Shown here piece after piece: positions 1 to 64,000 of a stretch of 64,000 bases of DNA. Each line of letters begins with the position of its first letter. Position 1 is the first letter of the stretch. Under the pieces are notes generated by a model. It was not told where the DNA came from and searched no databases. It worked only from the letters and a program-made list of their open reading frames with translations. The position numbers were made by a program, and so were the translations under genes. The stretch is from Candidatus Nanosyncoccus sp. (GTDB lineage Bacteria > Patescibacteriota > Saccharimonadia > Saccharimonadales > Saccharimonadaceae), in contig JAZQTT010000013.1 in assembly GCA_045630905.1 (NCBI GenBank), positions 2,192-66,191 of the forward strand, in the 5' to 3' direction.

Positions 1-1
1 T

Positions 2-127
2 CCAATTTCACGCGAGGTTTGTGGCGGTCCACACGTTAATAATACTGGCGCAATTGGTCACTTTAAGATCAAGAAAGAAGAATCTTCTTCTGCGGGGGTG
101 AGAAGAATTAAAGCCGTAATAGAATAA
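2..127 (+). CDS. alaS: Alanine--tRNA ligase, C-terminal end (partial, runs off window start)
   Basis: Manual translation [41 protein letters not shown] matches the tRNA_SAD motif (CGGxHV..TG..G.F.I..E.S...GVRRI.A) of AlaRS/ThrRS editing domains; the [14 protein letters not shown] form is AlaRS-like. Confidence 0.8.
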
Positions 128-269
128 CGTGACTTTTTAGTGAAAATATGATATAATCATAAAATATTTTCTATTGGTGGAGAATCGTACTTTTAGATTT
201 TGTTACATTTTTTCTAAAGTATGATTTTCTATAAAGGACACTTATAGGTATACACTTAAGGAGGTAATT

Positions 270-1106
270 ATGGAAGATACTATGGAACGTAGTGAGGGTG
301 TAGTAAAAATTATCAAAGAAGACTATGTAAAATTTCACATGACTGGTGATGAATCAGCTATTGTTGGCACTGGAAAAAATGCTGAGTTGGAACTTAGAGG
401 GCGCGCATCAGTCGGAATATCACTTGATGATCACGCGTTCATCTATAATACTGGCTACTATTTTGATTCAAGCATTATGGCTTGCACTGGAGAAGGTTCG
501 GTGGCAAAAAACACTGGTACCAATTCAATCGCTGGCGCCACTGCCGAAATAAGCTTAGCAAAGGCGACCGAAGATTATTCGGTCGCAATCACGACTGGAA
601 AAAAATCCAACTCATTTGCAAACGGGAAACATTCTCTTGCGGCTGCTACAGGTTTTGGCTCTTCATCCACCCAAGATGGATCATTGGGAGGTGTTGCTGT
701 CATTACTGAGACCGGCGGAACGGCTAAAGTCGGTAAGAAATGTAGGTTCGGTATAGCTGCATCACCCGCCGTGAATACTAAAACCGAAATAGATTGCCGC
801 GAGGGAGCTGCAGTCACTACTGGTGTTAGCGGATACGCAGAAACTAATGATGATGCAAGTTCTAGCGTCGCATTAGCGGCAGGTTGGGATTCTCATGCTG
901 CTGCTAAAGGAAAAAATAATTTGGCGATTGCAGCTGGGCTTGGAGCCGCTGCTAAAGGAGAGATTGGTAACTGGTTAGTTCTGGTAGAAAGGGATTTTAG
1001 CGGTAAGATACTTGATGTAAAAACCGTAAAAGTAGATGGTAAAAAAATCTTGCCTGATACTTATTACATATTAAAAAGGAAGAAGGTAGTAAAAGTTAAA
1101 GAATAA
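270..1106 (+). CDS. Hypothetical protein with ~18-aa S/A/T/G-rich repeats (beta-solenoid-like) and a phage-type C-terminal KG..G.WLVL.E...VDG....PDTYY motif
   Basis: 278-aa ORF, GGAGG SD upstream; periodic units such as SIAGATAEISLAKATEDY / SVAITTGKKSNSFANGKH / SLAAATGFGSSSTQDGSL; family resemblance is from recall, not a search. Confidence 0.6.
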   Translation: MEDTMERSEGVVKIIKEDYVKFHMTGDESAIVGTGKNAELELRGRASVGISLDDHAFIYNTGYYFDSSIMACTGEGSVAKNTGTNSIAGATAEISLAKATEDYSVAITTGKKSNSFANGKHSLAAATGFGSSSTQDGSLGGVAVITETGGTAKVGKKCRFGIAASPAVNTKTEIDCREGAAVTTGVSGYAETNDDASSSVALAAGWDSHAAAKGKNNLAIAAGLGAAAKGEIGNWLVLVERDFSGKILDVKTVKVDGKKILPDTYYILKRKKVVKVKE

Positions 1107-1129
1107 AAAATGTAACATCTTTTAGAAAT

Positions 1130-1152
1130 GCCCGCTAGACTAGCGGGCTTTT
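1130..1152. terminator. Intrinsic terminator between convergent genes
   Basis: GCCCGCTA-gac-TAGCGGGC followed by TTTT. Confidence 0.75.
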
Positions 1153-2376
1153 CTAGTTTTGTAAGATCTTCGCCAATTTAGCACGGAGTTTATTCTCTTC
1201 TGGTGCGCCAGCAAGTGTATCAACGCCAACTCTTAGGAGTCCGAGTGCAGTAGCAAAGGAGTGATCTAATATAGAATTTTGTGGTAATACTAAATCTGGA
1301 AGATCAGCTACTTCAATCAAGTTAATTACTGGACGACGTGAAAACGGCAAATTCTGATACCAGTCAGAAACAGCAAGGGTTTCCTGAACGAGAGAAAGAC
1401 TCGCCCCACCACCACAAAGCAATACGCTACGCGGAAGGCTAGTTAGATTATCAAATTCTTCAAGTGCAACTTCTACTCCTGTTAACCAGACACTCAAGTT
1501 ACGCGATAGCGCAGTCTCTACCTTTGCTTTAATTCTATCGTCTAATTTGCTAGTATCGTAATCTAATTTATATTGCTCTGCAGTCTCAGTATCTACGCCG
1601 AGACTTTCGGCGATTTGGTGAGTAAAACTTCGGCCACCAATAGAAAACATCTTGGTCCCTTCAACGCCACCGTCTTCAATTACGGCAATATCAGTAGTTC
1701 CACCACCAATATCCATAACAACACTAGAAAAGTTTGAATCTAAATCGTCGCCAAGACAAGCACGACAAACTGCAAAAGGTTCAACAGCAACCGTTAAAAG
1801 GTCCAAGTTTAATTCCGCGCACACTTTTTCAATTGCGGCTACATGGATTAACGGAGCAAAGGCAGTGTAAAATTGAATTGCAACATCGGACCCCTTAAAA
1901 CCAATTGGGTTTGATATTTTATAACCATCAATAGTTAAAGAAACTATGGCGGAGTTAATCAAACGAACTTCTACATTATCATTACCGGTCTCAAGCGCAA
2001 CGGTTTTTTTAGCTACTTCACCAGATTTTTGCTGGACCTTACGAATAATGTCATTCATTTCCGCTTCAGTGATTGGCTTGTTTGGATTTTTACGATTATA
2101 ACGAACGGTAGTAGTGTTACCTTTAATAAGTTCACCAGCAATCCCGACTACGGCAAGATTTGCCCGTTCACCAGCCTCTTCTTCAACTTTTACCAATGCT
2201 TCTTCACAAGTAGCAACGACAGCTGGAATATCCGCTACGGCTCCAGCATGCATATTACCCTCAGATTGTTTTGACTTACCAACACCCAAAACTTCAAGAA
2301 CGCCTTTTTTATTTGGGCGCGCAAGAACGGCCTTAACATATTCTGTTCCAATATCTAGCCCTAAGATTGTGTTCAT
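1153..2376 (-). CDS. ftsA: FtsA-like actin-family ATPase (cell division protein FtsA)
   Basis: Phosphate-1 motif GLDIGTEYVKAV, phosphate-2 motif VVMDIGGGTTDIAV, adenosine motif LCGGGASL. Confidence 0.75.
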   Translation of the reverse strand: MNTILGLDIGTEYVKAVLARPNKKGVLEVLGVGKSKQSEGNMHAGAVADIPAVVATCEEALVKVEEEAGERANLAVVGIAGELIKGNTTTVRYNRKNPNKPITEAEMNDIIRKVQQKSGEVAKKTVALETGNDNVEVRLINSAIVSLTIDGYKISNPIGFKGSDVAIQFYTAFAPLIHVAAIEKVCAELNLDLLTVAVEPFAVCRACLGDDLDSNFSSVVMDIGGGTTDIAVIEDGGVEGTKMFSIGGRSFTHQIAESLGVDTETAEQYKLDYDTSKLDDRIKAKVETALSRNLSVWLTGVEVALEEFDNLTSLPRSVLLCGGGASLSLVQETLAVSDWYQNLPFSRRPVINLIEVADLPDLVLPQNSILDHSFATALGLLRVGVDTLAGAPEENKLRAKLAKILQN

Positions 2377-2418
2377 GGTTATATATTATCACATTTTTAA
2401 GTTTTAAAAAAGGGGACG

Positions 2419-3111
2419 TCAGAGTTTAAACTCAGTAAAGTGACCAGAGGGAAGATTAGTGAGCTTAAAATTGCCAAATTGCGTGCGGTGAAGCTTCACG
2501 ACCTTATATCCTAACGCTGCAAAAGTACGGCGAATTTGACGATTGCGCCCCTCCGTAAGAATAACAGTATAACCTTTGCCCTTCTTAATAACAGTAAATT
2601 TGCTAGGGCCATCGTCAAGTAAAACCCCAAAATCAGAAATCATCTGCTGATGAAGCGGCTCTAGGGGATGGTCTAGCTCAACCTCATAAATCTTTTCCTT
2701 ATGGAATTTTGGGTGAGTCATTTTATACGCAAAATCACCATCATTAGTGAGTAGTATGAGTCCGGAACTATCTTTATCTAATCGTCCTACTGTTTTTAAT
2801 TTCTGATACTTTTTTGGTAAAAGTTCAAAAAGAGTTGGAGAGGTTCCCTGAGCACGACGCGAGCAAACATAGCCAACTGGTTTATTAAATGCTAGATACA
2901 AGAAATCCGCCGTTAGCGGTATTATCTTATTATTATAGCATACTTTATATGTTTTGTCAATTATACCATCCTCGGAACAGGGTAAACGAGCCCCTAGATC
3001 AGCTATTTTATCATTGATTTTTACTTTTCCATGAAAAATTAATTCATCGGCCTCACGGCGCGAAACTCCTAAACGCTCTGCTAAAAACTTATTGAGCCGG
3101 ATTTGCCTCAT
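2419..3111 (-). CDS. rRNA pseudouridine synthase, RsuA/RluB family
   Basis: N-terminal S4 domain (IRLNKFLAERLGVSRREADELI), FNKPVGYV, catalytic VGRLDKDSSGLILLTNDG, EGRNRQIRR. Confidence 0.92.
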   Translation of the reverse strand: MRQIRLNKFLAERLGVSRREADELIFHGKVKINDKIADLGARLPCSEDGIIDKTYKVCYNNKIIPLTADFLYLAFNKPVGYVCSRRAQGTSPTLFELLPKKYQKLKTVGRLDKDSSGLILLTNDGDFAYKMTHPKFHKEKIYEVELDHPLEPLHQQMISDFGVLLDDGPSKFTVIKKGKGYTVILTEGRNRQIRRTFAALGYKVVKLHRTQFGNFKLTNLPSGHFTEFKL

Positions 3112-3589
3112 TTTTCAACTCCGAGGATGATCCTGGAATAGAAAACGCCGGAGCAGCGGCAGACGCGGCTGGCTGTTTGGCTTCTTCTGCCTCTTTATTA
3201 GTTTCTTTTTTCTCTGGGGCCTTATCGCCAAGTACTTCATGAATAGTATTTACTACGTCTTCTATACCTACTTGCGATTTGATCAAATAACGGTCTGCGC
3301 CTAATCTCTCGCCACGCTCACGTTGATCATCGGCTGAAAGCGCAGTCATCATTACGACTTTAATATCAGCAGTTTCTGGAGTAGATTTAAGAATATCTAG
3401 CATATCAAAACCAGATATTTTTGGCATCATAACATCTGACAGGATTAGGTCAGGTTTTTCACGTACTGTCATTGCTAAAGCTTCTTCGCCGTCACCAGCA
3501 GAAACTACATCATAGCCTTCAGCCGTAATACGGATACTGTAGATTTCGCGTAAACTTGCGTCGTCTTCTACTACCATTATTTTACTCAT
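3089..3589 (-). CDS. Single-domain response regulator (receiver) with disordered tail
   Basis: KIMVVEDD, LILSDVMMP (phospho-Asp), MMTA, YLIK receiver motifs; no output domain. Confidence 0.9.
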   Translation of the reverse strand: MSKIMVVEDDASLREIYSIRITAEGYDVVSAGDGEEALAMTVREKPDLILSDVMMPKISGFDMLDILKSTPETADIKVVMMTALSADDQRERGERLGADRYLIKSQVGIEDVVNTIHEVLGDKAPEKKETNKEAEEAKQPAASAAAPAFSIPGSSSELKNEANPAQ

Positions 3590-4989
3590 TTTACTTCTCC
3601 GTTTAGGTTAATATTTTGGTTATTTTGCGATTGTTGTGTTGTTTGCTGCGGCTGTGGTTGTGGGTTTGGTCGTGGTTGTACCTGCGGAGCCGGTTGCGGA
3701 TTTGGCTGTGGTTGTGGGTTTGGTTGTGGTTGCACCTGCGGAGCCGGTTGCGGATTTGGCTGTGGTTTTGGTGGAGCTGGCGGGTTCACTTGACTCTGGA
3801 GTTTGCGATTATTGACAGCAATCATACGTTTTTCATATTCATCGCTAGTTAATCTTGGCAAAGAAATATAAAAAGTCGATCCTTCGCCAAAGGCGGATTC
3901 TGCCCAAACACGGCCACCCATCGCTTCAATACGTTGTTTAACTAGATAAAGGCCGAGGCCGGTGCCGCCAATTTCACGAGTATCGGAGTTATCGGCACGA
4001 TAAAACTTTTGGAAAATATGACCAAGATCGTCTGCAGAAATACCAATCCCGGTGTCAGTTACATTGATCAGAGCTCGGTCTCCGTCGCCACGTACATTAA
4101 TATAAATTGAACCTCCAGCTGGAGTATATTTTAAGGCATTTTCCACGATATTATCCATGATCTCACGCATGAAATTTGGATCAACAAAACTATAGACTAC
4201 CTGTTCCATACGACGGTTTTCGCCAAAAGATGCTGAATTTTCCGTGCCAAAGGTTAGATTAATTTTAGCCTCATTTGCCCGCGAGAGGTAACCATCAGAA
4301 ATTTGTTTAATTAAACCAACCATTTCAACCGGCTCAAAATTCGGACGAATACGACCATCGTCTAATTTAGTAGTATCTAATAGATCTTGAAAGAGTTTAC
4401 CGAGATGTTTAGAAGCGGCCTGCGCTGAGTCTAGATATCCTCGTGCTCGCGCGTCAATAGAAGCGGTTTGAGGATTTAAAGCAAGGGAAAGATAACCATC
4501 GATCGTAGCGACCGGCGTACGCATCTCATGGGAAGCAGTAGAAATAAATTCCATTTGTTCGCCTTCTTCAGCAAGTTCTTTAGTAATATCGCGAAAAGTA
4601 ATAAGGCGATTCTGATTTAAACCATCAGTAGGATGAAGAGAGATCGCAACCGGAACTCGTTTTTCAGATGGCCCAGCAATAAGGCAAGCTTGATACGATT
4701 CAAGTGGCTGACCAGTTTTCATGGCTTGAACTAGGGGGTTTTCATTATCACTTAGTTCGCGGCCTTCTTTTGACTCTAATTTGATTATTAAACCAAAATC
4801 TAAGCCTACTGCATTGTTAGCTCCTCCGCAATCAGTTAAGGTAGCTGCAGCGGGATTGATATACTTAATCACGCCGTTTTTGTCGGTCATCACTACACCA
4901 TCTTGGATGGTTTTTAGCGCCATCTCAGCAAAACCAGACTGGTTTTCTGTGGGTTCAGAATTAGTTTTTTGGCGATTAAATAAGCTCAT
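3586..4989 (-). CDS. Cytoplasmic PAS-domain sensor histidine kinase with Pro/Gln-rich tail
   Basis: PAS-like N-terminus (IQDGVVMTDKNGVIKYINPAA), H-box ASHEMRTP, N box NIVENALKY, G1 DTGIGI, F/G2 FQKFYR..GGTGLGL; no TM segment. Confidence 0.92.
   Translation of the reverse strand: MSLFNRQKTNSEPTENQSGFAEMALKTIQDGVVMTDKNGVIKYINPAAATLTDCGGANNAVGLDFGLIIKLESKEGRELSDNENPLVQAMKTGQPLESYQACLIAGPSEKRVPVAISLHPTDGLNQNRLITFRDITKELAEEGEQMEFISTASHEMRTPVATIDGYLSLALNPQTASIDARARGYLDSAQAASKHLGKLFQDLLDTTKLDDGRIRPNFEPVEMVGLIKQISDGYLSRANEAKINLTFGTENSASFGENRRMEQVVYSFVDPNFMREIMDNIVENALKYTPAGGSIYINVRGDGDRALINVTDTGIGISADDLGHIFQKFYRADNSDTREIGGTGLGLYLVKQRIEAMGGRVWAESAFGEGSTFYISLPRLTSDEYEKRMIAVNNRKLQSQVNPPAPPKPQPNPQPAPQVQPQPNPQPQPNPQPAPQVQPRPNPQPQPQQTTQQSQNNQNINLNGEVK
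3650..3771. repeat. 54-bp tandem duplication (2 copies plus partial) encoding the PQPNPQPAPQVQ tail of the kinase
   Basis: Units 3650-3703 and 3704-3757 differ at 2 positions; a partial third unit starts at 3758. Confidence 0.9.
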
Positions 4990-5040
4990 TTATATTTATT
5001 TTAACACAAGCTTTAAAAAATGTGTTATTATTATTTTAAT

Positions 5041-6750
5041 ATGAATAAAGATGTGATTTATATTGAGCCAGAAGATGATATCACTGATATCATTACTAAG
5101 ATCGAAAATTCAAAAGAAAAGATCGTGGCGCTTGTACCACCGAAAAAGGCTAGCGTCTTTAGAAGCGTGGTCAATATTAAACTAATTGCTAAGTCTGGTA
5201 TTGCGGCGGAAAAGACTATCGTCCTAGTAACGGTGGATCCGTCTATCATCAAACTTGCAGCCAGTACTAAGCTTCCAGTAACAAAAAATTTGCAGACTCC
5301 ACCTAAGATTCCAACTATGGAAGATACTATTTCTGAGGCGGCAAAGGAAGAAATTATTGATGGACCAGAAGATGAAGAGGATGAAGAAGAAACTAAAGCT
5401 GAGGATGAAAAAAATGATGAAAAATCAGCAGCTAAGGAAAAATCTGAGCTAACTGATGAAGATGCTGAAGATGCGGTAGAAGAGCTGAAAAAAGAAGATG
5501 AAGACAAGGCTAAAAATAAGAAAAGTAAAAAATCGCCAGCAAAAACCGGAAATGTAATCTTAGACTGGATAAAGGGTCACAAGAAAATTTCAATTATCGC
5601 CGGTGCCGGTGTAGCTGTTTTTATACTTTTCTTAATCTGGGCATTCGGAATTGCACCAGCGGCAGATATTACAGTTGGAATCCAAACTACTTCGGTGAAC
5701 TTTTCCGAAAACGTAACCTTTACTACTAAACCAGAAAAAGAAAATTCCGAGGACGGAAAGTTTTACCTAGAAACTAAAAAGGTTGAAGAAAAGAAGGAAG
5801 TCACCTTTGAGGCAACTGGGCAGAAGAATAATGGCCAAAAAGCCAGTGGCGAGTTAGTAGTTTATGCCTATTTCAAGAACAAAGGAACCATACCAATTGA
5901 AAAAGGTTCAATTTTTACATCTAATGGACTGAAATTTACTTCAAATGAATTCGTAACCTTGTCTTGGGATGGCAATAATATGTCAGCTTGTGAAAATAAT
6001 GGGAAATCAACTATTATTTCTAAGGGATGCCAAATTTCGGCAAAAGCTAAAGTAACAGCAGAAAAACCAGGAACTAGTTACAATATTGCCTCAAATGCAG
6101 ATTGGAGTGCTACAGCAAACGTCAGCGCGTATTCCGAAAAAGGAATGAGTGGCGGAACAGATGAAATCGTAACCGTAGTTCAGCAATCTGACATAGAAAA
6201 GGCAAAAGCACAGTTACAAAGCTCCGACGAAGAGAGCAGTAAATCAAAACTTCTAGCTTCTATTTCCGATGATGATATGGTGATTGATTCAAGCTTTAGC
6301 CAGGATGCTACAGACATAGTCTCTACACCAGCGGTTGGAGAAGAGGTTAAAGACGGGACAAAACCAACTCTAAAGGCAACCACTACTGCCTCTATCTTTG
6401 TAATTGATAAAACAAAGATGAAAGAGTTTATTACCGCAAAGGCAAAAATCGGGGATGACCAGAAAGTCTATGAAATGAAGGATCCATTCATTGAAAACTT
6501 CTCTGGTTCAGACGATGAATATAGTGGCAGATTAAAGACCTCCTATGCGGTTGGGCCAAAGATCACCGAAAATGATGTAGTAGAAATTGCTAAAGGAAAA
6601 GGCATTGGTGACGCACAACATGACCTAAAAGATATTGATGGAGTAGTTGAAGTAAAAATCAATACCTCATTCCCTTGGGTATCATCTGTACCAGGTGATT
6701 CTAACAAGATTACCGTCAACTTAGAAGTGAAAGATAGTGATCAAAAATAA
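5041..6750 (+). CDS. Conserved CPR-type single-pass membrane protein with baseplate-J/gp47-like extracellular region
   Basis: Likely start MNKDVIYIEPEDDIT (5041); acidic linker; TM IAGAGVAVFILFLIWAFGI; beta-rich C-terminus with GMSGGTDE resembling the baseplate-J GGxD motif (recall). Confidence 0.55.
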   Translation: MNKDVIYIEPEDDITDIITKIENSKEKIVALVPPKKASVFRSVVNIKLIAKSGIAAEKTIVLVTVDPSIIKLAASTKLPVTKNLQTPPKIPTMEDTISEAAKEEIIDGPEDEEDEEETKAEDEKNDEKSAAKEKSELTDEDAEDAVEELKKEDEDKAKNKKSKKSPAKTGNVILDWIKGHKKISIIAGAGVAVFILFLIWAFGIAPAADITVGIQTTSVNFSENVTFTTKPEKENSEDGKFYLETKKVEEKKEVTFEATGQKNNGQKASGELVVYAYFKNKGTIPIEKGSIFTSNGLKFTSNEFVTLSWDGNNMSACENNGKSTIISKGCQISAKAKVTAEKPGTSYNIASNADWSATANVSAYSEKGMSGGTDEIVTVVQQSDIEKAKAQLQSSDEESSKSKLLASISDDDMVIDSSFSQDATDIVSTPAVGEEVKDGTKPTLKATTTASIFVIDKTKMKEFITAKAKIGDDQKVYEMKDPFIENFSGSDDEYSGRLKTSYAVGPKITENDVVEIAKGKGIGDAQHDLKDIDGVVEVKINTSFPWVSSVPGDSNKITVNLEVKDSDQK

Positions 6751-6783
6751 TATGCGCACACTTAAATAAGGAGAGGTGGAAAA

Positions 6784-8220
6784 GTGAAAATTATTGGGCT
6801 AGATGTAGGTGAAAAACGGATTGGCGTCGCTAAGGTTGATTCAAGTACCAGAATCGCAATACCAGTCGGGTTTGTCAATGCGGATGGCTCAGAATGGCAG
6901 GAAATCGCTAGTATAGCACGTCTCCAGGGGACAAATTTCTTTGTAGTTGGATTGCCTAGGAGTAATGAAGGAGTTGAGACGAAGCAATCACTCTATGCAA
7001 GAAATTTTGCAAAAACTCTGGTCGAGAAAATACCAGGCGCTAAAATTAGATTCCAAGACGAAAGCCTAACCTCTGTAGAAGCGGAAAAGAGATTAAAGAG
7101 TCGTAAGAAAAAATTTGAAAAGGGTGATATAGACGCTGAAGCAGCATCTATAATACTGCAAGACTTTATTGAAAATTTTAATAGTCAAACTAAGAATAAT
7201 GCTTTAGAAAACCCAAAACCAGACCCTAAAGAAAAGAAAAACAATGAACAATTATCTGGGGTTAAGGCAGTAGTAAAAGATGCAAAAGATGCTGCAACTA
7301 ATCTAACAAAAAAAGAGATGGACAAGGCTAAACTGAAAACCAGAAAGGCAAAGCATAAGATGAAGACCATAACCAAATTCGCGACACTAATAGCAATCGC
7401 GTTACTGATAGCTAGCGTAGCAACAATAGCCATCCTCTTAATAAAAGAAGCCAGGAATAGAGAACGTGCAGAGTATTATGCTCAACTTGAGGCCGAAATG
7501 GCACCAGAGGTGTTTGAATTTGAAATTAAACCAGGGGAAACAATTTTTGATGTAGAAAAAGCCTTAACCGAAGTAGGATATTCGGCCGAAGAGGTAGAAC
7601 AAGCATTGAACGCCTCATATGACTACGATTTTCTAAAAGAGAGGCCAGAAGGGGCATCTCTGGAAGGATATCTATTTGGTGAAAAATATGAATTCTATAA
7701 AACAGACAGCGTCGAAACAGTAATTAAAAAATTCTTAGATAAAATGGGCGAGGTAATAACAGAGAATAATCTAAAAGAAAAATATAGTGAACAGGGATTA
7801 ACTCTATTTGAGGGTATTACGCTTGCTTCCGTAGTACAAAAAGAAGCAAAAACAGAGGATAGACCAACCGTCGCACAGGTATTTTTATCTCGTCTTGAAA
7901 ATGGAATTATGCTTGGAAGCGATGTAACAGTATCTTACGCACTTGACAAGGTTGATCCCGATAGGCAGACGTATAAAGACAATCAGAGCGCTTTAAAGAT
8001 AGATTCTTGCTATAACACGCGAGTTTATAGAGGTTTGCCTTGTGGACCAATTTCTAACCCAGGTTTATCATCGCTTCTTGCAGTAGCTAACCCATCAGAT
8101 ACGGCTTATCTTTACTTCTTGACAGGAGATGATGGCGTGATGTATTATAGTTATACAGAGTACGAGCATAACCAGAAAGCTTACCAACATTGCAAAGAAC
8201 TCTGCAACACATCATTATGA
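6784..8220 (+). CDS. ruvX/mltG: Fusion of RuvX/YqgF nuclease (N-terminal) and endolytic transglycosylase MltG/YceG (C-terminal)
   Basis: MKIIGLDVGEKRIGVA, VVGLP, FQDESLTS, DAEAASIILQDF (YqgF); TM segment; LEGYLFGEKYEF, LASVVQKE, SDVTVSY, YNT...GLPCGPISNPG, YLYFL (MltG); one uninterrupted frame. Confidence 0.9.
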   Translation: MKIIGLDVGEKRIGVAKVDSSTRIAIPVGFVNADGSEWQEIASIARLQGTNFFVVGLPRSNEGVETKQSLYARNFAKTLVEKIPGAKIRFQDESLTSVEAEKRLKSRKKKFEKGDIDAEAASIILQDFIENFNSQTKNNALENPKPDPKEKKNNEQLSGVKAVVKDAKDAATNLTKKEMDKAKLKTRKAKHKMKTITKFATLIAIALLIASVATIAILLIKEARNRERAEYYAQLEAEMAPEVFEFEIKPGETIFDVEKALTEVGYSAEEVEQALNASYDYDFLKERPEGASLEGYLFGEKYEFYKTDSVETVIKKFLDKMGEVITENNLKEKYSEQGLTLFEGITLASVVQKEAKTEDRPTVAQVFLSRLENGIMLGSDVTVSYALDKVDPDRQTYKDNQSALKIDSCYNTRVYRGLPCGPISNPGLSSLLAVANPSDTAYLYFLTGDDGVMYYSYTEYEHNQKAYQHCKELCNTSL

Positions 8221-9365
8221 CGAAAAAAAAGAAAAAATTTGATTGGGATAAGATAAAAGGATTTTTACCTTATATTATTGCCGGTGTCTTAACCCTTAGC
8301 ATTGTATTTTTTGGGTCCCTTGATAAGCATAGCGGGGAAAATAACCTTAGCTTGGCGACTTTTGCAGATGAAAACTATGATATTTCGGTAGATCAGTTAT
8401 CTGAGCTTTATGTGGTAGCAGATCTTTCTGACGCGCTTGGCCTGGCTTCAGCCCCTGATGTAGCTTCTAATTTCGTTACGACTAATACTATGTACGATGC
8501 TGGACAAACTACAGCAGGGAAACTAGAAAAGCCTACATTCACTAATATCGATGCCTCTAGGGGAATTATTGAATATACAGTACAAGAAGGAGAAGATATT
8601 AATTCAATTGCGGCTAAATTTAAGGTTTCGGCAGATAATATTAGATGGTCTAATAATCTAAAAACTACAGATGTGAATGCCGGAACAATATTATACATTC
8701 CTAGTGTACCAGGGATCATTTATACAGTTAAGGATGGCGACTCTATTGAATCAATAGTATCAAAATATGGTTCTAATGAAGAAGAAATCATCGCCTTTAA
8801 TGACCTAGAAAACTCCAATATCTCAGCCGGGATGAGACTGATTATTAAAAATGGCTCTTTGCCAGAGAACGAACGTCCAGAATATGTGGCTCCGGCACGC
8901 AGATCTTCAAGATCTAGCAGCTCTACGAGGTCTACAAATTATACCTATACTTACCTCGGTAATTCATCAGCACGTCAGAATGTAACCGTAATTGCAACAG
9001 GATTCTATGATTCTAGATATGCATATCCAAATCCAAACCCGGGTGTTCCTGGTTGGTGTACTTGGTATGCTTGGTACTGGCGCGCGACAAGCCCATTGTC
9101 ATTAGGTGTACTGGGTCATGAAGGACGTAACGCTAATACTTGGCACCGTAACTATGCATACCGCGGCGTTGGTAGAACTCCACGTGTAGGTGCGGTCTTC
9201 CAGTCACCTTATGGTGGTGGTGGCTTTGGTCACGTTGGTGTAGTAGTTGGCATGAATGGCGATGGTTCTATTGTGGTTCAGGAAATGAACTACGCTGGTA
9301 GATATGTTGTAACACAAGCGACAATCCCAGCTGACCAGACAGGAAACTTTAATTACATTTATTAA
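8217..9365 (+). CDS. Membrane-anchored 2x LysM plus CHAP-domain peptidoglycan hydrolase
   Basis: LysM motifs YTVQEGEDINSIAAKF and YTVKDGDSIESIVSKY; CHAP GWCTWYA...GNA-like, GHVGVV, VQEMNY. Start taken at ATG overlapping the mltG stop (ATGA). Confidence 0.88.
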   Translation: MTKKKKKFDWDKIKGFLPYIIAGVLTLSIVFFGSLDKHSGENNLSLATFADENYDISVDQLSELYVVADLSDALGLASAPDVASNFVTTNTMYDAGQTTAGKLEKPTFTNIDASRGIIEYTVQEGEDINSIAAKFKVSADNIRWSNNLKTTDVNAGTILYIPSVPGIIYTVKDGDSIESIVSKYGSNEEEIIAFNDLENSNISAGMRLIIKNGSLPENERPEYVAPARRSSRSSSSTRSTNYTYTYLGNSSARQNVTVIATGFYDSRYAYPNPNPGVPGWCTWYAWYWRATSPLSLGVLGHEGRNANTWHRNYAYRGVGRTPRVGAVFQSPYGGGGFGHVGVVVGMNGDGSIVVQEMNYAGRYVVTQATIPADQTGNFNYIY

Positions 9366-10675
9366 TAATCTTCTACAAGAGTAAATTCTTTACCAGCGAT
9401 AGAGATAATTGAATCTGGCTGAGCGCCTTTTGAGGTAAGTTCAGCTCTAATGCCAAGTTTTTTCATTATATCTCTTAGGCGGTTTACTGAGGCATAATTA
9501 TTAAGGTCAGTACGGCGAGCAAACTTTTCAATTTTTTCACCGGTAACCAAGAAGGCTCCATCTTCCTGCTCTTCCACTTTCCAGGTATCTTTAAGCTGAT
9601 TAGGATTCAGGGAAATAGTAGGAATTGAATCCTGATCGACACTCGGTTCAGTTAATTCTTTGCCACTTTCCTGGGCCTTAGAAATACTCGTTGAATAAAC
9701 TTGTTTTAACTCCCTTAAAAGCTCTGTTAAGCCTTGGTGAGCCTGAGAAGAAATTGCAAAAATCTTAGCATCAGGGTTTTTAGCGAGAATTGAAGATATT
9801 TGCATATTGATAATTTCTTGGTCTACTCCTTCACATTTAGTGAGAGCGATAACCTCCGGGCGGTCTCTTAAATCTGAATACTTATCTAATTCATTTCTAA
9901 TGGTTTGATATGCTTCGCCGGCATCGTTATTATAGATATCAATAAGATGAAGTAAAACCGCTGTACGGTCAACATGGCGCAAAAAATCATGACCAAGGCC
10001 TTTGCCCTCGGAAGCGCCCTCGATAAGGCCTGGAATATCAGCAATTAAGAGATCTTGACCATCAATTGTAGCAACGCCAAGATTAGGAGTAATAGTAGTA
10101 AATGGGTAATCGGCAATTTCTGGCTTAGCGTTAGAAATTACAGAGAGAAAAGTAGATTTACCAGCATTAGGCAAACCAACAAGTCCAACATCGGCCATAG
10201 TTTTTAGCTCCAACTCAGCTTCAAATTCTTCGCCTGGTTCACCTACCTCAGCGATACGAGGAGTTTGACGAGTGGAACTCTTAAAATGGGCGTTTCCAAA
10301 CCCGCCGTCACCACCTTTAGCGATGATTGCTTCTTCACCGTCATGGGTTAGGTCTGCAATTTGTGTCCTCTCCCCGTTTTCTTTCTTATATACACAAGTC
10401 CCAACTGGAACATCAACGATTAAATCTTTCCCAGAACGGCCAGCCGAACGCTGTCCGGAACCGTTTTTACCATTGCCAGCTTCTAGAATTGGGGTAAAAC
10501 GAAAGTCAATTAAAGTGTTAGTGTTACGATCAGCTTTAAAGATAATATCGCCGCCTTTACCACCGTCGCCACCATCTGGTCCACCTTTTGGAATGTAGAT
10601 TTCATGCCGAAAAGAGACGGCTCCATCACCGCCTTTACCGGCCTTCAAACTCACTTTTGCGACGTCTACAAACAT
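9362..10675 (-). CDS. obgE: GTPase ObgE/CgtA
   Basis: MFVDVAKVSLKAGKGGDGAVSFR, Gly-rich Obg fold, GLPNAGKST, DIPGLIEGA, C-terminal OCT domain. Confidence 0.97.
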   Translation of the reverse strand: MFVDVAKVSLKAGKGGDGAVSFRHEIYIPKGGPDGGDGGKGGDIIFKADRNTNTLIDFRFTPILEAGNGKNGSGQRSAGRSGKDLIVDVPVGTCVYKKENGERTQIADLTHDGEEAIIAKGGDGGFGNAHFKSSTRQTPRIAEVGEPGEEFEAELELKTMADVGLVGLPNAGKSTFLSVISNAKPEIADYPFTTITPNLGVATIDGQDLLIADIPGLIEGASEGKGLGHDFLRHVDRTAVLLHLIDIYNNDAGEAYQTIRNELDKYSDLRDRPEVIALTKCEGVDQEIINMQISSILAKNPDAKIFAISSQAHQGLTELLRELKQVYSTSISKAQESGKELTEPSVDQDSIPTISLNPNQLKDTWKVEEQEDGAFLVTGEKIEKFARRTDLNNYASVNRLRDIMKKLGIRAELTSKGAQPDSIISIAGKEFTLVEDY

Positions 10676-10792
10676 AACAATATTATATCATATTTTTTGA
10701 TTTTGTTAAGGTTTCATGGTATACTGTTTGGTACGAGAAAATCTCGCGTAGTATTAACAATCAGATTTCATATGCAAAAAGGAGGTGGCGAT

Positions 10793-12103
10793 ATGAATCG
10801 AAGTTTGAAACCTGAAACAGTATTAAAAATGATCGAGGAGCTTGAGCCTGGCGATGAGCTTCTCTTGAACGCCTGTATGGGGCAAAGTGAATTACCTTTA
10901 AAGGCGATTGAGCCGCTGGTGATGTACTCGTTTGAATGGGCGAAGCAAGTCGGAGGAAGTCAAAATTTCACCGAAGATGAGATGCAGAAGTGGCTTAATG
11001 CTGAGGAAAAATTAAAAACAGTGGCAGTGGCCGCTAGCTGCATCGGAAGAAAAGTTCCATTTAGGATAATTGACCAACTGTTGACTCAGGCTATTGAATT
11101 TAGAGATGATGATCTGAAAGATCTGGTCGTCGAGGCAGTAGTTGGACAAGATGTCCCAAATCACCTGATTAACGATTGGGCATTCTTTAGACCCGAGACG
11201 TATTTCAATGCAGCTATGGCTGCATGTATCGGGAGGAAGAATCCTAATTTGGTTGGGATTATCTATCGTGGACTCGATTACGACTCTAAAGTTGCGAACG
11301 AGTACGCAATCAAGGCCTGTGATGAGGCGCTTATTGATTTTAACCATATTCGTGGCTGGATCAATAGTGCTAACGGAATACTACGATTAGCAGCTATCAA
11401 CGCGTGCCGAGGCAGATATCCAATTCCAACTGGGATCGTCAAAGCAGCGCTCCGTTACACAGACTCAATCAAGGTTCCACAGGAGGCACCGTCAGTAAGG
11501 CTCGCTAGTGAGCTAAGTCCTGAAGAGTACGCTCAAATTTTAGTAGTCTTCAGAGACTATCTACCAAAGAGCGTACTTTATAAGGCGCTTTTTAGTGCGG
11601 AGCCGGAAATAATTCTGGGAGCTCTTGAGGCATGTCAGAAGACAACACTAAATTTTCGAATCCGGGGCAGGATTATCAACATTATCCTTGATAAAAATGT
11701 TGGTGATTTTAGCCCGGAAAAGAAACGGGAGATTCGCAAAACGGCAATCAAAACTGCCCACAAGGCGAATATTAGATTGCCATTAAAGAGGGATTTCATG
11801 CCTCCGGAGATCGTTTTCATGAAATGTGCGAACGACGTAATCGTGTCGGCGCATATTCATGGTTCCGCATTGATAAGAGGTAATCCGGGAAAGGGTCTAT
11901 GCTATACAGACGGCGCACTGATTATGCGCGTGGAAGGAAGCTTTTACGGTGAAAGAGTAGGAGTTTCTATGCTGGATAAAAAGACGCTCTACTATGTAGG
12001 GAAAAATGTGATAATCAAAAACTTCGATTATCTAATTCCAGATAGTGATAGCTTCCCGTTCTTCTGCACCAGAAAAGAAGCGGAGGAGTTCTCCGGTTTT
12101 TAA
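10793..12103 (+). CDS. Hypothetical protein: helical HEAT-like N-terminus plus degenerate DUF5758-like C-terminal domain
   Basis: GGAGG SD before ATG 10793; A/C/L-rich helical repeats; C-terminus VFMKC..VIVS....S.LD....Y.VG....NFD......FFCTRKEA resembles DUF5758 (recall). Confidence 0.5.
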   Translation: MNRSLKPETVLKMIEELEPGDELLLNACMGQSELPLKAIEPLVMYSFEWAKQVGGSQNFTEDEMQKWLNAEEKLKTVAVAASCIGRKVPFRIIDQLLTQAIEFRDDDLKDLVVEAVVGQDVPNHLINDWAFFRPETYFNAAMAACIGRKNPNLVGIIYRGLDYDSKVANEYAIKACDEALIDFNHIRGWINSANGILRLAAINACRGRYPIPTGIVKAALRYTDSIKVPQEAPSVRLASELSPEEYAQILVVFRDYLPKSVLYKALFSAEPEIILGALEACQKTTLNFRIRGRIINIILDKNVGDFSPEKKREIRKTAIKTAHKANIRLPLKRDFMPPEIVFMKCANDVIVSAHIHGSALIRGNPGKGLCYTDGALIMRVEGSFYGERVGVSMLDKKTLYYVGKNVIIKNFDYLIPDSDSFPFFCTRKEAEEFSGF

Positions 12104-12177
12104 ACCTTATCGCGTATGGAATCTGTTCTTATTGGGTCCATCAAAAAATAGGTGGGCCCAATTTTCATTTTTAGGTA

Positions 12178-12206
12178 TTGACATTTTTCCGTTTATGCTT
12201 TATTAT
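12178..12206 (+). promoter_or_regulatory. Sigma70-type promoter of a putative sRNA
   Basis: TTGACA (12178-83), 17 bp, TATTAT (12201-06). Confidence 0.7.
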
Positions 12207-12212
12207 AGGTAT

Positions 12213-12367
12213 AAGCTGGTACGCTTCACAGGGGTTCCACTGACTATTAGTGGAGTGTGGAGACTTACATTAAAAAACAAACAGCGGATTAAAACAAACC
12301 AATGTGCCCCCTTGGGTGGGTGCGCATCAGCGAAAAAGGGTAGCCTTGTAGGGAGGCTACCTTTTTT
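12213..12367 (+). ncRNA. Putative stand-alone structured small RNA (~155 nt), class unknown
   Basis: Promoter upstream; closing stem 12215-12234 with 12307-12331; two inner hairpins; A/C-rich loop; terminator GGTAGCCT/AGGCTACC plus T6 (12339-12367). Confidence 0.6.
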
Positions 12368-12388
12368 GGCTTTAATTATTCATAAACT

Positions 12389-12847
12389 CTATTCTTCTTC
12401 CCCCAAGGCTTCTTCCCCCTGATTATCATCAGGAAATTCATCAAAAGAGTAACTATATTTGTCTTTTTCTTTCACCAAGTTGAATATTCCGGAACCATCT
12501 TCTTTTTCAGCATATCCTTTTTTATACATTTCCTCTTTTTCATGAAGATTAGGGACCGGACCCATTGCTTTTATGCCATCTTCAGCATCCCCAGACCCAC
12601 GAGTCCAAAGAGCAGCAAGAACGGTAAGACAAAAACCACCAATAAATGCTGCGGTTTTTATCTTAGCTTTTCTTCGCTTTTCTTTAACTTCTAATTCTGC
12701 AGCATTAGCATTGGCGCCAGCCCCTCTAGTTATTTTGCTGCTTATTTCCTCGTCTTCAAATAATTTTTGGACCGCTTCAGGCGTTTCGCGATCATCTTCC
12801 CCATGCATTCCTACGTAAGCCGGGTCTTTAAATTCATTATTATCCAT
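12389..12847 (-). CDS. Hypothetical single-pass membrane protein
   Basis: 152 aa, AAGGAGG SD, one hydrophobic segment (TAAFIGGFCLTVLAALW), acidic termini. Confidence 0.7.
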   Translation of the reverse strand: MDNNEFKDPAYVGMHGEDDRETPEAVQKLFEDEEISSKITRGAGANANAAELEVKEKRRKAKIKTAAFIGGFCLTVLAALWTRGSGDAEDGIKAMGPVPNLHEKEEMYKKGYAEKEDGSGIFNLVKEKDKYSYSFDEFPDDNQGEEALGEEE

Positions 12848-13040
12848 CTAATCCCTCCTTCTTAGCAACTTCACGTGCTACATCTTCAGCATTTATGCCA
12901 TATTCGGCTAAGATTGTTGATATTTTTTCATCATCTCTTGTATCTTCATCCGACAAATTAGCAAGCTTTTCTATTGCTTCATATGGTAAGCGGTTTAAGA
13001 CTTCTTCTTGAACCTCATCAATGAATGCTTCTTGATCCAT
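12840..13040 (-). CDS. Small acidic hypothetical protein
   Basis: GAGGAGG SD before ATG 13040 (MDQEAFIDEVQEEV...); overlaps the start of the next gene. Confidence 0.65.
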   Translation of the reverse strand: MDQEAFIDEVQEEVLNRLPYEAIEKLANLSDEDTRDDEKISTILAEYGINAEDVAREVAKKEGLDG

Positions 13041-13121
13041 ATACCTCCTCTTTTCTACTACCATTGTACTAATGGCAAGGGACTTTTGTCAAGGATATGA
13101 GAAGGTGGTATAATATAGGGA

Positions 13122-13778
13122 ATGATAAAATTTACGATTATTACACTATTTAGGGAGGCGATTGAGCCATATCTTAAGACTTCTATGATGTGGAAGGCGG
13201 TAGAGAAGGGTCTGGCAGAATTCGATTTTGTTGATCTGAGAGAATTTGGCATTGGTCCTCATAAATCTGTAGATGATACTCCTTATGGAGGAGGAGACGG
13301 AATGCTTCTTAGGTGTGAACCAGTATTTAGCGCCATTGAATCAGTAAAAGCTAAAGATCCTAATGCAAAAGTGATTTTACCAACACCTGTAGGTGAGATT
13401 TGGAACCAAAAAATGGCAAAAACATTTGCCGTTCAGGATGCTCATTATATTATTTTGTGCCCACACTATGAGGGATATGATGAGAGAATTCTCTCAATCG
13501 TAGACTATAAAGTCTCGTTAGGAAAATACGTTTTAACTGGTGGTGAATTGCCGGCGCTAATTATGGTCGATTCCGTGGTAAGACTAATTCCAGGGGTACT
13601 TGGCGGGGAAAGATCCGCAGAAATTGAATCTTTTTCTGACGGAGATAATTTGGAATATCCTCAATATACCCGCCCAGAAGATTTCCGGGGAATGAAAGTG
13701 CCAGAAGTTTTACTCTCCGGTAATCATGGTGAGATTGCCAAATGGCGCGAAAGTCATTCCGGTAAGGTAGAATCGTAG
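13122..13778 (+). CDS. trmD: tRNA (guanine-N1)-methyltransferase TrmD
   Basis: VDDTPYGGGDGMLL, CPHYEGYDER, SLGKYVLTGGELPA, LEYPQYTRP, VPEVLLSGNH. Confidence 0.97.
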   Translation: MIKFTIITLFREAIEPYLKTSMMWKAVEKGLAEFDFVDLREFGIGPHKSVDDTPYGGGDGMLLRCEPVFSAIESVKAKDPNAKVILPTPVGEIWNQKMAKTFAVQDAHYIILCPHYEGYDERILSIVDYKVSLGKYVLTGGELPALIMVDSVVRLIPGVLGGERSAEIESFSDGDNLEYPQYTRPEDFRGMKVPEVLLSGNHGEIAKWRESHSGKVES

Positions 13779-13822
13779 ATTCTAGAGTAGAGTTTTTATC
13801 TAATTTAGCGTATAATGGCTAT

Positions 13823-15847
13823 ATGGATTTGTCCGTCTCAGTGGAGGAATTAAACGGCGTAGGACCAAAAACAGCGGAGATTCTGAAAAAACACGGGATC
13901 AAAACTGTAAGGGATTTTTTTTATAATTTACCTAGAGATTATGAAAATTACGAGGCCCCAACCTCTATCTCTGAAATTCGCCCCGGAAAAGTAGTAGTAA
14001 AAGGGAAAATAGATAGCCTTTCTTCTCGCCGAGCGAAAAGGCGAAATTTATCAATAGTAGAAGGGGTAGTCAGAGATCAAACTGGGGCGATAAAAGTCAT
14101 CTGGTTTAATCAAAATTACCGCGTAAAACAGTTTTTTCCAGATAAGGAATATTATTTCACGGGGAATTATGAGTTTAGAAATGGGCGCTATAGCCTAGTT
14201 TCGCCGTCAGCAGCCGAAGTATGCGAAATTGACCCAAAAACTGGCCTAAACCCCATCTACGTTGCTCATGGAGCATTAAAATCAAACAACTTCAGACGTT
14301 TAGCTTTAAAGTCACGTGATCAGTTTGTAAAAATTCCAGATCTTTTACCATCGGTAAAACAGGGGACACGAAAACAAGCGCTATTTGACGTTCATTTTCC
14401 AAGTTCGAAGAACTCTATAAAACAGGGGAGAGAATACTTAGCTTACGAAGAACTTTTTGAATTAATTTTAGCCGCTAGATTAAACCGGCGCGAAAATGAA
14501 AAACTAAAGGCCCTAAAAATCCCGTTTGAGGCGGAAAAAATCAAAAAATTAGTGGCAAGTTTACCATTCAAACTAACTAATGCTCAAAGATTGGCGGCTT
14601 GGGAAATTTTCCAGGACATGGAAAAAGAAACGCCAATGAATAGACTACTTCAGGGAGATGTAGGGTCAGGGAAGACTATGGTAGCCGCCCTTGCAGCTTA
14701 TGAAGCAGCCGTGAACGGGCATCAGATTGCTTTACTTGCCCCTACGGCAATTTTAGCCAATCAGCATTACGAGAGCCTTAAAAAGACTCTGGAGCTTTTT
14801 AATATTAAAGTGGCACTTCTTACTGGTGCAACCAAGAAAAAAGAGATCCTTAAAAAACAGATCAAATCTGGTGAAATTAATCTAGTAATTGGAACTCATG
14901 CACTACTTACTGATGATACGGAATTTGCTAAGCTTTCTTTAGTAATAATAGATGAGCAACATCGTTTTGGGGTAGAACAGAGACAGAAACTACTCCTAAA
15001 ATCACCAAAAGAATTTGCGCCGCATCTTTTATCTATGACTGCGACCCCGATTCCACGTTCACTGCAGCTCACGATTTTTGGAGATTTAGATGTTTCGGTT
15101 TTAAATGAACTACCAAAGGGGCGTCAGCCGATCACTACTAAAATCGTAACGGAGGTAGAAACAAGGGAGATAATTTATCCAAAAATCCGAGAAGAAATTG
15201 ATAAAGGAAGACAGACTTATTGGATCTGTAAGGCAATTGAAGATGGAAATGGAAATTTAGTATCAGAAGTAACTTCAGTAAAGAAACGAACCGTAAAACT
15301 AAAAGAAATCTTTCCAGAGAAGAGAATTGAATATTTGCACGGCAAAATGAATCCAGCAGAGAAAGATGCGGTGATGGAAAAATTCGCTAATGGGGAGATT
15401 AATATTCTAGTTTCAACCACAGTGGTGGAAGTAGGGGTAGATGTGCCAAACGCTACTACGATTACCATCGAAAACGCTGAAAGTTACGGTCTAGCCCAGC
15501 TTCATCAGTTAAGGGGCAGGGTGGGGAGAGGCAAACATCCTTCTTTTTGTTTCTTAATGACTTCGGGAGATAAAACCCCATCAAGACGTCTGAAGGAGTT
15601 AGAAAAGTCTACGGATGGCTTTTATCTAGCGGAAGTGGATCTAAAGATACGCGGACCTGGAGAAATCTATGGTGCCCTTCAGCATGGGGCGCTGGATCTA
15701 AGAATTGCCACTTTATCAGACACTAAATTAATCTCAAGAGCCCAAAAGGACGTAGTAGAATTCTTGAAAAATCCTGAAAATATGTTAAAATATGAAGAAT
15801 TAATGGATGGAATTAAAAAATACCAGCAGATAACAACTCTAAACTAA
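13823..15847 (+). CDS. recG: ATP-dependent DNA helicase RecG
   Basis: LLQGDVGSGKT, IIDEQHRFG, MTATPIPR, EVGVDVPNAT, QLHQLRGRVGRG, RGPGE. Confidence 0.97.
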   Translation: MDLSVSVEELNGVGPKTAEILKKHGIKTVRDFFYNLPRDYENYEAPTSISEIRPGKVVVKGKIDSLSSRRAKRRNLSIVEGVVRDQTGAIKVIWFNQNYRVKQFFPDKEYYFTGNYEFRNGRYSLVSPSAAEVCEIDPKTGLNPIYVAHGALKSNNFRRLALKSRDQFVKIPDLLPSVKQGTRKQALFDVHFPSSKNSIKQGREYLAYEELFELILAARLNRRENEKLKALKIPFEAEKIKKLVASLPFKLTNAQRLAAWEIFQDMEKETPMNRLLQGDVGSGKTMVAALAAYEAAVNGHQIALLAPTAILANQHYESLKKTLELFNIKVALLTGATKKKEILKKQIKSGEINLVIGTHALLTDDTEFAKLSLVIIDEQHRFGVEQRQKLLLKSPKEFAPHLLSMTATPIPRSLQLTIFGDLDVSVLNELPKGRQPITTKIVTEVETREIIYPKIREEIDKGRQTYWICKAIEDGNGNLVSEVTSVKKRTVKLKEIFPEKRIEYLHGKMNPAEKDAVMEKFANGEINILVSTTVVEVGVDVPNATTITIENAESYGLAQLHQLRGRVGRGKHPSFCFLMTSGDKTPSRRLKELEKSTDGFYLAEVDLKIRGPGEIYGALQHGALDLRIATLSDTKLISRAQKDVVEFLKNPENMLKYEELMDGIKKYQQITTLN

Positions 15848-15856
15848 GGGCAATAA

Positions 15857-16489
15857 ATGAAAATTATTAAAAAGCACAACAAGGGAAATACTGGCAAGGT
15901 TCGCATAATTTCGGGGCTCTATAAGGGACGCCAACTTCTAACTCCAGGCGGAAAAACCCACCCGATGGGTGAACGTGAACGCATTGCCCTATTTAATATG
16001 ATTAGTGATTCCATCCCTGGAGCACAAGTACTTGATGCATTTTCTGGAAGCGGAGCGCTAGGGTTTGAGGCGCTTTCTAGGGGTGCAGAGAGTGTAGTTT
16101 TTATTGATAATAGCAAAGAAGCGGAAGACTGCATTTATGACAATATGGTACTATTAGGGTTTTGTCAGTTTACAGAAAAGAACGGAAAAAGTGAAAGAAA
16201 ACTCTATAGAAGTGGATTAGTATCAGAAGAAGAACAACTTGGTGAGGTTAAAGTAATAAGAAAGAAAGTTTCTCAATTTAACACTAATCAGAAGTTTGAT
16301 ATAATTTTCGCTGATCCGCCATATGATAATTTTGATATTTCTGAAATAAAAAGCCTGGTTAAATATCTTAAAACTGGTGGGATATTTGTGCTTTCACATC
16401 CAGAAGACATAAAGATTGATCTTCCTGGATTAAACTTAATTAGAACTCGGCAATACGCTCGGGCCTATATTTCTATTTTTCAGGGATAG
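15857..16489 (+). CDS. rsmD: 16S rRNA m2G966 methyltransferase RsmD family
   Basis: VRIISGLYKGRQL, LDAFSGSGALGFEALSRGA, IIFADPPY. Confidence 0.9.
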   Translation: MKIIKKHNKGNTGKVRIISGLYKGRQLLTPGGKTHPMGERERIALFNMISDSIPGAQVLDAFSGSGALGFEALSRGAESVVFIDNSKEAEDCIYDNMVLLGFCQFTEKNGKSERKLYRSGLVSEEEQLGEVKVIRKKVSQFNTNQKFDIIFADPPYDNFDISEIKSLVKYLKTGGIFVLSHPEDIKIDLPGLNLIRTRQYARAYISIFQG

Positions 16490-16539
16490 ACTTGCGATTT
16501 TTAGTAAAGTGTGATATAATGACGTTATAAGGAGTTATT

Positions 16540-16977
16540 ATGTATACTCAGGGAGAAATAGAAAAGAAAGAAAAACGTAGGATTATTGCGGTTGCAGTAA
16601 TTGCAGTGGTTATCATTTTGATTCTAATTATTGCAATCATCGTAGTAGCCACAAAAAAATCTAGTAAAACCCTAGGTGGCGTCCAGAATAGTGAGACTAC
16701 TGTAAGCACAGAAGTTAAAGAAGAAGATAATAAAGAAAATGAAGAAACTAAACCTGAGGAAGAAAAGACTGAGGAGAAAACAGAAGAAAAAACTGAGCAG
16801 ATAACCGTAGGCAGTGTCTCTGCAGTTTCTAATACAGAGTCTAATACAAATACGGCAACGGGGAATACTTCAACAATGCCTACTACCGGTCCTGAAGATG
16901 TTTTCCCAATTGCGATAATGCTCGGAGCTTTAATTGCTTATATCGCTTCATCAATCATGGTAAAAAGAGACTATTAA
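16540..16977 (+). CDS. Small surface protein with N-terminal TM, low-complexity spacer and C-terminal LPXTG-like signal (MPTTG)
   Basis: Hydrophobic N-terminal segment; E/K/T-rich spacer; MPTTGPED then hydrophobic stretch and KR tail. Confidence 0.7.
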   Translation: MYTQGEIEKKEKRRIIAVAVIAVVIILILIIAIIVVATKKSSKTLGGVQNSETTVSTEVKEEDNKENEETKPEEEKTEEKTEEKTEQITVGSVSAVSNTESNTNTATGNTSTMPTTGPEDVFPIAIMLGALIAYIASSIMVKRDY

Positions 16978-16988
16978 TATACAGTATA

Positions 16989-17016
16989 AAAAATAACCCC
17001 GGATGGGGTTATTTTT
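16989..17016. terminator. Bidirectional intrinsic terminator
   Basis: AAAAATAACCCC-ggat-GGGGTTATTTTT perfect inverted repeat between convergent genes. Confidence 0.9.
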
Positions 17017-17022
17017 ACTTCT

Positions 17023-18501
17023 TTATCGGAAGTTCATCATACGTTCACGACGGATGAAGCGAATCAATAGCAGCACACCAATTGTAGTAATAATACCAGA
17101 AGTAATCATTGGTGAAGCATTTACATCTCCCGAGTCTTTACTTGTGGTAGCAGCACCGGTTTCTGGAGCTTTGCCGGGAACGACATCTGATACGGCACAG
17201 GTAACGGCAATTGAGTGTGATTCATCTACATCCTCAAATGTGTAGCCATAAGCGTATGATTCGATATCCTTAACATCTTTATTGTCTACCTTAATTCCTT
17301 TTAAGCTATATCCATCATTACAACTATATTTGATTTCTACATCATCACCTTCGGTAACGTCGGTAACTGTTGGCGTGATTTTACCGTTTTCAATAGATGT
17401 AGCAATACTGATTGTGTCTGGGTCTGGAGTTGGGGTTGGTTCTGGATCTGGGTCTGGATCTGGGTCCGGATCTGGGTCTGGAGTTGGAGTAGTTCCAGAT
17501 CTACCATATAGATTTGTGTTATTGCTGATAGTCATAGATGCTGGAGCTTTTTGAGTCATAGCTGCATCCGTATACCAGCCATCAAAGTCAGTTACGCCAG
17601 AAGGAGTAGTTGGGTTCAATGTTCCATACATAATGACTGTATCTGTACTTGTTACGCTGCCATTAATGTAATAGGAAACAGTCTTGGCAATCATGTTATT
17701 TCTTGAACCACGGCCAATCTTTGGTACTATGTATTTGAGTACTAGAGGAGCGCTTGGTCCACCATGAACTTCTGCCCAAAGAACATAATGTTCATCTAGC
17801 CCGGTAGTCGTTTCGGTGGAGACCCAACTAATACCATCTGTTTCAAGTGTGGTTGGATTTAAGACATAGGCTTGGTCAAGACCAGAGACAAATTGGTATC
17901 CTTCACCAACTTCAAAATCACTAAAGCCTGTTACAGCTTGGAAACTAACTTCTTGGCTTGTGCCATGTTCAAATAATCTGATTTGGCGGGTGATATAAAA
18001 ATCTCCGCTGCCTTCTGTACCGTTAGTTGAAATTACAGATACCTGTACTGCGCTACCGACATCTTTTCTAAAACCCCACTTAACTTGGTTCGCGCTAGTA
18101 GAGCCAGAGATAGCGAGATATTCACGTACGTCATATAACTTATTATTATACATAGCACCGTTTTCAACTAAAACGTAATGATAGCTGTCTATAGATGAGT
18201 TATTAGCACAGAAATAATAAATCTTAACATTGTTATCATTTGTTATTTCGCAGGTACTTACGCTAGATGACCCGGCAGAAATTTGATATGAAGAACCAGA
18301 AGCTCGATAATAGAGTATACCTTTTGAGTGACTAGCCGAGAACGGATTGGTTTGATATACTTTTTCATATCGTGGATTTGGGGTACGTGATGCAGCCATC
18401 ACATGATATGCCATTGAGAGAACTCCACTCGTAATTAGCCCTAGGCTCACTAGGACGCCAAAGATGCGTTTTGTTCTCCTTTCTTTGCGAATGTTTTTCA
18501 T
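17023..18501 (-). CDS. Secreted surface protein with InlB B-repeat-like module, Pro-Asp repeat and LPXTG-like signal (APETG)
   Basis: Signal-peptide-like N-terminus; FDGWYTD...TNLY motif; (PD)n; APETG, TM and RRER tail. Confidence 0.72.
   Translation of the reverse strand: MKNIRKERRTKRIFGVLVSLGLITSGVLSMAYHVMAASRTPNPRYEKVYQTNPFSASHSKGILYYRASGSSYQISAGSSSVSTCEITNDNNVKIYYFCANNSSIDSYHYVLVENGAMYNNKLYDVREYLAISGSTSANQVKWGFRKDVGSAVQVSVISTNGTEGSGDFYITRQIRLFEHGTSQEVSFQAVTGFSDFEVGEGYQFVSGLDQAYVLNPTTLETDGISWVSTETTTGLDEHYVLWAEVHGGPSAPLVLKYIVPKIGRGSRNNMIAKTVSYYINGSVTSTDTVIMYGTLNPTTPSGVTDFDGWYTDAAMTQKAPASMTISNNTNLYGRSGTTPTPDPDPDPDPDPDPEPTPTPDPDTISIATSIENGKITPTVTDVTEGDDVEIKYSCNDGYSLKGIKVDNKDVKDIESYAYGYTFEDVDESHSIAVTCAVSDVVPGKAPETGAATTSKDSGDVNASPMITSGIITTIGVLLLIRFIRRERMMNFR
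17416..17490. repeat. Short tandem repeats encoding the PTPDPDPDPDPDPEPTPTPDP linker
   Basis: Repeated GGATCTGGGTCT-like 6/12-bp units. Confidence 0.85.
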
Positions 18502-18616
18502 TTTTATTTTCCTTTTTTTATTTTACGTATGACTTATTTGTCTCTATTTTAATGCATATGTTTAAAAATGTCAAGGGGGTTTTATAAAAATAATAAATAT
18601 GTTATACTTTTTATAC

Positions 18617-18701
18617 GCCCGAGTGGTGAAATTGGTATACACGTATGCCTTAGGAGCATATGCCGCAAGGCGTGCTGGTTCAAGTCCAGTCTCGGGCACC
18701 A
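18617..18701 (+). tRNA. tRNA-Leu (anticodon UAG)
   Basis: GCCCGAG/CTCGGGC acceptor stem, D-loop GG, TATGC-CTTAGGA-GCATA anticodon arm, long variable arm, GGTTCAAGTCC T-arm, encoded CCA. Confidence 0.97.
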
Positions 18702-18787
18702 AATATTGGAATTACATATACTTGACTACCTGTCAAGTATATTTTATTTTAAAATGCTTGCGGTTATAAAATCGGTGTGCTATAATC

Positions 18788-20383
18788 ATGAGCAGGATGG
18801 GGAAAATTGCGAGATATTTGAATCAGTTAATTGTAGGTAATGTTTTTGACTCCCCTGAAGTTCTTGAGACCTATTCAACAGATCGTTCAATCTTAAAAAT
18901 AAAACCGAAATACGTTGCTTTTCCAGAGTCTACAGAAGATATTTGCAAATTAATGCGTTTTTTTAATCAAATTGCGTTAAAAGATATTGACGTTTCTGTT
19001 ACGGTTAGAGGTGCTGGCAATAATGAGAGCGGATCGGCTCTTGGAAGTGATCTAATAATCTCAACTGAAAAATTAAACAAGATGCTAGAAATTGACCCAC
19101 GCGAGAGGCTTGTACGGGTCCAGTCAGGTATGACCTTAAAGGAACTTAATACCGCTTTATCCGTTTCTGGTCTCACTATCCCAGTTGGCGGACGTGATAA
19201 CGATACAATTGGCGGGCTGATTGCGGAATGCCCTAAGGATTCATATGCTGGTAAATATGGCGGAATTATGAATTTTGTCGAAAGAATTGAAGTTGTTCTA
19301 GCTAGCGGTGAATGCTTACAGACAGCAAAGTTGAGAAAATACGCTGTTGCTAAAAAAGCAACAGAACGTTCAGTTGAAGGTGACATATATAGAAAGATCT
19401 CAAAGCTCTTAAAAACTAATGAAAGTTATATAAATGAAGCGAGAAGAAATAACCGTGGACTATCTGGCTACCCAAATATCACAAAAATAATGGAACGTGA
19501 CGTATTGGATCTAGCACCATTGTTTGCTGGTTCAGAAGGAACACTGGGAATTATTTCTGAGGTAATTTTAAGAGCCGTCCCATATAGAAGACCGCCAATG
19601 AGGGCGATTGTGACCTTTAAAGATTTAGAATCATCGATTCAATTTATGGATGCTATTAAGCTATTAAAACCACGCGAGTTAAACTTTTATGATCTAAAGA
19701 TTGTACGTGAAGCTCGTGAAACTGGAAAGAACTTGGATGGTGTGATTAGAAAACTAGATGATGGATTTGTAGTATTCTTTAGTTTTGACGAACGTCTAAA
19801 TTATTACAACAAGAAACTGCAGGCTATTAAGGAAACTACACCACGTAATGCTAAATTTATCTTTGAGACTCCGTCTAATAAAATGATGTTTGATGAATTT
19901 GAAAATTCTTTGATTAGCTATATTAATTCACCAAAAAACGGCGAAAGAGTTCCAATTTTGACCGATTTTTATCTTCCTGCTTGGAATATTGATAGTTTCT
20001 TAGAAGATTTGAAGATTTTAAGTGAAAAATTAGAACTAGATTTGGCCTTATTTGGCTCATTTGATACCTCAAACTATAGTTTACGACCAAAATTTAATCT
20101 AAATGAGGATAACATCAACCGCAAGATGGCAACCTTCTTAAGGGCTGGAGCATACGTGATTGATCGCCAGGATGGGAAACTAGCAGGTGGCACACCAGAA
20201 GGGCGACTAAAAGCCGTGGTGACAAATGATGATCTTTCTAATATAGAGCTAAAACTTTATGATGGCGTAAAGAAGATTTTCGACCAGAATAAGATCTTAA
20301 ACCCAGACGTTAAACTTGGGGCCAGTTCGAAATTCACTTTGACCCATTTTAGAACTACCGCTTTACCTAAAGTTATGATATAA
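18788..20383 (+). CDS. FAD-binding oxidoreductase (GlcD/D-lactate dehydrogenase-like fold)
   Basis: VAFPESTEDI, VTVRGAG, VRVQSG, TIGGLI, LFAGSEGTLGIISEV, KKIFDQNKILNP. Confidence 0.85.
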   Translation: MSRMGKIARYLNQLIVGNVFDSPEVLETYSTDRSILKIKPKYVAFPESTEDICKLMRFFNQIALKDIDVSVTVRGAGNNESGSALGSDLIISTEKLNKMLEIDPRERLVRVQSGMTLKELNTALSVSGLTIPVGGRDNDTIGGLIAECPKDSYAGKYGGIMNFVERIEVVLASGECLQTAKLRKYAVAKKATERSVEGDIYRKISKLLKTNESYINEARRNNRGLSGYPNITKIMERDVLDLAPLFAGSEGTLGIISEVILRAVPYRRPPMRAIVTFKDLESSIQFMDAIKLLKPRELNFYDLKIVREARETGKNLDGVIRKLDDGFVVFFSFDERLNYYNKKLQAIKETTPRNAKFIFETPSNKMMFDEFENSLISYINSPKNGERVPILTDFYLPAWNIDSFLEDLKILSEKLELDLALFGSFDTSNYSLRPKFNLNEDNINRKMATFLRAGAYVIDRQDGKLAGGTPEGRLKAVVTNDDLSNIELKLYDGVKKIFDQNKILNPDVKLGASSKFTLTHFRTTALPKVMI

Positions 20384-20407
20384 TATAGGTAATATATAGG
20401 AGTTATT

Positions 20408-21688
20408 ATGAAGACAAAATCAAAAAAGCTTTCTGATGCACGTATTGAAATTACCGTTACATTAGATAGTAAAGATCTTAAGCCAATAGTAGAACAAGCT
20501 TTAGATAAACTAGCTAAAGAGGTTAAGGTAGAGGGATTTAGGAAAGGGAAAGTCCCCGCAGAAGTAGCAAAGAAATTCATCCCTGAGAATGATCTAAATG
20601 CAGAGGCACTTGATGCGGCAGTACGGGCAACCGTAATTCAAGCCTTTAGAGAAGAGTCCAAGTCTCCACTGGCAATACCTAGCGTAAATGTAACCAAATA
20701 TGTACCAGGTGAAATGGTTGAATACACCGCAACAGCGGACATTGTCCCAGATGTAAAGCTTGGTGATTACAAAAACCTTGGTGTGAAAAAAGATGAAGTT
20801 AAAATTACGGATAAAAGCATCAAGGAAGTGTTAGAAAACTTATCTTCTTCCTTTGCTGAGAAAAAAGTCGCAAAAAAGGCAGTAGAGGATGGTGATGAAG
20901 TAATTATTGATTTTGTTGGTAAAAAGGATGGAAAACCTTTTAATGGCGGTTCCGCAAAAGATTATCATCTAACTATTGGCTCAAAATCATTTATTCCTGG
21001 ATTTGAAGATGGAATAATTGGCCATGAACCAGGCGATAAGTTTGATCTTAACTTGACTTTTCCTAAAGATTATGGTGTGAAAGATTTAGCTGGCGCTAAG
21101 ACAGTTTTTGAAGTTTTGTTAAAACAAGTTAACGAAATCAAGAAAGCACCAATTGACGATGAACTTGCTAAAAAATGTGGGCCATTTAAAAATTTAGCTG
21201 AGCTTAAGGCTGATATTAGAAAGAATTTAACTTCACAACAAGAACATCAAGCTACTGAAGTTTTTAAAGACAATCTAGTAAAAGCTTTAGTAAAGAAGTC
21301 AAAAGTTTCTGCACCAGACATCTTGATTGATGATCAATTACACATGATGCGCGATGATGTAACTAGAAATGCGGGATCACACGGAATGAGCTTTGAAGAT
21401 TTTCTGGCAGCAAATAATGAGACGCTAGAGAACTGGGAAAAGGAAGCTCGTAAAATTGCCGAGGAGAGAGTAAAAAGCTCGCTTGTATTACAGAATTTAG
21501 CCTTGGAAGAAAAAATCACAGTTTCCGATGATTTGGTGGCAGCAAAAATTGCAGAATTAAAAGATGTCTATAAAAAATCTCCGGAAGCATTAAAGAGTCT
21601 TAAAGATCCAAATGTAAAAATGGATATTAAAAACCGCATGATTATTGAAAAGACTCTAGACTTCCTAGTGAAAGCAAACTCAAAATAA
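20408..21688 (+). CDS. tig: Trigger factor
   Basis: Ribosome-binding GFRKGKVP; FKBP domain VIIDFVGKKDG, FIPGFEDG, FPKDY. Confidence 0.97.
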   Translation: MKTKSKKLSDARIEITVTLDSKDLKPIVEQALDKLAKEVKVEGFRKGKVPAEVAKKFIPENDLNAEALDAAVRATVIQAFREESKSPLAIPSVNVTKYVPGEMVEYTATADIVPDVKLGDYKNLGVKKDEVKITDKSIKEVLENLSSSFAEKKVAKKAVEDGDEVIIDFVGKKDGKPFNGGSAKDYHLTIGSKSFIPGFEDGIIGHEPGDKFDLNLTFPKDYGVKDLAGAKTVFEVLLKQVNEIKKAPIDDELAKKCGPFKNLAELKADIRKNLTSQQEHQATEVFKDNLVKALVKKSKVSAPDILIDDQLHMMRDDVTRNAGSHGMSFEDFLAANNETLENWEKEARKIAEERVKSSLVLQNLALEEKITVSDDLVAAKIAELKDVYKKSPEALKSLKDPNVKMDIKNRMIIEKTLDFLVKANSK

Positions 21689-21691
21689 CAA

Positions 21692-21722
21692 ATAAAACCC
21701 GTTTTAAAAACGGGTTTTATTT
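21692..21722 (+). terminator. Intrinsic terminator after tig
   Basis: ATAAAACCCGTTT / AAACGGGTTTTAT inverted repeat. Confidence 0.85.
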
Positions 21723-21924
21723 TATCTAAAACTATAGCAAAATTCATAAAGATGTGTTATAATTAGGTTAAGAGTTTCAGCTGGTTTATGATTGCTGTAA
21801 ATAAACTGGCAAATAGTGAGCGCTAGATATGGTGTTTTGAGGGTGTTTTTAGACGCTTAAACCCTATATATAGCGTAGAAAAAATCACTATATATTATAT
21901 ATTAATCTAAATAAGGAAATTTTA

Positions 21925-22338
21925 ATGCCAACTATTAATCAGTTGATTCGTAAGCCTAGAAAAAAGGCTGCGAAAAAATCGAAATCTCCAGCGCTTGGTT
22001 CAATCGTAAATACTTTAAAAACCAAACGTTATGAGAAGGCAGCGCCTCTAAAGCGTGGTGTTTGTATTAAGGTAACAACTAAAACACCTAAGAAACCAAA
22101 CTCAGCGATGAGAAAGGTTGCCCGTGTACGTTTGACTAATGGTCAGGAAGTATGGGCTTACATTGGTGGTGAAGGTCACAACTTACAGGAACACGCCGTA
22201 GTGCTAGTACGTGGCGGACGTGTACCAGATCTTCCAGGTGTACGTTATCACATTGTACGCGGTACTCTTGATCTCCAAGGTGTACAAGGTCGCAAACAAG
22301 GTCGTTCTAAGTACGGCGCGAAGAAGGAGGACAAGTAA
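21925..22338 (+). CDS. rpsL: 30S ribosomal protein S12
   Basis: [44 protein letters not shown]. Confidence 0.99.
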
Positions 22339-22814
22339 TGCCACGAAAAACTACTAAATCATTAGCCCGTAAAGTTAATCCGGATCGCAAATATCAATCC
22401 ATCTTAGTACAAAGATTAATCAACAAATCCATGTTGGATGGAAAAAAGCAAGTTGCGGAACGCGCAGTATATTCTGCAATCGAGGGCGCAGCAAAGAAAT
22501 TGAAATCAGAAAATCCAGTAGAAGTACTAGAGAAAGCGATTTCAAACGTTTCACCAGATTTTGAAGTTAAATCAAGACGTGTTGGTGGTGCAAACTACCA
22601 GATCCCATTTCCAATTTCAGGACACCGTCAACTTCACTTTGCGTTTTCTTGGTTAGTACAATCTGCCAGAGCACGCAGCGGAATGCCTTATGCTAAACGC
22701 TTGGAAGCTGAAATTGTTGATGCTTACAACGAAACTGGTGCCGCCTTCAAGAAGAAGGAAGATTGCCACAGAATGGCAGAAGCAAACCGCGCATTCGCAC
22801 ACTTTGCGAGATAA
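22338..22814 (+). CDS. rpsG: 30S ribosomal protein S7
   Basis: DGKKQVAE, EVKSRRVGGANYQIP, MAEANRAFAHF. Confidence 0.99.
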   Translation: MPRKTTKSLARKVNPDRKYQSILVQRLINKSMLDGKKQVAERAVYSAIEGAAKKLKSENPVEVLEKAISNVSPDFEVKSRRVGGANYQIPFPISGHRQLHFAFSWLVQSARARSGMPYAKRLEAEIVDAYNETGAAFKKKEDCHRMAEANRAFAHFAR

Positions 22815-22824
22815 TAGTTTGCTT

Positions 22825-22987
22825 TAAACTAAAACATTAAAAAATCCGCTTTGAGCAAACCCGAGTAAAATCCGAGGAGGTAAGTCAAGACGAGTACGGA
22901 GCTGGAATTTCGGCGCAGTCCTGATTTGCCGACGAGGATTTTACCTGGCGTGAAGCTCCCTGCGGGTTTTTTTGATGTTTTAGTTTA
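22825..22987. repeat. 163-bp palindromic (REP/MITE-like) stem-loop element
   Basis: Terminal IR 22825-49 / 22962-87; nested IRs GTAAAATCC/GGATTTTAC and 22879-91 / 22918-30. Confidence 0.75.
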
Positions 22988-23057
22988 TATCCTAATTTTT
23001 CTAGCAAAATGAAACTACGTGTGGTATAATTAACATAAGTGCAATCAGGAGGTAAAA

Positions 23058-24062
23058 ATGGTAAAAGTAGCGATTAATGGTTTTGGAAGAATTGGTCGTA
23101 ATGCTCTAAAAATTTTGTTAGAACGACGTGATGTTCAGGTTGTGGGTATTAATGATATCACCGACGCCAAAACTATGTCGCATCTTCTAAAACATGATTC
23201 TTCATACGGTACTTATGATAAAAAAGTATGTTATACTGATAAATCTTTAATTGTAAACACGCGAGAAATTCCGGTTTTCGCTGAGAAAGATCCAGCTAAA
23301 TTACCTTGGAAGAAATTAGGCGTAGACGTTGTAATTGAATCCACCGGATTATTCACTAAGCCAGAAGACGCTAGCTCGCATCTTTTGGCTGGAGCAAAGA
23401 AGGTAGTAATTTCAGCACCAGCTAAAGGTGGCGGAGTAAAAACCGTAGTGCTTGGCGTCAATGAAGAAGTTGTAACTAAAAAGGATTTCATTATTTCTAA
23501 TGCTTCTTGTACCACAAACTGTATTGCACCGATCATGAAAGTCTTAGAGGATGAGTTTGGGATTGAAAAAGCAATGATGACTACTGTTCATTCTTATACT
23601 GGATCGCAGAGAATCTTAGATGCGCCAGCTAAAGATTTAAGGGAAGCTAGAAGCGCTGCAGAAAACATTGTCCCAACTACTACCGGAGCATCAAAAGCTG
23701 CAGCATTAACCATTCCGAGCCTTCAAGACAAATTCACTGGCCTTTCTGTCCGGGTCCCAACACCAGTAGTTTCTCTGTCTGATATTACAGCAATATTAAA
23801 ACGTGAAACTACCAAAGAAGAACTAGCAACTCTATTTAAGAAAGCTGCTAAAGAACCATATTATGAGGGTATTATTGGTGTGACGGAAGAAGAATTGGTT
23901 TCGTCTGATTTTATTGGTGACCCACATTCCTGTATTGTAGATTTGCCATTAATTGATGTAGTCGACGGAAATATGATTAAGATTGTAGCTTGGTATGATA
24001 ATGAGTGGGGTTATTCAAACCGACTAGTAGAGCTCGCTGTTGATTTTGGAAAGGGAATCTAA
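23058..24062 (+). CDS. gap: Type I glyceraldehyde-3-phosphate dehydrogenase
   Basis: VAINGFGRIGR, SNASCTTNC, WYDNEWGYS. Confidence 0.99.
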   Translation: MVKVAINGFGRIGRNALKILLERRDVQVVGINDITDAKTMSHLLKHDSSYGTYDKKVCYTDKSLIVNTREIPVFAEKDPAKLPWKKLGVDVVIESTGLFTKPEDASSHLLAGAKKVVISAPAKGGGVKTVVLGVNEEVVTKKDFIISNASCTTNCIAPIMKVLEDEFGIEKAMMTTVHSYTGSQRILDAPAKDLREARSAAENIVPTTTGASKAAALTIPSLQDKFTGLSVRVPTPVVSLSDITAILKRETTKEELATLFKKAAKEPYYEGIIGVTEEELVSSDFIGDPHSCIVDLPLIDVVDGNMIKIVAWYDNEWGYSNRLVELAVDFGKGI

Positions 24063-24511
24063 TGAGAATTTATCTCGGAGCAGATTATCGCGGTTTTGAA
24101 CTAAAGCAGGTATTGGTTCAATTTTTGGCGAAAAAAGGATATGAAATAATTGACGAAGGAGCGTATGAATATAATGAAGGAGATGATTTTAATGATCCAG
24201 CGGTTAAAGTAGCGGAAGCTGTTAGAGAGGACTCTGGCACAATGGGCATTTTAATCTGCGATTCAGCTCATGGAGTCACAATGCAGGCAAATCGTTTTAA
24301 AGGTATCAGAGCGGCTCATTGCAACAATCCCGAATCCGCAAAACTGGCGCGCGAACATGATGATGCTAACGTGCTTTGTTTATCGGCACATTTTATAGAT
24401 AAGTCAAAGGCGGAAGAAATAATAGAAATATTCTTAAATACCGCTTTTGATAGCTTAGAACGCCGAGTTAGACGAATTAATCGTTTAGATGAAAGGGAGG
24501 ATTATGATTAG
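24062..24511 (+). CDS. rpiB: Ribose-5-phosphate isomerase B (RpiB/LacA/LacB family)
   Basis: IYLGADYRGFELK, GILIC, ANRFKGIRAA, AREHDDANVLCL, RRVRRI. Confidence 0.9.
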   Translation: MRIYLGADYRGFELKQVLVQFLAKKGYEIIDEGAYEYNEGDDFNDPAVKVAEAVREDSGTMGILICDSAHGVTMQANRFKGIRAAHCNNPESAKLAREHDDANVLCLSAHFIDKSKAEEIIEIFLNTAFDSLERRVRRINRLDEREDYD

Positions 24512-25160
24512 AACTGTATCAATAGTACCAACAATTCTATCCGACAATAAGCAGAATTATCGTACTCAGGTTGAAAAAATTAATGCCTTTACAAGACGAG
24601 TACAGATTGATGTAACGGATGGGATTTTTGCACCAACTGAGACCCTTGATATCACTAATGTTTGGTGGCCTAAAAATTGGGTCGCTGATCTACATTTAAT
24701 GGTAGCTAATCCTTCGCAGCATATAGATACGGTTTTAAAACTAACACCATCACTTTGTATTTTGCATGCTGAGTCAAATGAAGATTTATTACCACATTTC
24801 CAAAAACTAAAAGATGCCGGAATTAAAACCGGAGTAGCGCTTTTGCCGTCTACTTTCCCAGGCAATGTAAAACAATATATTGAAGCAGCTGATCATGTTT
24901 TGATCTTTGCGGGTCAGCTTGGAGTTCAGGGCTCGCCAGCAGATTTGATGCAAATGGAGAAAATTTCACTAGTACGAAGTTTAAAGCCAGAAGTTGAGAT
25001 TGGTTGGGATGGAGGAGCAAATATGACAAATGTCCGAGCCCTCGCGCATGCAGACCTTGATGTGATTAACGTAGGATCGGCAATTGCTGCAGCGGAAAAC
25101 CCTGCCGAAGCTTTCCAGGAATTGGTCGCGGAAATTGATAAAAATGGAGTGGTTTTATAA
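24504..25160 (+). CDS. rpe: Ribulose-phosphate 3-epimerase family
   Basis: QIDVTDGIF, DLHLMV, IGWDGG, VINVGSAI; start at ATG 24504 after GGGAGG. Confidence 0.88.
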   Translation: MIRTVSIVPTILSDNKQNYRTQVEKINAFTRRVQIDVTDGIFAPTETLDITNVWWPKNWVADLHLMVANPSQHIDTVLKLTPSLCILHAESNEDLLPHFQKLKDAGIKTGVALLPSTFPGNVKQYIEAADHVLIFAGQLGVQGSPADLMQMEKISLVRSLKPEVEIGWDGGANMTNVRALAHADLDVINVGSAIAAAENPAEAFQELVAEIDKNGVVL

Positions 25161-26122
25161 TGGCACGGATAGTTTCTCTTGGCTCAGCCCTGCAAGATAT
25201 TTATTTAATAGATCACGATGACCTAACTGCTACCCAGATTGGCGGTGATGCGATTTTTGGCAAAGTACTTGTAGGATCTAAAATTGACATTGATAAAATT
25301 TCTTATGAAGTTGGTGGCGGTGGCGTTAATTCGGCAATTACGTTTTCTAGACACGGTCACGAGGCGGTTTTTATTGGTAATATTTCACGCGATCCGGCAG
25401 GAACCGCAATTATTAAAGCTTTAGATCGTGAGTGCGTAGATAATAGCTACGTAAATTTCTTAGAGCGCCGAGCAACTGGAACTTCTGTAATTTTACTTGA
25501 TTCAAAAAGTGGTGAAAGGACAATTTTAACCCATCGTGGCGCATCTGAACAGTTTGGTAATTTTTCGGAAAAGGATCTGGATTTAATTCAACCGGATTGG
25601 CTATACGTAACAACTTTACGCGGAGATATGGATACCTTGATGCGATTTTTTAAACACGCGAACAAATCTGGGATTAAAATTATGTTTAATCCTGGCGTAA
25701 GAGAACTGGCAGAAAGGAAGAAATTAATTGAACTTCTGAAATATGTAGATATACTAAACGTAAATAAATCCGAGGCCTCACAAATCGTAAATGGTGTAGT
25801 TTTGACCGAGTTATTATATCATCTAAATGGTTACGTTGATACGGCAATTATTACCGATGGCGCTATGGGTGGTATAGCGGGGAATAGTGAAGAGACTTAT
25901 CGTTTTGGGATCTATGAAGATATTAAAGTTAAAGATGCAACTGGAGCTGGTGATGCGTTTGGATCAGGTTTTCTGGCCCATCTTGCTAGTGGAAAGACTT
26001 TTAAAAACTCTTTGGTCTTTGCGTCAGCAAATTCTACTTCCGTAGTAACGAAGCTTGGTGCTAATAAAGGAGTTTTAACTGGTAAGGAGAAATTGCACCC
26101 TATGCCAATTCAAAAGATTTAA
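25160..26122 (+). CDS. PfkB-family carbohydrate kinase
   Basis: GGGGVNSA, TGTSVIL, DATGAGDAFGSG. Confidence 0.92.
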   Translation: MARIVSLGSALQDIYLIDHDDLTATQIGGDAIFGKVLVGSKIDIDKISYEVGGGGVNSAITFSRHGHEAVFIGNISRDPAGTAIIKALDRECVDNSYVNFLERRATGTSVILLDSKSGERTILTHRGASEQFGNFSEKDLDLIQPDWLYVTTLRGDMDTLMRFFKHANKSGIKIMFNPGVRELAERKKLIELLKYVDILNVNKSEASQIVNGVVLTELLYHLNGYVDTAIITDGAMGGIAGNSEETYRFGIYEDIKVKDATGAGDAFGSGFLAHLASGKTFKNSLVFASANSTSVVTKLGANKGVLTGKEKLHPMPIQKI

Positions 26123-26131
26123 AGGAGTTTT

Positions 26132-26842
26132 ATGTTAAAAGCAGAAGAAGAGTTAATAAAAAAATTATCGATCGCTGATCTTGAACGCGCAAATGCCTAT
26201 GCTAAAGATTTAGGTAGAGGCCTGCAGATTGTGCGATCTTTCCCACAAGGTGTAACAGTTTTTGGTTCAGCAAGATTACCTCAAGATAACAAGTATTGCA
26301 AGATGGCCTACGATTTAGGTCACCTACTAGCCGAGAATGGACATGCCGTAATTACAGGTGGAGGTCCAGGCATTATGGAGGCAGCTTCACATGGTGCATA
26401 TGAAATTGGTGGGCGGACGATTGGCCTTAATATTAAGCTCATGCACGAACAGTATCCAAATCCATACTTAACGGATTGTCTAACTTTTGAATACTTCTTC
26501 GCGCGCAAAGTATCATTATCGATGTCCGCTAAAGTCTTCGTTTTCTTCCCGGGAGGATATGGCACTATGGATGAATTAGCTGAAGTTTTATGTTTAATGC
26601 AGGAATCCAGAATGCCAAAAATGCCAGTATTTCTGATTGGCAAAAGCTTTTGGAAGAATTTTGACCGTGTAATCTCAAAAATGGTTGATGAAAAATTAAT
26701 CGGACAAAAAGACGCAATTATATTTAAGGTTACTGATGATATTCATGAAGTAGTAAAAGCGGCAAATAAAATTGGACACCCAAAAGTTTCAGAAAACTTT
26801 TACGATGGGTTCCGTGAAGCTGCATCACTTGCACAATCTTAA
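26132..26842 (+). CDS. LOG-family (TIGR00730-type) Rossmann-fold protein
   Basis: VTVFGSARL, ITGGGPGIMEAA, YFFARK, FPGGYGTMDEL. Confidence 0.92.
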   Translation: MLKAEEELIKKLSIADLERANAYAKDLGRGLQIVRSFPQGVTVFGSARLPQDNKYCKMAYDLGHLLAENGHAVITGGGPGIMEAASHGAYEIGGRTIGLNIKLMHEQYPNPYLTDCLTFEYFFARKVSLSMSAKVFVFFPGGYGTMDELAEVLCLMQESRMPKMPVFLIGKSFWKNFDRVISKMVDEKLIGQKDAIIFKVTDDIHEVVKAANKIGHPKVSENFYDGFREAASLAQS

Positions 26843-28099
26843 AGTTGGGTTTGTATCGGCAATACGAATTAATTCATTATATTTAGCAATGCGTTCAGTC
26901 CTAGACAAAGAACCGGTTTTTATTTGCCCGGCACCAAGACCAACTGCAAGATGAGCAATGCTGATATCTTCAGTTTCTCCAGAGCGGTGAGAAATAATTG
27001 TCTTATAACCAGATTTCTTAGCAAGTAAAACTGCATTAATTGTTTCCGTTAAGGTTCCGATTTGATTTGGTTTAATTAGAATTGCGTTTGCGCATTTTTC
27101 TTTAATACCACGTTCTAAGAGCTTTACATTAGTGACGAATAAATCGTCGCCGACTAATTGTACGCGATCACCCAAACGTTCAGTCATGATCTGCCAGTTT
27201 TTCCAATCATTTTCCGCTAGACCATCCTCTATGGAGACTACTGAATAGTTATCTATCATCCAAGTATACCAATTGATTAGATCATCAGCGGTTTTCCAAT
27301 CACCATTAGTTTTTAGAACATAATGGCCGTCTTCATAAAACTCGCTGGCAGCAATATCCATTGCGATCTTAAAATCTGTACCAAATTTATAGCCAGCTTT
27401 TTCTACGGCATATTTAATACATTCCAGCGGTTCATTATTGCCGTCACGCACCTTTGGAGCATAGCCACCTTCGTCACCAACGGTAGTAGGGTAGCCACGT
27501 TCTTTTAAAACATCTTTTAAAGCATGAAAAACCTCTGCCCCCATACGAATAGCATTAATAATATCATCCGCCCCACTTGGAATGATCATATACTCTTGGA
27601 AATCGGTGGCCCAGGAAGCATGTTCGCCACCATTCATCACATTCATCATTGGCATTGGGAGAGACATTTCTTTAATAGTACCAGCAAGTTCGGCAACATA
27701 TTTATAAAATGGTTTTTTTAAAGCGCGGGCGTTAGCCTTAGCATTGGCAAGAGAAACCGCTAAAATAGCATTTGCGCCAAGTGAAGATTTATTGTCTGTA
27801 CCATCAACTTCTAGCATAATCTGATCAACATAACGAGGATCAGCAGAGTTGTTTACTAAAATATCTCGAATCTTTGAATTAACATTCCAAACTGCCTTCA
27901 GGACGCCTTTACCATTATATCTAGATGGGTCTGCATCGCGAAGCTCTAGCGCTTCTCCTGACCCAGTGGAAGCACCAGAAGGAACAATTGCTCGTCCAAA
28001 AGCTCCATTTTCTAAAAACACTTCCGCTTCGATTGTGGGATTACCCCGCGAATCTAAAACTTGTCTTGCTTTAATGTTTTTAATTACAAAGTTATCCAT
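26825..28099 (-). CDS. eno: Enolase
   Basis: RQVLDSRGNPT, VPSGASTG, EDGLAEND, VGDDLFVTN, SHRSGETED, QIKTGSLSRTERIAKYN; true start MDNFVIKN at 28099. Confidence 0.98.
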   Translation of the reverse strand: MDNFVIKNIKARQVLDSRGNPTIEAEVFLENGAFGRAIVPSGASTGSGEALELRDADPSRYNGKGVLKAVWNVNSKIRDILVNNSADPRYVDQIMLEVDGTDNKSSLGANAILAVSLANAKANARALKKPFYKYVAELAGTIKEMSLPMPMMNVMNGGEHASWATDFQEYMIIPSGADDIINAIRMGAEVFHALKDVLKERGYPTTVGDEGGYAPKVRDGNNEPLECIKYAVEKAGYKFGTDFKIAMDIAASEFYEDGHYVLKTNGDWKTADDLINWYTWMIDNYSVVSIEDGLAENDWKNWQIMTERLGDRVQLVGDDLFVTNVKLLERGIKEKCANAILIKPNQIGTLTETINAVLLAKKSGYKTIISHRSGETEDISIAHLAVGLGAGQIKTGSLSRTERIAKYNELIRIADTNPTLRLCK

Positions 28100-28172
28100 A
28101 CAAATATTATATACCAAAAACAAAAAACTTATGTTAAAATGTAAGAAAGGTAGACTAAAAGAAGGAGTTTTT

Positions 28173-29753
28173 ATGGATGATAAAACGGGAGGGACCCCTA
28201 ATCCTCTGAATCCGGCTACGCCGGGTACAGCACCAAGCGCCGTGCCTAAGCCAGCCGCAAGTGCAATGCCAAACATTGCACCAAAACCAATAGCAAGATC
28301 AGCTGGTAGAACAGTCAGAACTGTTAGGCCGGCTAGACCAATTAGACCAGCTGTAAGAACTGCTCCGTCATCAACTGCTGCTCCAGTGCCAGAAACAGAT
28401 ATTGAGATCTCTGCAATGGAGACTGAAGAATTACAGCCAAATGGAGACACGGCAGTATTATCAGAATCCTTAGTTGAGTCACTTGACCCAAATGGTCGCA
28501 CTATGGAACAAAGCTCAGGTGAAACAACAGAAAAAAAGAAATCTAAAAAAGGTTTAATTGCTTTAATTATTGCTCTGATATTAGTAATTGGTGGTGGTAT
28601 AGCGGCAGTTATCATCGTAATGAATCTAAATAGACCAAATGCAGTAGCCGCGGCAATGCAAAAAATTATGAGCGGCAATGCTCCTTCAAATGTTGCAATT
28701 GATGGCGATATTGATCTTCATATTAATGATGAAAATTCACCAATTTCTAGAATAAACATAGATCTTGATTCTGATATTACTTTTGGATCAATGATCAATA
28801 CTTCTTCTGCAGTATTAACTATTACAACGTCAGACCAAAAAGACTATTCAATAGAATTTGAAGAGTTATATTCAGCAAATGGTGATTTATTCTTTAAGAT
28901 AAGCGATCCAGGAAAAGCCTTGTCTAATTCTAATTTGTTGGAACTTCTGGTTGATAGCTTTTCTTCTGGAACCACGCAGACTAATTGTGATGAAAATGGC
29001 GTAAACTGTGAACCAGTCCCAGTAGATTGTAAGACTGAAGATGGCTGTGATGCAACTAAGCTTGAAGATATTACGGCTGAAATAGAGCCAAATACCGGTG
29101 ACGATGTACCCGAATCAACAAGTGCGGTGGTCACAGGATTGATTAGTTTAATTGATGCGAATGACGGATTAATGATTAGAATCTCAACTGATGAGCTATC
29201 TAACACTGTTAATAGCACGGAATCACAAAACAGTGCTGGCTGTATAGCAAATCTAGTTTCTGACTTAAATAAAAATACTGCTAGTGCAGCTGATTTGTAC
29301 GGTAAATATCCATTTATTACCGCAACGACCGACAATGTTTTAATTCAGAAAAAGCAACATACGGTTTACAGAGTTGGAATTAATAATCAAAACTTTGCAA
29401 ATTATGTAAATAATATTTCTAATCCTGATATAGCTGGCGATATATTTGCTTGTCTTAACCTTGAAGACAGTGCAGTAATAACTACGGAGGACGTAGACAA
29501 AATTACATCAAAGATGCCAACTGTCTATGCCGAGGTTAATAATGACAATAATTTCTCACGTCTATATATTGAATCGGATATACCAGGCGGGGTAATGACG
29601 ATGACGGCAGACTTTGAATTTAATTATCCAACTAGCGTAAATGTTTCTGAGCCAGTTGAATATATGGATTTTTCAGAATTGATTGAAAAATTGACAAATA
29701 ACCTCTTCGAGGAAGGTACTACGGTTGAGGTAAACGAAACGCCTACTGAGTAA
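28173..29753 (+). CDS. Hypothetical single-pass membrane protein with Pro/Ala-rich cytoplasmic N-terminus
   Basis: AAGGAG SD before ATG 28173; TM GLIALIIALILVIGGGIAAVIIVM after KKKSKK; large beta-rich extracellular part. Confidence 0.75.
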   Translation: MDDKTGGTPNPLNPATPGTAPSAVPKPAASAMPNIAPKPIARSAGRTVRTVRPARPIRPAVRTAPSSTAAPVPETDIEISAMETEELQPNGDTAVLSESLVESLDPNGRTMEQSSGETTEKKKSKKGLIALIIALILVIGGGIAAVIIVMNLNRPNAVAAAMQKIMSGNAPSNVAIDGDIDLHINDENSPISRINIDLDSDITFGSMINTSSAVLTITTSDQKDYSIEFEELYSANGDLFFKISDPGKALSNSNLLELLVDSFSSGTTQTNCDENGVNCEPVPVDCKTEDGCDATKLEDITAEIEPNTGDDVPESTSAVVTGLISLIDANDGLMIRISTDELSNTVNSTESQNSAGCIANLVSDLNKNTASAADLYGKYPFITATTDNVLIQKKQHTVYRVGINNQNFANYVNNISNPDIAGDIFACLNLEDSAVITTEDVDKITSKMPTVYAEVNNDNNFSRLYIESDIPGGVMTMTADFEFNYPTSVNVSEPVEYMDFSELIEKLTNNLFEEGTTVEVNETPTE

Positions 29754-29797
29754 GAGGTAAAATTGACAATATCGTAGAAGTATGATATAATAGAAAA

Positions 29798-31069
29798 ATG
29801 AATGAGGCACTAAAACAAAAACTTAGTAAACTCCCGGTTTCTCCGGGGGTTTACTTTCATAAAAATAAAGATGGTGAAATAATCTATGTGGGGAAGGCTG
29901 CTGTTTTAAAAAATCGCGTGCGGCAATATTTTCAAAAGTCTAAAAAAGACGCAAAAACTGAGGCTTTAGTAAAAGAGATTACGGATACGGATTGGATTGT
30001 AGTTGATACAGAAATGGATGCATTGTTTTTAGAGTCAGAAATGATTAAAAGATATATGCCAAAATGGAACATATTACTGCGTGACGACAAAACCGTATCA
30101 TATATCAGAATTGATATGAAAAGCCCTATACCATATGTTTCTTTCACCAGAAATCCAGTTGACGATAAAGCGACTTATATTGGGCCTTTTTACGGTAAGC
30201 TAGCAGTTGAAAAAGCGGTGAGAAGTTTGCGCCGGATTTTTCCATACTATACAAAACCTTATACTGGCAAGAAGACTCTTGATACCGACCTAGGGTTGAC
30301 GCCTGGAATTGAGATCGGAAAATGTACCGAAAAAGACTATAAGAGGAATCTAAAAAAGCTAATTAGATATTTAGAGGGTGACCGCGAAAAACTATTAAAA
30401 GAACTTGAAAAAAACATGAAGGACGAGGCTAAAAAAGGAAATTACGAACTAGCAGCGGAAGCGCGAGATCAATTATTTGGTCTAAAAGAATTAAAAAAGA
30501 AAATCGTTTTTTCTGACAAAGAGTTTTTAGATATTTCCTCAGACCAAGCCTTAAAACAGTTACAAGAGCTTTTAAAACTAGATCATCCACCGCGCAGAAT
30601 TGAAGGGTATGATATCTCTCATCAATCTGGCGAGAACGTGGTTGGTAGTATGGTCGTATTCATTAATGGTGCTGCCGCGAGAAATGAATACAGAAAATTT
30701 AAGATTCACACTTCAACTAATGACGATTTAAAGAGCATGCAGGAGGTTATTTCTAGACGCCTTAAACATAAAGAATGGGACTTTCCGGATTTAATTATCT
30801 TAGACGGGGGAATTACGCAGGTTAATGCAATTTTACCATTAGTGGAACCTCATAATATACCAGTAGTTGGTCGCGATAAGTCCGGAAATCACGCGCATAG
30901 CGCAAAAGTAAGACTAGTAATTCTAAATAATTCAGAACAAAAATACGAGATGCTAGAGCTGTCTTCTAGCTCCCATATTTCACGATTGGTTGCACGAATT
31001 GATGAAGAAGCGCACAGATTTGCAATCACCTATCATTCTTTACTGAAAAGAAAAAGTATGCTAAAATAG
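29798..31069 (+). CDS. uvrC: Excinuclease ABC subunit C (short form, no C-terminal HhH)
   Basis: GIY-YIG: PGVYF...IIYVGKA..LKNRVRQYF; RIEGYDISH, PDLIILDGG, DEEAHRFAITYH. Confidence 0.93.
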   Translation: MNEALKQKLSKLPVSPGVYFHKNKDGEIIYVGKAAVLKNRVRQYFQKSKKDAKTEALVKEITDTDWIVVDTEMDALFLESEMIKRYMPKWNILLRDDKTVSYIRIDMKSPIPYVSFTRNPVDDKATYIGPFYGKLAVEKAVRSLRRIFPYYTKPYTGKKTLDTDLGLTPGIEIGKCTEKDYKRNLKKLIRYLEGDREKLLKELEKNMKDEAKKGNYELAAEARDQLFGLKELKKKIVFSDKEFLDISSDQALKQLQELLKLDHPPRRIEGYDISHQSGENVVGSMVVFINGAAARNEYRKFKIHTSTNDDLKSMQEVISRRLKHKEWDFPDLIILDGGITQVNAILPLVEPHNIPVVGRDKSGNHAHSAKVRLVILNNSEQKYEMLELSSSSHISRLVARIDEEAHRFAITYHSLLKRKSMLK

Positions 31070-31087
31070 AATTACATAGGAGTTAAT

Positions 31088-31315
31088 ATGGAAATAGGCA
31101 GTTTTCTAGAAATAGTTGTATTTATCTCAGCAATTCTATCGATACTTTTGATTCTTTTGCAACAACGCGGTGCATCGCTTGGTGCCGGTTTTGGTAGCTC
31201 TGGTGAATTATATACTACTAGAAGAGGACTAGAGAAGTCGATGTTTATAGCGACAATTGTATTTGTCGTAATTTTCGTTTTATCAATTTTAGGATTATTA
31301 TTAATTCCATCTTAA
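31088..31315 (+). CDS. secG: Preprotein translocase subunit SecG
   Basis: Two TMs flanking ILLQQRGASLGAGFG...RRGLEK. Confidence 0.92.
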   Translation: MEIGSFLEIVVFISAILSILLILLQQRGASLGAGFGSSGELYTTRRGLEKSMFIATIVFVVIFVLSILGLLLIPS

Positions 31316-31321
31316 AGATAT

Positions 31322-33058
31322 ATGAAAAAGAAATTAAAAAAGAGTGGGCAAAAATTTCTCAAGAAGTTTTCGAAAGCTTCTATTAAAGCTGGCGAAGAGG
31401 GGAAAGAGCACATTAAAGAAAACTTATTTGAACGTTTTTCTCACGTTTCAGATATTAAGCTACTCATCTTAGAATGGGGACTTTTGGTTGTGGCATTAAT
31501 CTTGCTCGCCGTAACGCAGGCTTTTTGGTTTGGCGATTCTTATGCGGAAGATGTTTTTGTGAGTGGCGGTACTTATACAGAAGCAACCTTAGGAGAGGTT
31601 AAGTCTATGAATCCGCTTTTTGCCACAACGAATAGTGAAAAAGTATTGAGCAGATTGTTATTTGCTACAATTTCAACAACTGATTATTCTGGTCACGCCG
31701 GAATTGGTTTAGCGCAATCTATTCTGTCTAGCGAGGATAATAAAACATGGACTATAAAACTAAGAGATGATCTAAAATGGTCAGACGGCGAGCCTATTAC
31801 TAATGAAGATGTAATGTTTACGATTGGTTTAATTAAAAACCCATTAGTAAACTCAGTTTATGATGCTAGTTTGATTAATATAAAAGTTGCCGAGAATGAA
31901 AACGGTGAGATCGTTTTTAATTTGCCGGTAGCCTTTTCAGATTTTAGTTCAGCTCTCAATATTCCAATATTGCCAAAACACATACTTGGCAATTCCGATC
32001 CTAAAACTCTAATTGAAGATAATTTCTCAAAATCCCCAGTAACTTCAGGGGCGTTCTCGTTTAATGCAACTCAGTCCGGCGCAAATAATACAGAGCAAGT
32101 TTATTACCTTTCGGCCAATCCTTATTATTATAAAGGTAAGCCACTCCTTAATAGCTTTGCAGTCCATACTTACACAAATTTAGACGACATCGTTACGGCG
32201 ATTAATACCGGTGCGGTAACAGCTACAGCAGAATTGTCTGGGCTCGATGCCGAAGAGATAAGAGCTGGGCAGTTTTATCAGAAGAATTCAAGTCTGAATT
32301 CTGGAGCGTTTCTTTTCTTTAATCTAAGCAGTGAAACGCTGAAAAATATTGAAATTAGGCGAGCAATTAGACAGGGGCTTAATCTAGAAAAAATCCGAGA
32401 AGTAGTGCCGGAAACTATGCCGGTTGATTATCCAATTTTATCATCACAGATTAAACTAAATAATTATCCAGAAATTGCAGCACAAGATTTTGAAGCGGCA
32501 AAAACCAAAATTGCAGAACTAACCAATAACGAGGCTAAGCACATAGAAATTGTAACTGTAAACTCTGGATATCTACCAAACGTTGCAAATACTATTGCAG
32601 ATGAGTTAAATGGGCTTGGGTTTGATACGAATGTTACAAGTTATGATGAAAACCAAGAATTTATTACTAATATCATTTCTAAAAGAAGTTATGATATCCT
32701 AGTTTATGAAATTGAGATGGGTGGGGAACCAGATCCGTTGCCTTATTATCACTCTTCGCAAGCTAGCGCTTCTGGACTTAATCTCTCTTATTATCGCAAT
32801 TCTTTAGTTGATGATCTTCTTCTAGGGGCTCGCGATGCAACTAATGATGAACTTAGGGCAAAGAAATACGAATCGTTCTTAGAATACTGGGTAAAAGATG
32901 CACCAGCGATTGGATTGTATCAACCTAATCTTACGTATTTCTATAATAAAAATGTGCGAACATTCAGCAATGATGTAAAGCTAATTACAGCATTAGATAG
33001 GTTCACTGATATCGACGAATGGGCCGCGGTTAAAGAGACGAAAAATAAAACCCCTTAA
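31322..33058 (+). CDS. Peptide/nickel-type ABC transporter substrate-binding protein (family 5), membrane anchored
   Basis: LNP-like MNPLFA, WTIKLRDDLKWSDGEPITNEDVMFT, IRRAI, YHSSQ, DAPAIGLY. Confidence 0.88.
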   Translation: MKKKLKKSGQKFLKKFSKASIKAGEEGKEHIKENLFERFSHVSDIKLLILEWGLLVVALILLAVTQAFWFGDSYAEDVFVSGGTYTEATLGEVKSMNPLFATTNSEKVLSRLLFATISTTDYSGHAGIGLAQSILSSEDNKTWTIKLRDDLKWSDGEPITNEDVMFTIGLIKNPLVNSVYDASLINIKVAENENGEIVFNLPVAFSDFSSALNIPILPKHILGNSDPKTLIEDNFSKSPVTSGAFSFNATQSGANNTEQVYYLSANPYYYKGKPLLNSFAVHTYTNLDDIVTAINTGAVTATAELSGLDAEEIRAGQFYQKNSSLNSGAFLFFNLSSETLKNIEIRRAIRQGLNLEKIREVVPETMPVDYPILSSQIKLNNYPEIAAQDFEAAKTKIAELTNNEAKHIEIVTVNSGYLPNVANTIADELNGLGFDTNVTSYDENQEFITNIISKRSYDILVYEIEMGGEPDPLPYYHSSQASASGLNLSYYRNSLVDDLLLGARDATNDELRAKKYESFLEYWVKDAPAIGLYQPNLTYFYNKNVRTFSNDVKLITALDRFTDIDEWAAVKETKNKTP

Positions 33059-33079
33059 GTTTCGTGTTATAATAAGTCT

Positions 33080-35098
33080 GTGAATAAATTTGAACTAGTT
33101 TCTAAATATAAACCAACAGGAGACCAGCCGAAAGCAATCAAAAAACTCACGGATGGTATTCTTTCTGGTGTTCACGAACAAACATTACTTGGTGTGACGG
33201 GTTCTGGCAAAACCTTTACGATGGCAAATATTATCCAAAACGTCCAAAAGCCAACCCTTATCTTAGCACACAATAAAACCTTAGCGGCGCAATTATACTC
33301 TGAATTTAGAGAGTTTTTTCCAAAGAATGAAGTTCACTATTTTGTTTCATATTTTGATTACTATCAGCCAGAAGCCTACATTGCTTCGACAGATACCTAC
33401 ATAGAAAAAGACTCAGCTATAAATGATGAAATAGACCGCTTAAGGCATGGTGCAACGGAAGCACTACTAACGCGTAAAGACGTAATCGTGGTAGCTTCAG
33501 TGTCTTGTATCTACGGTATTGGTTCACCTAGCCACTATACAGAAATGTCACTACCGATATGGCGAACAGAAAAAGGCTGGACCGTAAGTAAAGAAAAGGG
33601 TTCTAATTTAGAACTTATTTCCCAAGACACTTTTATCCGGCGGCTTGTAGATATGCAATACCATAGGAATGATCTTGCTTTTGAGCGTGGTAATTTTAGG
33701 GTAATGGGAGACACTATTGACTTATATCCAGCAAATGGGGAGTTTGCTTATAGATTTGAATTTGGATTTGAAACGCTAGAAGATGTAAAAATTGTTGATC
33801 CGCTAACTTTTGAGGTGCGTGAAAAACCAGATCATGTACATATCTTTCCAAATACCCATTATGCTACGCCAATGGATCAGTTAGAAAAGGCTTTGGTTTC
33901 TATTAGGGCGGAGTTTGATGAGAGATTGAAATGTTTTGAAAAGCATCAAAAGTTCCTTGAAGCACAAAGACTTAGCCAAAGGACAAAATATGACCTTGAA
34001 ATGTTAAAAGAAACCGGTTTTGTAAAGGGGATTGAGAACTATTCAAGACACCTTGATGGTAGAAAACCAGGAGAACCACCTTCCACACTACTAGATTTCT
34101 TCCCAGATGATTTTCTGTTAATCGTTGATGAGTCGCATATGACATTGCCGCAAGTGCGCGGAATGTATAATGGTGACCACGCTAGAAAAACTACGTTAGT
34201 TGATTTTGGTTTTAGACTACCTAGCGCGCTAGACAACCGTCCACTTACTTATGGTGAGTTTCAAAAACGCATCAACCAAGCAATTTACGTTTCTGCTACA
34301 CCTGGTGAGTATGAATTAGAAGTATCACCAGAGCCAGCCGAGCAAGTAATTCGCCCAACCGGCCTACTTGATCCAGAAATTGAAGTGAGAGGAAGCGATG
34401 GGCAAATTGATGATTTAATGGAAGAAATTGATCGCCGCATAGCTAAAGGCCAAAGAACCATAATTACTACTTTAACTAAACGTATGGCCGAGGATTTAAC
34501 CGATCACCTAAAAGAACGTGGCGTAAAGACCGCCTACATTCATTCCGATATAGATACGTTAGAAAGAGGCGATATTTTACGCGATCTAAGAGCCGGAGTA
34601 TATGATGTTCTGGTGGGCATTAATCTTCTTCGTGAAGGACTAGATCTGCCAGAAGTATCGTTAGTGGCGATCCTAGATGCAGACAAAGAAGGGTTTTTAA
34701 GAAGTGAATCTGCTCTAATCCAGACTATAGGGCGCGCGGCAAGACATGAAGAAGGCAAAGTTATTATGTATGCCAATAATATTACTGAGAGCATGGAAAA
34801 AGCAATTTCTGAAACCAACCGTAGGCGCGAAATTCAGAAAGAATACAATGAAAAACACAATATCACGCCGCATACAGTCCAAAAAGAAATTAGTGTAGGC
34901 CTAAGAGCTATTATTCCAGAAAAAGAAAAAGTTGATAAGTTAGATATTAAACGAATTCCAAAAGATGAACTGCCAGCATTGATTAAATCTCTATCGTCCG
35001 AGATGCAACTTTCCGCAGCAAACTTGGAGTTTGAACGTGCAGCATTGCTTAGAGATGAGATTGAAAAGATCAAAGACTTTATAGCGGGGAAAAAATAG
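33080..35098 (+). CDS. uvrB: Excinuclease ABC subunit B
   Basis: [61 protein letters not shown]. Confidence 0.98.
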
Positions 35099-35145
35099 GT
35101 AAAACTGTTATATTGTTGTTAATGGTTATGGTATAATATATTTAT

Positions 35146-36075
35146 ATGCGTGGGCGAGTTGATTTTGAAATGATTGAAAAGATACGGGCAAGAATTATGA
35201 TGGCCGATTATCTTTCAGTAGCTCAACTCTTCTTAAAGGATAATTTCTTTTTAGAAAGACCATTAGAATTTGATGATATTAAGCCACGGCTTTTAGGGCA
35301 CTGGGGAACATGTCACGGAATTAATGTTGCGTATGCAAATCTTAAAAACCACTTTTTAAATGATCCAGAGTTTAAATTTGTGCTTGGGCCAGGCCATGGT
35401 TTTCCTGCACTTCAGGCAAATCTATTTTTAGACGGTGAGTTAGAAAAAGTAGACGCTAAAGCTACGCGGGATCGTTCTGGTGTAGAGTATATCTGCCGAG
35501 AGTTTTCTTGGCCAGATGGTTTTCCATCACACGCTAGCCCAATAACCCCAGGTATAATTACTGAGGGAGGAGAGCTTGGTTATGCTCTTGCTAATGCATA
35601 CGGGATGTGTCTGGGTCATCCAGAAAAAACCATTGCAGTTTTAATCGGCGACGGAGAATTAGAGACGGCGACGGCGCTAGACTCTTTAAATTTAAACGGT
35701 TTGCTTAGTGGCAATAATAATGGTACAGTACTTCCGATTCTACATTTAAATGGTTACAAGATTTCCGCGCCCTCAATTTATGCAAGAAAATCTGAAAGGG
35801 AATTAAATGAGTTGATACGCGGGTTTGGTTTTACTCCAATTGAGATTAATGGCGAGAATACAGAGGAATTTCAGGAGATATTGAACCAAGAAATTGACGC
35901 ACCATTTTATATTCTAAAGACCGAAAAAGGTTTTGGTGGTCCAAATCGTCATCAGGAATCACATCAAATTCCTCTTAAGAATCCTAAAACTAGTGAAGAA
36001 GAATTAAGGGCCCTAGAAGATTGGCTATTATCTTATGGTTTTAACCGGCTTTTTAAGGAGGTGAACAATGATTGA
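35146..36075 (+). CDS. xfp: Phosphoketolase, N-terminal (ThDP-binding) half
   Basis: RLLGHWGT, VLGPGHG, FSWPDGFPSH, EGGELGYAL, IGDGELET, LPILHLNGYKIS. Confidence 0.9.
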   Translation: MRGRVDFEMIEKIRARIMMADYLSVAQLFLKDNFFLERPLEFDDIKPRLLGHWGTCHGINVAYANLKNHFLNDPEFKFVLGPGHGFPALQANLFLDGELEKVDAKATRDRSGVEYICREFSWPDGFPSHASPITPGIITEGGELGYALANAYGMCLGHPEKTIAVLIGDGELETATALDSLNLNGLLSGNNNGTVLPILHLNGYKISAPSIYARKSERELNELIRGFGFTPIEINGENTEEFQEILNQEIDAPFYILKTEKGFGGPNRHQESHQIPLKNPKTSEEELRALEDWLLSYGFNRLFKEVNND

Positions 36076-37234
36076 CCGTGTATATAATCCAGGAGCGGAA
36101 AAGTATTCTCCAGCCGAAAAAATCGGAGAACTATTAAAAGGCGTACTTGAAAAAGACCCGAGTTTTTATTTCTTCTCGCCAGATGAAACAACTTCAAATA
36201 AATTTGATGCGGTTTTTGAAGCAGAAAAAAGAGCTTGGGGATTAAAGACGGAGCCATGGGATTTGCCGGAAGATCAGAATGGTAGGATTATTGAAATGCT
36301 ATCTGAAAACACACTATTTTCTGTAATGACTGGACATTTAATGAACAGAGAAAAGGCAATGATGGGGAGCTACGAGGCATTTTTTCCAATCATTACATCA
36401 CAACTTCTCCAACATATGAAGTTTATTAAACAATCTAAAAGGGTAGCTTGGCGCAAATCTTTACCAGCAGTAAACCTACTATCTACTTCAACTTGTTGGC
36501 GACAAGACCATAATGGGTTTACGCATCAATCACCGGCTCTAATATCTACATTACTATCCATACCTTCTAACTTAGCAAACTGTATTTTCCCGATCGATGA
36601 CGTTGCTGCGGAAGAAGCTTTTAAGTTTATGATGAAATCAGAAAATGTTGTAAATTTGACAACATTTAATAAGATTTTAGAGCCTCGTTATATTGACTCA
36701 CATCATGCAGACTTTGAATTTAAAAATGGGGGTGCTTCGATCTATCAATTTATTTCTGACGATGACCCTGATTTTGTGTTTACAGCTTGCGGCGATTTAG
36801 TGGCACATGAGACTATTGAAGCAATAAAGATATTAAAACAGGATTTGCCAGATATTAGAATTAGATTTGTTTACATTAATTCTTTATCGTATCGTGGAAT
36901 TGGTACGACAAATAATAAATTAACTAAGGATAAATTCTTAAAATTATTTACCGCTGATAAACCAATTCTGGCTAACTTCCACGGATACCCGGAAACCTTA
37001 GAAAATATCTTGGAAAACTATACTGAGCGACGCAGGTTAAGAGTTCACGGCTTTAATGAAGAAGGCTCTACTACAACGCCGTTTGAAATGTTAAGAAAAA
37101 ATATGGCATCAAGATATGACCTAGCCACAGACATCGCTAGAGTCCTAAAACAAGAAGATTTAGTAAAGAAATATCAAAGCATCTTAAGAGACAATCACCA
37201 CTATGCAGTGAAAAATGGTGAAGATCTGATATAA
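36068..37234 (+). CDS. xfp: Phosphoketolase, C-terminal half
   Basis: FSPDETTSNK, EMLSEN, SYEAF, WRQDHNGFTHQ, NFHGYP, VHGFNEEGSTTTPFEM; own SD AAGGAGG. Confidence 0.9.
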   Translation: MIDRVYNPGAEKYSPAEKIGELLKGVLEKDPSFYFFSPDETTSNKFDAVFEAEKRAWGLKTEPWDLPEDQNGRIIEMLSENTLFSVMTGHLMNREKAMMGSYEAFFPIITSQLLQHMKFIKQSKRVAWRKSLPAVNLLSTSTCWRQDHNGFTHQSPALISTLLSIPSNLANCIFPIDDVAAEEAFKFMMKSENVVNLTTFNKILEPRYIDSHHADFEFKNGGASIYQFISDDDPDFVFTACGDLVAHETIEAIKILKQDLPDIRIRFVYINSLSYRGIGTTNNKLTKDKFLKLFTADKPILANFHGYPETLENILENYTERRRLRVHGFNEEGSTTTPFEMLRKNMASRYDLATDIARVLKQEDLVKKYQSILRDNHHYAVKNGEDLI

Positions 37235-37258
37235 TAGGGTGCAGAAAAGGAAATATTT

Positions 37259-37948
37259 ATGGAACTCATTATTTTAATTATTTGTTTGATGATTTTTGCG
37301 GAAATTAATTTTTTAGCGATCAAAAAATATAAACCGCTGAAAAATAATAGACGAAAAATCTATGTAGATACTTCAGCTTTAATTGATGGTAAGATAGTAA
37401 ATTTAGCCAGAACCGGATTCTTAAGTGAAGATGTTGTTATTCTAAAAGATGTACTTTTAGAGTTACAGCTTCTTGCGGATAGCAAAGATTCATCAAAAAG
37501 ATCTAGAGCTAGAGTCGGATTAGACGCGGTCTCTGAGTTAGAGCGTGTACCAGAAATAGACGCAAGAATTGTAGATGAAAAAACCGGTCTTAAAAAAGTT
37601 GACGAAATACTACTTAAAGTGGCAAAAGACAATGATGGGGAGATCCTAACCATGGATTATAATCTAATAAAAGTAGCTGAGGCGGAGGGGATAAAAACCC
37701 TTAATATAAATGAGCTACTGCTCGCTCTTAGAACTGAATATAACGTAGGAGATAGATTGACCTTAAAAATTACCGAAAAAGGATCAAATCCTAAACAGGG
37801 AGTTGGACATACCGCAGATGGGATTATGGTGGTAGTAGAAAACGCAAATCGCTATGTTGGAAAAGAAGTTGGAATTGAAATCACTAAATTCCACCAAACC
37901 CCATCAGGACAAATGTTATTTGCTAAGATCGTACGAAAAACTAAGTAA
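37259..37948 (+). CDS. PIN/TRAM-domain protein (YacL-like)
   Basis: VDTSALIDG, VLLELQLLADS, ILTMDYNL, LNINEL, QGVG...DGIMVVVENA, QMLFAK. Confidence 0.88.
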   Translation: MELIILIICLMIFAEINFLAIKKYKPLKNNRRKIYVDTSALIDGKIVNLARTGFLSEDVVILKDVLLELQLLADSKDSSKRSRARVGLDAVSELERVPEIDARIVDEKTGLKKVDEILLKVAKDNDGEILTMDYNLIKVAEAEGIKTLNINELLLALRTEYNVGDRLTLKITEKGSNPKQGVGHTADGIMVVVENANRYVGKEVGIEITKFHQTPSGQMLFAKIVRKTK

Positions 37949-37953
37949 TGATT

Positions 37954-40668
37954 TTATTCTGAACTTGTGGTAAAGGTCATTTCCTGAGACACAGTGTAGC
38001 CAGCAGAGTCTGAGATCATGACTTTGACTGAGCTTTCTGAGCCAGTAAGAGTGTAGACTGAACCATCAGATCCTGGGGAAACGCTACCGCGTTCTACACC
38101 ATTTACATATAGAGTATAGCCGGCAATATCATAGGTACCTTTACGTACTGTAGCGATTACTTTGTCGCCGCTGGTTGAGAGACTTAATCTTGGTGGCTCA
38201 TAATCACATGGATCTGAAGTATCACGGATATATGGTTCTGGAACATTAAAGACATCTTTACCGGTCATTGGGTCAGTGACTTTGGTTACTTCTACTTCAA
38301 TCTTATATTCTTCTGGGGTACATTCAGAAGCAAGATAGTGGTTATAACGGTTAAAAGTAAGAGTTGATTTAGCTACACCAGAGTTCTTAGAAGCGTTAAA
38401 CCAGCTTGGCCAGATATCAGTCTTACCATTGACGGTTAGAGTTTGAATGCCGGATGGTTTAACTGGTGTATCACCAGACTTCCATTTACCCTCTTCAGCG
38501 TAAATATTCTTATGGACGCCTTCCATATAGTTATTGATTACGCGACGTACAATTGTGTTATCAGAATTTCTAAGTGCGGAACCATCATGATTACCATTCC
38601 AGACTACCGTAGAGATGGCTGATGAGAAGCTGATCATTAATGAATCCTTAGTCTCAGTAGATTTGGCTGTAGTAGTAGTACCGGTCTTTGAAGCAGTTTC
38701 TACACCTGGGACAACAAACCCAAATGAGCGAGCCTGCGAGCCAAAGACTAGGGAAGCACGAGCATTTGCGTCATGGAGAATATCCCAAATCATATAGGCA
38801 ACTTGGCTATCTACTACGCGTTCGCCTTCACTATCTTTCCAGCTTTCAATCACATCACCGGAACTATTCTTAAGTTCTAGAACATAGGTAATATCCTTAT
38901 ATGAACCGCCACGAGCGATTGAAGCATAGGCGTTAGCGTGCTCAGTAATACGAACGTTACAACCAGAGCCAATAGCAATGGAAAGACCATAGTTTTCTTT
39001 ATCCTCACAATATGATTTTTCACCAAGAGCATGAGCTATCTCAAGAGAATTATCGATACCATTAATATATAGTGCTTTTACAGCTGGGATATTCAAAGAG
39101 TTTGAAAGTGCCTGACGGATTGTTACATTACCATAAAACTTACCAGTATAGTTTCTGAGCATACAAGAGCCCGTATTACCAGAACAATAAATATTATCTA
39201 TATTTTCATCCTTTAACACGGTGCCAGGGCCATAGTTCACTCCGTCACGTTGCATAAAGAGTGGGGTGTAATCCAGGATCGGCTTGATGGTAGATCCAGG
39301 CTCCAGTAAAGCATTTGCCGCATTATAAGAACCATATTCGGCGTTTGAAAAGTCTACAGAACCAACCATCGCAATAACTTGTGAAGTTTCAACATCCAGT
39401 GAAGCAAGTGCGATATTGTCAGAGCGGTTTACGTTAAAGAGTTTAGTTCCGGCTTGGACGGCTTCTTCAGCAACTTGTTGTGCACGGTAATCAAGTGTAG
39501 TAGTGATTGTCCAACCACCAGCACGCATAGTCTGAATGCCATATTTTTCTTCTAGCTTAGACTTTACTTCTAGGACAAAATGCGGGGCAAGCATGTCAGC
39601 ATATTGGCTTGATTCTGGCTGAATTGTGGAAAGAACATCAATTTTCTTTGCTTCTTCAGCCTCCTCAGTGGTAATATAACCCATTTCCGCCATTACATCT
39701 AAAGTATAATGCTGACGCCAGATTAGTTGATCGTGGCCATATTCATTATATGGGTTAAACACGCCAGGATTATTTGGAATAGAAGCAAGAAGGGCAGACT
39801 CAGCAAGGGTTAATTCTTTTGCGGATTTGCCAAAGTACGTCTGGGCAGCGGATTCAACACCGTTACGGCGACCGCCGTAAGGAGATTGGTTTAGATACAT
39901 GGTAAGAATTTGGTCTTTTGAATACATCTTTTCAAGCTCAATTGAGAGGATTAACTCTTTAATTTTACGAGCTAGACCACCACGGTTTTCACTCTGTGCT
40001 TCGTCAGAGAAATATACTTGCTTAATCAGTTGTTGTGTGAGGGTGGAACCACCCTGAACTCCTTTACCAGATAAGGTAGAAAAAGTAGCACGAATTAAAG
40101 CCCCAAAATCTACGCCAGGGTGATTATAGAAATTACGATCCTCAATTGCTACTGTAGCCTGATACATATAGCCGGAAATATCTTCTCGTTCTGCAGTTAA
40201 GCGATAGTTTTCGCTACCGGTGTCTTTCCATAGCACAACACCGTTACGGTCTAGATAGGTATTAACAGTATCATTAATTGACATTTCATCAAGACGAATT
40301 GCATCGAGATCTTTTTTATAATACAAGAATAGACCACCGATAAAGATGATAATAATCAACGCCGTTGCAGCAAGTGCTTTTAAGATGGTTTTTTGACCTC
40401 TCCAGGAGAACCACCATTTAAATACACGCTTCGGATGCAAACGGGCAAAAAACCGCTTAACTGGCTCTTTTGGAAGCTTAGCTAATTCTTCAGCGCGCCT
40501 TCTGGCGTCGGCTTCTTTCTTTGCTCTATGTTTATAACTTAGGCTCGAATAGAGATTCATATTGTTTTTCGAGCTCTTTAATTTACGTTGTTTAGAATCA
40601 GATTTATCTGATTTTGCCTTCTTAGATTTAGATGGCATAATCACCACACTACTTTTTTTCTTAGCCAT
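37954..40668 (-). CDS. Class A penicillin-binding protein (transglycosylase-transpeptidase)
   Basis: TG motifs AIEDRNFYNH, QGGSTLTQQLIK, RKIKE, YLN; TP motifs GSTIK, SLN, KTGTT. Confidence 0.95.
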   Translation of the reverse strand: MAKKKSSVVIMPSKSKKAKSDKSDSKQRKLKSSKNNMNLYSSLSYKHRAKKEADARRRAEELAKLPKEPVKRFFARLHPKRVFKWWFSWRGQKTILKALAATALIIIIFIGGLFLYYKKDLDAIRLDEMSINDTVNTYLDRNGVVLWKDTGSENYRLTAEREDISGYMYQATVAIEDRNFYNHPGVDFGALIRATFSTLSGKGVQGGSTLTQQLIKQVYFSDEAQSENRGGLARKIKELILSIELEKMYSKDQILTMYLNQSPYGGRRNGVESAAQTYFGKSAKELTLAESALLASIPNNPGVFNPYNEYGHDQLIWRQHYTLDVMAEMGYITTEEAEEAKKIDVLSTIQPESSQYADMLAPHFVLEVKSKLEEKYGIQTMRAGGWTITTTLDYRAQQVAEEAVQAGTKLFNVNRSDNIALASLDVETSQVIAMVGSVDFSNAEYGSYNAANALLEPGSTIKPILDYTPLFMQRDGVNYGPGTVLKDENIDNIYCSGNTGSCMLRNYTGKFYGNVTIRQALSNSLNIPAVKALYINGIDNSLEIAHALGEKSYCEDKENYGLSIAIGSGCNVRITEHANAYASIARGGSYKDITYVLELKNSSGDVIESWKDSEGERVVDSQVAYMIWDILHDANARASLVFGSQARSFGFVVPGVETASKTGTTTTAKSTETKDSLMISFSSAISTVVWNGNHDGSALRNSDNTIVRRVINNYMEGVHKNIYAEEGKWKSGDTPVKPSGIQTLTVNGKTDIWPSWFNASKNSGVAKSTLTFNRYNHYLASECTPEEYKIEVEVTKVTDPMTGKDVFNVPEPYIRDTSDPCDYEPPRLSLSTSGDKVIATVRKGTYDIAGYTLYVNGVERGSVSPGSDGSVYTLTGSESSVKVMISDSAGYTVSQEMTFTTSSE

Positions 40669-40738
40669 ACTATTATTATAGCATTATTGTTTTATTTTTG
40701 GCAAAAAAACTTAATTAAACTATGCTACAATAATATAT

Positions 40739-42379
40739 ATGCGGAAATTTAGGTTTCGTTCTATTGTGGCTATGGCCAATGCAAAACTGTCGATTAAGTC
40801 GGCAGCGATTGTTTTAGCTTCTTCAACCTTAATTTCAGCTTTACTTGGGTTATTCCGCGATCGCTTGTTGAATTCTAATTATCTAGGAACTTATCCAACT
40901 GGAATTGACGCTTATACGGCAGCTTTTACAATTCCAGATTTCATGTTTTTCATTCTTACAAGTGGCGCGCTAGCTGTTTCATTTATTCCAGTTTTTAACC
41001 AAAGACTTGCGTCTGGCAATAAAAAATCGGCGTGGGAATTATCGTCAAGTTTACTAAACCTTCTGGCGATCGTTACTTTTATAGCCAGTATTTTAATTAT
41101 GATTTTCGCGGATCCTTTGATTCGCTATATTGTAAGCCCTGGTCTTGATGAGTCCGGGATGGTGTTAGCTATCAATATGACAAGGGTGATTGCAATAAAC
41201 CCATTCCTTTTTTCAATTGCTACGGTCATTACCTCAATTCAACAGGCAGTAGGAAGATTTGTATTTTACGCCTTTGCGCCAGCGATTTATAACGTAGGTA
41301 TTATTATCGGTATCACTTGTTTTACTGGTGGCATTAATCTATTTGGTGTACAAATATTTGAAGGCGGGATCATGGGCGTAGCGATCGGAGTAATCCTAGG
41401 CGCTGTATTGCAGCTAATTGTGTCTCTAATTGGGTTATTTGGACTTGGCATGAATTATGAATTCAAGATTTATTGGCGAAATCAAGGCTTCCGATCTATT
41501 TTAAGGCTACTTCCAGCACGCTCACTAGACCAGGGAATTGATTACATTAACGGTGTAGTTAATACCAATCTTTCTTCCAGAATGGGGGCTGGCGCAGTAA
41601 GGTCATTTAACCAGGCGTCGTCTTTACATCAGATGCCAGTAAACCTGATTGGTGTAGCAATTTCTACCGCCTTCTTCCCGAAATTAACCGAAGAATTAGG
41701 CGTGGGCGATAAAAAGGAATTTAACAATACTTTCCGCCAAGCGTTAAGAACAATTACTTGGATTTCTTTGCCGGTTGCTGCAATTTCATTTTTTACGCGA
41801 GGTTACATTACAAGCTTTATTGCTAATATCGGTAGTAGTGATAGTAACGGGACGATTGCCTCGATCCTCGGCACGCTCTGTATTGCGATTTTTGCGCGGT
41901 CAGTTTTTCATATTGCCTCCCGCGGCTTTTATGCCTATCAGGATACAAAGACCCCTTTTATCATTTCAATCTTTGCAATTGGTTTCACTATTATCCTCTC
42001 GGTCTGGTTCTTCTTGATGGGCTGGGGAGTAGATGGGCTTGGTATAGCACAGTCAATAGGTGCGATCATAGAAATAATTATATTGTTGTTTATTTTACAA
42101 AAGAGATCCGGGCGTGAATTATTGGATAAAAGTTTTTGGCGAGCAATGATTAGAATGTTAATCGCAACTGCAATTTCTGGGTGTGTTGCGTTCTCAATGA
42201 CAAAGTTTATCCCATTGATGGCCACTGATAACTCATTAGTTAGCACCATCCCTAAATTCTTGTTTATTTCTATAGTCTCATTTATTGCATATATCATCGC
42301 TAGCTATTTCTTAGACCTAAAAGAAGCGAAGCCAATTTTCCAATATGTGAAAAAAATCCTCTTCAGAAATGCCAAATAA
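40739..42379 (+). CDS. murJ: Lipid II flippase MurJ/MviN
   Basis: LLGLFRDRLL, AYTAAFTIPD, GALAVSFIPVF, MPVNLIGVAISTAFFP, RGFYAYQDTKTP; many TMs. Confidence 0.93.
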   Translation: MRKFRFRSIVAMANAKLSIKSAAIVLASSTLISALLGLFRDRLLNSNYLGTYPTGIDAYTAAFTIPDFMFFILTSGALAVSFIPVFNQRLASGNKKSAWELSSSLLNLLAIVTFIASILIMIFADPLIRYIVSPGLDESGMVLAINMTRVIAINPFLFSIATVITSIQQAVGRFVFYAFAPAIYNVGIIIGITCFTGGINLFGVQIFEGGIMGVAIGVILGAVLQLIVSLIGLFGLGMNYEFKIYWRNQGFRSILRLLPARSLDQGIDYINGVVNTNLSSRMGAGAVRSFNQASSLHQMPVNLIGVAISTAFFPKLTEELGVGDKKEFNNTFRQALRTITWISLPVAAISFFTRGYITSFIANIGSSDSNGTIASILGTLCIAIFARSVFHIASRGFYAYQDTKTPFIISIFAIGFTIILSVWFFLMGWGVDGLGIAQSIGAIIEIIILLFILQKRSGRELLDKSFWRAMIRMLIATAISGCVAFSMTKFIPLMATDNSLVSTIPKFLFISIVSFIAYIIASYFLDLKEAKPIFQYVKKILFRNAK

Positions 42380-42397
42380 GTGGTATAATTAAAAGAT

Positions 42398-42685
42398 ATG
42401 GATATTAAACGCGAGGACATCATACATTTGGCTGATTTGTCGTCAATTTCTCTAGCGGAAGAAGAGATTGAACCTTTAACTAAGGATCTGCAGGGAATTG
42501 TAAATTATATTTCGCAAATTGGCGAATTAGATACTGATAATATTGAGCCAACTTATCAGGTGTTTGAAATGGAAAATGTGTGGCGCGAAGATGAAATTTT
42601 AGAACAAGAAGCAACCAGGGAAGAATTGCTCGCGTTGACAAAAGAAGAAAAAGACCATCAAATAAAAGTGCCAAAGGTGTTATAA
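42398..42685 (+). CDS. gatC: Asp/Glu-tRNA amidotransferase subunit C
   Basis: IHLADLS, LDTDNIEPT, WREDE, KVPKVL; precedes gatA. Confidence 0.92.
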   Translation: MDIKREDIIHLADLSSISLAEEEIEPLTKDLQGIVNYISQIGELDTDNIEPTYQVFEMENVWREDEILEQEATREELLALTKEEKDHQIKVPKVL

Positions 42686-44152
42686 ATGAAAATTGCAAAT
42701 AAAAAAGTAACAGCTGAGAGATTAGTGCGCGACGCTTTAGAGAAAGCAAAACATTTTAGTGACTATAATATTTTCACTTTTTTAAATGAAGATGAAGCCT
42801 TAAGACGTGCAAAAGAGATTGACGCGAAGATAGCAAAGGGTGAAGAAGTTGGGCGCCTGGCTGGCGTACCGTATGCTCTAAAAGATAATTTTTTGTCTTT
42901 AGCGGGAGAAACTACGGCTTCAGCACATATCTTACAAGGTTTTACCGCACCAGTTACCGCAACGGCAGTTGCAAAACTAGAGTCGGAAGGCGCGATTATG
43001 ATTGGGCGAGCAAACATGGATGCCTTTGCGCATGGAACTTCTACAGAAAATTCATATTTTGGGCCAACTCTAAACTCACATGATAAGGAAAGAGTAGCGG
43101 GCGGTTCTTCTGGTGGTTCAGCGGTAGCGGTGGCACTAGATATTGTTGAATTTGCAACCGGTACGGACACTGGTGGTTCAATTAGGCAGCCAGCAGCCTT
43201 TAATGGAATTTACGGCTTTAAACCAACTTACGGAACAATTTCACGTTATGGAGTAGTTGCAATGGCGTCTTCTACGGATTGTATTGGATTCTTTACTAAA
43301 ACACCAGAAGATATGGATCTTTTGATGTCTATTGCGAGCGGGCAAGACCCGAAAGATTTAACAACCCTTCCCGATTACTACGATGCAGAATTAGGAGATT
43401 CTCGACACGCGTCTTCGCGCCCGTCGTCACGGGGCTCCGACGCTCAATCCGCTCCCGTCGTCGCGGACAGTCTCGAATCTTCTAATTCCTGCATCAAAGT
43501 AGGGATTGTGAAGGATTTTGACAATGATTCGATTGATGCGGAGATTCGTGAAGCGCTGAAGCATAAGGTTGAGTTACTCAAGTCTAAAGGACATGAGGTT
43601 ATCGAGCTTGAGATGCCAAGTCTAAAATATGCTCTTTCGGCTTATTATGTAATTGTTCCGGCAGAAATCACTTCAAATCTCTCTCGTCATGACGGAGTGA
43701 GATATGGTTTTCGCTCTAAAAAATCTCAAGATTTAGATAGCCTGTATGAAAAAACTCGTGATGAGGGTTTTATGCCAGAGAACAAACGTAGAATAATGAT
43801 TGGAAACTTTGTACTTTCTAGTGGATTTTACGATGCATACTTTTTAAAAGCAGCAAAAGTTAGAACCCTAATCATAGAGGAATACGAAAAAGCATTTTCA
43901 AAGGTAGATTTTCTCTTAATGCCAATTTCGCCAAACCCACCATTTAAGATTGGAGAGAAAGTTAATGATCCTGTAGCGATGTACATGGAAGATATGATGT
44001 CTGTCTCAACTAATCTAGCTGGCGTTCCTGGACTAGCTATTCCGGCCGGAAAAACTAAGAGCGGGCTACCCGTAGGATTACAGCTAGTAGGTCCAAGGCG
44101 TAGCGATAAAAACTTGCTAAAATTTGCAAAGGAGTTAGAAGAAAATGAATAA
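42686..44152 (+). CDS. gatA: Asp/Glu-tRNA amidotransferase subunit A, with in-frame palindromic insertion
   Basis: LAGVPYALKDN, GGSSGGSA, GTDTGGSIRQPA, YGTISRYG, YMEDMM, LPVGLQL. Confidence 0.96.
   Translation: MKIANKKVTAERLVRDALEKAKHFSDYNIFTFLNEDEALRRAKEIDAKIAKGEEVGRLAGVPYALKDNFLSLAGETTASAHILQGFTAPVTATAVAKLESEGAIMIGRANMDAFAHGTSTENSYFGPTLNSHDKERVAGGSSGGSAVAVALDIVEFATGTDTGGSIRQPAAFNGIYGFKPTYGTISRYGVVAMASSTDCIGFFTKTPEDMDLLMSIASGQDPKDLTTLPDYYDAELGDSRHASSRPSSRGSDAQSAPVVADSLESSNSCIKVGIVKDFDNDSIDAEIREALKHKVELLKSKGHEVIELEMPSLKYALSAYYVIVPAEITSNLSRHDGVRYGFRSKKSQDLDSLYEKTRDEGFMPENKRRIMIGNFVLSSGFYDAYFLKAAKVRTLIIEEYEKAFSKVDFLLMPISPNPPFKIGEKVNDPVAMYMEDMMSVSTNLAGVPGLAIPAGKTKSGLPVGLQLVGPRRSDKNLLKFAKELEENE
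43382..43495. repeat. GC-rich palindromic element (114 bp, 38 codons) lying in frame inside gatA
   Basis: Arms 43382-43401 / 43475-43495 pair (one G.U, one bulge); core 43402-43474 is 51/73 G+C with a near-duplicated 16-mer. Confidence 0.7.
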
Positions 44153-44179
44153 TTACTTAAATAATGGAGGTATACAATA

Positions 44180-44599
44180 ATGGATGGTGGAGTTGTAACT
44201 TTTATTATTGCAATTCTGATTGTAGCGGTACTAGTTTTTATTGCGATTCTTCTGACCGGAAAACGCGGATATCATTTTAATGTTGAATCATACCAAGCAA
44301 AGTTTTTAGCAATTGAAAACAAGTTAAAACAAGATAACCCAGCCACCTTTATGACTTCTATTATTGAAGGAGATAAGTTGCTTGATAAGGCGTTGGTAGA
44401 AATGGGAACACCTGGAAAAACAATGGGCGATAGATTAAAAAGAGCTGGAGGAAGATTTTCTAATCTAAACTCTGTTTGGCGAGCGCATAAATTGCGCAAT
44501 GCGATTGCCCATGAGTCTGATATTGAAATTAGTTATAAACAGGCATCTAATGCCCTAGCTATTTATAAGCAAGCACTAAAAGATTTAGGAGCAATTTAA
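44180..44599 (+). CDS. Conserved hypothetical membrane protein within the gat operon
   Basis: N-terminal TM; GDKLLDKAL...GKTMGDRLK...VWRAHKLRNAIAHE motif resembles a CPR-common family (recall). Confidence 0.75.
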   Translation: MDGGVVTFIIAILIVAVLVFIAILLTGKRGYHFNVESYQAKFLAIENKLKQDNPATFMTSIIEGDKLLDKALVEMGTPGKTMGDRLKRAGGRFSNLNSVWRAHKLRNAIAHESDIEISYKQASNALAIYKQALKDLGAI

Positions 44600-46014
44600 T
44601 GAAATATATTCCAACTATCGGTATCGAATGTCACGTTCAATTATGTACAAAAACTAAGCTGTTTTCTGAAGTAGACAATGATGCGCGTGGCAAGGAGCCA
44701 AACTCCTGCGTTTCACCGGTTGACTACGCTTTACCTGGTATGCTACCTAGATTAAATGGAGAAGCAATTCGCTTTGCGATTAGAGCTGGCAAGGCAATGA
44801 ATTGTGAAATTAATCGTTCTTCTAGATTTGATAGAAAACACTATTTCTATCCAGATTCACCAAAAGGTTATCAGATTACCCAGTTTTACCACCCAATCAT
44901 TGGTGAAGGTTACGTAGAATTACCATCCGGCACAAAAATCCGGATTGAGCACGCTCACCTTGAAGGAGATGCTGGAAAACTAACCCATTTTGATACATAT
45001 TCATTAGTTGATTTAAACCGGGTAGATACGCCTTTAATTGAAATTGTTTCAATGCCAGACATCCACTCAGCTAAGGACGCACACGATTATTGTAAAGAAC
45101 TTTGGCGACTTATGTGCTTTGCTGGTGTGACTTATGGCGATCTATACAATGGCAATATGAGATTTGACGTGAATATTTCAATTGCGCCAGAAGGTTCAGA
45201 TGAATTAGGCACGCGCGCAGAGGTAAAGAACTTAAACTCTTTCCGATCAGTTGAGCGAGCGGTTGAATACGAAATTTCAAGACAGGAGAAGCTATTAGAG
45301 TCTGGTGAGAAAGTGGTCCAGGAAACACGTGGTTGGAATGATGCAACGGGAAAAACCACTGGGCAGAGATCAAAGGAAGAAGCTAAAGACTACAGATATA
45401 TGCCAGAACCAGATATTCCGCCGATTAACTTATCCGAAGAGTTTATTGAAACTGAACTTAAGAAAATGCCACTAATGCCAGCGGATTATCGTAAAATGTT
45501 TAAAGATGTCATTAATTCAGATATTTTAGAGGTCTTACTGGACTACCCAACTTTAATGGGAAAAATCAATGAGGTGGATAAAAAATATGTGAAAAATATT
45601 TCTAACTTATTTACTTCAGTACTTTTAGCCGAAGAAAAATCAGCAGAGTACTTGAACGATCTACCAAGCGCCAATGATTTAGTGAAGTTAGCCGAGATGA
45701 ACGAGAAAAAGGAACTAAGCTCCACGGCCACAAAAGAAGTGTTCTTAAAGCTATTTGATCCACAAATGAAAGGCCGCGGCACGGAGAACATAGCTAAGGA
45801 ATTAGGCCTAATTCAGGAAAACGATTTAGATGCACTAGAAGAAATTGTAAATACCGTACTAGCTAAACCAGAAACCCAAAAAGCCCAAGAAGATTTTAAA
45901 AATGGGGAAGAAAAAGTAATAGGTTTCTTAGTAGGGCAAGTAATGAAAGAGTCTCACGGCAAGGCAAACCCTTCAGCGGTGCAAGAGATTTTGCGCTCTA
46001 AATTGACAAAGTAA
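44599..46014 (+). CDS. gatB: Asp/Glu-tRNA amidotransferase subunit B
   Basis: IGIECHVQL, FDRKHYFYPD, HLEGDAGK, GNMRFDVNIS, EVKNLNSFR, DYRYMPEPD, GFLVGQVMK. Confidence 0.98.
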   Translation: MKYIPTIGIECHVQLCTKTKLFSEVDNDARGKEPNSCVSPVDYALPGMLPRLNGEAIRFAIRAGKAMNCEINRSSRFDRKHYFYPDSPKGYQITQFYHPIIGEGYVELPSGTKIRIEHAHLEGDAGKLTHFDTYSLVDLNRVDTPLIEIVSMPDIHSAKDAHDYCKELWRLMCFAGVTYGDLYNGNMRFDVNISIAPEGSDELGTRAEVKNLNSFRSVERAVEYEISRQEKLLESGEKVVQETRGWNDATGKTTGQRSKEEAKDYRYMPEPDIPPINLSEEFIETELKKMPLMPADYRKMFKDVINSDILEVLLDYPTLMGKINEVDKKYVKNISNLFTSVLLAEEKSAEYLNDLPSANDLVKLAEMNEKKELSSTATKEVFLKLFDPQMKGRGTENIAKELGLIQENDLDALEEIVNTVLAKPETQKAQEDFKNGEEKVIGFLVGQVMKESHGKANPSAVQEILRSKLTK

Positions 46015-46031
46015 ATAGATTGTGGTACGAT
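46003..46031 (+). promoter_or_regulatory. Sigma70-type promoter overlapping the gatB 3' end
   Basis: TTGACA (46003-08), 17 bp, TGgTACGAT (-10 at 46026-31). Confidence 0.65.
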
Positions 46032-46136
46032 AACTTAACTCGCTCTCTGATTTTAACAGAGTGTTATGAGATGCACCTTATAAAATGAGAGAGTATTTTG
46101 TTGTTTTCTAGTTCAAAGGTTTAGGAGGTGGAAAAT

Positions 46137-46733
46137 ATGGTAAAGAAAGCAGCAACATTGAAGTCCTTAAGTGATCTTGGTCTCGACAATGTTACTAAGA
46201 CGTCTGTTATTAGCCGTTGTGGTAATGTCGACAAGGCAGTGAAGTACGGTAGACATCTGGCGTTTGTAATAGAAGAAAAGCCGCATCTTAAAAAGAGCAC
46301 GCCGAGAGCAAATCTAATCTTTATAAAGGCATTAAAAGAGGCGGGCTTTATACTGCCTTATGAAGATATCAAGATAGCGCTCGCTTTGGCCGAGTTTTAT
46401 AAGGATGTGTTTTATTTTGAAGTAAGCTTGAGCTTACCCAGCAATATCCGGGAGATGAGTAACGAAATTTATGAGGATTTCAAACCAGTTCCTAAAAAAG
46501 ACATATCAAGGTTGAAGAAACTTCTTAAAGAAGAGTTGTCCACTGAAGGATATTACGCAATTATTCATTCTTATGGGCTAAACGGAAAGACAATGTCTAA
46601 AAAAGAGCTGAAGAATGCACTTGGAATATCAGACTATCGTCTAAGGAAACTAATTAATGATTCATTAGATAGTCTGCACAAGCAAGAGGTCATAAAATGG
46701 ATTTTCGATTCCATTGAGAGACACACAAAATAA
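46137..46733 (+). CDS. Hypothetical protein with C-terminal sigma70 region-4-like HTH and a possible RNAP alpha-CTD-like N-terminus
   Basis: AGGAGG SD; LSTEGYYAIIHSYGLNGKTMSKKELKNALGISDYRLRKLINDSLDSL parallels sigma r4 (L..RE..VI..RYGL....T..E....GIS..RVRQI...AL); no sigma region 2. Confidence 0.6.
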   Translation: MVKKAATLKSLSDLGLDNVTKTSVISRCGNVDKAVKYGRHLAFVIEEKPHLKKSTPRANLIFIKALKEAGFILPYEDIKIALALAEFYKDVFYFEVSLSLPSNIREMSNEIYEDFKPVPKKDISRLKKLLKEELSTEGYYAIIHSYGLNGKTMSKKELKNALGISDYRLRKLINDSLDSLHKQEVIKWIFDSIERHTK

Positions 46734-46736
46734 TCT

Positions 46737-46766
46737 AAAAACCTCGGCTAAATAGTCGAGGTTTTT
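46737..46766 (+). terminator. Intrinsic terminator
   Basis: AAAAACCTCGGCTA-aa-TAGTCGAGGTTTTT. Confidence 0.85.
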
Positions 46767-46879
46767 TATCTATAGATTTTTCTTTTCATTTTAGGAAAAA
46801 TGTGATAAAATATTGGCAATGTTATCTTTTTGAGCGTAGTACTCATGAGATAGAAAATAATAAATGGTAAAAGGAGAAT

Positions 46880-48979
46880 ATGGCTACTGAAATCAAAGAT
46901 CTAGCTAAGATGCGCAATATTGGAATTATCGCGCATATTGACGCTGGTAAAACTACCACCTCGGAAGCGATTTTGTATCGTACGGGGCTAAAACATAAAA
47001 TTGACCTTGTTAAGGGCGGCACAGGTGGTGCTGATACCGACTGGATGGAACAGGAAAAGGAACGCGGTATTACGATTACTTCTGCCGCGGTAACTGTTTA
47101 CTGGAAAAATCATCAAATTAACATTATTGATACCCCAGGGCATATCGACTTCACCGCCGAGGTGGAACGCTCTCTCCGTGTACTTGACGGTGCGGTAGTG
47201 GTATTTGACGGTAAAATGGGTGTAGAAGCTCAGTCTGAAACTGTATGGCGCCAAGCTACTAAATACGGCGTACCTCGCATCTGTTTTGTTAACAAAATCA
47301 ACCAGATTGGTGGAGATTTCTACAAATCTCTGGATTCAATTCACAAACGTTTGTCTAAAAACGCAGTAGCTATTCACTTACCAATTGGCTTCGAGAAAGA
47401 TATCTGTGGTGTAGTAGATCTAGTTGATATGAAGGCTTACACCTATAAAGATTACGCTGACCATGAGCTTACTGTTGGCGAAATTCCAGCAGATATGGTA
47501 GAAAAGGCTAAGAATGCTCGTTCAATGTTGGTTGAAGAAGCTGTCCAAGCCGATGAAGCTTTAATGGATAAGTATTTTAACGAAGGTGAAGAAGCTATCA
47601 CTATTGATGAACTTAAAGCTGCACTTCGTAAGCGCGTACTTGATGGTGATTTCTTCCTAGTAACCGGTGGTGACGGACGCGGTGTAATTGTAGAGAAGGT
47701 ACTTGATCTTATGACAGATTATCTTCCTTCACCACTTGATCGCGATCAGGGACAAACAGTAGGCACCGATCCAAAGACCGGCGATCAGATTATTCGCAAA
47801 GCTGATAACTCTGAACCGCTTACTGCTCTTGCCTTTAAGATCGCAACCGATCCATTTGTGGGTAAATTAATCTTCATCCGCGTTTACGCTGGTAAATTGA
47901 AGTCTGGTGACACGGTACTTAACGCATCAACTGGCGACAAGGAAAGAATCGGACGTTTGGTACGTATGCACGCAAATGACCGAAAAGATATTACCGAGAT
48001 TGGTGCTGGCGATATCGCTGCGGTAGTAGGATTAAAGAACTGTACCACTGGTACAACTCTCTGTTCTCCTGCACATCCAATTCTTCTAGAGTCAATTGAA
48101 TTCCCAGATCCACCAGTATCAATTGCAGTTGAACCAAAAACTAAAGCTGATCAGGAAAAAATGGGTATTGGTCTATCTAAGATGGCTGAGGAAGACCCAA
48201 CTTTCCGTGTTCACACTGATGAAGAAACCGGTCAGACTATTATCTCTGGTATGGGTGAGCTTCACCTTGAAATTATTATTGATCGTTTAAAGAGGGAACA
48301 TAACGTAGAAGCCAACACTGGCGCTCCACAAGTAGCTTACCGTGAGACAATCCGCGGTACCGCAGAAGCACAAGGTAAGCACATCAAGCAGTCTGGTGGT
48401 CGTGGTCAGTATGGTGACGTATGGATCAAGTTTGAACCAAACGAACCAGGGAAAGGCTTTGAGTTTATCGACCAGATTAAAGGTGGTGTGGTTCCTCAGG
48501 AATACCGCAAACCAGTACAAAAAGGTGTCGAAGATACCTTGGCCGGCGGTGTTATTGCTGGATATCCAGTAGTAGATATCAAGGCTACTTTGTATGATGG
48601 TTCTTACCATGATGTTGACTCCTCAGAGCTCGCCTTCACTTTGGCAGGTTCTCTTGCGACCCGAGAAGGTATCTCGAAGGCTAGCCCAGTACTCCTAGAA
48701 CCAGTAATGAAACTTGAAATTACCACCCCAGAAGAGTTCATGGGTGATGTAATCGGAGATATCAACTCTCGTCGTGGGCGCATTGATGAGATGGAAGATT
48801 TGAACGGTGGCGCCAAGCTAATCAAGGCGTTTTGTCCTTTGGCTAACTTGTTTGGTTACACCAGCGATCTTAGAGGTATGACTCAAGGGCGTGCTGCTTC
48901 TTCTATGGAACTCTTTGCCTACGAGGAAGTACCACCTAACGTAGCTGCTGAGATTATTGAGAAGAGAAATTCAAAATAA
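46880..48979 (+). CDS. fusA: Elongation factor G
   Basis: [66 protein letters not shown]. Confidence 0.99.
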
Positions 48980-48991
48980 TCTCATAGCCTA

Positions 48992-49049
48992 GATATAAAA
49001 AAGACCCAGTGAATGGGTCTTTTTTATATCCTAGTTTAAACTAGGATAT
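48992..49049. terminator. Double hairpin terminator after fusA
   Basis: Perfect 17-bp IR 48992-49008 / 49014-30 overlapping the perfect 24-bp palindrome ATATCCTAGTTTAAACTAGGATAT (49026-49). Confidence 0.85.
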
Positions 49050-49052
49050 TTT

Positions 49053-49388
49053 TTATTCTTCTGTAGAATTGGCGTTATAGGTCTCGAGGAAGGTATTTAC
49101 AGTTTGGTTAAGTTCATCGGTGACCTTATTAATAGTATTAACGGTGATTATATTCATCACGATAGCAACAACTAAAGCTACAGCACCTAAGATAGTAGCA
49201 GCAAGAGCCTTATAGCCTTCAGCCTTTTTAACTAGACCGATGATACCAAAGATTAATGCCAAACCACCTAAGATGTACGCAATCCAGTAACATAGAGGGA
49301 TAAACGCAAATACTACGCCAATGATACCTAATACTAAACCAGCGGTGTACAAACCAGTGGATTCATTTTTTTTGCTATTTGTTGCCAT
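49053..49388 (-). CDS. Small membrane protein (DUF4190-like)
   Basis: AAGGAG SD; LVLGIIG...LGGLALIFGIIGL...ALAATILG pattern. Confidence 0.7.
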   Translation of the reverse strand: MATNSKKNESTGLYTAGLVLGIIGVVFAFIPLCYWIAYILGGLALIFGIIGLVKKAEGYKALAATILGAVALVVAIVMNIITVNTINKVTDELNQTVNTFLETYNANSTEE

Positions 49389-49482
49389 ATAGACTCCTTA
49401 TTTAACTTATTTTTTCCATTATAACATAGTTTTAGATAAGCTTGAAAGAGTTTTTATAAATTTCTTATGGTATTTTGATTCA

Positions 49483-49511
49483 TTGACTTTTTAATGATTT
49501 TGTGATATAAT
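49483..49511 (+). promoter_or_regulatory. Sigma70-type promoter
   Basis: TTGACT, 17 bp, TGaTATAAT. Confidence 0.75.
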
Positions 49512-49588
49512 TAAAAATGTGGCTGAGTGGCTTTAGCTTGGCTCATGTAGTTATTGTTTCTCTTTTTTTAAAATAGGAGGTGATAAAT

Positions 49589-49945
49589 ATGAGAGACAAC
49601 AATAAATTATTAAAAGATTGCAATTTAGAGGAATTTATGAAGTATAGATTTTTCTTTCATTTAAAAAATGGTGAAAAGGCAGGTTTTGTCTACACAAAAT
49701 TTTATGAAAAAGAAATATCTAAACTAGAAAAACAGACGAAACTCTCCAAAATAGGAGCTATTTTATTAGTTCCTGTGGTAGTTTTTATGTTATTGTCCAT
49801 AATAACTACTGGAGAAGACGTAATCATTACATTATTTTTATGTTTCGCAATTCTAGATTCGGTATCTTTTATCTCTATTGCAATCATTGAATTAATATTC
49901 CGCTTAAAAAAGTGGAAAGTTATTAAAATTCTAAAAATAGAATAA
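49589..49945 (+). CDS. Hypothetical two-TM membrane protein
   Basis: AGGAGG SD before ATG 49589; two hydrophobic segments in the C-terminal half. Confidence 0.7.
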   Translation: MRDNNKLLKDCNLEEFMKYRFFFHLKNGEKAGFVYTKFYEKEISKLEKQTKLSKIGAILLVPVVVFMLLSIITTGEDVIITLFLCFAILDSVSFISIAIIELIFRLKKWKVIKILKIE

Positions 49946-49950
49946 AAAGG

Positions 49951-49976
49951 ATCCCTGGCTTTAGCCAGGGATTTTT
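49951..49976 (+). terminator. Intrinsic terminator
   Basis: ATCCCTGGCT-tt-AGCCAGGGAT then TTTT. Confidence 0.85.
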
Positions 49977-50006
49977 ACATGAGCATTTTATAGTAATAAA
50001 ATATTA

Positions 50007-50035
50007 TTGACTAATTTAAAAGTATATAGTATAAT
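50007..50035 (+). promoter_or_regulatory. Sigma70-type promoter
   Basis: TTGACT, 17 bp, TATAAT. Confidence 0.75.
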
Positions 50036-50083
50036 TGTTTTACTTACCCGTAGTGGTAAAAAAATTTCAGGAGGTGGCGTACG

Positions 50084-50431
50084 TTGTTGGAAAAGAACAG
50101 ACAATTTGAAGTAGTCTTTCTTTCTAGAAAAGCCCGAAGTAGTGGATTTTACCATGCGGGAATAATAGAAAGAATAAAGATTCCTTCATTTTTCGAGACG
50201 CTTATGCGGCAAGGCTTTCGGCAACTGCCGTATAATGAAAAATTTGACGATATTTATCGTCAATACGGTTATTCCGTTGAAGATTTAAAAGCCCATAAGG
50301 GCAAATTCGAGAAATACTCGAAAAATCTTCAACTAGAGGTATATGTTTGCCCATATTTACTGGGAAAAACCTCAAAGAGGGAATACCGCGAAATTATTGA
50401 AGACTTGAACAAATTGTCTTCAGAATTTTAA
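50084..50431 (+). CDS. Hypothetical protein
   Basis: TTG start with AGGAGG SD; own promoter and terminator. Confidence 0.65.
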   Translation: MLEKNRQFEVVFLSRKARSSGFYHAGIIERIKIPSFFETLMRQGFRQLPYNEKFDDIYRQYGYSVEDLKAHKGKFEKYSKNLQLEVYVCPYLLGKTSKREYREIIEDLNKLSSEF

Positions 50432-50477
50432 AATTGTGCGCATTGGTATCTCCTTTGGGGATAACCTTATTAAAATG

Positions 50478-50503
50478 CCTCCCTCATATGAGGGGGGTGT
50501 TTT
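50478..50503 (+). terminator. Intrinsic terminator
   Basis: CCTCCCTCA-ta-TGAGGGGGG then TGTTTT. Confidence 0.65.
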
Positions 50504-50698
50504 ACTTGACATTTTTCAAAAAAATACTTCCATTTTTTGCAATAATATGTTATAATAATGGAGTTTACGGGAGACTGTAAGCAAGAACATTAAAAAGTGG
50601 GTCTATTTAAAAGGCCTAGTGGTTACTATTACACTCCTCTTAGGGGTTTTATATATATCATAGTGAAAATAAAAAAACAAAAGGAGAAATGAAAAACT

Positions 50699-51367
50699 AT
50701 GAAGAAAAAAACATTAAAGAAAATCATCGTAACTGTAGGCCTGTTTGCAGTATTAACTGTAGTTCTTAATGCATGTGGAGCTTCTGAAGCCGCAAGAGAA
50801 GCTGCAATAAGATCGGAAGATGTGATCTTGGATTTAAAACTCCAATATCAAGATTCTGACTTTTGGGATGTGGCGGAAAAAGAAGCTGAACTCATTGAAG
50901 ACACGATCGAAAAGAAAGTATTCTTGGTAGATTTTATTGTCTCGATTGACGGGAAAACTTCAATCTTCGAAACATCTGAGGCTAGACTCATGTATGACAA
51001 CGATTCTTGCCGAACTGAGGTGGCGAACGATCTTTTAACAGAATTAGCTACTTCAGAAGAAATTGTGAAAGCTCATGAAGACGGAAAAAAAGTATCCATC
51101 AATGGAATAATCCTAAGGTGGATCAACAAAGAAGGATTCTTAGGCCATAATGATATCTGCTACTCCGTAGCAGATATTGATGGAGACGGCGTTTGGAATT
51201 ATGTTTCCAGAGGTAAAATTATATATTCCGAAGAGGAAATACTTAGTTCTGGGGACGAACCGCTGTATCTTCATACGATCGATGACGACGCAGAGATCGT
51301 CACGATCAATAGCCAAGAAGACTTCTCCTTCTCAAGTCTCGAAAAGCTGGCACAGCCGGCTGACTGA
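50699..51367 (+). CDS. Putative lipoprotein of unknown function
   Basis: MKKKTLKK, hydrophobic stretch, lipobox LNAC; acidic mature domain; AAGGAG SD. Confidence 0.7.
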   Translation: MKKKTLKKIIVTVGLFAVLTVVLNACGASEAAREAAIRSEDVILDLKLQYQDSDFWDVAEKEAELIEDTIEKKVFLVDFIVSIDGKTSIFETSEARLMYDNDSCRTEVANDLLTELATSEEIVKAHEDGKKVSINGIILRWINKEGFLGHNDICYSVADIDGDGVWNYVSRGKIIYSEEEILSSGDEPLYLHTIDDDAEIVTINSQEDFSFSSLEKLAQPAD

Positions 51368-51640
51368 AACCTTCGGGCGTTAACTTGCTGGCCCCCGGAA
51401 GGGGTGATAGGAGGGGTCAAATCCTCCGCCAGCGCTCGTGCTGACCTGGTTAGGCATACCAAAGAATATGACCAGGATGAGCCATCATGAAATGGCAAAC
51501 CGGGCGAAAGCGGAGGATTTATTACATATGTGTTCATGTTTTCCATTGCTAACCTTATACCTTTCGCGTAGTAGCCCGGCTGCAACATCGAAGACCCCGT
51601 AGCCTATGGCCTGACGAAATTTTCGGCGGGCCATTTGTAT
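51361..51640 (+). ncRNA. Putative GC-rich structured RNA element (3' of the lipoprotein gene), class unknown
   Basis: cUUCGg and GGAA tetraloop hairpins, several 5-11 bp helices including perfect AAATCCTCCGC/GCGGAGGATTT, terminal hairpin 51606-34 plus U-rich tail; no plus-strand ORF in the track. Confidence 0.55.
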
Positions 51641-51693
51641 TTCTAGAAAAAAATACCCCATAAAAAGGGTTTTGATATTTAATTAAACAATAG

Positions 51694-51717
51694 AAAAGGG
51701 CCGCAAAAGTGCGGCCC
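51694..51717 (-). terminator. Intrinsic terminator of the large ncRNA
   Basis: Minus strand GGGCCGCA-cttt-TGCGGCCC followed by TTTT. Confidence 0.85.
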
Positions 51718-51730
51718 ATTGTTTTTTATT

Positions 51731-52149
51731 ATTGTGGTGTGAATAACGTTCGAGGTACTCAAAGGATCTCTTTCCCTAATTAATGAACGTTATTCATTAT
51801 GCTTACACCTAAACGGTGCGTCCTCAACGCCCTCTACAGCGGGCACGGACCTCCAGAACGGCACGAATCCGTCCCTATTTAATAGTGATCTGTAAGACCT
51901 GCTTCAAGGGGGGCTTTATACCTCAAACTTGAATAACCTGAATTACCACACTATTAAATACTATACTACGAGTAGTATAGGAGAACATAAGCAACTTATT
52001 GGCGATTCCTCTTAGAAAGACCCCCTCGTGTAGGGCCATCGCACAATAAATTTGCCATGGTCATACTCTCTTGAGGATTCAGAGAGGCGGAACAGAGGTG
52101 AAAATCCGTTCCTAACCAACAATGTTTGTTAACCAACATCGCCCACAAT
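51731..52149 (-). ncRNA. Large multi-helix non-coding RNA (~419 nt core), class unknown
   Basis: Consensus promoter and terminator bracket an ORF-free region; 5'/3' ends pair (AUUGUGG/CCACAAU); two perfect 12-bp helices and further 8-14 bp helices whose G.U pairs work only on the minus strand. Confidence 0.8.
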
Positions 52150-52155
52150 GCTTGT

Positions 52156-52184
52156 ATTGTATCATACTTTGGCTAAAATGTCAA
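52156..52184 (-). promoter_or_regulatory. Sigma70-type promoter of the large ncRNA
   Basis: Minus strand TTGACA (52184-79), 17 bp, TGaTACAAT (-10 at 52161-56). Confidence 0.85.
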
Positions 52185-52199
52185 TAGGAAACCGTGTAA

Positions 52200-52228
52200 T
52201 TGACAGTATTAAGATATTGTGATATAAC
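52200..52228 (+). promoter_or_regulatory. Divergent sigma70-type promoter for the HD-domain gene
   Basis: TTGACA, 17 bp, TGaTATAAC. Confidence 0.75.
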
Positions 52229-52275
52229 TATATAAGTACATTGAAAATATAGAGATAAAAAAAGGGGGAAACAAA

Positions 52276-52932
52276 TTGAAAGTGATATGTTTTTTCGAAA
52301 AAATGACACTGGAACAGGCTTACAATACCGATACAATGCCTCTTAAAAACGCACACATGGGCAAAATGCTCATGAACACGTTTTTAGACGTTTGCCGGGA
52401 TCTTCCTGAAAATCCATTGAAATTACTCTATTTTCTGGGAAAGGAAGATCAGCTCACTCGCATGTTTTACGATGAATATCGTCAAGAAACGTTATGCGAG
52501 CACGCAAAAATTGTGGCCGCCAATCTAGAAGACCTGTCTATCACGGATTACGACACGGTGGCAACTTTAGCCATTTTGCACGATATCGGGAAAAAATACG
52601 CCCAGTCTGACTTGGACTATGACCCGTGTGCCTGCGCAGCAATGTCCGCATATATGGCATCAGAGTGGTTAAAAAAACAGAATCATTGCGAGATATTCAA
52701 AAAGTACTTGGTAGCGACAATTTATTACCAAGTAAAGTCAGATGATCAACAGCGCGTATTAAAGGAGCTTTCAGCGTTCTTTGATGGAGATTGTAATAAG
52801 GTAAGAACTACTCAGTTTCTAATCAATAGACTGCGCGAAAGCGACGTCATGCCGTGGCTTAACTCAGAACCATTTAAAGCAGGTAGAGGAGAGTCACTGA
52901 TACTCTCTGGTAGCCTCAAATATAATAATTAA
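52276..52932 (+). CDS. HD-domain (metal-dependent phosphohydrolase-like) protein
   Basis: LCEHAKIV...LAILHDIGKK (H...HDIG motif); TTG start with AGGGGG SD. Confidence 0.65.
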   Translation: MKVICFFEKMTLEQAYNTDTMPLKNAHMGKMLMNTFLDVCRDLPENPLKLLYFLGKEDQLTRMFYDEYRQETLCEHAKIVAANLEDLSITDYDTVATLAILHDIGKKYAQSDLDYDPCACAAMSAYMASEWLKKQNHCEIFKKYLVATIYYQVKSDDQQRVLKELSAFFDGDCNKVRTTQFLINRLRESDVMPWLNSEPFKAGRGESLILSGSLKYNN

Positions 52933-52943
52933 TTCAATGTACT

Positions 52944-52975
52944 CCTCCCCTGACGGAGATCGGGGGAGGTTTTTT
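52944..52975 (+). terminator. Intrinsic terminator
   Basis: CCTCCCCTGA-cggaga-TCGGGGGAGG then T6. Confidence 0.85.
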
Positions 52976-52980
52976 ACCCC

Positions 52981-53009
52981 TTGAAAAAACATAAGGAATA
53001 TGCTATAAT
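52981..53009 (+). promoter_or_regulatory. Sigma70-type promoter
   Basis: TTGAAA, 17 bp, TGcTATAAT. Confidence 0.7.
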
Positions 53010-53072
53010 AGTGGGGTAGGTTTTTGCAAAAAACAGGCTTAGGCCTAAGAATATTAAAAAGAGGTGGTTAGA

Positions 53073-54431
53073 ATGAAAAAGTTTTGTTTGATAGCATTTA
53101 TAGTTTTTGGATTTTTAGTTTTTTATGCGCCGCAGTCATATGCGGATGCAGAGCCTAAAAAAATATATGTAACTAAGAAGTTTGAGGAGTTTGGTGTTAA
53201 AACTACGCTTTACGGTGGCAATACTGAAAAGGCGTTGCACGATTATTTACTTCCTCTTTACAAAAAATTGGCCGGCGGCAAAATTTCAGGTGATAAGATC
53301 ACCTGGAAATTTGAGGATTCTCCATTTTATGTTGAAGAAACATACAAAGAGTCCGCAGTAGGACGGATGGAGAATTTTGCGTATTTTTATACGCAAAACG
53401 GCGGCAAAACTCTCTACCCTGCCGTAGGGGAAACCCCCGCGGAGATGTGGTCGGTCCTGAAAATGGGCTACTCCACGGAAACGCGGGAGGTCTCAAGACC
53501 GGAGGGTAATAAATACCGATCCGTTATTACGTCGGTATTTGTAACTAATTGGTGTACGCCAAATGGCGTAGCTTGCTCCCGTAAAACGGCGATGAGTTAC
53601 TATCAGAAATATGAAAAGCGGCTGAAAACCGCTGTTTCTAAGATAATGAAGCTCCGTTACAAAGGCAAATCCTTGAACACTGTCCAGAAATTAAAAGCCA
53701 TACACGATTTCTTGACCAGCAATGTAGAATATGATTACGCTGGTCTAAATGCCTTTAACAATGGCGACCAGAGCCAAAAGCAAATATATAATGAATATGG
53801 CGCGATCGTCAGGGGCAAAGCCGTCTGCGGCGGCTACGCACTCGCATTCAAGTGCTTAGCGGACGAATTAAACCGGCAGACGGGCTCAAATATTAAATGC
53901 GAGTACGTTAGATGTTCTCGCCACGCCTGGAACCGGGTTAAACTGGGTAGTAATTGGTATCATATTGATGCCACCTGGGATGACGGAGCAAAAAAGACTA
54001 AAACCAGGTATTTTCTAGTAAGTGATAAATCACTGTTAGAAAAACATCCAGGCGGAGAAGACGGATACAGAACTTACAACCCTGAAAAAGCCACTAATAG
54101 TAGCTATGAGGGTAAAAAGTGGCCCCTTTTTAAGCTGGGGATGTTAAATATCTCCGGCACCGCCAAATCTACTAAAGCTTACAAACTTGGTAGAAAAAAG
54201 AAGGTAACACCATTCAACAAAGTTTTTAAGCCCTTTGCGAGTGTTTATAGATACTCTAAGAAATCTATTAGCGAAAACTTGCAGGGGAAAAGGTCTTTAG
54301 TATTAATAAGAGGCCTGGACTATACAATTAAGTATAGTCTCAATTATAAAAAGGGGTGGGCAACCGCTATAATTACCCTGAAGGGCGATTACAGTGGAAA
54401 AATAAAAGTAAAATTTAAGATAGTGAAATAA
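53073..54431 (+). CDS. Secreted transglutaminase-like (Cys-His-Asp) protein with a C-terminal Ig/MBG-like repeat
   Basis: Signal peptide (MKKFCLIAF...SYA); AIHDFL..NVEYD, GKAVCGGYA, HAWNRV, WYHIDATWDD; GLDYTIKY....GWATAIITLKGDYSG tail. Confidence 0.85.
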   Translation: MKKFCLIAFIVFGFLVFYAPQSYADAEPKKIYVTKKFEEFGVKTTLYGGNTEKALHDYLLPLYKKLAGGKISGDKITWKFEDSPFYVEETYKESAVGRMENFAYFYTQNGGKTLYPAVGETPAEMWSVLKMGYSTETREVSRPEGNKYRSVITSVFVTNWCTPNGVACSRKTAMSYYQKYEKRLKTAVSKIMKLRYKGKSLNTVQKLKAIHDFLTSNVEYDYAGLNAFNNGDQSQKQIYNEYGAIVRGKAVCGGYALAFKCLADELNRQTGSNIKCEYVRCSRHAWNRVKLGSNWYHIDATWDDGAKKTKTRYFLVSDKSLLEKHPGGEDGYRTYNPEKATNSSYEGKKWPLFKLGMLNISGTAKSTKAYKLGRKKKVTPFNKVFKPFASVYRYSKKSISENLQGKRSLVLIRGLDYTIKYSLNYKKGWATAIITLKGDYSGKIKVKFKIVK

Positions 54432-54471
54432 CCTCTATCTTAAACAAAAAACCACCTCTAAAAAACTGGGG

Positions 54472-54495
54472 AGGCTGGCAGTTTGCCAGCCTTTT
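54472..54495 (+). terminator. Intrinsic terminator
   Basis: AGGCTGGCA-gtt-TGCCAGCCT then TTT. Confidence 0.8.
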
Positions 54496-54498
54496 CTG

Positions 54499-54527
54499 TT
54501 GACAAAATATTGAACTTGTGCTATAAT
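54499..54527 (+). promoter_or_regulatory. Perfect-consensus sigma70 promoter
   Basis: TTGACA, 17 bp, TGcTATAAT. Confidence 0.85.
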
Positions 54528-54590
54528 TAAAAGACCAATAAATGGCATATTGAGAAATATGCTTGTATATTAACAAAAGGAGGAAACAAA

Positions 54591-54911
54591 ATGGCAGTAG
54601 GAATCGTATTTGAAAGCGACAAAAAGAAGGCAGAAATCCGGAAAACCCTAACTAAGGGTATGGCGGCAAGATTTGCTAAAGAAGTTGTATGGAACGAAAA
54701 GTCCGGACCATTCTTAATCAAGAGGGCATACAAAGATATAGATGCCTTCGACGCAGGAATCACGGAAAAAAAGAATCTGAAGGAGCTTTTCAATAAAAGC
54801 CTCGAAAGAAGCCTTGAATCCGAAAAGGAGAAAAAAAGAAAAGAGGATGAAAGGCGAAGAAGATTATATGCTGGAAGACTGAGTGGGTCTCTGCCCACGA
54901 CAATTTCTTGA
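54591..54911 (+). CDS. Small basic hypothetical protein
   Basis: AAGGAGG SD; 106 aa; K/R/E-rich C-terminus. Confidence 0.7.
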   Translation: MAVGIVFESDKKKAEIRKTLTKGMAARFAKEVVWNEKSGPFLIKRAYKDIDAFDAGITEKKNLKELFNKSLERSLESEKEKKRKEDERRRRLYAGRLSGSLPTTIS

Positions 54912-55056
54912 ACTCGAGACAACATCGTCAACAAGGGGGGATATAGGTAATATTAGCTAAATTATCTATATATTCATAGTTTTTACACTAAAAACACTTT
55001 CACCACTGTACACTTCGAAAAGTGTTTATAAGTGTAAAATCACCTCCTTTTGTTTC

Positions 55057-55115
55057 AGGGCGGCCCCGTAAAACGGGCCGCCCTAAAAAAATCTCTCACT
55101 AAGGAGAGATTTTTT
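55057..55115. terminator. Two adjacent hairpins; the second is the likely tuf terminator
   Basis: AGGGCGGCCC/GGGCCGCCCT (55057-84) and AAAAAATCTCTC/GAGAGATTTTTT (55086-115). Confidence 0.8.
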
Positions 55116-55138
55116 CATGGTTTTAAATAACCGATTGA

Positions 55139-56323
55139 TTATTTAATAACCTTGGTGATAACACCAGAACCGACAGTTTTACCACCTTCACGGATAGCGA
55201 AACGGTCTTGTTCGTTCATAGCTACAGGTGCTAATAGTTTAACCTTGAAGGTTACTTGGTCACCTGGCATGACGATTTCTTTGTCAGCTGGAAGTTCAAC
55301 TTCACCAGTTACGTCAGTGGTACGGAAGTAGAACTGTGGTTTGTAACCCTTTGAGAATGGAGTGTGGCGTCCGCCTTCCTCTTTCTTTAAGATGTAAACC
55401 TCAGCTTCAAATTCGGTGTGTGGAGTGATCGAGCCTGGGGCAGCGATAACTTGACCACGTTCGATTTGATCACGTTCAATACCACGAAGAAGTAACCCAG
55501 CGTTATCGCCAGCTTGTCCTTGATCCAAAGTCTTGTGGAAAGCCTCAATACCAGTAACAACTGATTTTTGAGTGTCTTTTAGACCAACGATTTCAACTTC
55601 GTCGTTTAATTTGATGATACCTTGTTCGATACGGCCAGTTGCAACAGTACCACGACCCTTAATCGAGAAGACGTCCTCAATTGGCATGAGGAATGGTTTG
55701 TCTAGATCGTGTTCTGGGATATCGAAGTATTCGTCCATCGCATTAACGAGTTCCATGATAGCGTCTTCGTTTTCCTTATCACCTTCAAGAGCCTTAGTAG
55801 CAGAACCCTTAATGATAGGAGCGTTGTCGCCATCGAAACCATATTTATTCAAAAGATCACGTACGTCCATCTCAACGAGCTCAACGAGTTCTGGATCAGC
55901 AAGGTCCATTTTGTTTAAGAAGACGATGATCTTAGGTACGTTTACCTGGTGAGCCAAGAGAACGTGTTCACGAGTCTGTGGAAGTGGACCATCGTTCGCA
56001 GCAACTACGAGGATAGCACCATCAACCTGTGCAGCACCGGTAATCATGTTTTTAATATAGTCTGCGTGACCTGGCATATCTACGTGCGCATAGTGACGCT
56101 TGTCAGATTCATACTCCTGGTGAGAAGTAGCGATGGTGATACCACGAGCCTTTTCCTCAGGGGCGTTATCAATTTGATCGTAAGCGATTGGTTTGTTTAC
56201 TTCCGAAGGTAATCTCTTCGCAAGGACGCTAGTAATCGCAGCTGTTAGCGTAGTTTTACCATGGTCGACGTGACCCATAGTACCCACATTAATATGTGGC
56301 TTGGAACGGTCAAAATTTGCCAT
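55139..56323 (-). CDS. tuf: Elongation factor Tu
   Basis: [53 protein letters not shown]. Confidence 0.99.
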
Positions 56324-56551
56324 TCAATCTCCTTTTTTATTAATTATGTTTGGAGCGCTAATAAAAACCAGCTCCAAATCTCTACCTTATTATTTTAGAC
56401 TATTTTATATAAATTGTAAAGACCTTGATTTTTAAGGGTAAGTGTGCTATAATTTAAGATATAATAAAATTAATCATCTTTCTCTAAAAACTTATCGACG
56501 AACCATCTAAGCGTTTATCTAAGGTTATAGAGAGGAAAGGAAAAACAATAA

Positions 56552-56878
56552 ATGGCAGAAGCTAAAAAAGACGAAGGCTTAAAGATTCGTATCCGCCTAA
56601 AGGCCTATGATCACCGTGTAATTGATCAAAGCGCAAGACAAATCGTAGATACAGCAATTAGAACTGGCGCAAGCGTCAGTGGGCCAATTCCACTACCTAC
56701 TAAAAGAACTTCTTTTGCGGTAGTTAAATCCCCACACGTTTATAAGACCGGTGGTGAAGCATTTGAAATGAAAGTTCATAAGCGCTTAATTGATATCGCT
56801 AATGCAACTCCAAAAACAATTGAAAGTTTACAGAATCTTTCACTCCCAGCTGGGGTAGACGCAGAAATTAAAATGTAA
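56552..56878 (+). CDS. rpsJ: 30S ribosomal protein S10
   Basis: [39 protein letters not shown]. Confidence 0.99.
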
Positions 56879-56886
56879 AAATCGTC

Positions 56887-56912
56887 AAAACCCGCCGCCC
56901 GGCGGGTTTTTT
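56887..56912 (+). terminator. Intrinsic terminator after rpsJ
   Basis: AAAACCCGCC-gccc-GGCGGGTTTT TT. Confidence 0.88.
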
Positions 56913-56949
56913 CGAGGATTTTGTAGACTTGTGATATAATGGTTTTTGT

Positions 56950-58218
56950 ATGAGTGTCGCTAAATTTAAGAAGCGTTTTTATTTCGCCGTTGCAAAGTAC
57001 TTCAGGCATTTTGCAAACCGGGCTTTTAAGAGGTGGAGCCCACGCGTAATTGCTATTACTGGTTCTGCTGGTAAGACCACAATGATGACAATGCTTGAAC
57101 ATGAAATGGGAGATAAGGCACATTTCTCACATGATGCTAACTCGGCATTTGGTATACCTTTTGATATGCTTGGCTTAAAGGGTATAAGAGGATCTAAACT
57201 ACGTTGGATTTGGCTGTTAATCGCAGCACCTTTTAGAGGTTGGTTTTTCAGAAGAAAACAGAAGTTTTACGTAGTAGAAATTGATGGCGAGCGACCACAT
57301 GAGGCAGAATTCTTAGCGGAATGGTTAAAACCAGAAGTAACTATTTGGGTATCAATTGGTCTTTCACACGTAGTTCAATTTGAAAAAGAAGTAGAAAATG
57401 GGAATTTTAAAAACGTAGGTGAGGCGATTACGGCAGAATTTGCGAATTTACCAGAAAACACCTCAAAACGGGTTTATATTGATGCGGATTCAAAGATAAT
57501 GGTTGAAGCTACTAAGGGTATCTCAGCGAAGGTAGTAGCAATCAAGAAAACAGAAGTGAAGAAATATGTAGTTTACCCAGATTCAACTGATTTTACCTAT
57601 GGAGATACTACTTTTCACTTTAATCATCCAGAGCCAAGAGATATTGCCTTTAATCTGTTAGTGCTGAAAGATTTAATGAAATATCTGAAATTAAAGTTTA
57701 ACCCGGACTTTACCGAGATGAAGATTGCGCCTGGGCGTAGCTCATATTTTAAGGGTATTAAAGGGATTGATATAGTAGATAGTAGCTATAATGCACATAT
57801 GATTTCTATGACCTCGGTACTTGATATGACAAAAAGGATGCATGCGGATCATAAATGGTTAGTCATTGGCGATATTGTAGATCAGGGGTCGCTTGAAGAG
57901 GAAGAGCACAAGAAACTAGCAAAGATGATTGCCGAAGTGAAGCCAGAGAAAGTTATTCTGGTGGGCCGGAGAACTAAAAAATATACTGCGCCAATGCTAA
58001 AAGACCTTGGAGTTTCTGCAGTAGCCACTACAGACCCTAAAAAGGCGCTTGAATATCTTGAAAAGCGAATCACCGGTAAGGAAACCCTGATTTTTAAGGG
58101 TAGCCAATATCTTGAGTGGATTATTGAAAAACTGCTAGCAGATCCAAAAGACGCAAAAAAACTCTGTAGAAGAGAGAAAGCGGCGGTAAATCGCCGGAAA
58201 AGTTGGGGGCTAGATTAA
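56950..58218 (+). CDS. murF: Mur ligase, MurF-like
   Basis: VIAITGSAGKTT, VVEI, PGRSS, IVDSSYNA, WLVIGDI, LIFKGSQ. Confidence 0.75.
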   Translation: MSVAKFKKRFYFAVAKYFRHFANRAFKRWSPRVIAITGSAGKTTMMTMLEHEMGDKAHFSHDANSAFGIPFDMLGLKGIRGSKLRWIWLLIAAPFRGWFFRRKQKFYVVEIDGERPHEAEFLAEWLKPEVTIWVSIGLSHVVQFEKEVENGNFKNVGEAITAEFANLPENTSKRVYIDADSKIMVEATKGISAKVVAIKKTEVKKYVVYPDSTDFTYGDTTFHFNHPEPRDIAFNLLVLKDLMKYLKLKFNPDFTEMKIAPGRSSYFKGIKGIDIVDSSYNAHMISMTSVLDMTKRMHADHKWLVIGDIVDQGSLEEEEHKKLAKMIAEVKPEKVILVGRRTKKYTAPMLKDLGVSAVATTDPKKALEYLEKRITGKETLIFKGSQYLEWIIEKLLADPKDAKKLCRREKAAVNRRKSWGLD

Positions 58219-58233
58219 TGGAAGGAGGGATAA

Positions 58234-58914
58234 ATGGCTGATCTCTATATAATTCATGGTTGGACTTATACAGTGGAACCTTGGAAAAAAACTCTAGAAA
58301 TCTTGAGAAAGAATGGGCTAAGTGTTAAGATGCTACACGTCCCTGGATTAACCGAAGAATCCGATAAAGTTTTTACAATACATGATTATATGAAATGGGC
58401 AGACCAGAATATCCCGGATGGCGCAGTAGCACTCGGTCATTCTAATGGTGGCAGGATTTTACTTAATCTCTGCTCAGAAAAACCTGGAAAGTTAAAACAC
58501 TTAATCTTGTTAGATTCGGCAGGTATAGATGAACCGTCATTAAGAAAGAAAATTGTAGAAAAAGTTGCAAAAATAGGAAAGCCCCTAAAGAAAATACCAA
58601 TTATTGATAAGGTTTTTCATAAGATAACTGGTTCAACTGATTATTCAAAAGCTCCTGACAACATGAAGGAGACTCTGACTAACATGCTTGAATCAGATAA
58701 AGAGTTGAAACTTGAAAATGTTCATACGCCTACTTTTATTCTCTGGGGAAAGAAGGATACTATTACCCCACCAAGACAGGCTACGGCTTTATATGAGAAA
58801 TTACCGAATGCAGAGCTTAAATTTTACGCAAATTGGACGCATGCCCCTTATATTTCAAACCCTGATGAATTAGCGCGAGCATTAATGACACTTGTCAAAA
58901 GGATCAAAAAGTGA
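58234..58914 (+). CDS. Alpha/beta hydrolase
   Basis: IHGW, nucleophile elbow GHSNGG, ILWGKKD, HAPY. Confidence 0.9.
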   Translation: MADLYIIHGWTYTVEPWKKTLEILRKNGLSVKMLHVPGLTEESDKVFTIHDYMKWADQNIPDGAVALGHSNGGRILLNLCSEKPGKLKHLILLDSAGIDEPSLRKKIVEKVAKIGKPLKKIPIIDKVFHKITGSTDYSKAPDNMKETLTNMLESDKELKLENVHTPTFILWGKKDTITPPRQATALYEKLPNAELKFYANWTHAPYISNPDELARALMTLVKRIKK

Positions 58915-60047
58915 GGCATTTCTTCCTAGGAACAGCGGCGGGCTACGACAAAAAACAGCGTATAAACCAGCGAAGAACAAAGGGGACAGAAGAAGACATA
59001 AAGAAGCTGGCTGACTTTTTATTGCAAGAATATGACGGAAAACAGACAATTGTGACCAAAAATGGCCGTTCAGCGATCTCGGCGGGGTTAAAATACTATC
59101 ATGACTCTCTAGGTTTACCAACTGAAAAGAAAAAAGTGATAATTAATGGTTTTACCTGTTTTGCGGTGGTGCAAGGTGTTAAGGGGGCCAAAATGGAGCC
59201 GGTATTCGCAGATATTGATCTAAAAACCCTAAATTTCACTCCTGAAACCTTAGAAAAGGTAGTAACAGATGATACTTGGGCAATTATTGTACAAAATACC
59301 CTGGGAAATATGATGGAGATTAAAGAAATAGAGAAATTTGCCAAAAAACATGATTTGGTGATTATTGAGGACCTAGCTCATTCGGTTGGTAGATTTTACC
59401 CTGATGGAAGAGAAGCCGGAATGGTGGGTGACGTGGTAGCTTTTTCCTTTGGTAAAGAGAAGGTGATTGATACAATTAACGGGGGAGCAGTAGTATTTAG
59501 ACAAGATATTAAAGAAGAACCTGTGAAGCCATCTAAGGCGCCAGCTAGACGAGATATCTTCAGGGCGCGCTTATACCCTACTTTTGGCATGATTTACCGT
59601 AAATTGTCTTATATAGGCTTACACGGGGTATTTATGCGCTGTCTGGTGAAGATTGGTTGGGTGCGCCGTTCTGCAGATGACAATGTGGATTATACAGAGG
59701 TAGGACTGATTCCTTTTCAGGCAAAACTAGCCTTAGAACAACTTAAAAATCGTGAAAAAACAGGGGAAAAGCCGATCCGGGAATACTATTTAGTCGATAA
59801 CAGAGGCGAAGTATTGAAAAAGTTAGAGAAAAAAGGTTATTATTTCTATGGTTTTTGGTATGAAAAACCAATTTCACCAGAGAGATACTATAAAAAAGTG
59901 CATTTCCCAGAGGAAAAATGCCCGAATGCGGTTTATATCGCCAAGCATATTATTAATTTTCCAGCCTACTATACTAAAGCGGAGCTAGATCCGGCTAGAC
60001 AAATGATCCAGAACAACTTGGTGGAGGAGAAAAATGGAGAAAAATAA
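58911..60047 (+). CDS. DegT/DnrJ/EryC1/StrS-family PLP aminotransferase
   Basis: NGRSAI, FTCFAV, PVFADID, IIEDLAHS, FSFGKEKVI, GGAV. Confidence 0.82.
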   Translation: MRHFFLGTAAGYDKKQRINQRRTKGTEEDIKKLADFLLQEYDGKQTIVTKNGRSAISAGLKYYHDSLGLPTEKKKVIINGFTCFAVVQGVKGAKMEPVFADIDLKTLNFTPETLEKVVTDDTWAIIVQNTLGNMMEIKEIEKFAKKHDLVIIEDLAHSVGRFYPDGREAGMVGDVVAFSFGKEKVIDTINGGAVVFRQDIKEEPVKPSKAPARRDIFRARLYPTFGMIYRKLSYIGLHGVFMRCLVKIGWVRRSADDNVDYTEVGLIPFQAKLALEQLKNREKTGEKPIREYYLVDNRGEVLKKLEKKGYYFYGFWYEKPISPERYYKKVHFPEEKCPNAVYIAKHIINFPAYYTKAELDPARQMIQNNLVEEKNGEK

Positions 60048-61080
60048 GGAAGAGAAAAACCAATTTACAGAGAAAAAATGGCTAGAAATCTGTAAAAAGT
60101 TCCCTGAGGCAAACTTTTTACAATCGCCGTCTTATCAGGCAATGAACGAAGAGATTGGGTTTAAGACTATTGTAGAAGATTTCGAAGGAAAAGGCCATGC
60201 CCTAATGATTATAAGAGACGCGCGGCGTGGACGCTATCTCGAAATTCCTTGTGGCCCTTTAATTGATTGGAAAGATAAAAAACTTGTTAAAAAAGTGATT
60301 GATAAAATTTCCGAGATAGCGAGGAAAGAAAAATGTGTTTTTGTAAGGATTCGTCCACAACTTTATGCTACAGAGGAAAATTTGAAGATTTTGGGCAACT
60401 TAGGGCTCCGTAAGTCACCAATGCATCTAGCGGCGGAACATACAGTAATGATTGATTTAACCAAAACGGAAGAAGAATTGATGGCTAATATGCGCCGTCA
60501 GACACGTTATGAGGTTAGGCGAGCAAATAAACTTGGTATTAAGGTGACTACGGATCGCTCAGAAGAAATCTTTAATGAATTTCATCAAATTCAGTTAGAG
60601 ACGGCCAAAAGGCAAAACTTTATTCCACCAGATTTAGCCACGCTAAATGCCGAAAAAAATGCCTTTAAGGATAATATCCAGATCTATACCGCTAAGATCT
60701 CAGAAAGTGCCCTAGAAGAGTCATCAGAAAAAACTGGAGAGAAAACCTTAGCTTATGGGTTGATTATAAAAGACGGAAGAGAAGGAGATTATTACGAGGC
60801 TGCCTCAACTGATTTAAATCGTAAACTTCCTGGTGCTTATGCCTTAATTTGGCAAGCAATGAAAGACTTAAAGGCAGAAGGATATGAAAGATTTAATCTC
60901 TGGGGAATTGCGCCAAAAAACCAACCTAATCATCGTTATGCAGGGGTCACAACCTTTAAGACTGGGTTTGGTGGGGAAATAGTTGAGTATGTGCCGGCAC
61001 ACGATATCATAATTTCTAAAACTGGGTATCTAAAAGACCTGATAGTAGAAAAGGCAAGAAAGAAGAGGAGACACTTATGA
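60034..61080 (+). CDS. FemABX-family aminoacyl-tRNA-dependent peptidyltransferase
   Basis: FLQS, GPLIDW, RQTRYEVRRA, YEAAS, FNLWGI, GVTTFKTGFGG. Confidence 0.9.
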   Translation: MEKNKEEKNQFTEKKWLEICKKFPEANFLQSPSYQAMNEEIGFKTIVEDFEGKGHALMIIRDARRGRYLEIPCGPLIDWKDKKLVKKVIDKISEIARKEKCVFVRIRPQLYATEENLKILGNLGLRKSPMHLAAEHTVMIDLTKTEEELMANMRRQTRYEVRRANKLGIKVTTDRSEEIFNEFHQIQLETAKRQNFIPPDLATLNAEKNAFKDNIQIYTAKISESALEESSEKTGEKTLAYGLIIKDGREGDYYEAASTDLNRKLPGAYALIWQAMKDLKAEGYERFNLWGIAPKNQPNHRYAGVTTFKTGFGGEIVEYVPAHDIIISKTGYLKDLIVEKARKKRRHL

Positions 61081-62099
61081 GTTTTATAATTGAGGATGCT
61101 AAAGATAGGAAAGAGTGGGATAAGTTTGTTATTTCTCATGCAGAATCTAACTTCTTGCAATCTTGGGATTTCTATGAGTTTCATGAATCACGTGGAAAAA
61201 AAGTTGTAAGAAGAATTTTAAAGGATGAGAAAAAAATACTCGCAGCCTACGCCGGAGTAGTGGAAACCGCTAAGAGGGGAACTTATCTTGCTATAGCAGG
61301 CGGGCCGATTTTAGATTTTCAGGATAAAAAAGTTGTAAAAGCCGTATTTAATGATGTTAGGGATATGGGAGTAAAGGAAAAGTGTACTTTTGTGAGAGTT
61401 AGACCTCAGCTAGAATTATCAGACAAATCTCTAAAACTCATGAAAGAGCTTGGCCTAAAAAAAGCGCCAATGTATCTGTCCGTAGAATACGCTGGGATAT
61501 TAGATTTAAAAAAGAGCGAGGAAGAGATTTTAGCCGGGGCATCACAGGGCTTTAGAAGAAAACTACGTAAAGCGACTAAACTTGATATTGAAATCACGGC
61601 AGATACGGATGATACTGCAATTAAGGAATTTTGCAAACTAGAACAGAAACATGCCGAAAGACAAAAGTACGTAGCATTTTCGTCTAGCTTTTTAACTAAA
61701 CAATACGAGGCATTTCGTAAAAATGATGAAGTAATAATTTATACTGCAAAGCTAGATGGCAAGATTTTGGCACAGAATTTTATGATTTTTTACGGGCCGG
61801 AAGCGAGTTATCATTACGGAGTTTCTTCTGAGCTTGGTACAAAATATTCAGCAGCGCCACTTTTGCATTTAAAGGCAATGGAAGAGGCTAGAAAAAGAGG
61901 TTGTGAAAGATATAATCTTTGGGGGATTGTTGGTTTAGATGAAAAAACCCACCGGTTCTATGGGGTTTCAGAATTTAAACGGTCATTTGGCTGTGAAGAA
62001 TTAAAATATACTCCAGCCCACGACTTAGTATTGAACCCAGCAAAATATCAGATCACAAAACTTGTTGAAACAGCTAGAAAAAAGATTCGTCACGTATAA
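61077..62099 (+). CDS. FemABX-family aminoacyl-tRNA-dependent peptidyltransferase (second paralogue)
   Basis: NFLQSW, GGPILD, RRKLRKA, YHYGVS, YNLWGI, GVSEFKRSFG. Confidence 0.9.
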   Translation: MSFIIEDAKDRKEWDKFVISHAESNFLQSWDFYEFHESRGKKVVRRILKDEKKILAAYAGVVETAKRGTYLAIAGGPILDFQDKKVVKAVFNDVRDMGVKEKCTFVRVRPQLELSDKSLKLMKELGLKKAPMYLSVEYAGILDLKKSEEEILAGASQGFRRKLRKATKLDIEITADTDDTAIKEFCKLEQKHAERQKYVAFSSSFLTKQYEAFRKNDEVIIYTAKLDGKILAQNFMIFYGPEASYHYGVSSELGTKYSAAPLLHLKAMEEARKRGCERYNLWGIVGLDEKTHRFYGVSEFKRSFGCEELKYTPAHDLVLNPAKYQITKLVETARKKIRHV

Positions 62100-62157
62100 A
62101 AAAGTTTTGACCATGGCATATCGTGTGCTATAATAAGCATAAGTAAAAAGGATTATT

Positions 62158-62781
62158 ATGGCACATATAAATCGAAGATATATTGATAAACATTGGTTAG
62201 TATTTATCATCCGTGGGGCGATGGCGGCAATTTTTGGTTGCTTGGCTCTATTTGGTAGTATTTACGATATACCCAATATTATAGCAGTGATGAGCGTTTT
62301 CTTATTAATCATGGGGGTTGTTGATGCAGTGGGGGCACTTTACAGCTCTACTAAGAAACATGGCTGGGTTAATTCAGTAATAGACGCTTTAATAGACATT
62401 GTGGCGGCAGTTGCTCTATTATTCTTTGCGCACAATGATATTATCTTCGGTTTAATCGTGATTTCGGTTTACACTATTGTCTCTGGGTTAATTGATATCT
62501 TCCATGGATTCTTATCAACAGTTGACCCAACTGATCGTTTTATTAGAATCTTAGCTGGTATTTCTGGCTGTATTATTGGCCTAGTCATCCTTAACGCTGG
62601 TGGGTTTGAAATCTCAACCTTCATCCGATTCTTCGGCGCATATATGGTAATAGTTGGTGTTACAAGTTTGATCTATGGCGTACATAATCGCTCTCAAAAT
62701 ATTGAGGATAAAACTGCAAGAAGCCAGGATCACAAGAAAAAGAAAACTGCCAAGAAAAAGACTACAAAACGAAAACGTTAA
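62158..62781 (+). CDS. HdeD/DUF308-family membrane protein
   Basis: W...IIRGAMAAIFG pattern, six hydrophobic segments, basic tail. Confidence 0.75.
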   Translation: MAHINRRYIDKHWLVFIIRGAMAAIFGCLALFGSIYDIPNIIAVMSVFLLIMGVVDAVGALYSSTKKHGWVNSVIDALIDIVAAVALLFFAHNDIIFGLIVISVYTIVSGLIDIFHGFLSTVDPTDRFIRILAGISGCIIGLVILNAGGFEISTFIRFFGAYMVIVGVTSLIYGVHNRSQNIEDKTARSQDHKKKKTAKKKTTKRKR

Positions 62782-62820
62782 TACTCTTCTAAAAAAATAT
62801 TTGTGTGTTATAATTAGCTC

Positions 62821-63690
62821 ATGAAAGCTATTATTACAGATGCGGGTTTTGCTAGCCGCTATTTACCTATCACTAAAACAATACCAAAGGCGATGATCCC
62901 AATTGGAGCAAAGCCAGTAATGCAATTATGCGTTGAAGAATGCGTAGAGGCAGGAATTGACGAAATCATAATTGTAGCTACACCTAACACAAAATCAAAA
63001 GAAATCTATGAGGATTATTTCCATAATCCATCAGAAAATGTTAAAACTTTACTAGAAAAACAAGGAAAATTGGACAGGTTTGAGCCAGTTGAGAAGGTTT
63101 TAAATTTTCCAAAAATTACGGTAATTGAACAAGATCCAAACCTACCATACGGGAATGGTTCACCGATTGTTTCGGCTAAAGATTTTGTAAAGGACGACGA
63201 AGCATTTGTAGTACTTTATAGTGATGATTTGATCTTAGGCCAGGGCGATGTAAAGACTCTAGTTGAAGAATATAAGAACAATCCAGAGGCCAAAGCAATA
63301 ATTGCAGCACAAGAAATGCCAGAGGCGGTTTGGAATAAATATGGAATGATTGCTTTAAAAGATAATGGTACGCTTTCTCATATTGTTGAAAAACCAAAAA
63401 CTCCAGATCTTAGCCCAAGTAATTTAACCAGCTATGGACGTTACCTATTAACGCCAGAAGTATTTGATTATCTAATTCCTTCAAATACTGGTCTTGATGG
63501 AGAGCTCTGGACAGTAGACGCAATTACTAAACTTGCCGAACATGGCGATGTATTAGTGGCTCACAGCAGGGGTAAGTGGATTACTACGGGTGATCCAAAG
63601 AATTACTTCATGGCTCATCTTGAATATGTATTAAGTGAAACTGATTATGCTGATGAAATCCGTGCTATAATTAATTCAAAGGAGAATTAA
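62821..63690 (+). CDS. Sugar-phosphate nucleotidyltransferase (GalU-like)
   Basis: KAII..AGFASRYLPITKTIPKAMIPI, YGNG, VEKP, GRYLLTP, WITTGD. Confidence 0.88.
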   Translation: MKAIITDAGFASRYLPITKTIPKAMIPIGAKPVMQLCVEECVEAGIDEIIIVATPNTKSKEIYEDYFHNPSENVKTLLEKQGKLDRFEPVEKVLNFPKITVIEQDPNLPYGNGSPIVSAKDFVKDDEAFVVLYSDDLILGQGDVKTLVEEYKNNPEAKAIIAAQEMPEAVWNKYGMIALKDNGTLSHIVEKPKTPDLSPSNLTSYGRYLLTPEVFDYLIPSNTGLDGELWTVDAITKLAEHGDVLVAHSRGKWITTGDPKNYFMAHLEYVLSETDYADEIRAIINSKEN

Positions 63691-63692
63691 AA

Positions 63693-63977
63693 ATGAATAC
63701 AGCAGAATGGATATTAGTAGCAATCTTAAGTGTTACACTGTTCATTTTCCTCATTGTAGGAATTATATTGGTCATTAAATTAATTAGTCTCAGTAAAGAA
63801 GTTAAGAAAGTGGTTGTAGAAGGCCAGGATATTGCTAAAAACACGAATGGCATTGTTTCTAATGTTAAAGGAATGACGGCGATCGGCGGTACGATGGAAA
63901 TGTTCGTTGATAAGTATATCAATCCAAAACTTAAAGAAAAAATGAAAGATGCCAAAAAGGAGGAGGAAAAGAAATGA
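63693..63977 (+). CDS. Small membrane-anchored coiled-coil protein (DUF948-like)
   Basis: N-terminal TM then amphipathic helix. Confidence 0.6.
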   Translation: MNTAEWILVAILSVTLFIFLIVGIILVIKLISLSKEVKKVVVEGQDIAKNTNGIVSNVKGMTAIGGTMEMFVDKYINPKLKEKMKDAKKEEEKK

Positions 63978-64000
63978 CGGCACAGAAAAAAGGTGGGGCA
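63974..64000 (+). CDS. Start of the next gene (partial)
   Basis: AGGAGG SD then ATG ACG GCA CAG AAA AAA GGT overlapping the previous stop (ATGA). Confidence 0.5.

What the first reader, a model, noticed from the sequence alone, without database searches (positions are those of the whole stretch)
12178..12367. Independent ~155-nt sRNA gene with a long closing stem and an A/C-rich loop
Seen: TTGACA-17-TATTAT promoter. GCTGGTACGC (12215-24) pairs with GCGCATCAGC (12322-31), continued by TTCAC-AGGGG / CCCCTT-GTGGG through G.U pairs. Inner hairpins TCCACT-gactatt-AGTGGA and GTGTG-gagact-TACAT are followed by a purine/C-rich strand with a repeated AAAACAAAC (12274-82, 12291-99). A strong terminator follows. 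It is shorter than typical 6S RNA and lacks the SRP domain IV motif. Inference: an unannotated sRNA, a possible minimal 6S-like RNAP decoy or a protein sponge.
Basis: partly seen in the sequence, partly recalled or inferred. Interest (0 to 1): 0.65.

Follow-up and report, generated by a model that had tools for sequence, protein, structure and literature searches.

The report
Conserved unknown small RNA of Saccharibacteria
The flagged stretch is a real, self-contained gene for a roughly 155-base folded RNA that ultra-small Saccharibacteria (TM7) keep almost unchanged as one copy per genome; it matches no described RNA family, does not have the shape of a 6S RNA, and its partner and function are unknown.

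Summary
Comparative data show a real RNA gene.

- **Distribution:** the 119-nt core (12213-12331) is found once per locus in 310 of 318 Saccharibacteria genome and metagenome loci. In a sample picked by the neighbouring obg gene alone, 74 of 79 loci hold it.
- **Transcription signals:** a TTGACx-17-TAnnnT promoter sits 6 nt before the RNA in 193 of 198 loci. An intrinsic terminator follows in 187 of 198.
- **Conservation:** the core is 87% identical between species, while the promoter and terminator flanks are 54-62%.
- **Fold:** covariation supports a rod (P1a-P1b-P1c stacked on P2). The rod carries a 46-58-nt, G-poor, A/C-rich single strand with invariant GUGUGGAGA and AUUAAAACAAA blocks. 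A second, mutually exclusive fold is predicted at nearly equal energy.
- **Known families:** there is no Rfam, tRNA or tmRNA match, and no paper was found.
- **6S reading:** the architecture does not fit 6S RNA. One side of the "bubble" has 0-1 nt, and P2 is only 6-10 bp.

My best guess is a housekeeping-type RNA that binds a protein or the ribosome (about 0.4). An antisense regulator is the main rival (about 0.3). Transcription could not be shown with the runs available. Earlier agents of this scan met the same family.

The parts
12178..12206 (+). Sigma-70-type promoter: TTGACA, 17-bp spacer, TATTAT
   Evidence: Matches 11 of 12 consensus positions. An equivalent promoter with a 17-18-bp spacer (179 of 193 at 17 bp) was found in 193 of 198 distinct homologous loci, ending 6 nt before AAGCUG in 188 of them.
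12213..12331 (+). 119-nt conserved RNA core; predicted 5' end at AAGCUG
   Evidence: Model R1 matches 12213-12331 at 125.8 bits. nhmmer finds one hit per source in 310 of 318 sources and never two. Pairwise identity is 87%.
12215..12224 (+). P1a 5' strand (GCUGGUACGC); pairs with 12322-12331
   Evidence: MFE fold. Covariation: U-A changes to A-U in 7 of 100 sequences at the pair 12220/12326, and G.U/A-U/G-C alternate at the pair 12219/12327.
12225..12229 (+). P1b 5' strand (UUCAC); pairs with GUGGG 12316-12320. In the alternative fold, CUUCACA (12224-12230) pairs with UGUGGAG (12256-12262).
   Evidence: Two U.G pairs are kept in 100 and 92 of 100 sequences. The alternative 7-bp helix costs only 1.7 kcal/mol above the MFE.
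12231..12235 (+). P1c 5' strand (GGGG plus U); pairs with G + CCCC 12306-12310
   Evidence: The outer pair shows G-C 85, A-U 8, G.U 5.
12236..12254 (+). P2 hairpin (UCCACUGA-cua-UUAGUGGA)
   Evidence: 5 of 8 pairs carry changes on both sides. Loop length and sequence vary freely.
12255..12263 (+). Invariant block 1 (GUGUGGAGA), containing a GGAG
   Evidence: GUGUGGAG is present in all 205 distinct homologues and the ninth base is A in 204. Invariant columns are listed. Predicted unpaired probability is 0.39, so it is partly captured by the alternative fold.
12264..12285 (+). Variable A-rich, G-poor linker
   Evidence: Length and sequence vary. The strand between the two blocks is 58% A, 19% C and 8% G.
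12286..12299 (+). Invariant block 2 (GG-AUUAAAACAAA-C), always single-stranded
   Evidence: The 21-mer starting here is exact in more than 118 species genomes. AUUAAAACAAA is kept in 204 of 205 distinct homologues; the exception reads AUCAAAACAAA. Unpaired probability is 0.80.
12303..12310 (+). UGUG + CCCC. CCCC is the 3' strand of P1c. UGUGCCC can instead pair with GGG(C/U)GCG 12318-12324 in the alternative fold.
   Evidence: Invariant columns. This hairpin appears in the MFE fold of several homologues.
12314..12321 (+). GGGUGGG (3' strand of P1b plus two unpaired invariant G) and the bulged base (U here, C elsewhere)
   Evidence: The bulge is C in 204 of 205 homologues and U only in this window.
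12322..12331 (+). P1a 3' strand (GCGCAUCAGC)
12333..12367 (+). Intrinsic terminator (15-bp stem, 5-nt loop, U6). It carries an A-tract 5' of the stem, so it could also end the convergent gene.
   Evidence: A terminator-like hairpin with U tract follows in 187 of 198 loci, although the sequence is only 54% conserved.

Best explanation
SHOWN: 12178-12367 (+) is a self-contained gene, with a near-consensus promoter, a 119-nt core and an intrinsic terminator, for an RNA of about 155 nt. The RNA belongs to an undescribed family that is single-copy and almost invariant across gut, rumen and oral Saccharibacteria. Its usual neighbourhood is LysM/CHAP - obg - RNA - (variable cargo) - trmD - recG. Its 5' and 3' ends zip into a three-part stem (P1a, a bulged C, P1b with two fixed U.G pairs, an internal loop, then P1c). 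This stem abuts hairpin P2, giving a rod of about 29 bp. One strand of the rod carries a 46-58-nt, G-poor, A/C-rich single strand with two invariant blocks, GUGUGGAGA and AUUAAAACAAA.

INFERRED (about 0.4): it is a housekeeping-type RNA that works in trans as part of a ribonucleoprotein. The rod, with its fixed bulge, wobble pairs and unpaired GG, would be the protein-recognition scaffold. The always-open A/C-rich strand would be the binding surface for a protein or the ribosome. The GGAG-containing block would be exposed or hidden by switching between two nearly isoenergetic folds. Fold A has P1b and P1c. Fold B has CUUCACA:UGUGGAG plus UGUGCCC:GGGCGCG.

It is not a 6S-type RNA polymerase decoy. 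Confidence that it is a real, conserved, undescribed sRNA gene is about 0.9. The 0.4 refers only to the ribonucleoprotein mechanism.
For: Gene status:
- Promoter matches 11 of 12 positions and a terminator follows. Both are kept at fixed distances in 193 and 187 of 198 loci, although their sequences drift (62% and 54% identity against 87% for the core).
- The fold has z = -4.6.
- Exactly one copy is found in 310 of 318 sources and never two.
- 74 of 79 loci chosen by obg alone hold it.
- It is absent from viral contigs.
- Core lengths fall evenly over the three residues mod 3, and no ORF is conserved.

Structure:
- 93.5% of cells pair. 7 pairs and 35 cells carry changes on both sides. 0 of 500 shuffles reach these values, and slid controls pair in only 36-56% of cells.
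- Fixed U.G pairs make the fold strand-specific.

Housekeeping-class constraint:
- The core stays about 85% identical where Obg is only 56-60% identical at the protein level.
- Helices, the bulged C (204 of 205) and the unpaired GG are invariant, not only a seed.
- The segment next to block 2 tolerates C-to-A changes that would break a duplex.

Two folds:
- E(B) - E(A) = +1.1 +/- 2.0 kcal/mol over 205 homologues. Fold A is the MFE in 65% and fold B in 24%.

Other:
- AUUAAAACAAA has an unpaired probability of 0.80.
- No neighbouring gene family has a complementary start region.
Against: - No partner was identified. No transcript was shown: the runs found hold only assembled contigs, and these run on into the promoter or downstream DNA, so they could be DNA.
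- The invariance of the stems could come from the double pairing constraint of a bistable RNA alone, without any protein.
- The bistability signal is modest. Shuffling the single strand raises the energy gap only from 0.8 to 2.4 kcal/mol.
- An accessible conserved strand followed by a U-tailed terminator is also the classic anatomy of an antisense sRNA.
Confidence: 0.4

Rival explanations
1. Antisense (base-pairing) regulatory sRNA. The open A/C-rich strand, especially (G)GAUUAAAACAAA and/or GUGUGGAGA, would be a seed that pairs with G/U-rich or CUCC-containing sites in mRNAs elsewhere in the genome. The rod and terminator would only stabilise the RNA.
For: - The invariant block is accessible, with unpaired probability 0.80.
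- The strand is G-poor and unstructured.
- The terminator has a U tail.
- Runs of A-R-N triplets and AANAANAA motifs are mildly enriched over shuffles: mean run length 3.9 against 3.0, and at least one AANAANAA motif in 86% against 53%. This would suit an Hfq-like helper.
Against: - The whole RNA, not only a seed, is nearly invariant.
- No neighbouring gene family shows better-than-background pairing at its start site.
- The only recurrent 10-nt complement lies inside obg codons of some genera and is absent from this window.
- C-to-A changes occur directly beside the putative seed.
Confidence: 0.3
2. Ligand- or signal-sensing bistable RNA (a riboswitch-like sRNA), or a small ribozyme. The invariant junction nucleotides would form a compact tertiary fold, for example with the A-rich strand docked in the G-C-rich P1 minor groove. 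Function would lie in switching between folds A and B.
For: - Two mutually exclusive, fully specified folds lie within about 1 kcal/mol of each other across 205 homologues.
- Each invariant strand has two partners: CUUCAC with GUGGG or GUGGAG, and GGGCGCG with the 5' CGC or with UGUGCCC. This would explain why compensatory change is rare.
- The only variant at the "bulge" (C to U, in this window) keeps the fold-B pair with G.
Against: - No downstream gene is controlled. The orientation of neighbours varies, and in at least the loci read trmD has its own TGnTATAAT promoter right after the terminator.
- No riboswitch or ribozyme family matches.
- Both partner strands are invariant, so covariation cannot tell the folds apart.
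- The shuffle control is only moderately worse.
Confidence: 0.12
3. Minimal 6S-like RNA that binds RNA polymerase holoenzyme as an open-promoter mimic.
For: - The ends form a long closing stem, and the RNA is conserved and has a strong promoter.
- No 6S match was seen in the window or in the 10 homologous loci scanned.
- From my own recollection, which I did not check here, NCBI's annotation of the TM7x genome lists no 6S RNA. PMC13754049 gives only the gene counts (754 genes, 701 protein-coding, 3 rRNA, 44 tRNA).
Against: - No match to RF00013 at E <= 10.
- The 5' side of the "bubble" has 0-1 nt, against 46-58 nt on the 3' side.
- The apical helix is 6-10 bp, where a 6S RNA has a terminal stem of 15 bp or more.
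- The core is only 110-140 nt.
Confidence: 0.05
4. Not an RNA: a conserved DNA site (for example protein-binding boxes resembling TCCAC/GTGGA) or a tiny protein-coding gene.
For: - TCCAC and GTGGA-type words recur four to five times.
- Expression has not been demonstrated.
Against: - Fixed U.G pairs would be C x A mismatches on the other strand.
- Promoter and terminator bracket the element at fixed distances in nearly all loci.
- Helices show compensatory changes.
- Indels are not in multiples of three, and the longest closed ORFs are 7-16 codons and are not conserved.
Confidence: 0.03

Closest known systems
6S RNA (SsrS, Rfam RF00013)
   Same: Stand-alone and strongly promoted. The 5' and 3' ends form a long interrupted closing stem. 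Conserved as a single copy across a lineage.
   Different: No model match. The unpaired region is one-sided (0-1 nt against about 50 nt). The apical helix is only 6-10 bp. The core is 119 nt. Sequence conservation is far higher than is usual for 6S RNA.
Lineage-wide orphan sRNAs with an invariant single-stranded block, such as cyanobacterial Yfr1 (comparison from my own knowledge of that family)
   Same: An invariant unpaired sequence flanked by helices, a private promoter and terminator, restriction to one phylum or class, and function not obvious from context.
   Different: This RNA is about twice as long, has a closing stem that joins its two ends, has two invariant blocks, and its helices are invariant too.
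Protein-sequestering sRNAs: CsrB/RsmZ (GGA motifs) and CrcZ (A-rich AANAANAA motifs for Hfq/Crc)
   Same: An A/C-rich, G-poor open strand with AANAANAA-like words in 86% of homologues, and three fixed GGA motifs.
   Different: There are only 1-3 such motifs rather than 5-20, they do not sit in hairpin loops, and enrichment over shuffles is modest. Whether CsrA, Hfq or Crc exist in these genomes was not testable here.
Bistable regulatory RNAs (riboswitch expression platforms; 5' UTR switches)
   Same: Each conserved strand has two alternative partners, and the two folds are nearly equal in predicted energy.
   Different: There is no cis-controlled gene and no recognised aptamer. The terminator lies outside the switching region and is present in both folds.

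Membership tests
6S RNA | Match to the Rfam covariance model RF00013 (or related 6S models) | tested here: not met
   No hit at gathering score in the window, at E <= 10 in 12050-12450, or at E <= 1 in 10 homologous loci.
6S RNA | Rod with a large central bubble unpaired on BOTH strands, flanked by a closing stem and a long terminal stem | tested here: not met
   In the covariation-supported structure, P1c abuts P2 with 0-1 nt on the 5' strand and 46-58 nt on the 3' strand. P2 is 6-10 bp.
6S RNA | Binds sigma-70 holoenzyme and templates short product RNAs | not testable with these tools
   Needs RNA polymerase pull-down and small-RNA sequencing. The available runs were assembled contigs only.
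SRP RNA (4.5S/ffs) | Domain IV: GNAR tetraloop helix with the conserved symmetric and asymmetric loops; match to RF00169 or RF01854 | tested here: not met
   No Rfam hit. The apical loop of P2 varies in length and sequence.
tRNA / tmRNA | Cloverleaf or tRNA-like domain detected by ARAGORN | tested here: not met
   0 genes in 12000-12500.
CsrB/RsmZ-type CsrA sponge | Many GGA motifs, mostly in hairpin loops | tested here: not met
   188 of 205 homologues have 3 GGA per core. One lies in the P2 stem and two in the open strand; none is in a hairpin loop.
Trans-acting antisense sRNA | Accessible conserved seed plus intrinsic terminator | tested here: met
   AUUAAAACAAA has unpaired probability 0.80. 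A terminator follows in 187 of 198 loci.
Trans-acting antisense sRNA | Conserved complementary target sites in mRNAs | tested here: inconclusive
   Only neighbouring genes could be tested (1331 start regions); none stands out.
Riboswitch / cis leader | Sits upstream of, and in the same orientation as, the gene it controls, with the expression platform overlapping the aptamer | tested here: not met
   Here the downstream gene is convergent. In relatives the neighbours vary in identity and orientation, and trmD has its own promoter after the terminator.

The most novel reading that the evidence does not exclude
This may be a sixth "housekeeping" RNA, specific to Saccharibacteria: the RNA subunit of an essential, lineage-specific ribonucleoprotein. 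It could be a bistable translation-control RNA that shows or hides a GGAG/A-rich pseudo-initiation site to ribosomes or to a ribosome-associated factor. That would help remodel the proteome between the host-attached and swarmer states of these epibionts.
Probability: 0.15. Interest if true: 0.85.

Novelty: new member of a known kind. Interest (0 to 1): 0.6.

Why it matters
A 2024 perspective on Patescibacteria biology that I searched by keyword mentions no small or regulatory RNA and calls the control of cell differentiation in these bacteria completely unknown (PMC11665869), and my paper searches found no described small RNA in Saccharibacteria. This RNA is kept as tightly as ribosomal components in genomes of only about 0.7-1 Mb, so it probably does something central. 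Natural transformation and Tn-seq already work in Southlakia epibionticum and Nanosynbacter lyticus (PMC10633639). Deletion, point mutation and pull-down experiments are therefore feasible now.

Tried and rejected
- **Known families:** Rfam at the gathering threshold and at permissive thresholds, on the window and on 10 homologous loci, gave nothing. ARAGORN gave nothing.
- **Relatives of the upstream 499-aa ORF:** none found. That ORF and the two downstream ORFs have no Pfam, NCBIfam or PADLOC match.
- **P1 variants:** a search for versions with an altered P1 strand (GGGVGG) found 0 hits.
- **Phage copies:** 0 hits in viral contigs.
- **Expression evidence:** four run searches and four read-laying runs returned only assembled contigs that include promoter or downstream DNA. 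I could therefore show neither a transcript nor its ends.
- **Targets among neighbouring genes:** none. A 10-nt complement inside obg is not conserved in this window.
- **Helix P3 (CAUU:AAUG):** present in only about 60% of homologues, so it is optional.
- **Resemblance to 5S rRNA segments, DnaA boxes, T-loops and K-turns:** considered by eye and dropped. No model matched, or the defining sequence was missing.
- **Literature:** nine searches found no description of this RNA.

Full report
**Observation.**
- The promoter is TTGACA, a 17-bp spacer and TATTAT, matching 11 of 12 consensus positions.
- The closing stem GCUGGUACGC/GCGCAUCAGC is continued by UUCAC/GUGGG, which uses two U.G pairs, and then by GGGG/CCCC.
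- The hairpin UCCACUGA-cua-UUAGUGGA is present.
- The 9-mer AAAACAAAC stands at 12274-12282 and again at 12291-12299.
- The terminator at 12333-12367 has a 15-bp stem followed by U6.

The plus strand folds to -58.9 kcal/mol, with z = -4.6 and 0 of 200 shuffles as good. The minus strand folds to -47.7 kcal/mol. The region lies between the end of a 499-aa ORF (10604-12103, +) and a convergent 152-aa ORF (12389-12847, -). Neither has any family match.

**Not a known family.** Rfam 15 finds only a tRNA at 18617-18698 in the whole window. At E <= 10 nothing touches the core; the few hits are chance matches on the terminator. Ten homologous loci give nothing at E <= 1. ARAGORN finds no tRNA or tmRNA. 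Nine literature searches found no description of this RNA.

**Organism and relatives.** Earlier notes of this scan call the genome a gut Saccharibacterium. I checked this through the record titles of homologous loci.
- When public gut runs were laid on the region, only 12193-12310 was shared with other organisms' contigs, and 12279-12310 was identical in many.
Of the 80 rows shown, almost all are labelled Saccharibacteria, Nanosyncoccus, Nanosyncoccaceae or Nanosynbacter.
- A relaxed three-block pattern hit 120 metagenome contigs, of which 117 were real. It hit none in viral contigs.
- In a sample chosen only by the obg protein, 74 of 79 loci hold exactly one copy within 5 kb. Most of the five misses are short or truncated contigs.
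- Over all 318 sources, nhmmer finds one copy in 310 and never two. Covariance model R1 finds 100 hits in 100 sources and nothing else at E <= 1 in 829 kb.
- The usual neighbourhood is LysM/CHAP - obg - RNA - variable cargo - trmD - recG. The orientation relative to the neighbours varies.

**An independent transcription unit.**
- Of 198 distinct loci, 193 have a TTGACx-17/18-TAnnnT promoter. In 188 of these the -10 box ends exactly 6 nt before AAGCUG.
- 187 of 198 have a terminator-like hairpin with a U tract directly after the closing stem.
- These flanks are only 62% and 54% identical between species, while the core is 87% identical. The signals are therefore kept by function rather than by recent common descent.
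- Where Obg proteins are only 56-60% identical, the RNA core is still about 85% identical.
- Core lengths spread evenly over the three residues mod 3, and no ORF is conserved.

**Structure.** On the model-based alignment of 100 distinct sequences, 93.5% of cells form standard pairs. Seven pairs and 35 cells carry changes on both sides. None of 500 shuffles reaches any of the five measures, and structures slid by 1-3 columns pair in only 36-56% of cells.
- The helices, in core numbering where position 1 is window 12213, are P1a (3-12/110-119), a bulged base at 109, P1b (13-17/104-108), an internal loop, P1c (19-23/94-98) and P2 (24-31/35-42).
- P1c and P2 abut on the 5' strand, so the helices can stack into a rod of about 29 bp.
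- The 3' strand between P2 and P1c is a 46-58-nt single strand. It begins with the invariant GUGUGGAGA. A variable A-rich linker follows, then the invariant AUUAAAACAAA, then a short variable piece, and it ends in UGUG.
- Between the blocks the strand is 58% A, 19% C and 8% G.
- AUUAAAACAAA is predicted to be unpaired with probability 0.80.
- Fixed U.G pairs (100, 92 and 100 of 100 sequences) make the fold specific to the plus strand.

**A second fold.** The 5' strand CUUCACA can pair with UGUGGAG of block 1 (7 bp) instead of with GUGGG. UGUGCCC can pair with GGG(C/U)GCG instead of forming P1c and the inner part of P1a.
- In this window the alternative fold is only 1.7 kcal/mol above the optimum.
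- In several homologues it is the predicted optimum.
- Over 205 distinct homologues, E(B) - E(A) = +1.1 +/- 2.0 kcal/mol. 66% lie within 2 kcal/mol. Fold A is the optimum in 65% and fold B in 24%.
- The bulged base is C in 204 of 205. The single exception, U in this window, keeps the fold-B pair with G.
- The signal is suggestive only. Shuffling the single strand widens the gap merely from 0.8 to 2.4 kcal/mol. Because both partner strands are invariant, covariation cannot separate the folds.

**What it is not.**
- 6S RNA needs a bubble open on both strands and two long arms. Here one side has 0-1 nt and the apical helix is 6-10 bp, and no 6S model matches.
- It is not SRP RNA. There is no domain IV, and the apical loop is variable.
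- It is not a CsrB-type sponge. The core holds three GGA motifs, none in a hairpin loop.
- It is not a riboswitch or leader. The downstream gene here is convergent, and in relatives trmD has its own promoter after the terminator.
- It is not mobile. It is single-copy, and it is absent from viral contigs.

**Mechanism (inferred).** The conservation level matches that of RNAs that work inside conserved machines. The invariance extends to helices, a bulge, wobble pairs and unpaired G's, so I favour a ribonucleoprotein role (about 0.4). In this reading the rod is the scaffold and the A/C-rich strand is the binding surface. The GGAG block would be gated by the A/B switch.

An antisense role through the same strand is the main rival (about 0.3).
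- Points for it: the anatomy fits, and A-R-N and AANAANAA words are mildly enriched.
- Points against it: no target was found among 1331 neighbouring start regions, and C-to-A changes occur beside the putative seed.

A ligand-sensing or purely conformational RNA gets about 0.12, a 6S-like role about 0.05, and a non-RNA element about 0.03.

**Limits.**
I could not run genome-wide target prediction, look for candidate partner proteins, check for canonical 6S/SRP/RNase P genes, or measure distribution across the class.
- Transcription is not shown. All the runs found were assembled contigs that also cover promoter or downstream DNA.
- All homologues were collected with patterns built from the conserved blocks, or from close obg relatives. 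More divergent members may exist.

**Relation to earlier work in this scan.** Other agents met the same family in other genomes and reached the same verdict of a conserved unknown RNA. One of them proposed a two-fold toggle and pointed to the GGGUGGGC strand. I treated these notes as leads and re-derived each point above independently.

Noticed in passing
window 10604-12103 (+): A 499-aa ORF with no Pfam, NCBIfam or PADLOC match and its own terminator-like hairpin at 12131-12162. Among the loci examined, only L020 has a relative at this position. It looks like accessory cargo inserted between obg and the RNA gene.
   Followed up: partly
window 12389-13064 (-): Two small ORFs (74 aa and 152 aa) overlap by 8 nt (ATGGATAA) and are convergent with the RNA. 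They have no family match and sit between the RNA and trmD. Relatives carry different cargo in this gap, so it appears to be an insertion hotspot.
   Followed up: partly
L046 (JAIRRY010000009.1) and L244 (CAVDHS010000024.1): Contigs labelled 'Candidatus Nomurabacteria' and 'Bulleidia sp.' carry this Saccharibacteria RNA; L244 also carries an obg 82% identical to this window's. They are probably mis-binned or mislabelled. L046 has the most divergent P2 hairpin, with compensatory changes.
   Followed up: no
L239-L317, obg matches: The obg match length varies from about 1275 to 1590 nt among close relatives.
   Followed up: no
L003, L023, L043 and others, inside obg: A 10-nt exact complement (GUUUUAAUCC) to block 2 of the RNA lies in the obg codons for D-F-R-F-N-P in Nanosynbacter-type loci. 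It is absent from this window's obg, so it is probably chance.
   Followed up: partly
window 12333-12367: The terminator has an A-tract 5' of the stem and a T-tract 3' of it. It could therefore act in both directions and also end the convergent 152-aa gene.
   Followed up: no

What the first reader, a model, noticed from the sequence alone, without database searches (positions are those of the whole stretch)
46003..46766. Orphan protein with a sigma-region-4-like HTH but no region 2, and a structured leader
Seen: a self-contained unit between gatB and fusA. The C-terminus aligns by eye with sigma70 region 4. The N-terminus (KSLSDLGLDNVTKTSVISRCGNVDKAV) weakly resembles the RNAP alpha-CTD HhH (SIEELxLSVRxxNxLxRxGIxTV). 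The ~100-nt leader has nested stems (CTCTG/CAGAG, TATGAG/CTTATA) and a U-rich tract before the SD. Inference: a mimic of the two promoter-contacting modules (-35 and UP element) acting as a transcription modulator or anti-activator.
Basis: inference. Interest (0 to 1): 0.55.

Follow-up and report, generated by a model that had tools for sequence, protein, structure and literature searches.

The report
Stand-alone alpha-CTD-like plus sigma-4 protein
This small gene of an ultra-small Saccharibacteria bacterium encodes a protein built from look-alikes of the two RNA polymerase parts that read the upstream half of promoters; it is a very diverged, shortened member of an unstudied, fast-evolving accessory family found so far only in its own genus, and it probably binds DNA as a regulator rather than acting as a sigma factor.

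Summary
Window 46137-46733 (+) is a 198-aa gene with its own promoter-like site, folded leader, strong ribosome-binding site and terminator, sitting in a gatB-fusA gap that varies between species.

It is not a true orphan. An exhaustive search found 60 related clusters, all unnamed and from Saccharibacteria. An N-domain profile hit 53 of 251 genomes of the same genus and 0 of 200 from other genera of the order.

Most relatives are about 320 aa: N-domain, sigma-70 region 4, then a genuine RNA polymerase alpha-CTD. The window protein is a short form without that last domain, and one of the most diverged members.

Several canonical DNA-contact residues are replaced, yet both modules are strongly basic.

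The most likely function is a free-standing DNA-binding transcription modulator; this is inferred, not shown. The leader's main hairpin with its U tract may simply be the gatB terminator.

This scan has already met sigma-4/alpha-CTD fusions on other DNA.

The parts
46003..46031 (+). Promoter-like site: TTGACA, 17-nt spacer, TACGAT with an upstream TG (extended -10). The -35 overlaps the last gatB codons.
   Evidence: 10 of 12 matches, TG; sites of this quality number 35 in the window against 20.8 in shuffles, so it is plausible but not proven.
46042..46094 (+). Long imperfect hairpin, followed by a U-rich tract to about 46110. Likely the gatB terminator and/or an attenuator at the 5' end of the gene's own mRNA.
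   Evidence: -20.7 kcal/mol, z -3.46, 0 of 200 shuffles. Relatives have terminator hairpins right after gatB. No Rfam family matches it.
46102..46137 (+). Weaker hairpin that pairs the U-rich tract with the SD-to-AUG spacer. It could limit translation.
   Evidence: -9.5 kcal/mol, z -3.41. No relatives share the leader, so covariation could not be tested.
46123..46128 (+). Shine-Dalgarno AGGAGG, 8 nt before the ATG.
   Evidence: Sequence.
46137..46361 (+). Residues 1-75: alpha-CTD-like helix-hairpin-helix domain, net charge +8. The R265 equivalent is Val19.
   Evidence: hhalign; model helices; residues and charge.
46362..46487 (+). Residues 76-117: helical connector, net charge -5. It carries Y88, Y112 and E113 (the SNExYExF motif); with R39 of the N-domain these are the family's most conserved residues.
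   Evidence: Alignment A1, (R39 and Y112 invariant; Y88 and E113 at 90% or more).
46488..46733 (+). Residues 118-198 plus the stop codon: sigma-70 region 4 (4.1, 4.2 and C-terminal tail), primary-sigma type, diverged. Net charge +6.
46737..46766 (+). Intrinsic terminator: 13-bp stem, 4-nt loop, U run.
   Evidence: -16.8 kcal/mol, z -7.65. The pattern scan did not list it.

Best explanation
The gene encodes a short, highly diverged member of an uncharacterised accessory protein family of one Saccharibacteria genus. The architecture is an alpha-CTD-like HhH domain, an acidic helical connector with the family's invariant residues, and a region-4 domain derived from a primary sigma factor. Most relatives add a genuine alpha-CTD at the C-terminus; this copy lacks it. 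With no region 2 it cannot open promoters or act as a sigma factor.

The most likely role is a free-standing nucleic-acid-binding transcription modulator. It would use the basic sigma-4 helix-turn-helix and the basic HhH domain to sit on promoter-upstream DNA and either occlude or recruit RNA polymerase. The recognised sequence has probably drifted from the canonical -35/UP elements.

The gene is an independently expressed cassette (own promoter-like site, SD and terminator) inserted in a variable gap between gatB and fusA. Its expression may be damped by a terminator-like hairpin and an SD-covering hairpin in the leader.

Shown: the anatomy, the family, the distribution and the fold. Inferred: DNA binding, the regulatory role and the function of the leader.
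For: - Family: 60 clusters at E < 1e-3.
- Domains: 32 of 52 members hit Pfam Sigma70_r4 and 30 of 52 hit RNA_pol_A_CTD. The profile matches PDB sigma region 4 at E 5e-17 and RpoA alpha-CTD at E 1e-16.
- N-domain: alpha-CTD-like by hhalign.
- No region 2: Pfam finds none in any member.
- Charge: both modules are basic (+8 and +6, pI 9.4), at the top of the family range.
- About half the family keeps the primary-sigma -35 reading residues, so DNA reading is plausibly ancestral.
- Accessory status: 53 of 251 genus genomes and 0 of 200 in other genera. There is no conserved neighbour. The gene is absent from the gatB-fusA gap of all 7 relatives where that gap could be read, and the gap varies from about 120 to 730 nt.
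- Precedent: stand-alone Sigma70_r4-only proteins that activate promoters exist, the LtrA family of phage late activators (PMC3753634).
Against: - No experiment or binding-site evidence exists.
- This copy lacks the alpha-CTD R265 equivalent and five of the canonical sigma-4 DNA or activator contact residues.
- Its sigma-4 does not reach any Pfam threshold.
- It has one of the longest branches in the family tree (1.95 against a median of 0.85), which could mean relaxed selection.
- The family's invariant residues lie in the N-domain and connector, not in the DNA-reading helices. The conserved function may therefore be a protein contact.
- The N-domain fold was not searched on its own.
Confidence: 0.5

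Rival explanations
1. RNA-polymerase-binding decoy. The sigma-4 module docks on the beta-flap tip helix, or another partner of sigma A region 4, and the HhH module contacts RNAP or a regulator. The protein would retune or hijack the polymerase by protein-protein mimicry rather than by binding DNA.
For: The region-4 fold is of the primary-sigma type and includes 4.1 and the C-terminal tail. Canonical DNA-contact residues are replaced in this copy. The family's invariant residues lie outside the DNA-reading helices. Fast evolution and patchy distribution suit a conflict-type factor.
Against: The flap-binding surface was not examined and no complex was modelled. Both modules are strongly basic, which suits nucleic acid better than the acidic or hydrophobic flap. 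The high pTM of 0.87 suggests sigma-4 is packed against the rest of the protein and may not be free to dock.
Confidence: 0.2
2. Regulator belonging to a mobile or phage-derived island. The family would control genes of an integrated element, like phage late activators, and the window copy is a stray cassette left after transfer.
For: About 14 genus genomes carry 3-4 tandem paralogues plus a separate alpha-CTD-only gene inside islands of unannotatable genes. Locations are not syntenic. Weak structural matches fall on small phage proteins labelled sigma70_r4 or RNAP alpha. LtrA-type sigma-4-only activators are phage-borne (PMC3753634).
Against: No integrase, capsid or terminase was seen in the one island scanned with Pfam. 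There was no hit in 50,697 phage genomes with this protein, and no pattern match in viral contigs with a long member. PHROGs gave nothing significant. The window copy sits between housekeeping genes with no repeats or mobility genes noted.
Confidence: 0.15
3. Decaying or neutral remnant: an intact but functionally eroding copy of the family that has lost its alpha-CTD and its DNA-reading residues.
For: It is among the most diverged family members. It lacks the C-terminal alpha-CTD and has no partner alpha-CTD gene in the genome other than RpoA. Contact residues are lost. It is a singleton cluster seen on one contig.
Against: The frame is intact, with a strong SD, a near-consensus promoter-like site and a strong terminator. 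The sequence threads the family fold at pLDDT 95.5. The family invariants R39, Y88, Y112 and E113 are all kept. In a 0.71-Mb streamlined genome, useless genes are usually purged (general knowledge). Short forms recur throughout the family (20 of 52).
Confidence: 0.15

Closest known systems
Region 4 (4.1, 4.2 and C-terminal tail) of primary group-1 sigma factors (RpoD/SigA; Pfam PF04545; e.g. PDB 4xln_F, 1ku7, 1rio_H, 4g6d_A)
   Different: It stands alone, with no regions 1.2-3. In this copy the R584, E585, K593, R596 and K597 equivalents are D, Y, D, D and S. It scores below every Pfam threshold as a single sequence.
C-terminal domain of the RNA polymerase alpha subunit (RpoA alpha-CTD; Pfam PF03118; e.g. 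PDB 1doq_A, 3gfk_B)
   Same: Long family members end in a bona fide alpha-CTD (best Pfam E 4e-23). The N-domain of all members, including this one, aligns to alpha-CTD profiles (83-88% probability) and shares the L-x-L-S-x-R-T-type first HhH in the family consensus.
   Different: It is not attached to an alpha N-terminal domain. The window protein has only the cryptic N-terminal copy, with an insertion between the two HhH halves and Val in place of R265. HMM-to-sequence similarity to solved alpha-CTDs is not significant (E 0.28).
Unnamed stand-alone sigma-4/alpha-CTD fusion proteins of CPR bacteria, Clostridia and phages
   Same: The same two modules and no region 2; accessory, fast-evolving and unstudied.
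   Different: Here the order is alpha-CTD-like, connector, sigma-4 (then alpha-CTD in long forms). A family-specific connector motif is present, the range is a single genus, and no phage copy was found. Kinship with the other fusion families was not tested.
LtrA family (Sigma70_r4-only) late transcriptional activators of Gram-positive phages (Quiles-Puchalt et al. 2013, PMC3753634)
   Same: Small free-standing proteins whose only recognisable part is sigma region 4, and which act on promoters without being sigma factors.
   Different: LtrA proteins are phage-encoded and have no alpha-CTD-like domain. No sequence link was found here: PHROGs gave nothing significant.

Membership tests
Sigma-70 family sigma factor | Region 2 (core binding and -10 recognition, PF04542) | tested here: not met
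   No PF04542 hit in this protein or in any of 52 family members. Structural matches to sigma factors are confined to residues 118-195. The N-terminus is alpha-CTD-like instead.
Sigma-70 family sigma factor | Region 4 helix-turn-helix fold | tested here: met
Pfam Sigma70_r4 (PF04545) | Score above the gathering threshold | tested here: not met
   The window protein has no hit even at E 10 and is not found by PF04545 in the genome scan. 32 of 52 relatives do hit, so homology is by transitivity and fold.
RNA polymerase alpha-CTD (PF03118) | Sequence-profile match over the double HhH domain | tested here: inconclusive
   No Pfam hit. hhalign gives 87.5% over 73 columns against the family's own alpha-CTD, and 83-88% over 33 columns against real RpoA alpha-CTDs. 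PDB 1doq_A scores E 0.28.
RNA polymerase alpha-CTD (PF03118) | DNA-binding '265 determinant' (R265, N268 equivalents) | tested here: not met
   Val19 and Thr22 occupy the aligned positions. Family-wide, R is present in 22 of 52 members. The E. coli numbering comes from general knowledge.
Stand-alone sigma-4 plus alpha-CTD fusion class (unnamed) | Sigma-4 and a Pfam-recognisable alpha-CTD in one polypeptide | tested here: not met
   Met by 30 of 52 relatives. The window protein ends 3 residues after the sigma-4 tail helix. The remaining 146 nt before fusA hold the terminator and the fusA promoter-like site, leaving no room for a remnant. It is a short form of the family.
Saccharibacteria N-domain/connector family (this report, alignments A1 and A2) | N-domain profile match plus invariant R39, Y88, Y112 and E113 | tested here: met
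   phmmer E 7.6e-18 to the nearest cluster. N-domain profile E 3.5e-27. All four residues are present.
Phage late activators (LtrA, RinA, ArpU, LtrC) | Profile match to the corresponding Pfam or PHROG families | tested here: not met
   No such family among Pfam hits of the 52 members. The best PHROG hit has E 0.0018 and unknown function.
Anti-phage defence proteins (PADLOC) | Full-length match to a defence protein model | tested here: not met
   The window protein has no hit. Long relatives match only the sigma-4-like C-terminal stretch of MzaA.

The most novel reading that the evidence does not exclude
The family is a portable 'upstream promoter reader'. One polypeptide reproduces the side-by-side alpha-CTD/sigma-4 arrangement that the holoenzyme forms on UP/-35 DNA. 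Its hidden N-terminal alpha-CTD copy makes the long forms alpha-CTD / sigma-4 / alpha-CTD sandwiches. Saccharibacteria, which have very few conventional transcription factors, would diversify it rapidly to compete with or redirect their own RNA polymerase at chosen promoters, possibly in conflicts with phages or mobile islands.
Probability: 0.25. Interest if true: 0.7.

Novelty: new variant of a known kind. Interest (0 to 1): 0.45.

Why it matters
Saccharibacteria and other ultra-small bacteria carry few recognisable transcription regulators, so how they control genes is largely unknown. A genus-wide, rapidly diversifying family made only of copies of RNA polymerase's own promoter-reading modules would be a new regulatory design: polymerase mimicry by domain duplication.

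It offers a concrete handle for experiments, because the proteins are small, soluble-looking and predicted with high confidence. This copy adds two points to what the scan had already seen elsewhere. There is a cryptic second alpha-CTD-like domain at the N-terminus. And short forms that have lost the canonical DNA contacts are still kept as complete expression cassettes.

Tried and rejected
- **Word-based homologue search:** with the single protein it found only itself. With the family alignment it mostly pulled in ordinary primary sigma factors.
- **Single-sequence AlphaFold:** useless, pLDDT 39.
- **Profile libraries:** Pfam, NCBIfam, PHROGs and PADLOC gave nothing significant for the protein itself. 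A PDB phmmer search with it gave only chance hits.
- **ESM Atlas:** the N-terminal part gave only sub-threshold, unrelated clusters.
- **The search for related loci:** It found nothing in genome contigs with the protein or in viral contigs with a long member. tblastn against phage genomes gave no match.
- **Rfam on the leader:** no match near threshold. The listed weak hits are terminator look-alikes at 46650-46830.
- **'True sigma factor':** rejected, because there is no region 2.
- **'Paralogue family within this genome':** rejected. There is one copy, two ordinary sigma-4-containing genes elsewhere and one RpoA alpha-CTD.
- **Conserved operon partner:** none found across 20 loci.
- **Family tree:** the careful search did not finish. 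The quick tree is poorly resolved (34 of 49 inner branches open) and shows only that short and long forms are interspersed.
- **Literature:** no paper on such fusions was found.

Full report
**Anatomy**

The flagged stretch is a complete expression unit on the plus strand.
- gatB ends at 46014 and fusA starts at 46880. Both were named from their translations and general knowledge.
- The unit holds a promoter-like site (TTGACA at 46003, 17-nt spacer, TG-n-TACGAT ending at 46031).
- A leader of about 100 nt follows, then AGGAGG at 46123-46128.
- The ATG is at 46137, opening a 198-codon frame that ends at 46733.
- A strong hairpin with a U run lies at 46737-46766 (-16.8 kcal/mol, z -7.65).
- Promoter-like sites of this quality are only modestly enriched in the window (35 against 20.8 in shuffles), so the promoter is plausible rather than proven.

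**Leader**

The leader folds better than all 200 shuffles (-30.2 kcal/mol, z -3.85). It splits into two elements.
- A long imperfect hairpin at 46042-46094 (-20.7 kcal/mol), followed by a U-rich tract.
- A weaker hairpin at 46102-46137 (-9.5 kcal/mol) that pairs that tract with the SD-to-AUG spacer.

No Rfam family matches. In related species gatB is followed at the same place by a simple hairpin with a U tract. The first element is therefore most simply the gatB terminator. If the promoter is real, it would also sit at the 5' end of this gene's own mRNA and could attenuate it. No relative shares the leader, so covariation cannot be tested. Any regulatory role is inference.

**Not an orphan**

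The single protein matches nothing significant in Pfam, NCBIfam, PHROGs or PADLOC. The word-based search finds only itself, and there is no paralogue in its 0.71-Mb genome.

The exhaustive phmmer search of 1.8 billion representatives tells a different story. It returns 60 clusters at E < 1e-3 and 12 below 1e-10, at 25-36% identity. The named ones are 'hypothetical protein [Candidatus Saccharibacteria bacterium]'.

**Family architecture**

- Of 52 aligned members (A1), 32 hit Pfam Sigma70_r4 (best E 9e-19) and 30 hit RNA_pol_A_CTD (best E 4e-23).
- The family profile matches solved primary-sigma region 4 at positions 126-190 (E 5e-17; 4g6d_A, 1tty_A). It matches RpoA alpha-CTD at positions 239-308 (E 1e-16; 8i23_A, 3gfk_B).
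- The common long form of about 320 aa is: N-domain, connector, sigma-4, linker, alpha-CTD.
- The window protein is a short form that stops just after the sigma-4 tail.
- By my length-based split, 20 of 52 members are short. Short and long forms are interspersed on a poorly resolved quick tree.
- In some genomes the alpha-CTD is a separate neighbouring gene.

**Structure**

With the family alignment, AlphaFold gives pLDDT 95.5 and pTM 0.87; without it, pLDDT is 39.
- Foldseek lists only sigma factors; isolated region 4 (1rio_H) has a target TM-score of 0.84.
- No structural match covered residues 1-117.

**N-domain**

Profile-profile comparison gives these results.
- N-domain against the family's own Pfam-positive alpha-CTD: 87.5% probability, E 4e-7, 73 columns spanning the whole domain.
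- N-domain against an alignment of 28 genuine Saccharibacteria RpoA alpha-CTDs: 83-88%, E 3e-6 to 9e-6, over the first HhH of 33 columns.
- Controls: sigma-4 against alpha-CTD, and N-domain against sigma-4, give 0.2-1.2%. The family alpha-CTD against RpoA gives 98.9%.
- An HMM-to-sequence search lists T. thermophilus alpha-CTD (1doq_A) over the full domain, but at a non-significant E of 0.28.

I read the N-domain as a diverged alpha-CTD copy with an insertion between its two halves. The support is moderate.

**State of this copy**

- Using E. coli numbering from general knowledge, the alpha-CTD R265 and N268 equivalents are V19 and T22.
- In sigma-4, the R586 and R588 equivalents are kept. R584, E585, K593, R596 and K597 are D, Y, D, D and S.
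- Roughly half of the family keeps the canonical primary-sigma residues.
- The residues that are invariant or nearly so across the family are R39, Y88, Y112 and E113. They lie in the N-domain and connector, and this copy keeps all four.
- The protein has one of the longest branches in the tree (1.95 against a median of 0.85).
- Yet it is among the most basic members: pI 9.4, N-domain +8, sigma-4 +6, connector -5.

**Distribution and context**

- An N-domain-only profile (A2) avoids cross-hits to ordinary sigma factors and RpoA. It finds the family in 53 of 251 species genomes of the window's genus (40 of 168 high-quality ones), at 1-4 copies.
- The same profile finds it in 0 of 200 genomes from 151 other genera of the same order.
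- About 14 genomes carry 3-4 tandem paralogues. In the islands examined (G068, G108, G123) these sit with a separate alpha-CTD-only gene, in a stretch otherwise unannotatable by Pfam and next to a dinB-like gene.
- No neighbouring gene family is shared across 20 loci.
- In the 7 relatives where both genes lie in the fetched locus, the gatB-fusA gap is about 120 to 730 nt. It is empty or holds unrelated cargo, and this gene is absent there.
- The nearest short relative examined (G069) sits in a different context.
- No phage copy was found. Structural matches to small phage proteins labelled sigma70_r4 or RNAP alpha are weak.

**Interpretation**

What is shown: a stand-alone alpha-CTD-like plus sigma-4 protein, without region 2. 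It belongs to a genus-restricted, fast-evolving accessory family and is carried as an autonomous cassette in a variable intergenic slot.

What is inferred: it binds nucleic acid and modulates transcription. Stand-alone sigma-4-only activators exist in phages (the LtrA family, PMC3753634), so the design has precedent.

For this copy, the loss of canonical contacts argues against literal -35/UP reading. Its strong positive charge, intact frame, expression signals and conserved family core argue against simple decay.

The rivals are an RNAP-docking decoy, an island or phage regulator, and a decaying remnant. Available data exclude none of them.

**Relation to earlier notes**

This scan has met sigma-4/alpha-CTD fusions on other DNA several times. 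I used those notes as leads only. Kinship between those families and this one was not tested.

Noticed in passing
L010 (G000:C17:49902-53036), minus strand, 346-aa frame: The genome's second Sigma70_r4 hit (E 4.9e-13) is not a normal sigma factor. Region 4 sits at the N-terminus, followed by about 270 residues that by eye resemble winged-helix or HARE-HTH modules, with no region 2.
   Followed up: no
L065 (G068:C5:4000-22000); also L066 and L067: A roughly 10-kb island with four paralogues of the family plus a separate 150-aa alpha-CTD-only gene. It is surrounded by ORFs with no Pfam match and ends at a dinB-like (IMS family) gene. Comparable 3-4-copy sets recur in about 14 genomes of the genus.
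   Followed up: partly
Window 46012-46880 and the matching gaps in L046-L055: The gatB-fusA gap is a variable slot. It is about 120-150 nt in two species. In others it holds a reverse-strand 156-aa ORF (G002), a GC-richer stretch with a small membrane-like ORF (G001), or a shared non-coding block containing TTCATTTACCATAGT with its own terminator (G006, G011).
   Followed up: partly
Window 46783-46879: The fusA upstream region is conserved across species. It has an extended -10 (TGTG-TA-AAT type), then a CTTTTTGAGTGTGGAAC-like block, an A/T-rich run and AAAGGAG. This may be a conserved fusA leader element.
   Followed up: no
Window 44180-44599: A 139-aa protein with one N-terminal membrane helix is wedged between gatA and gatB, with its stop overlapping the gatB start. 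It is conserved at that position throughout the genus loci examined.
   Followed up: no
L018 (G084:C8:7260-10859): One relative appears split. The N-domain/sigma-4 part and the alpha-CTD part lie in overlapping adjacent frames (8760-9359 and 9354-9554), which suggests a frameshift or two genes.
   Followed up: no
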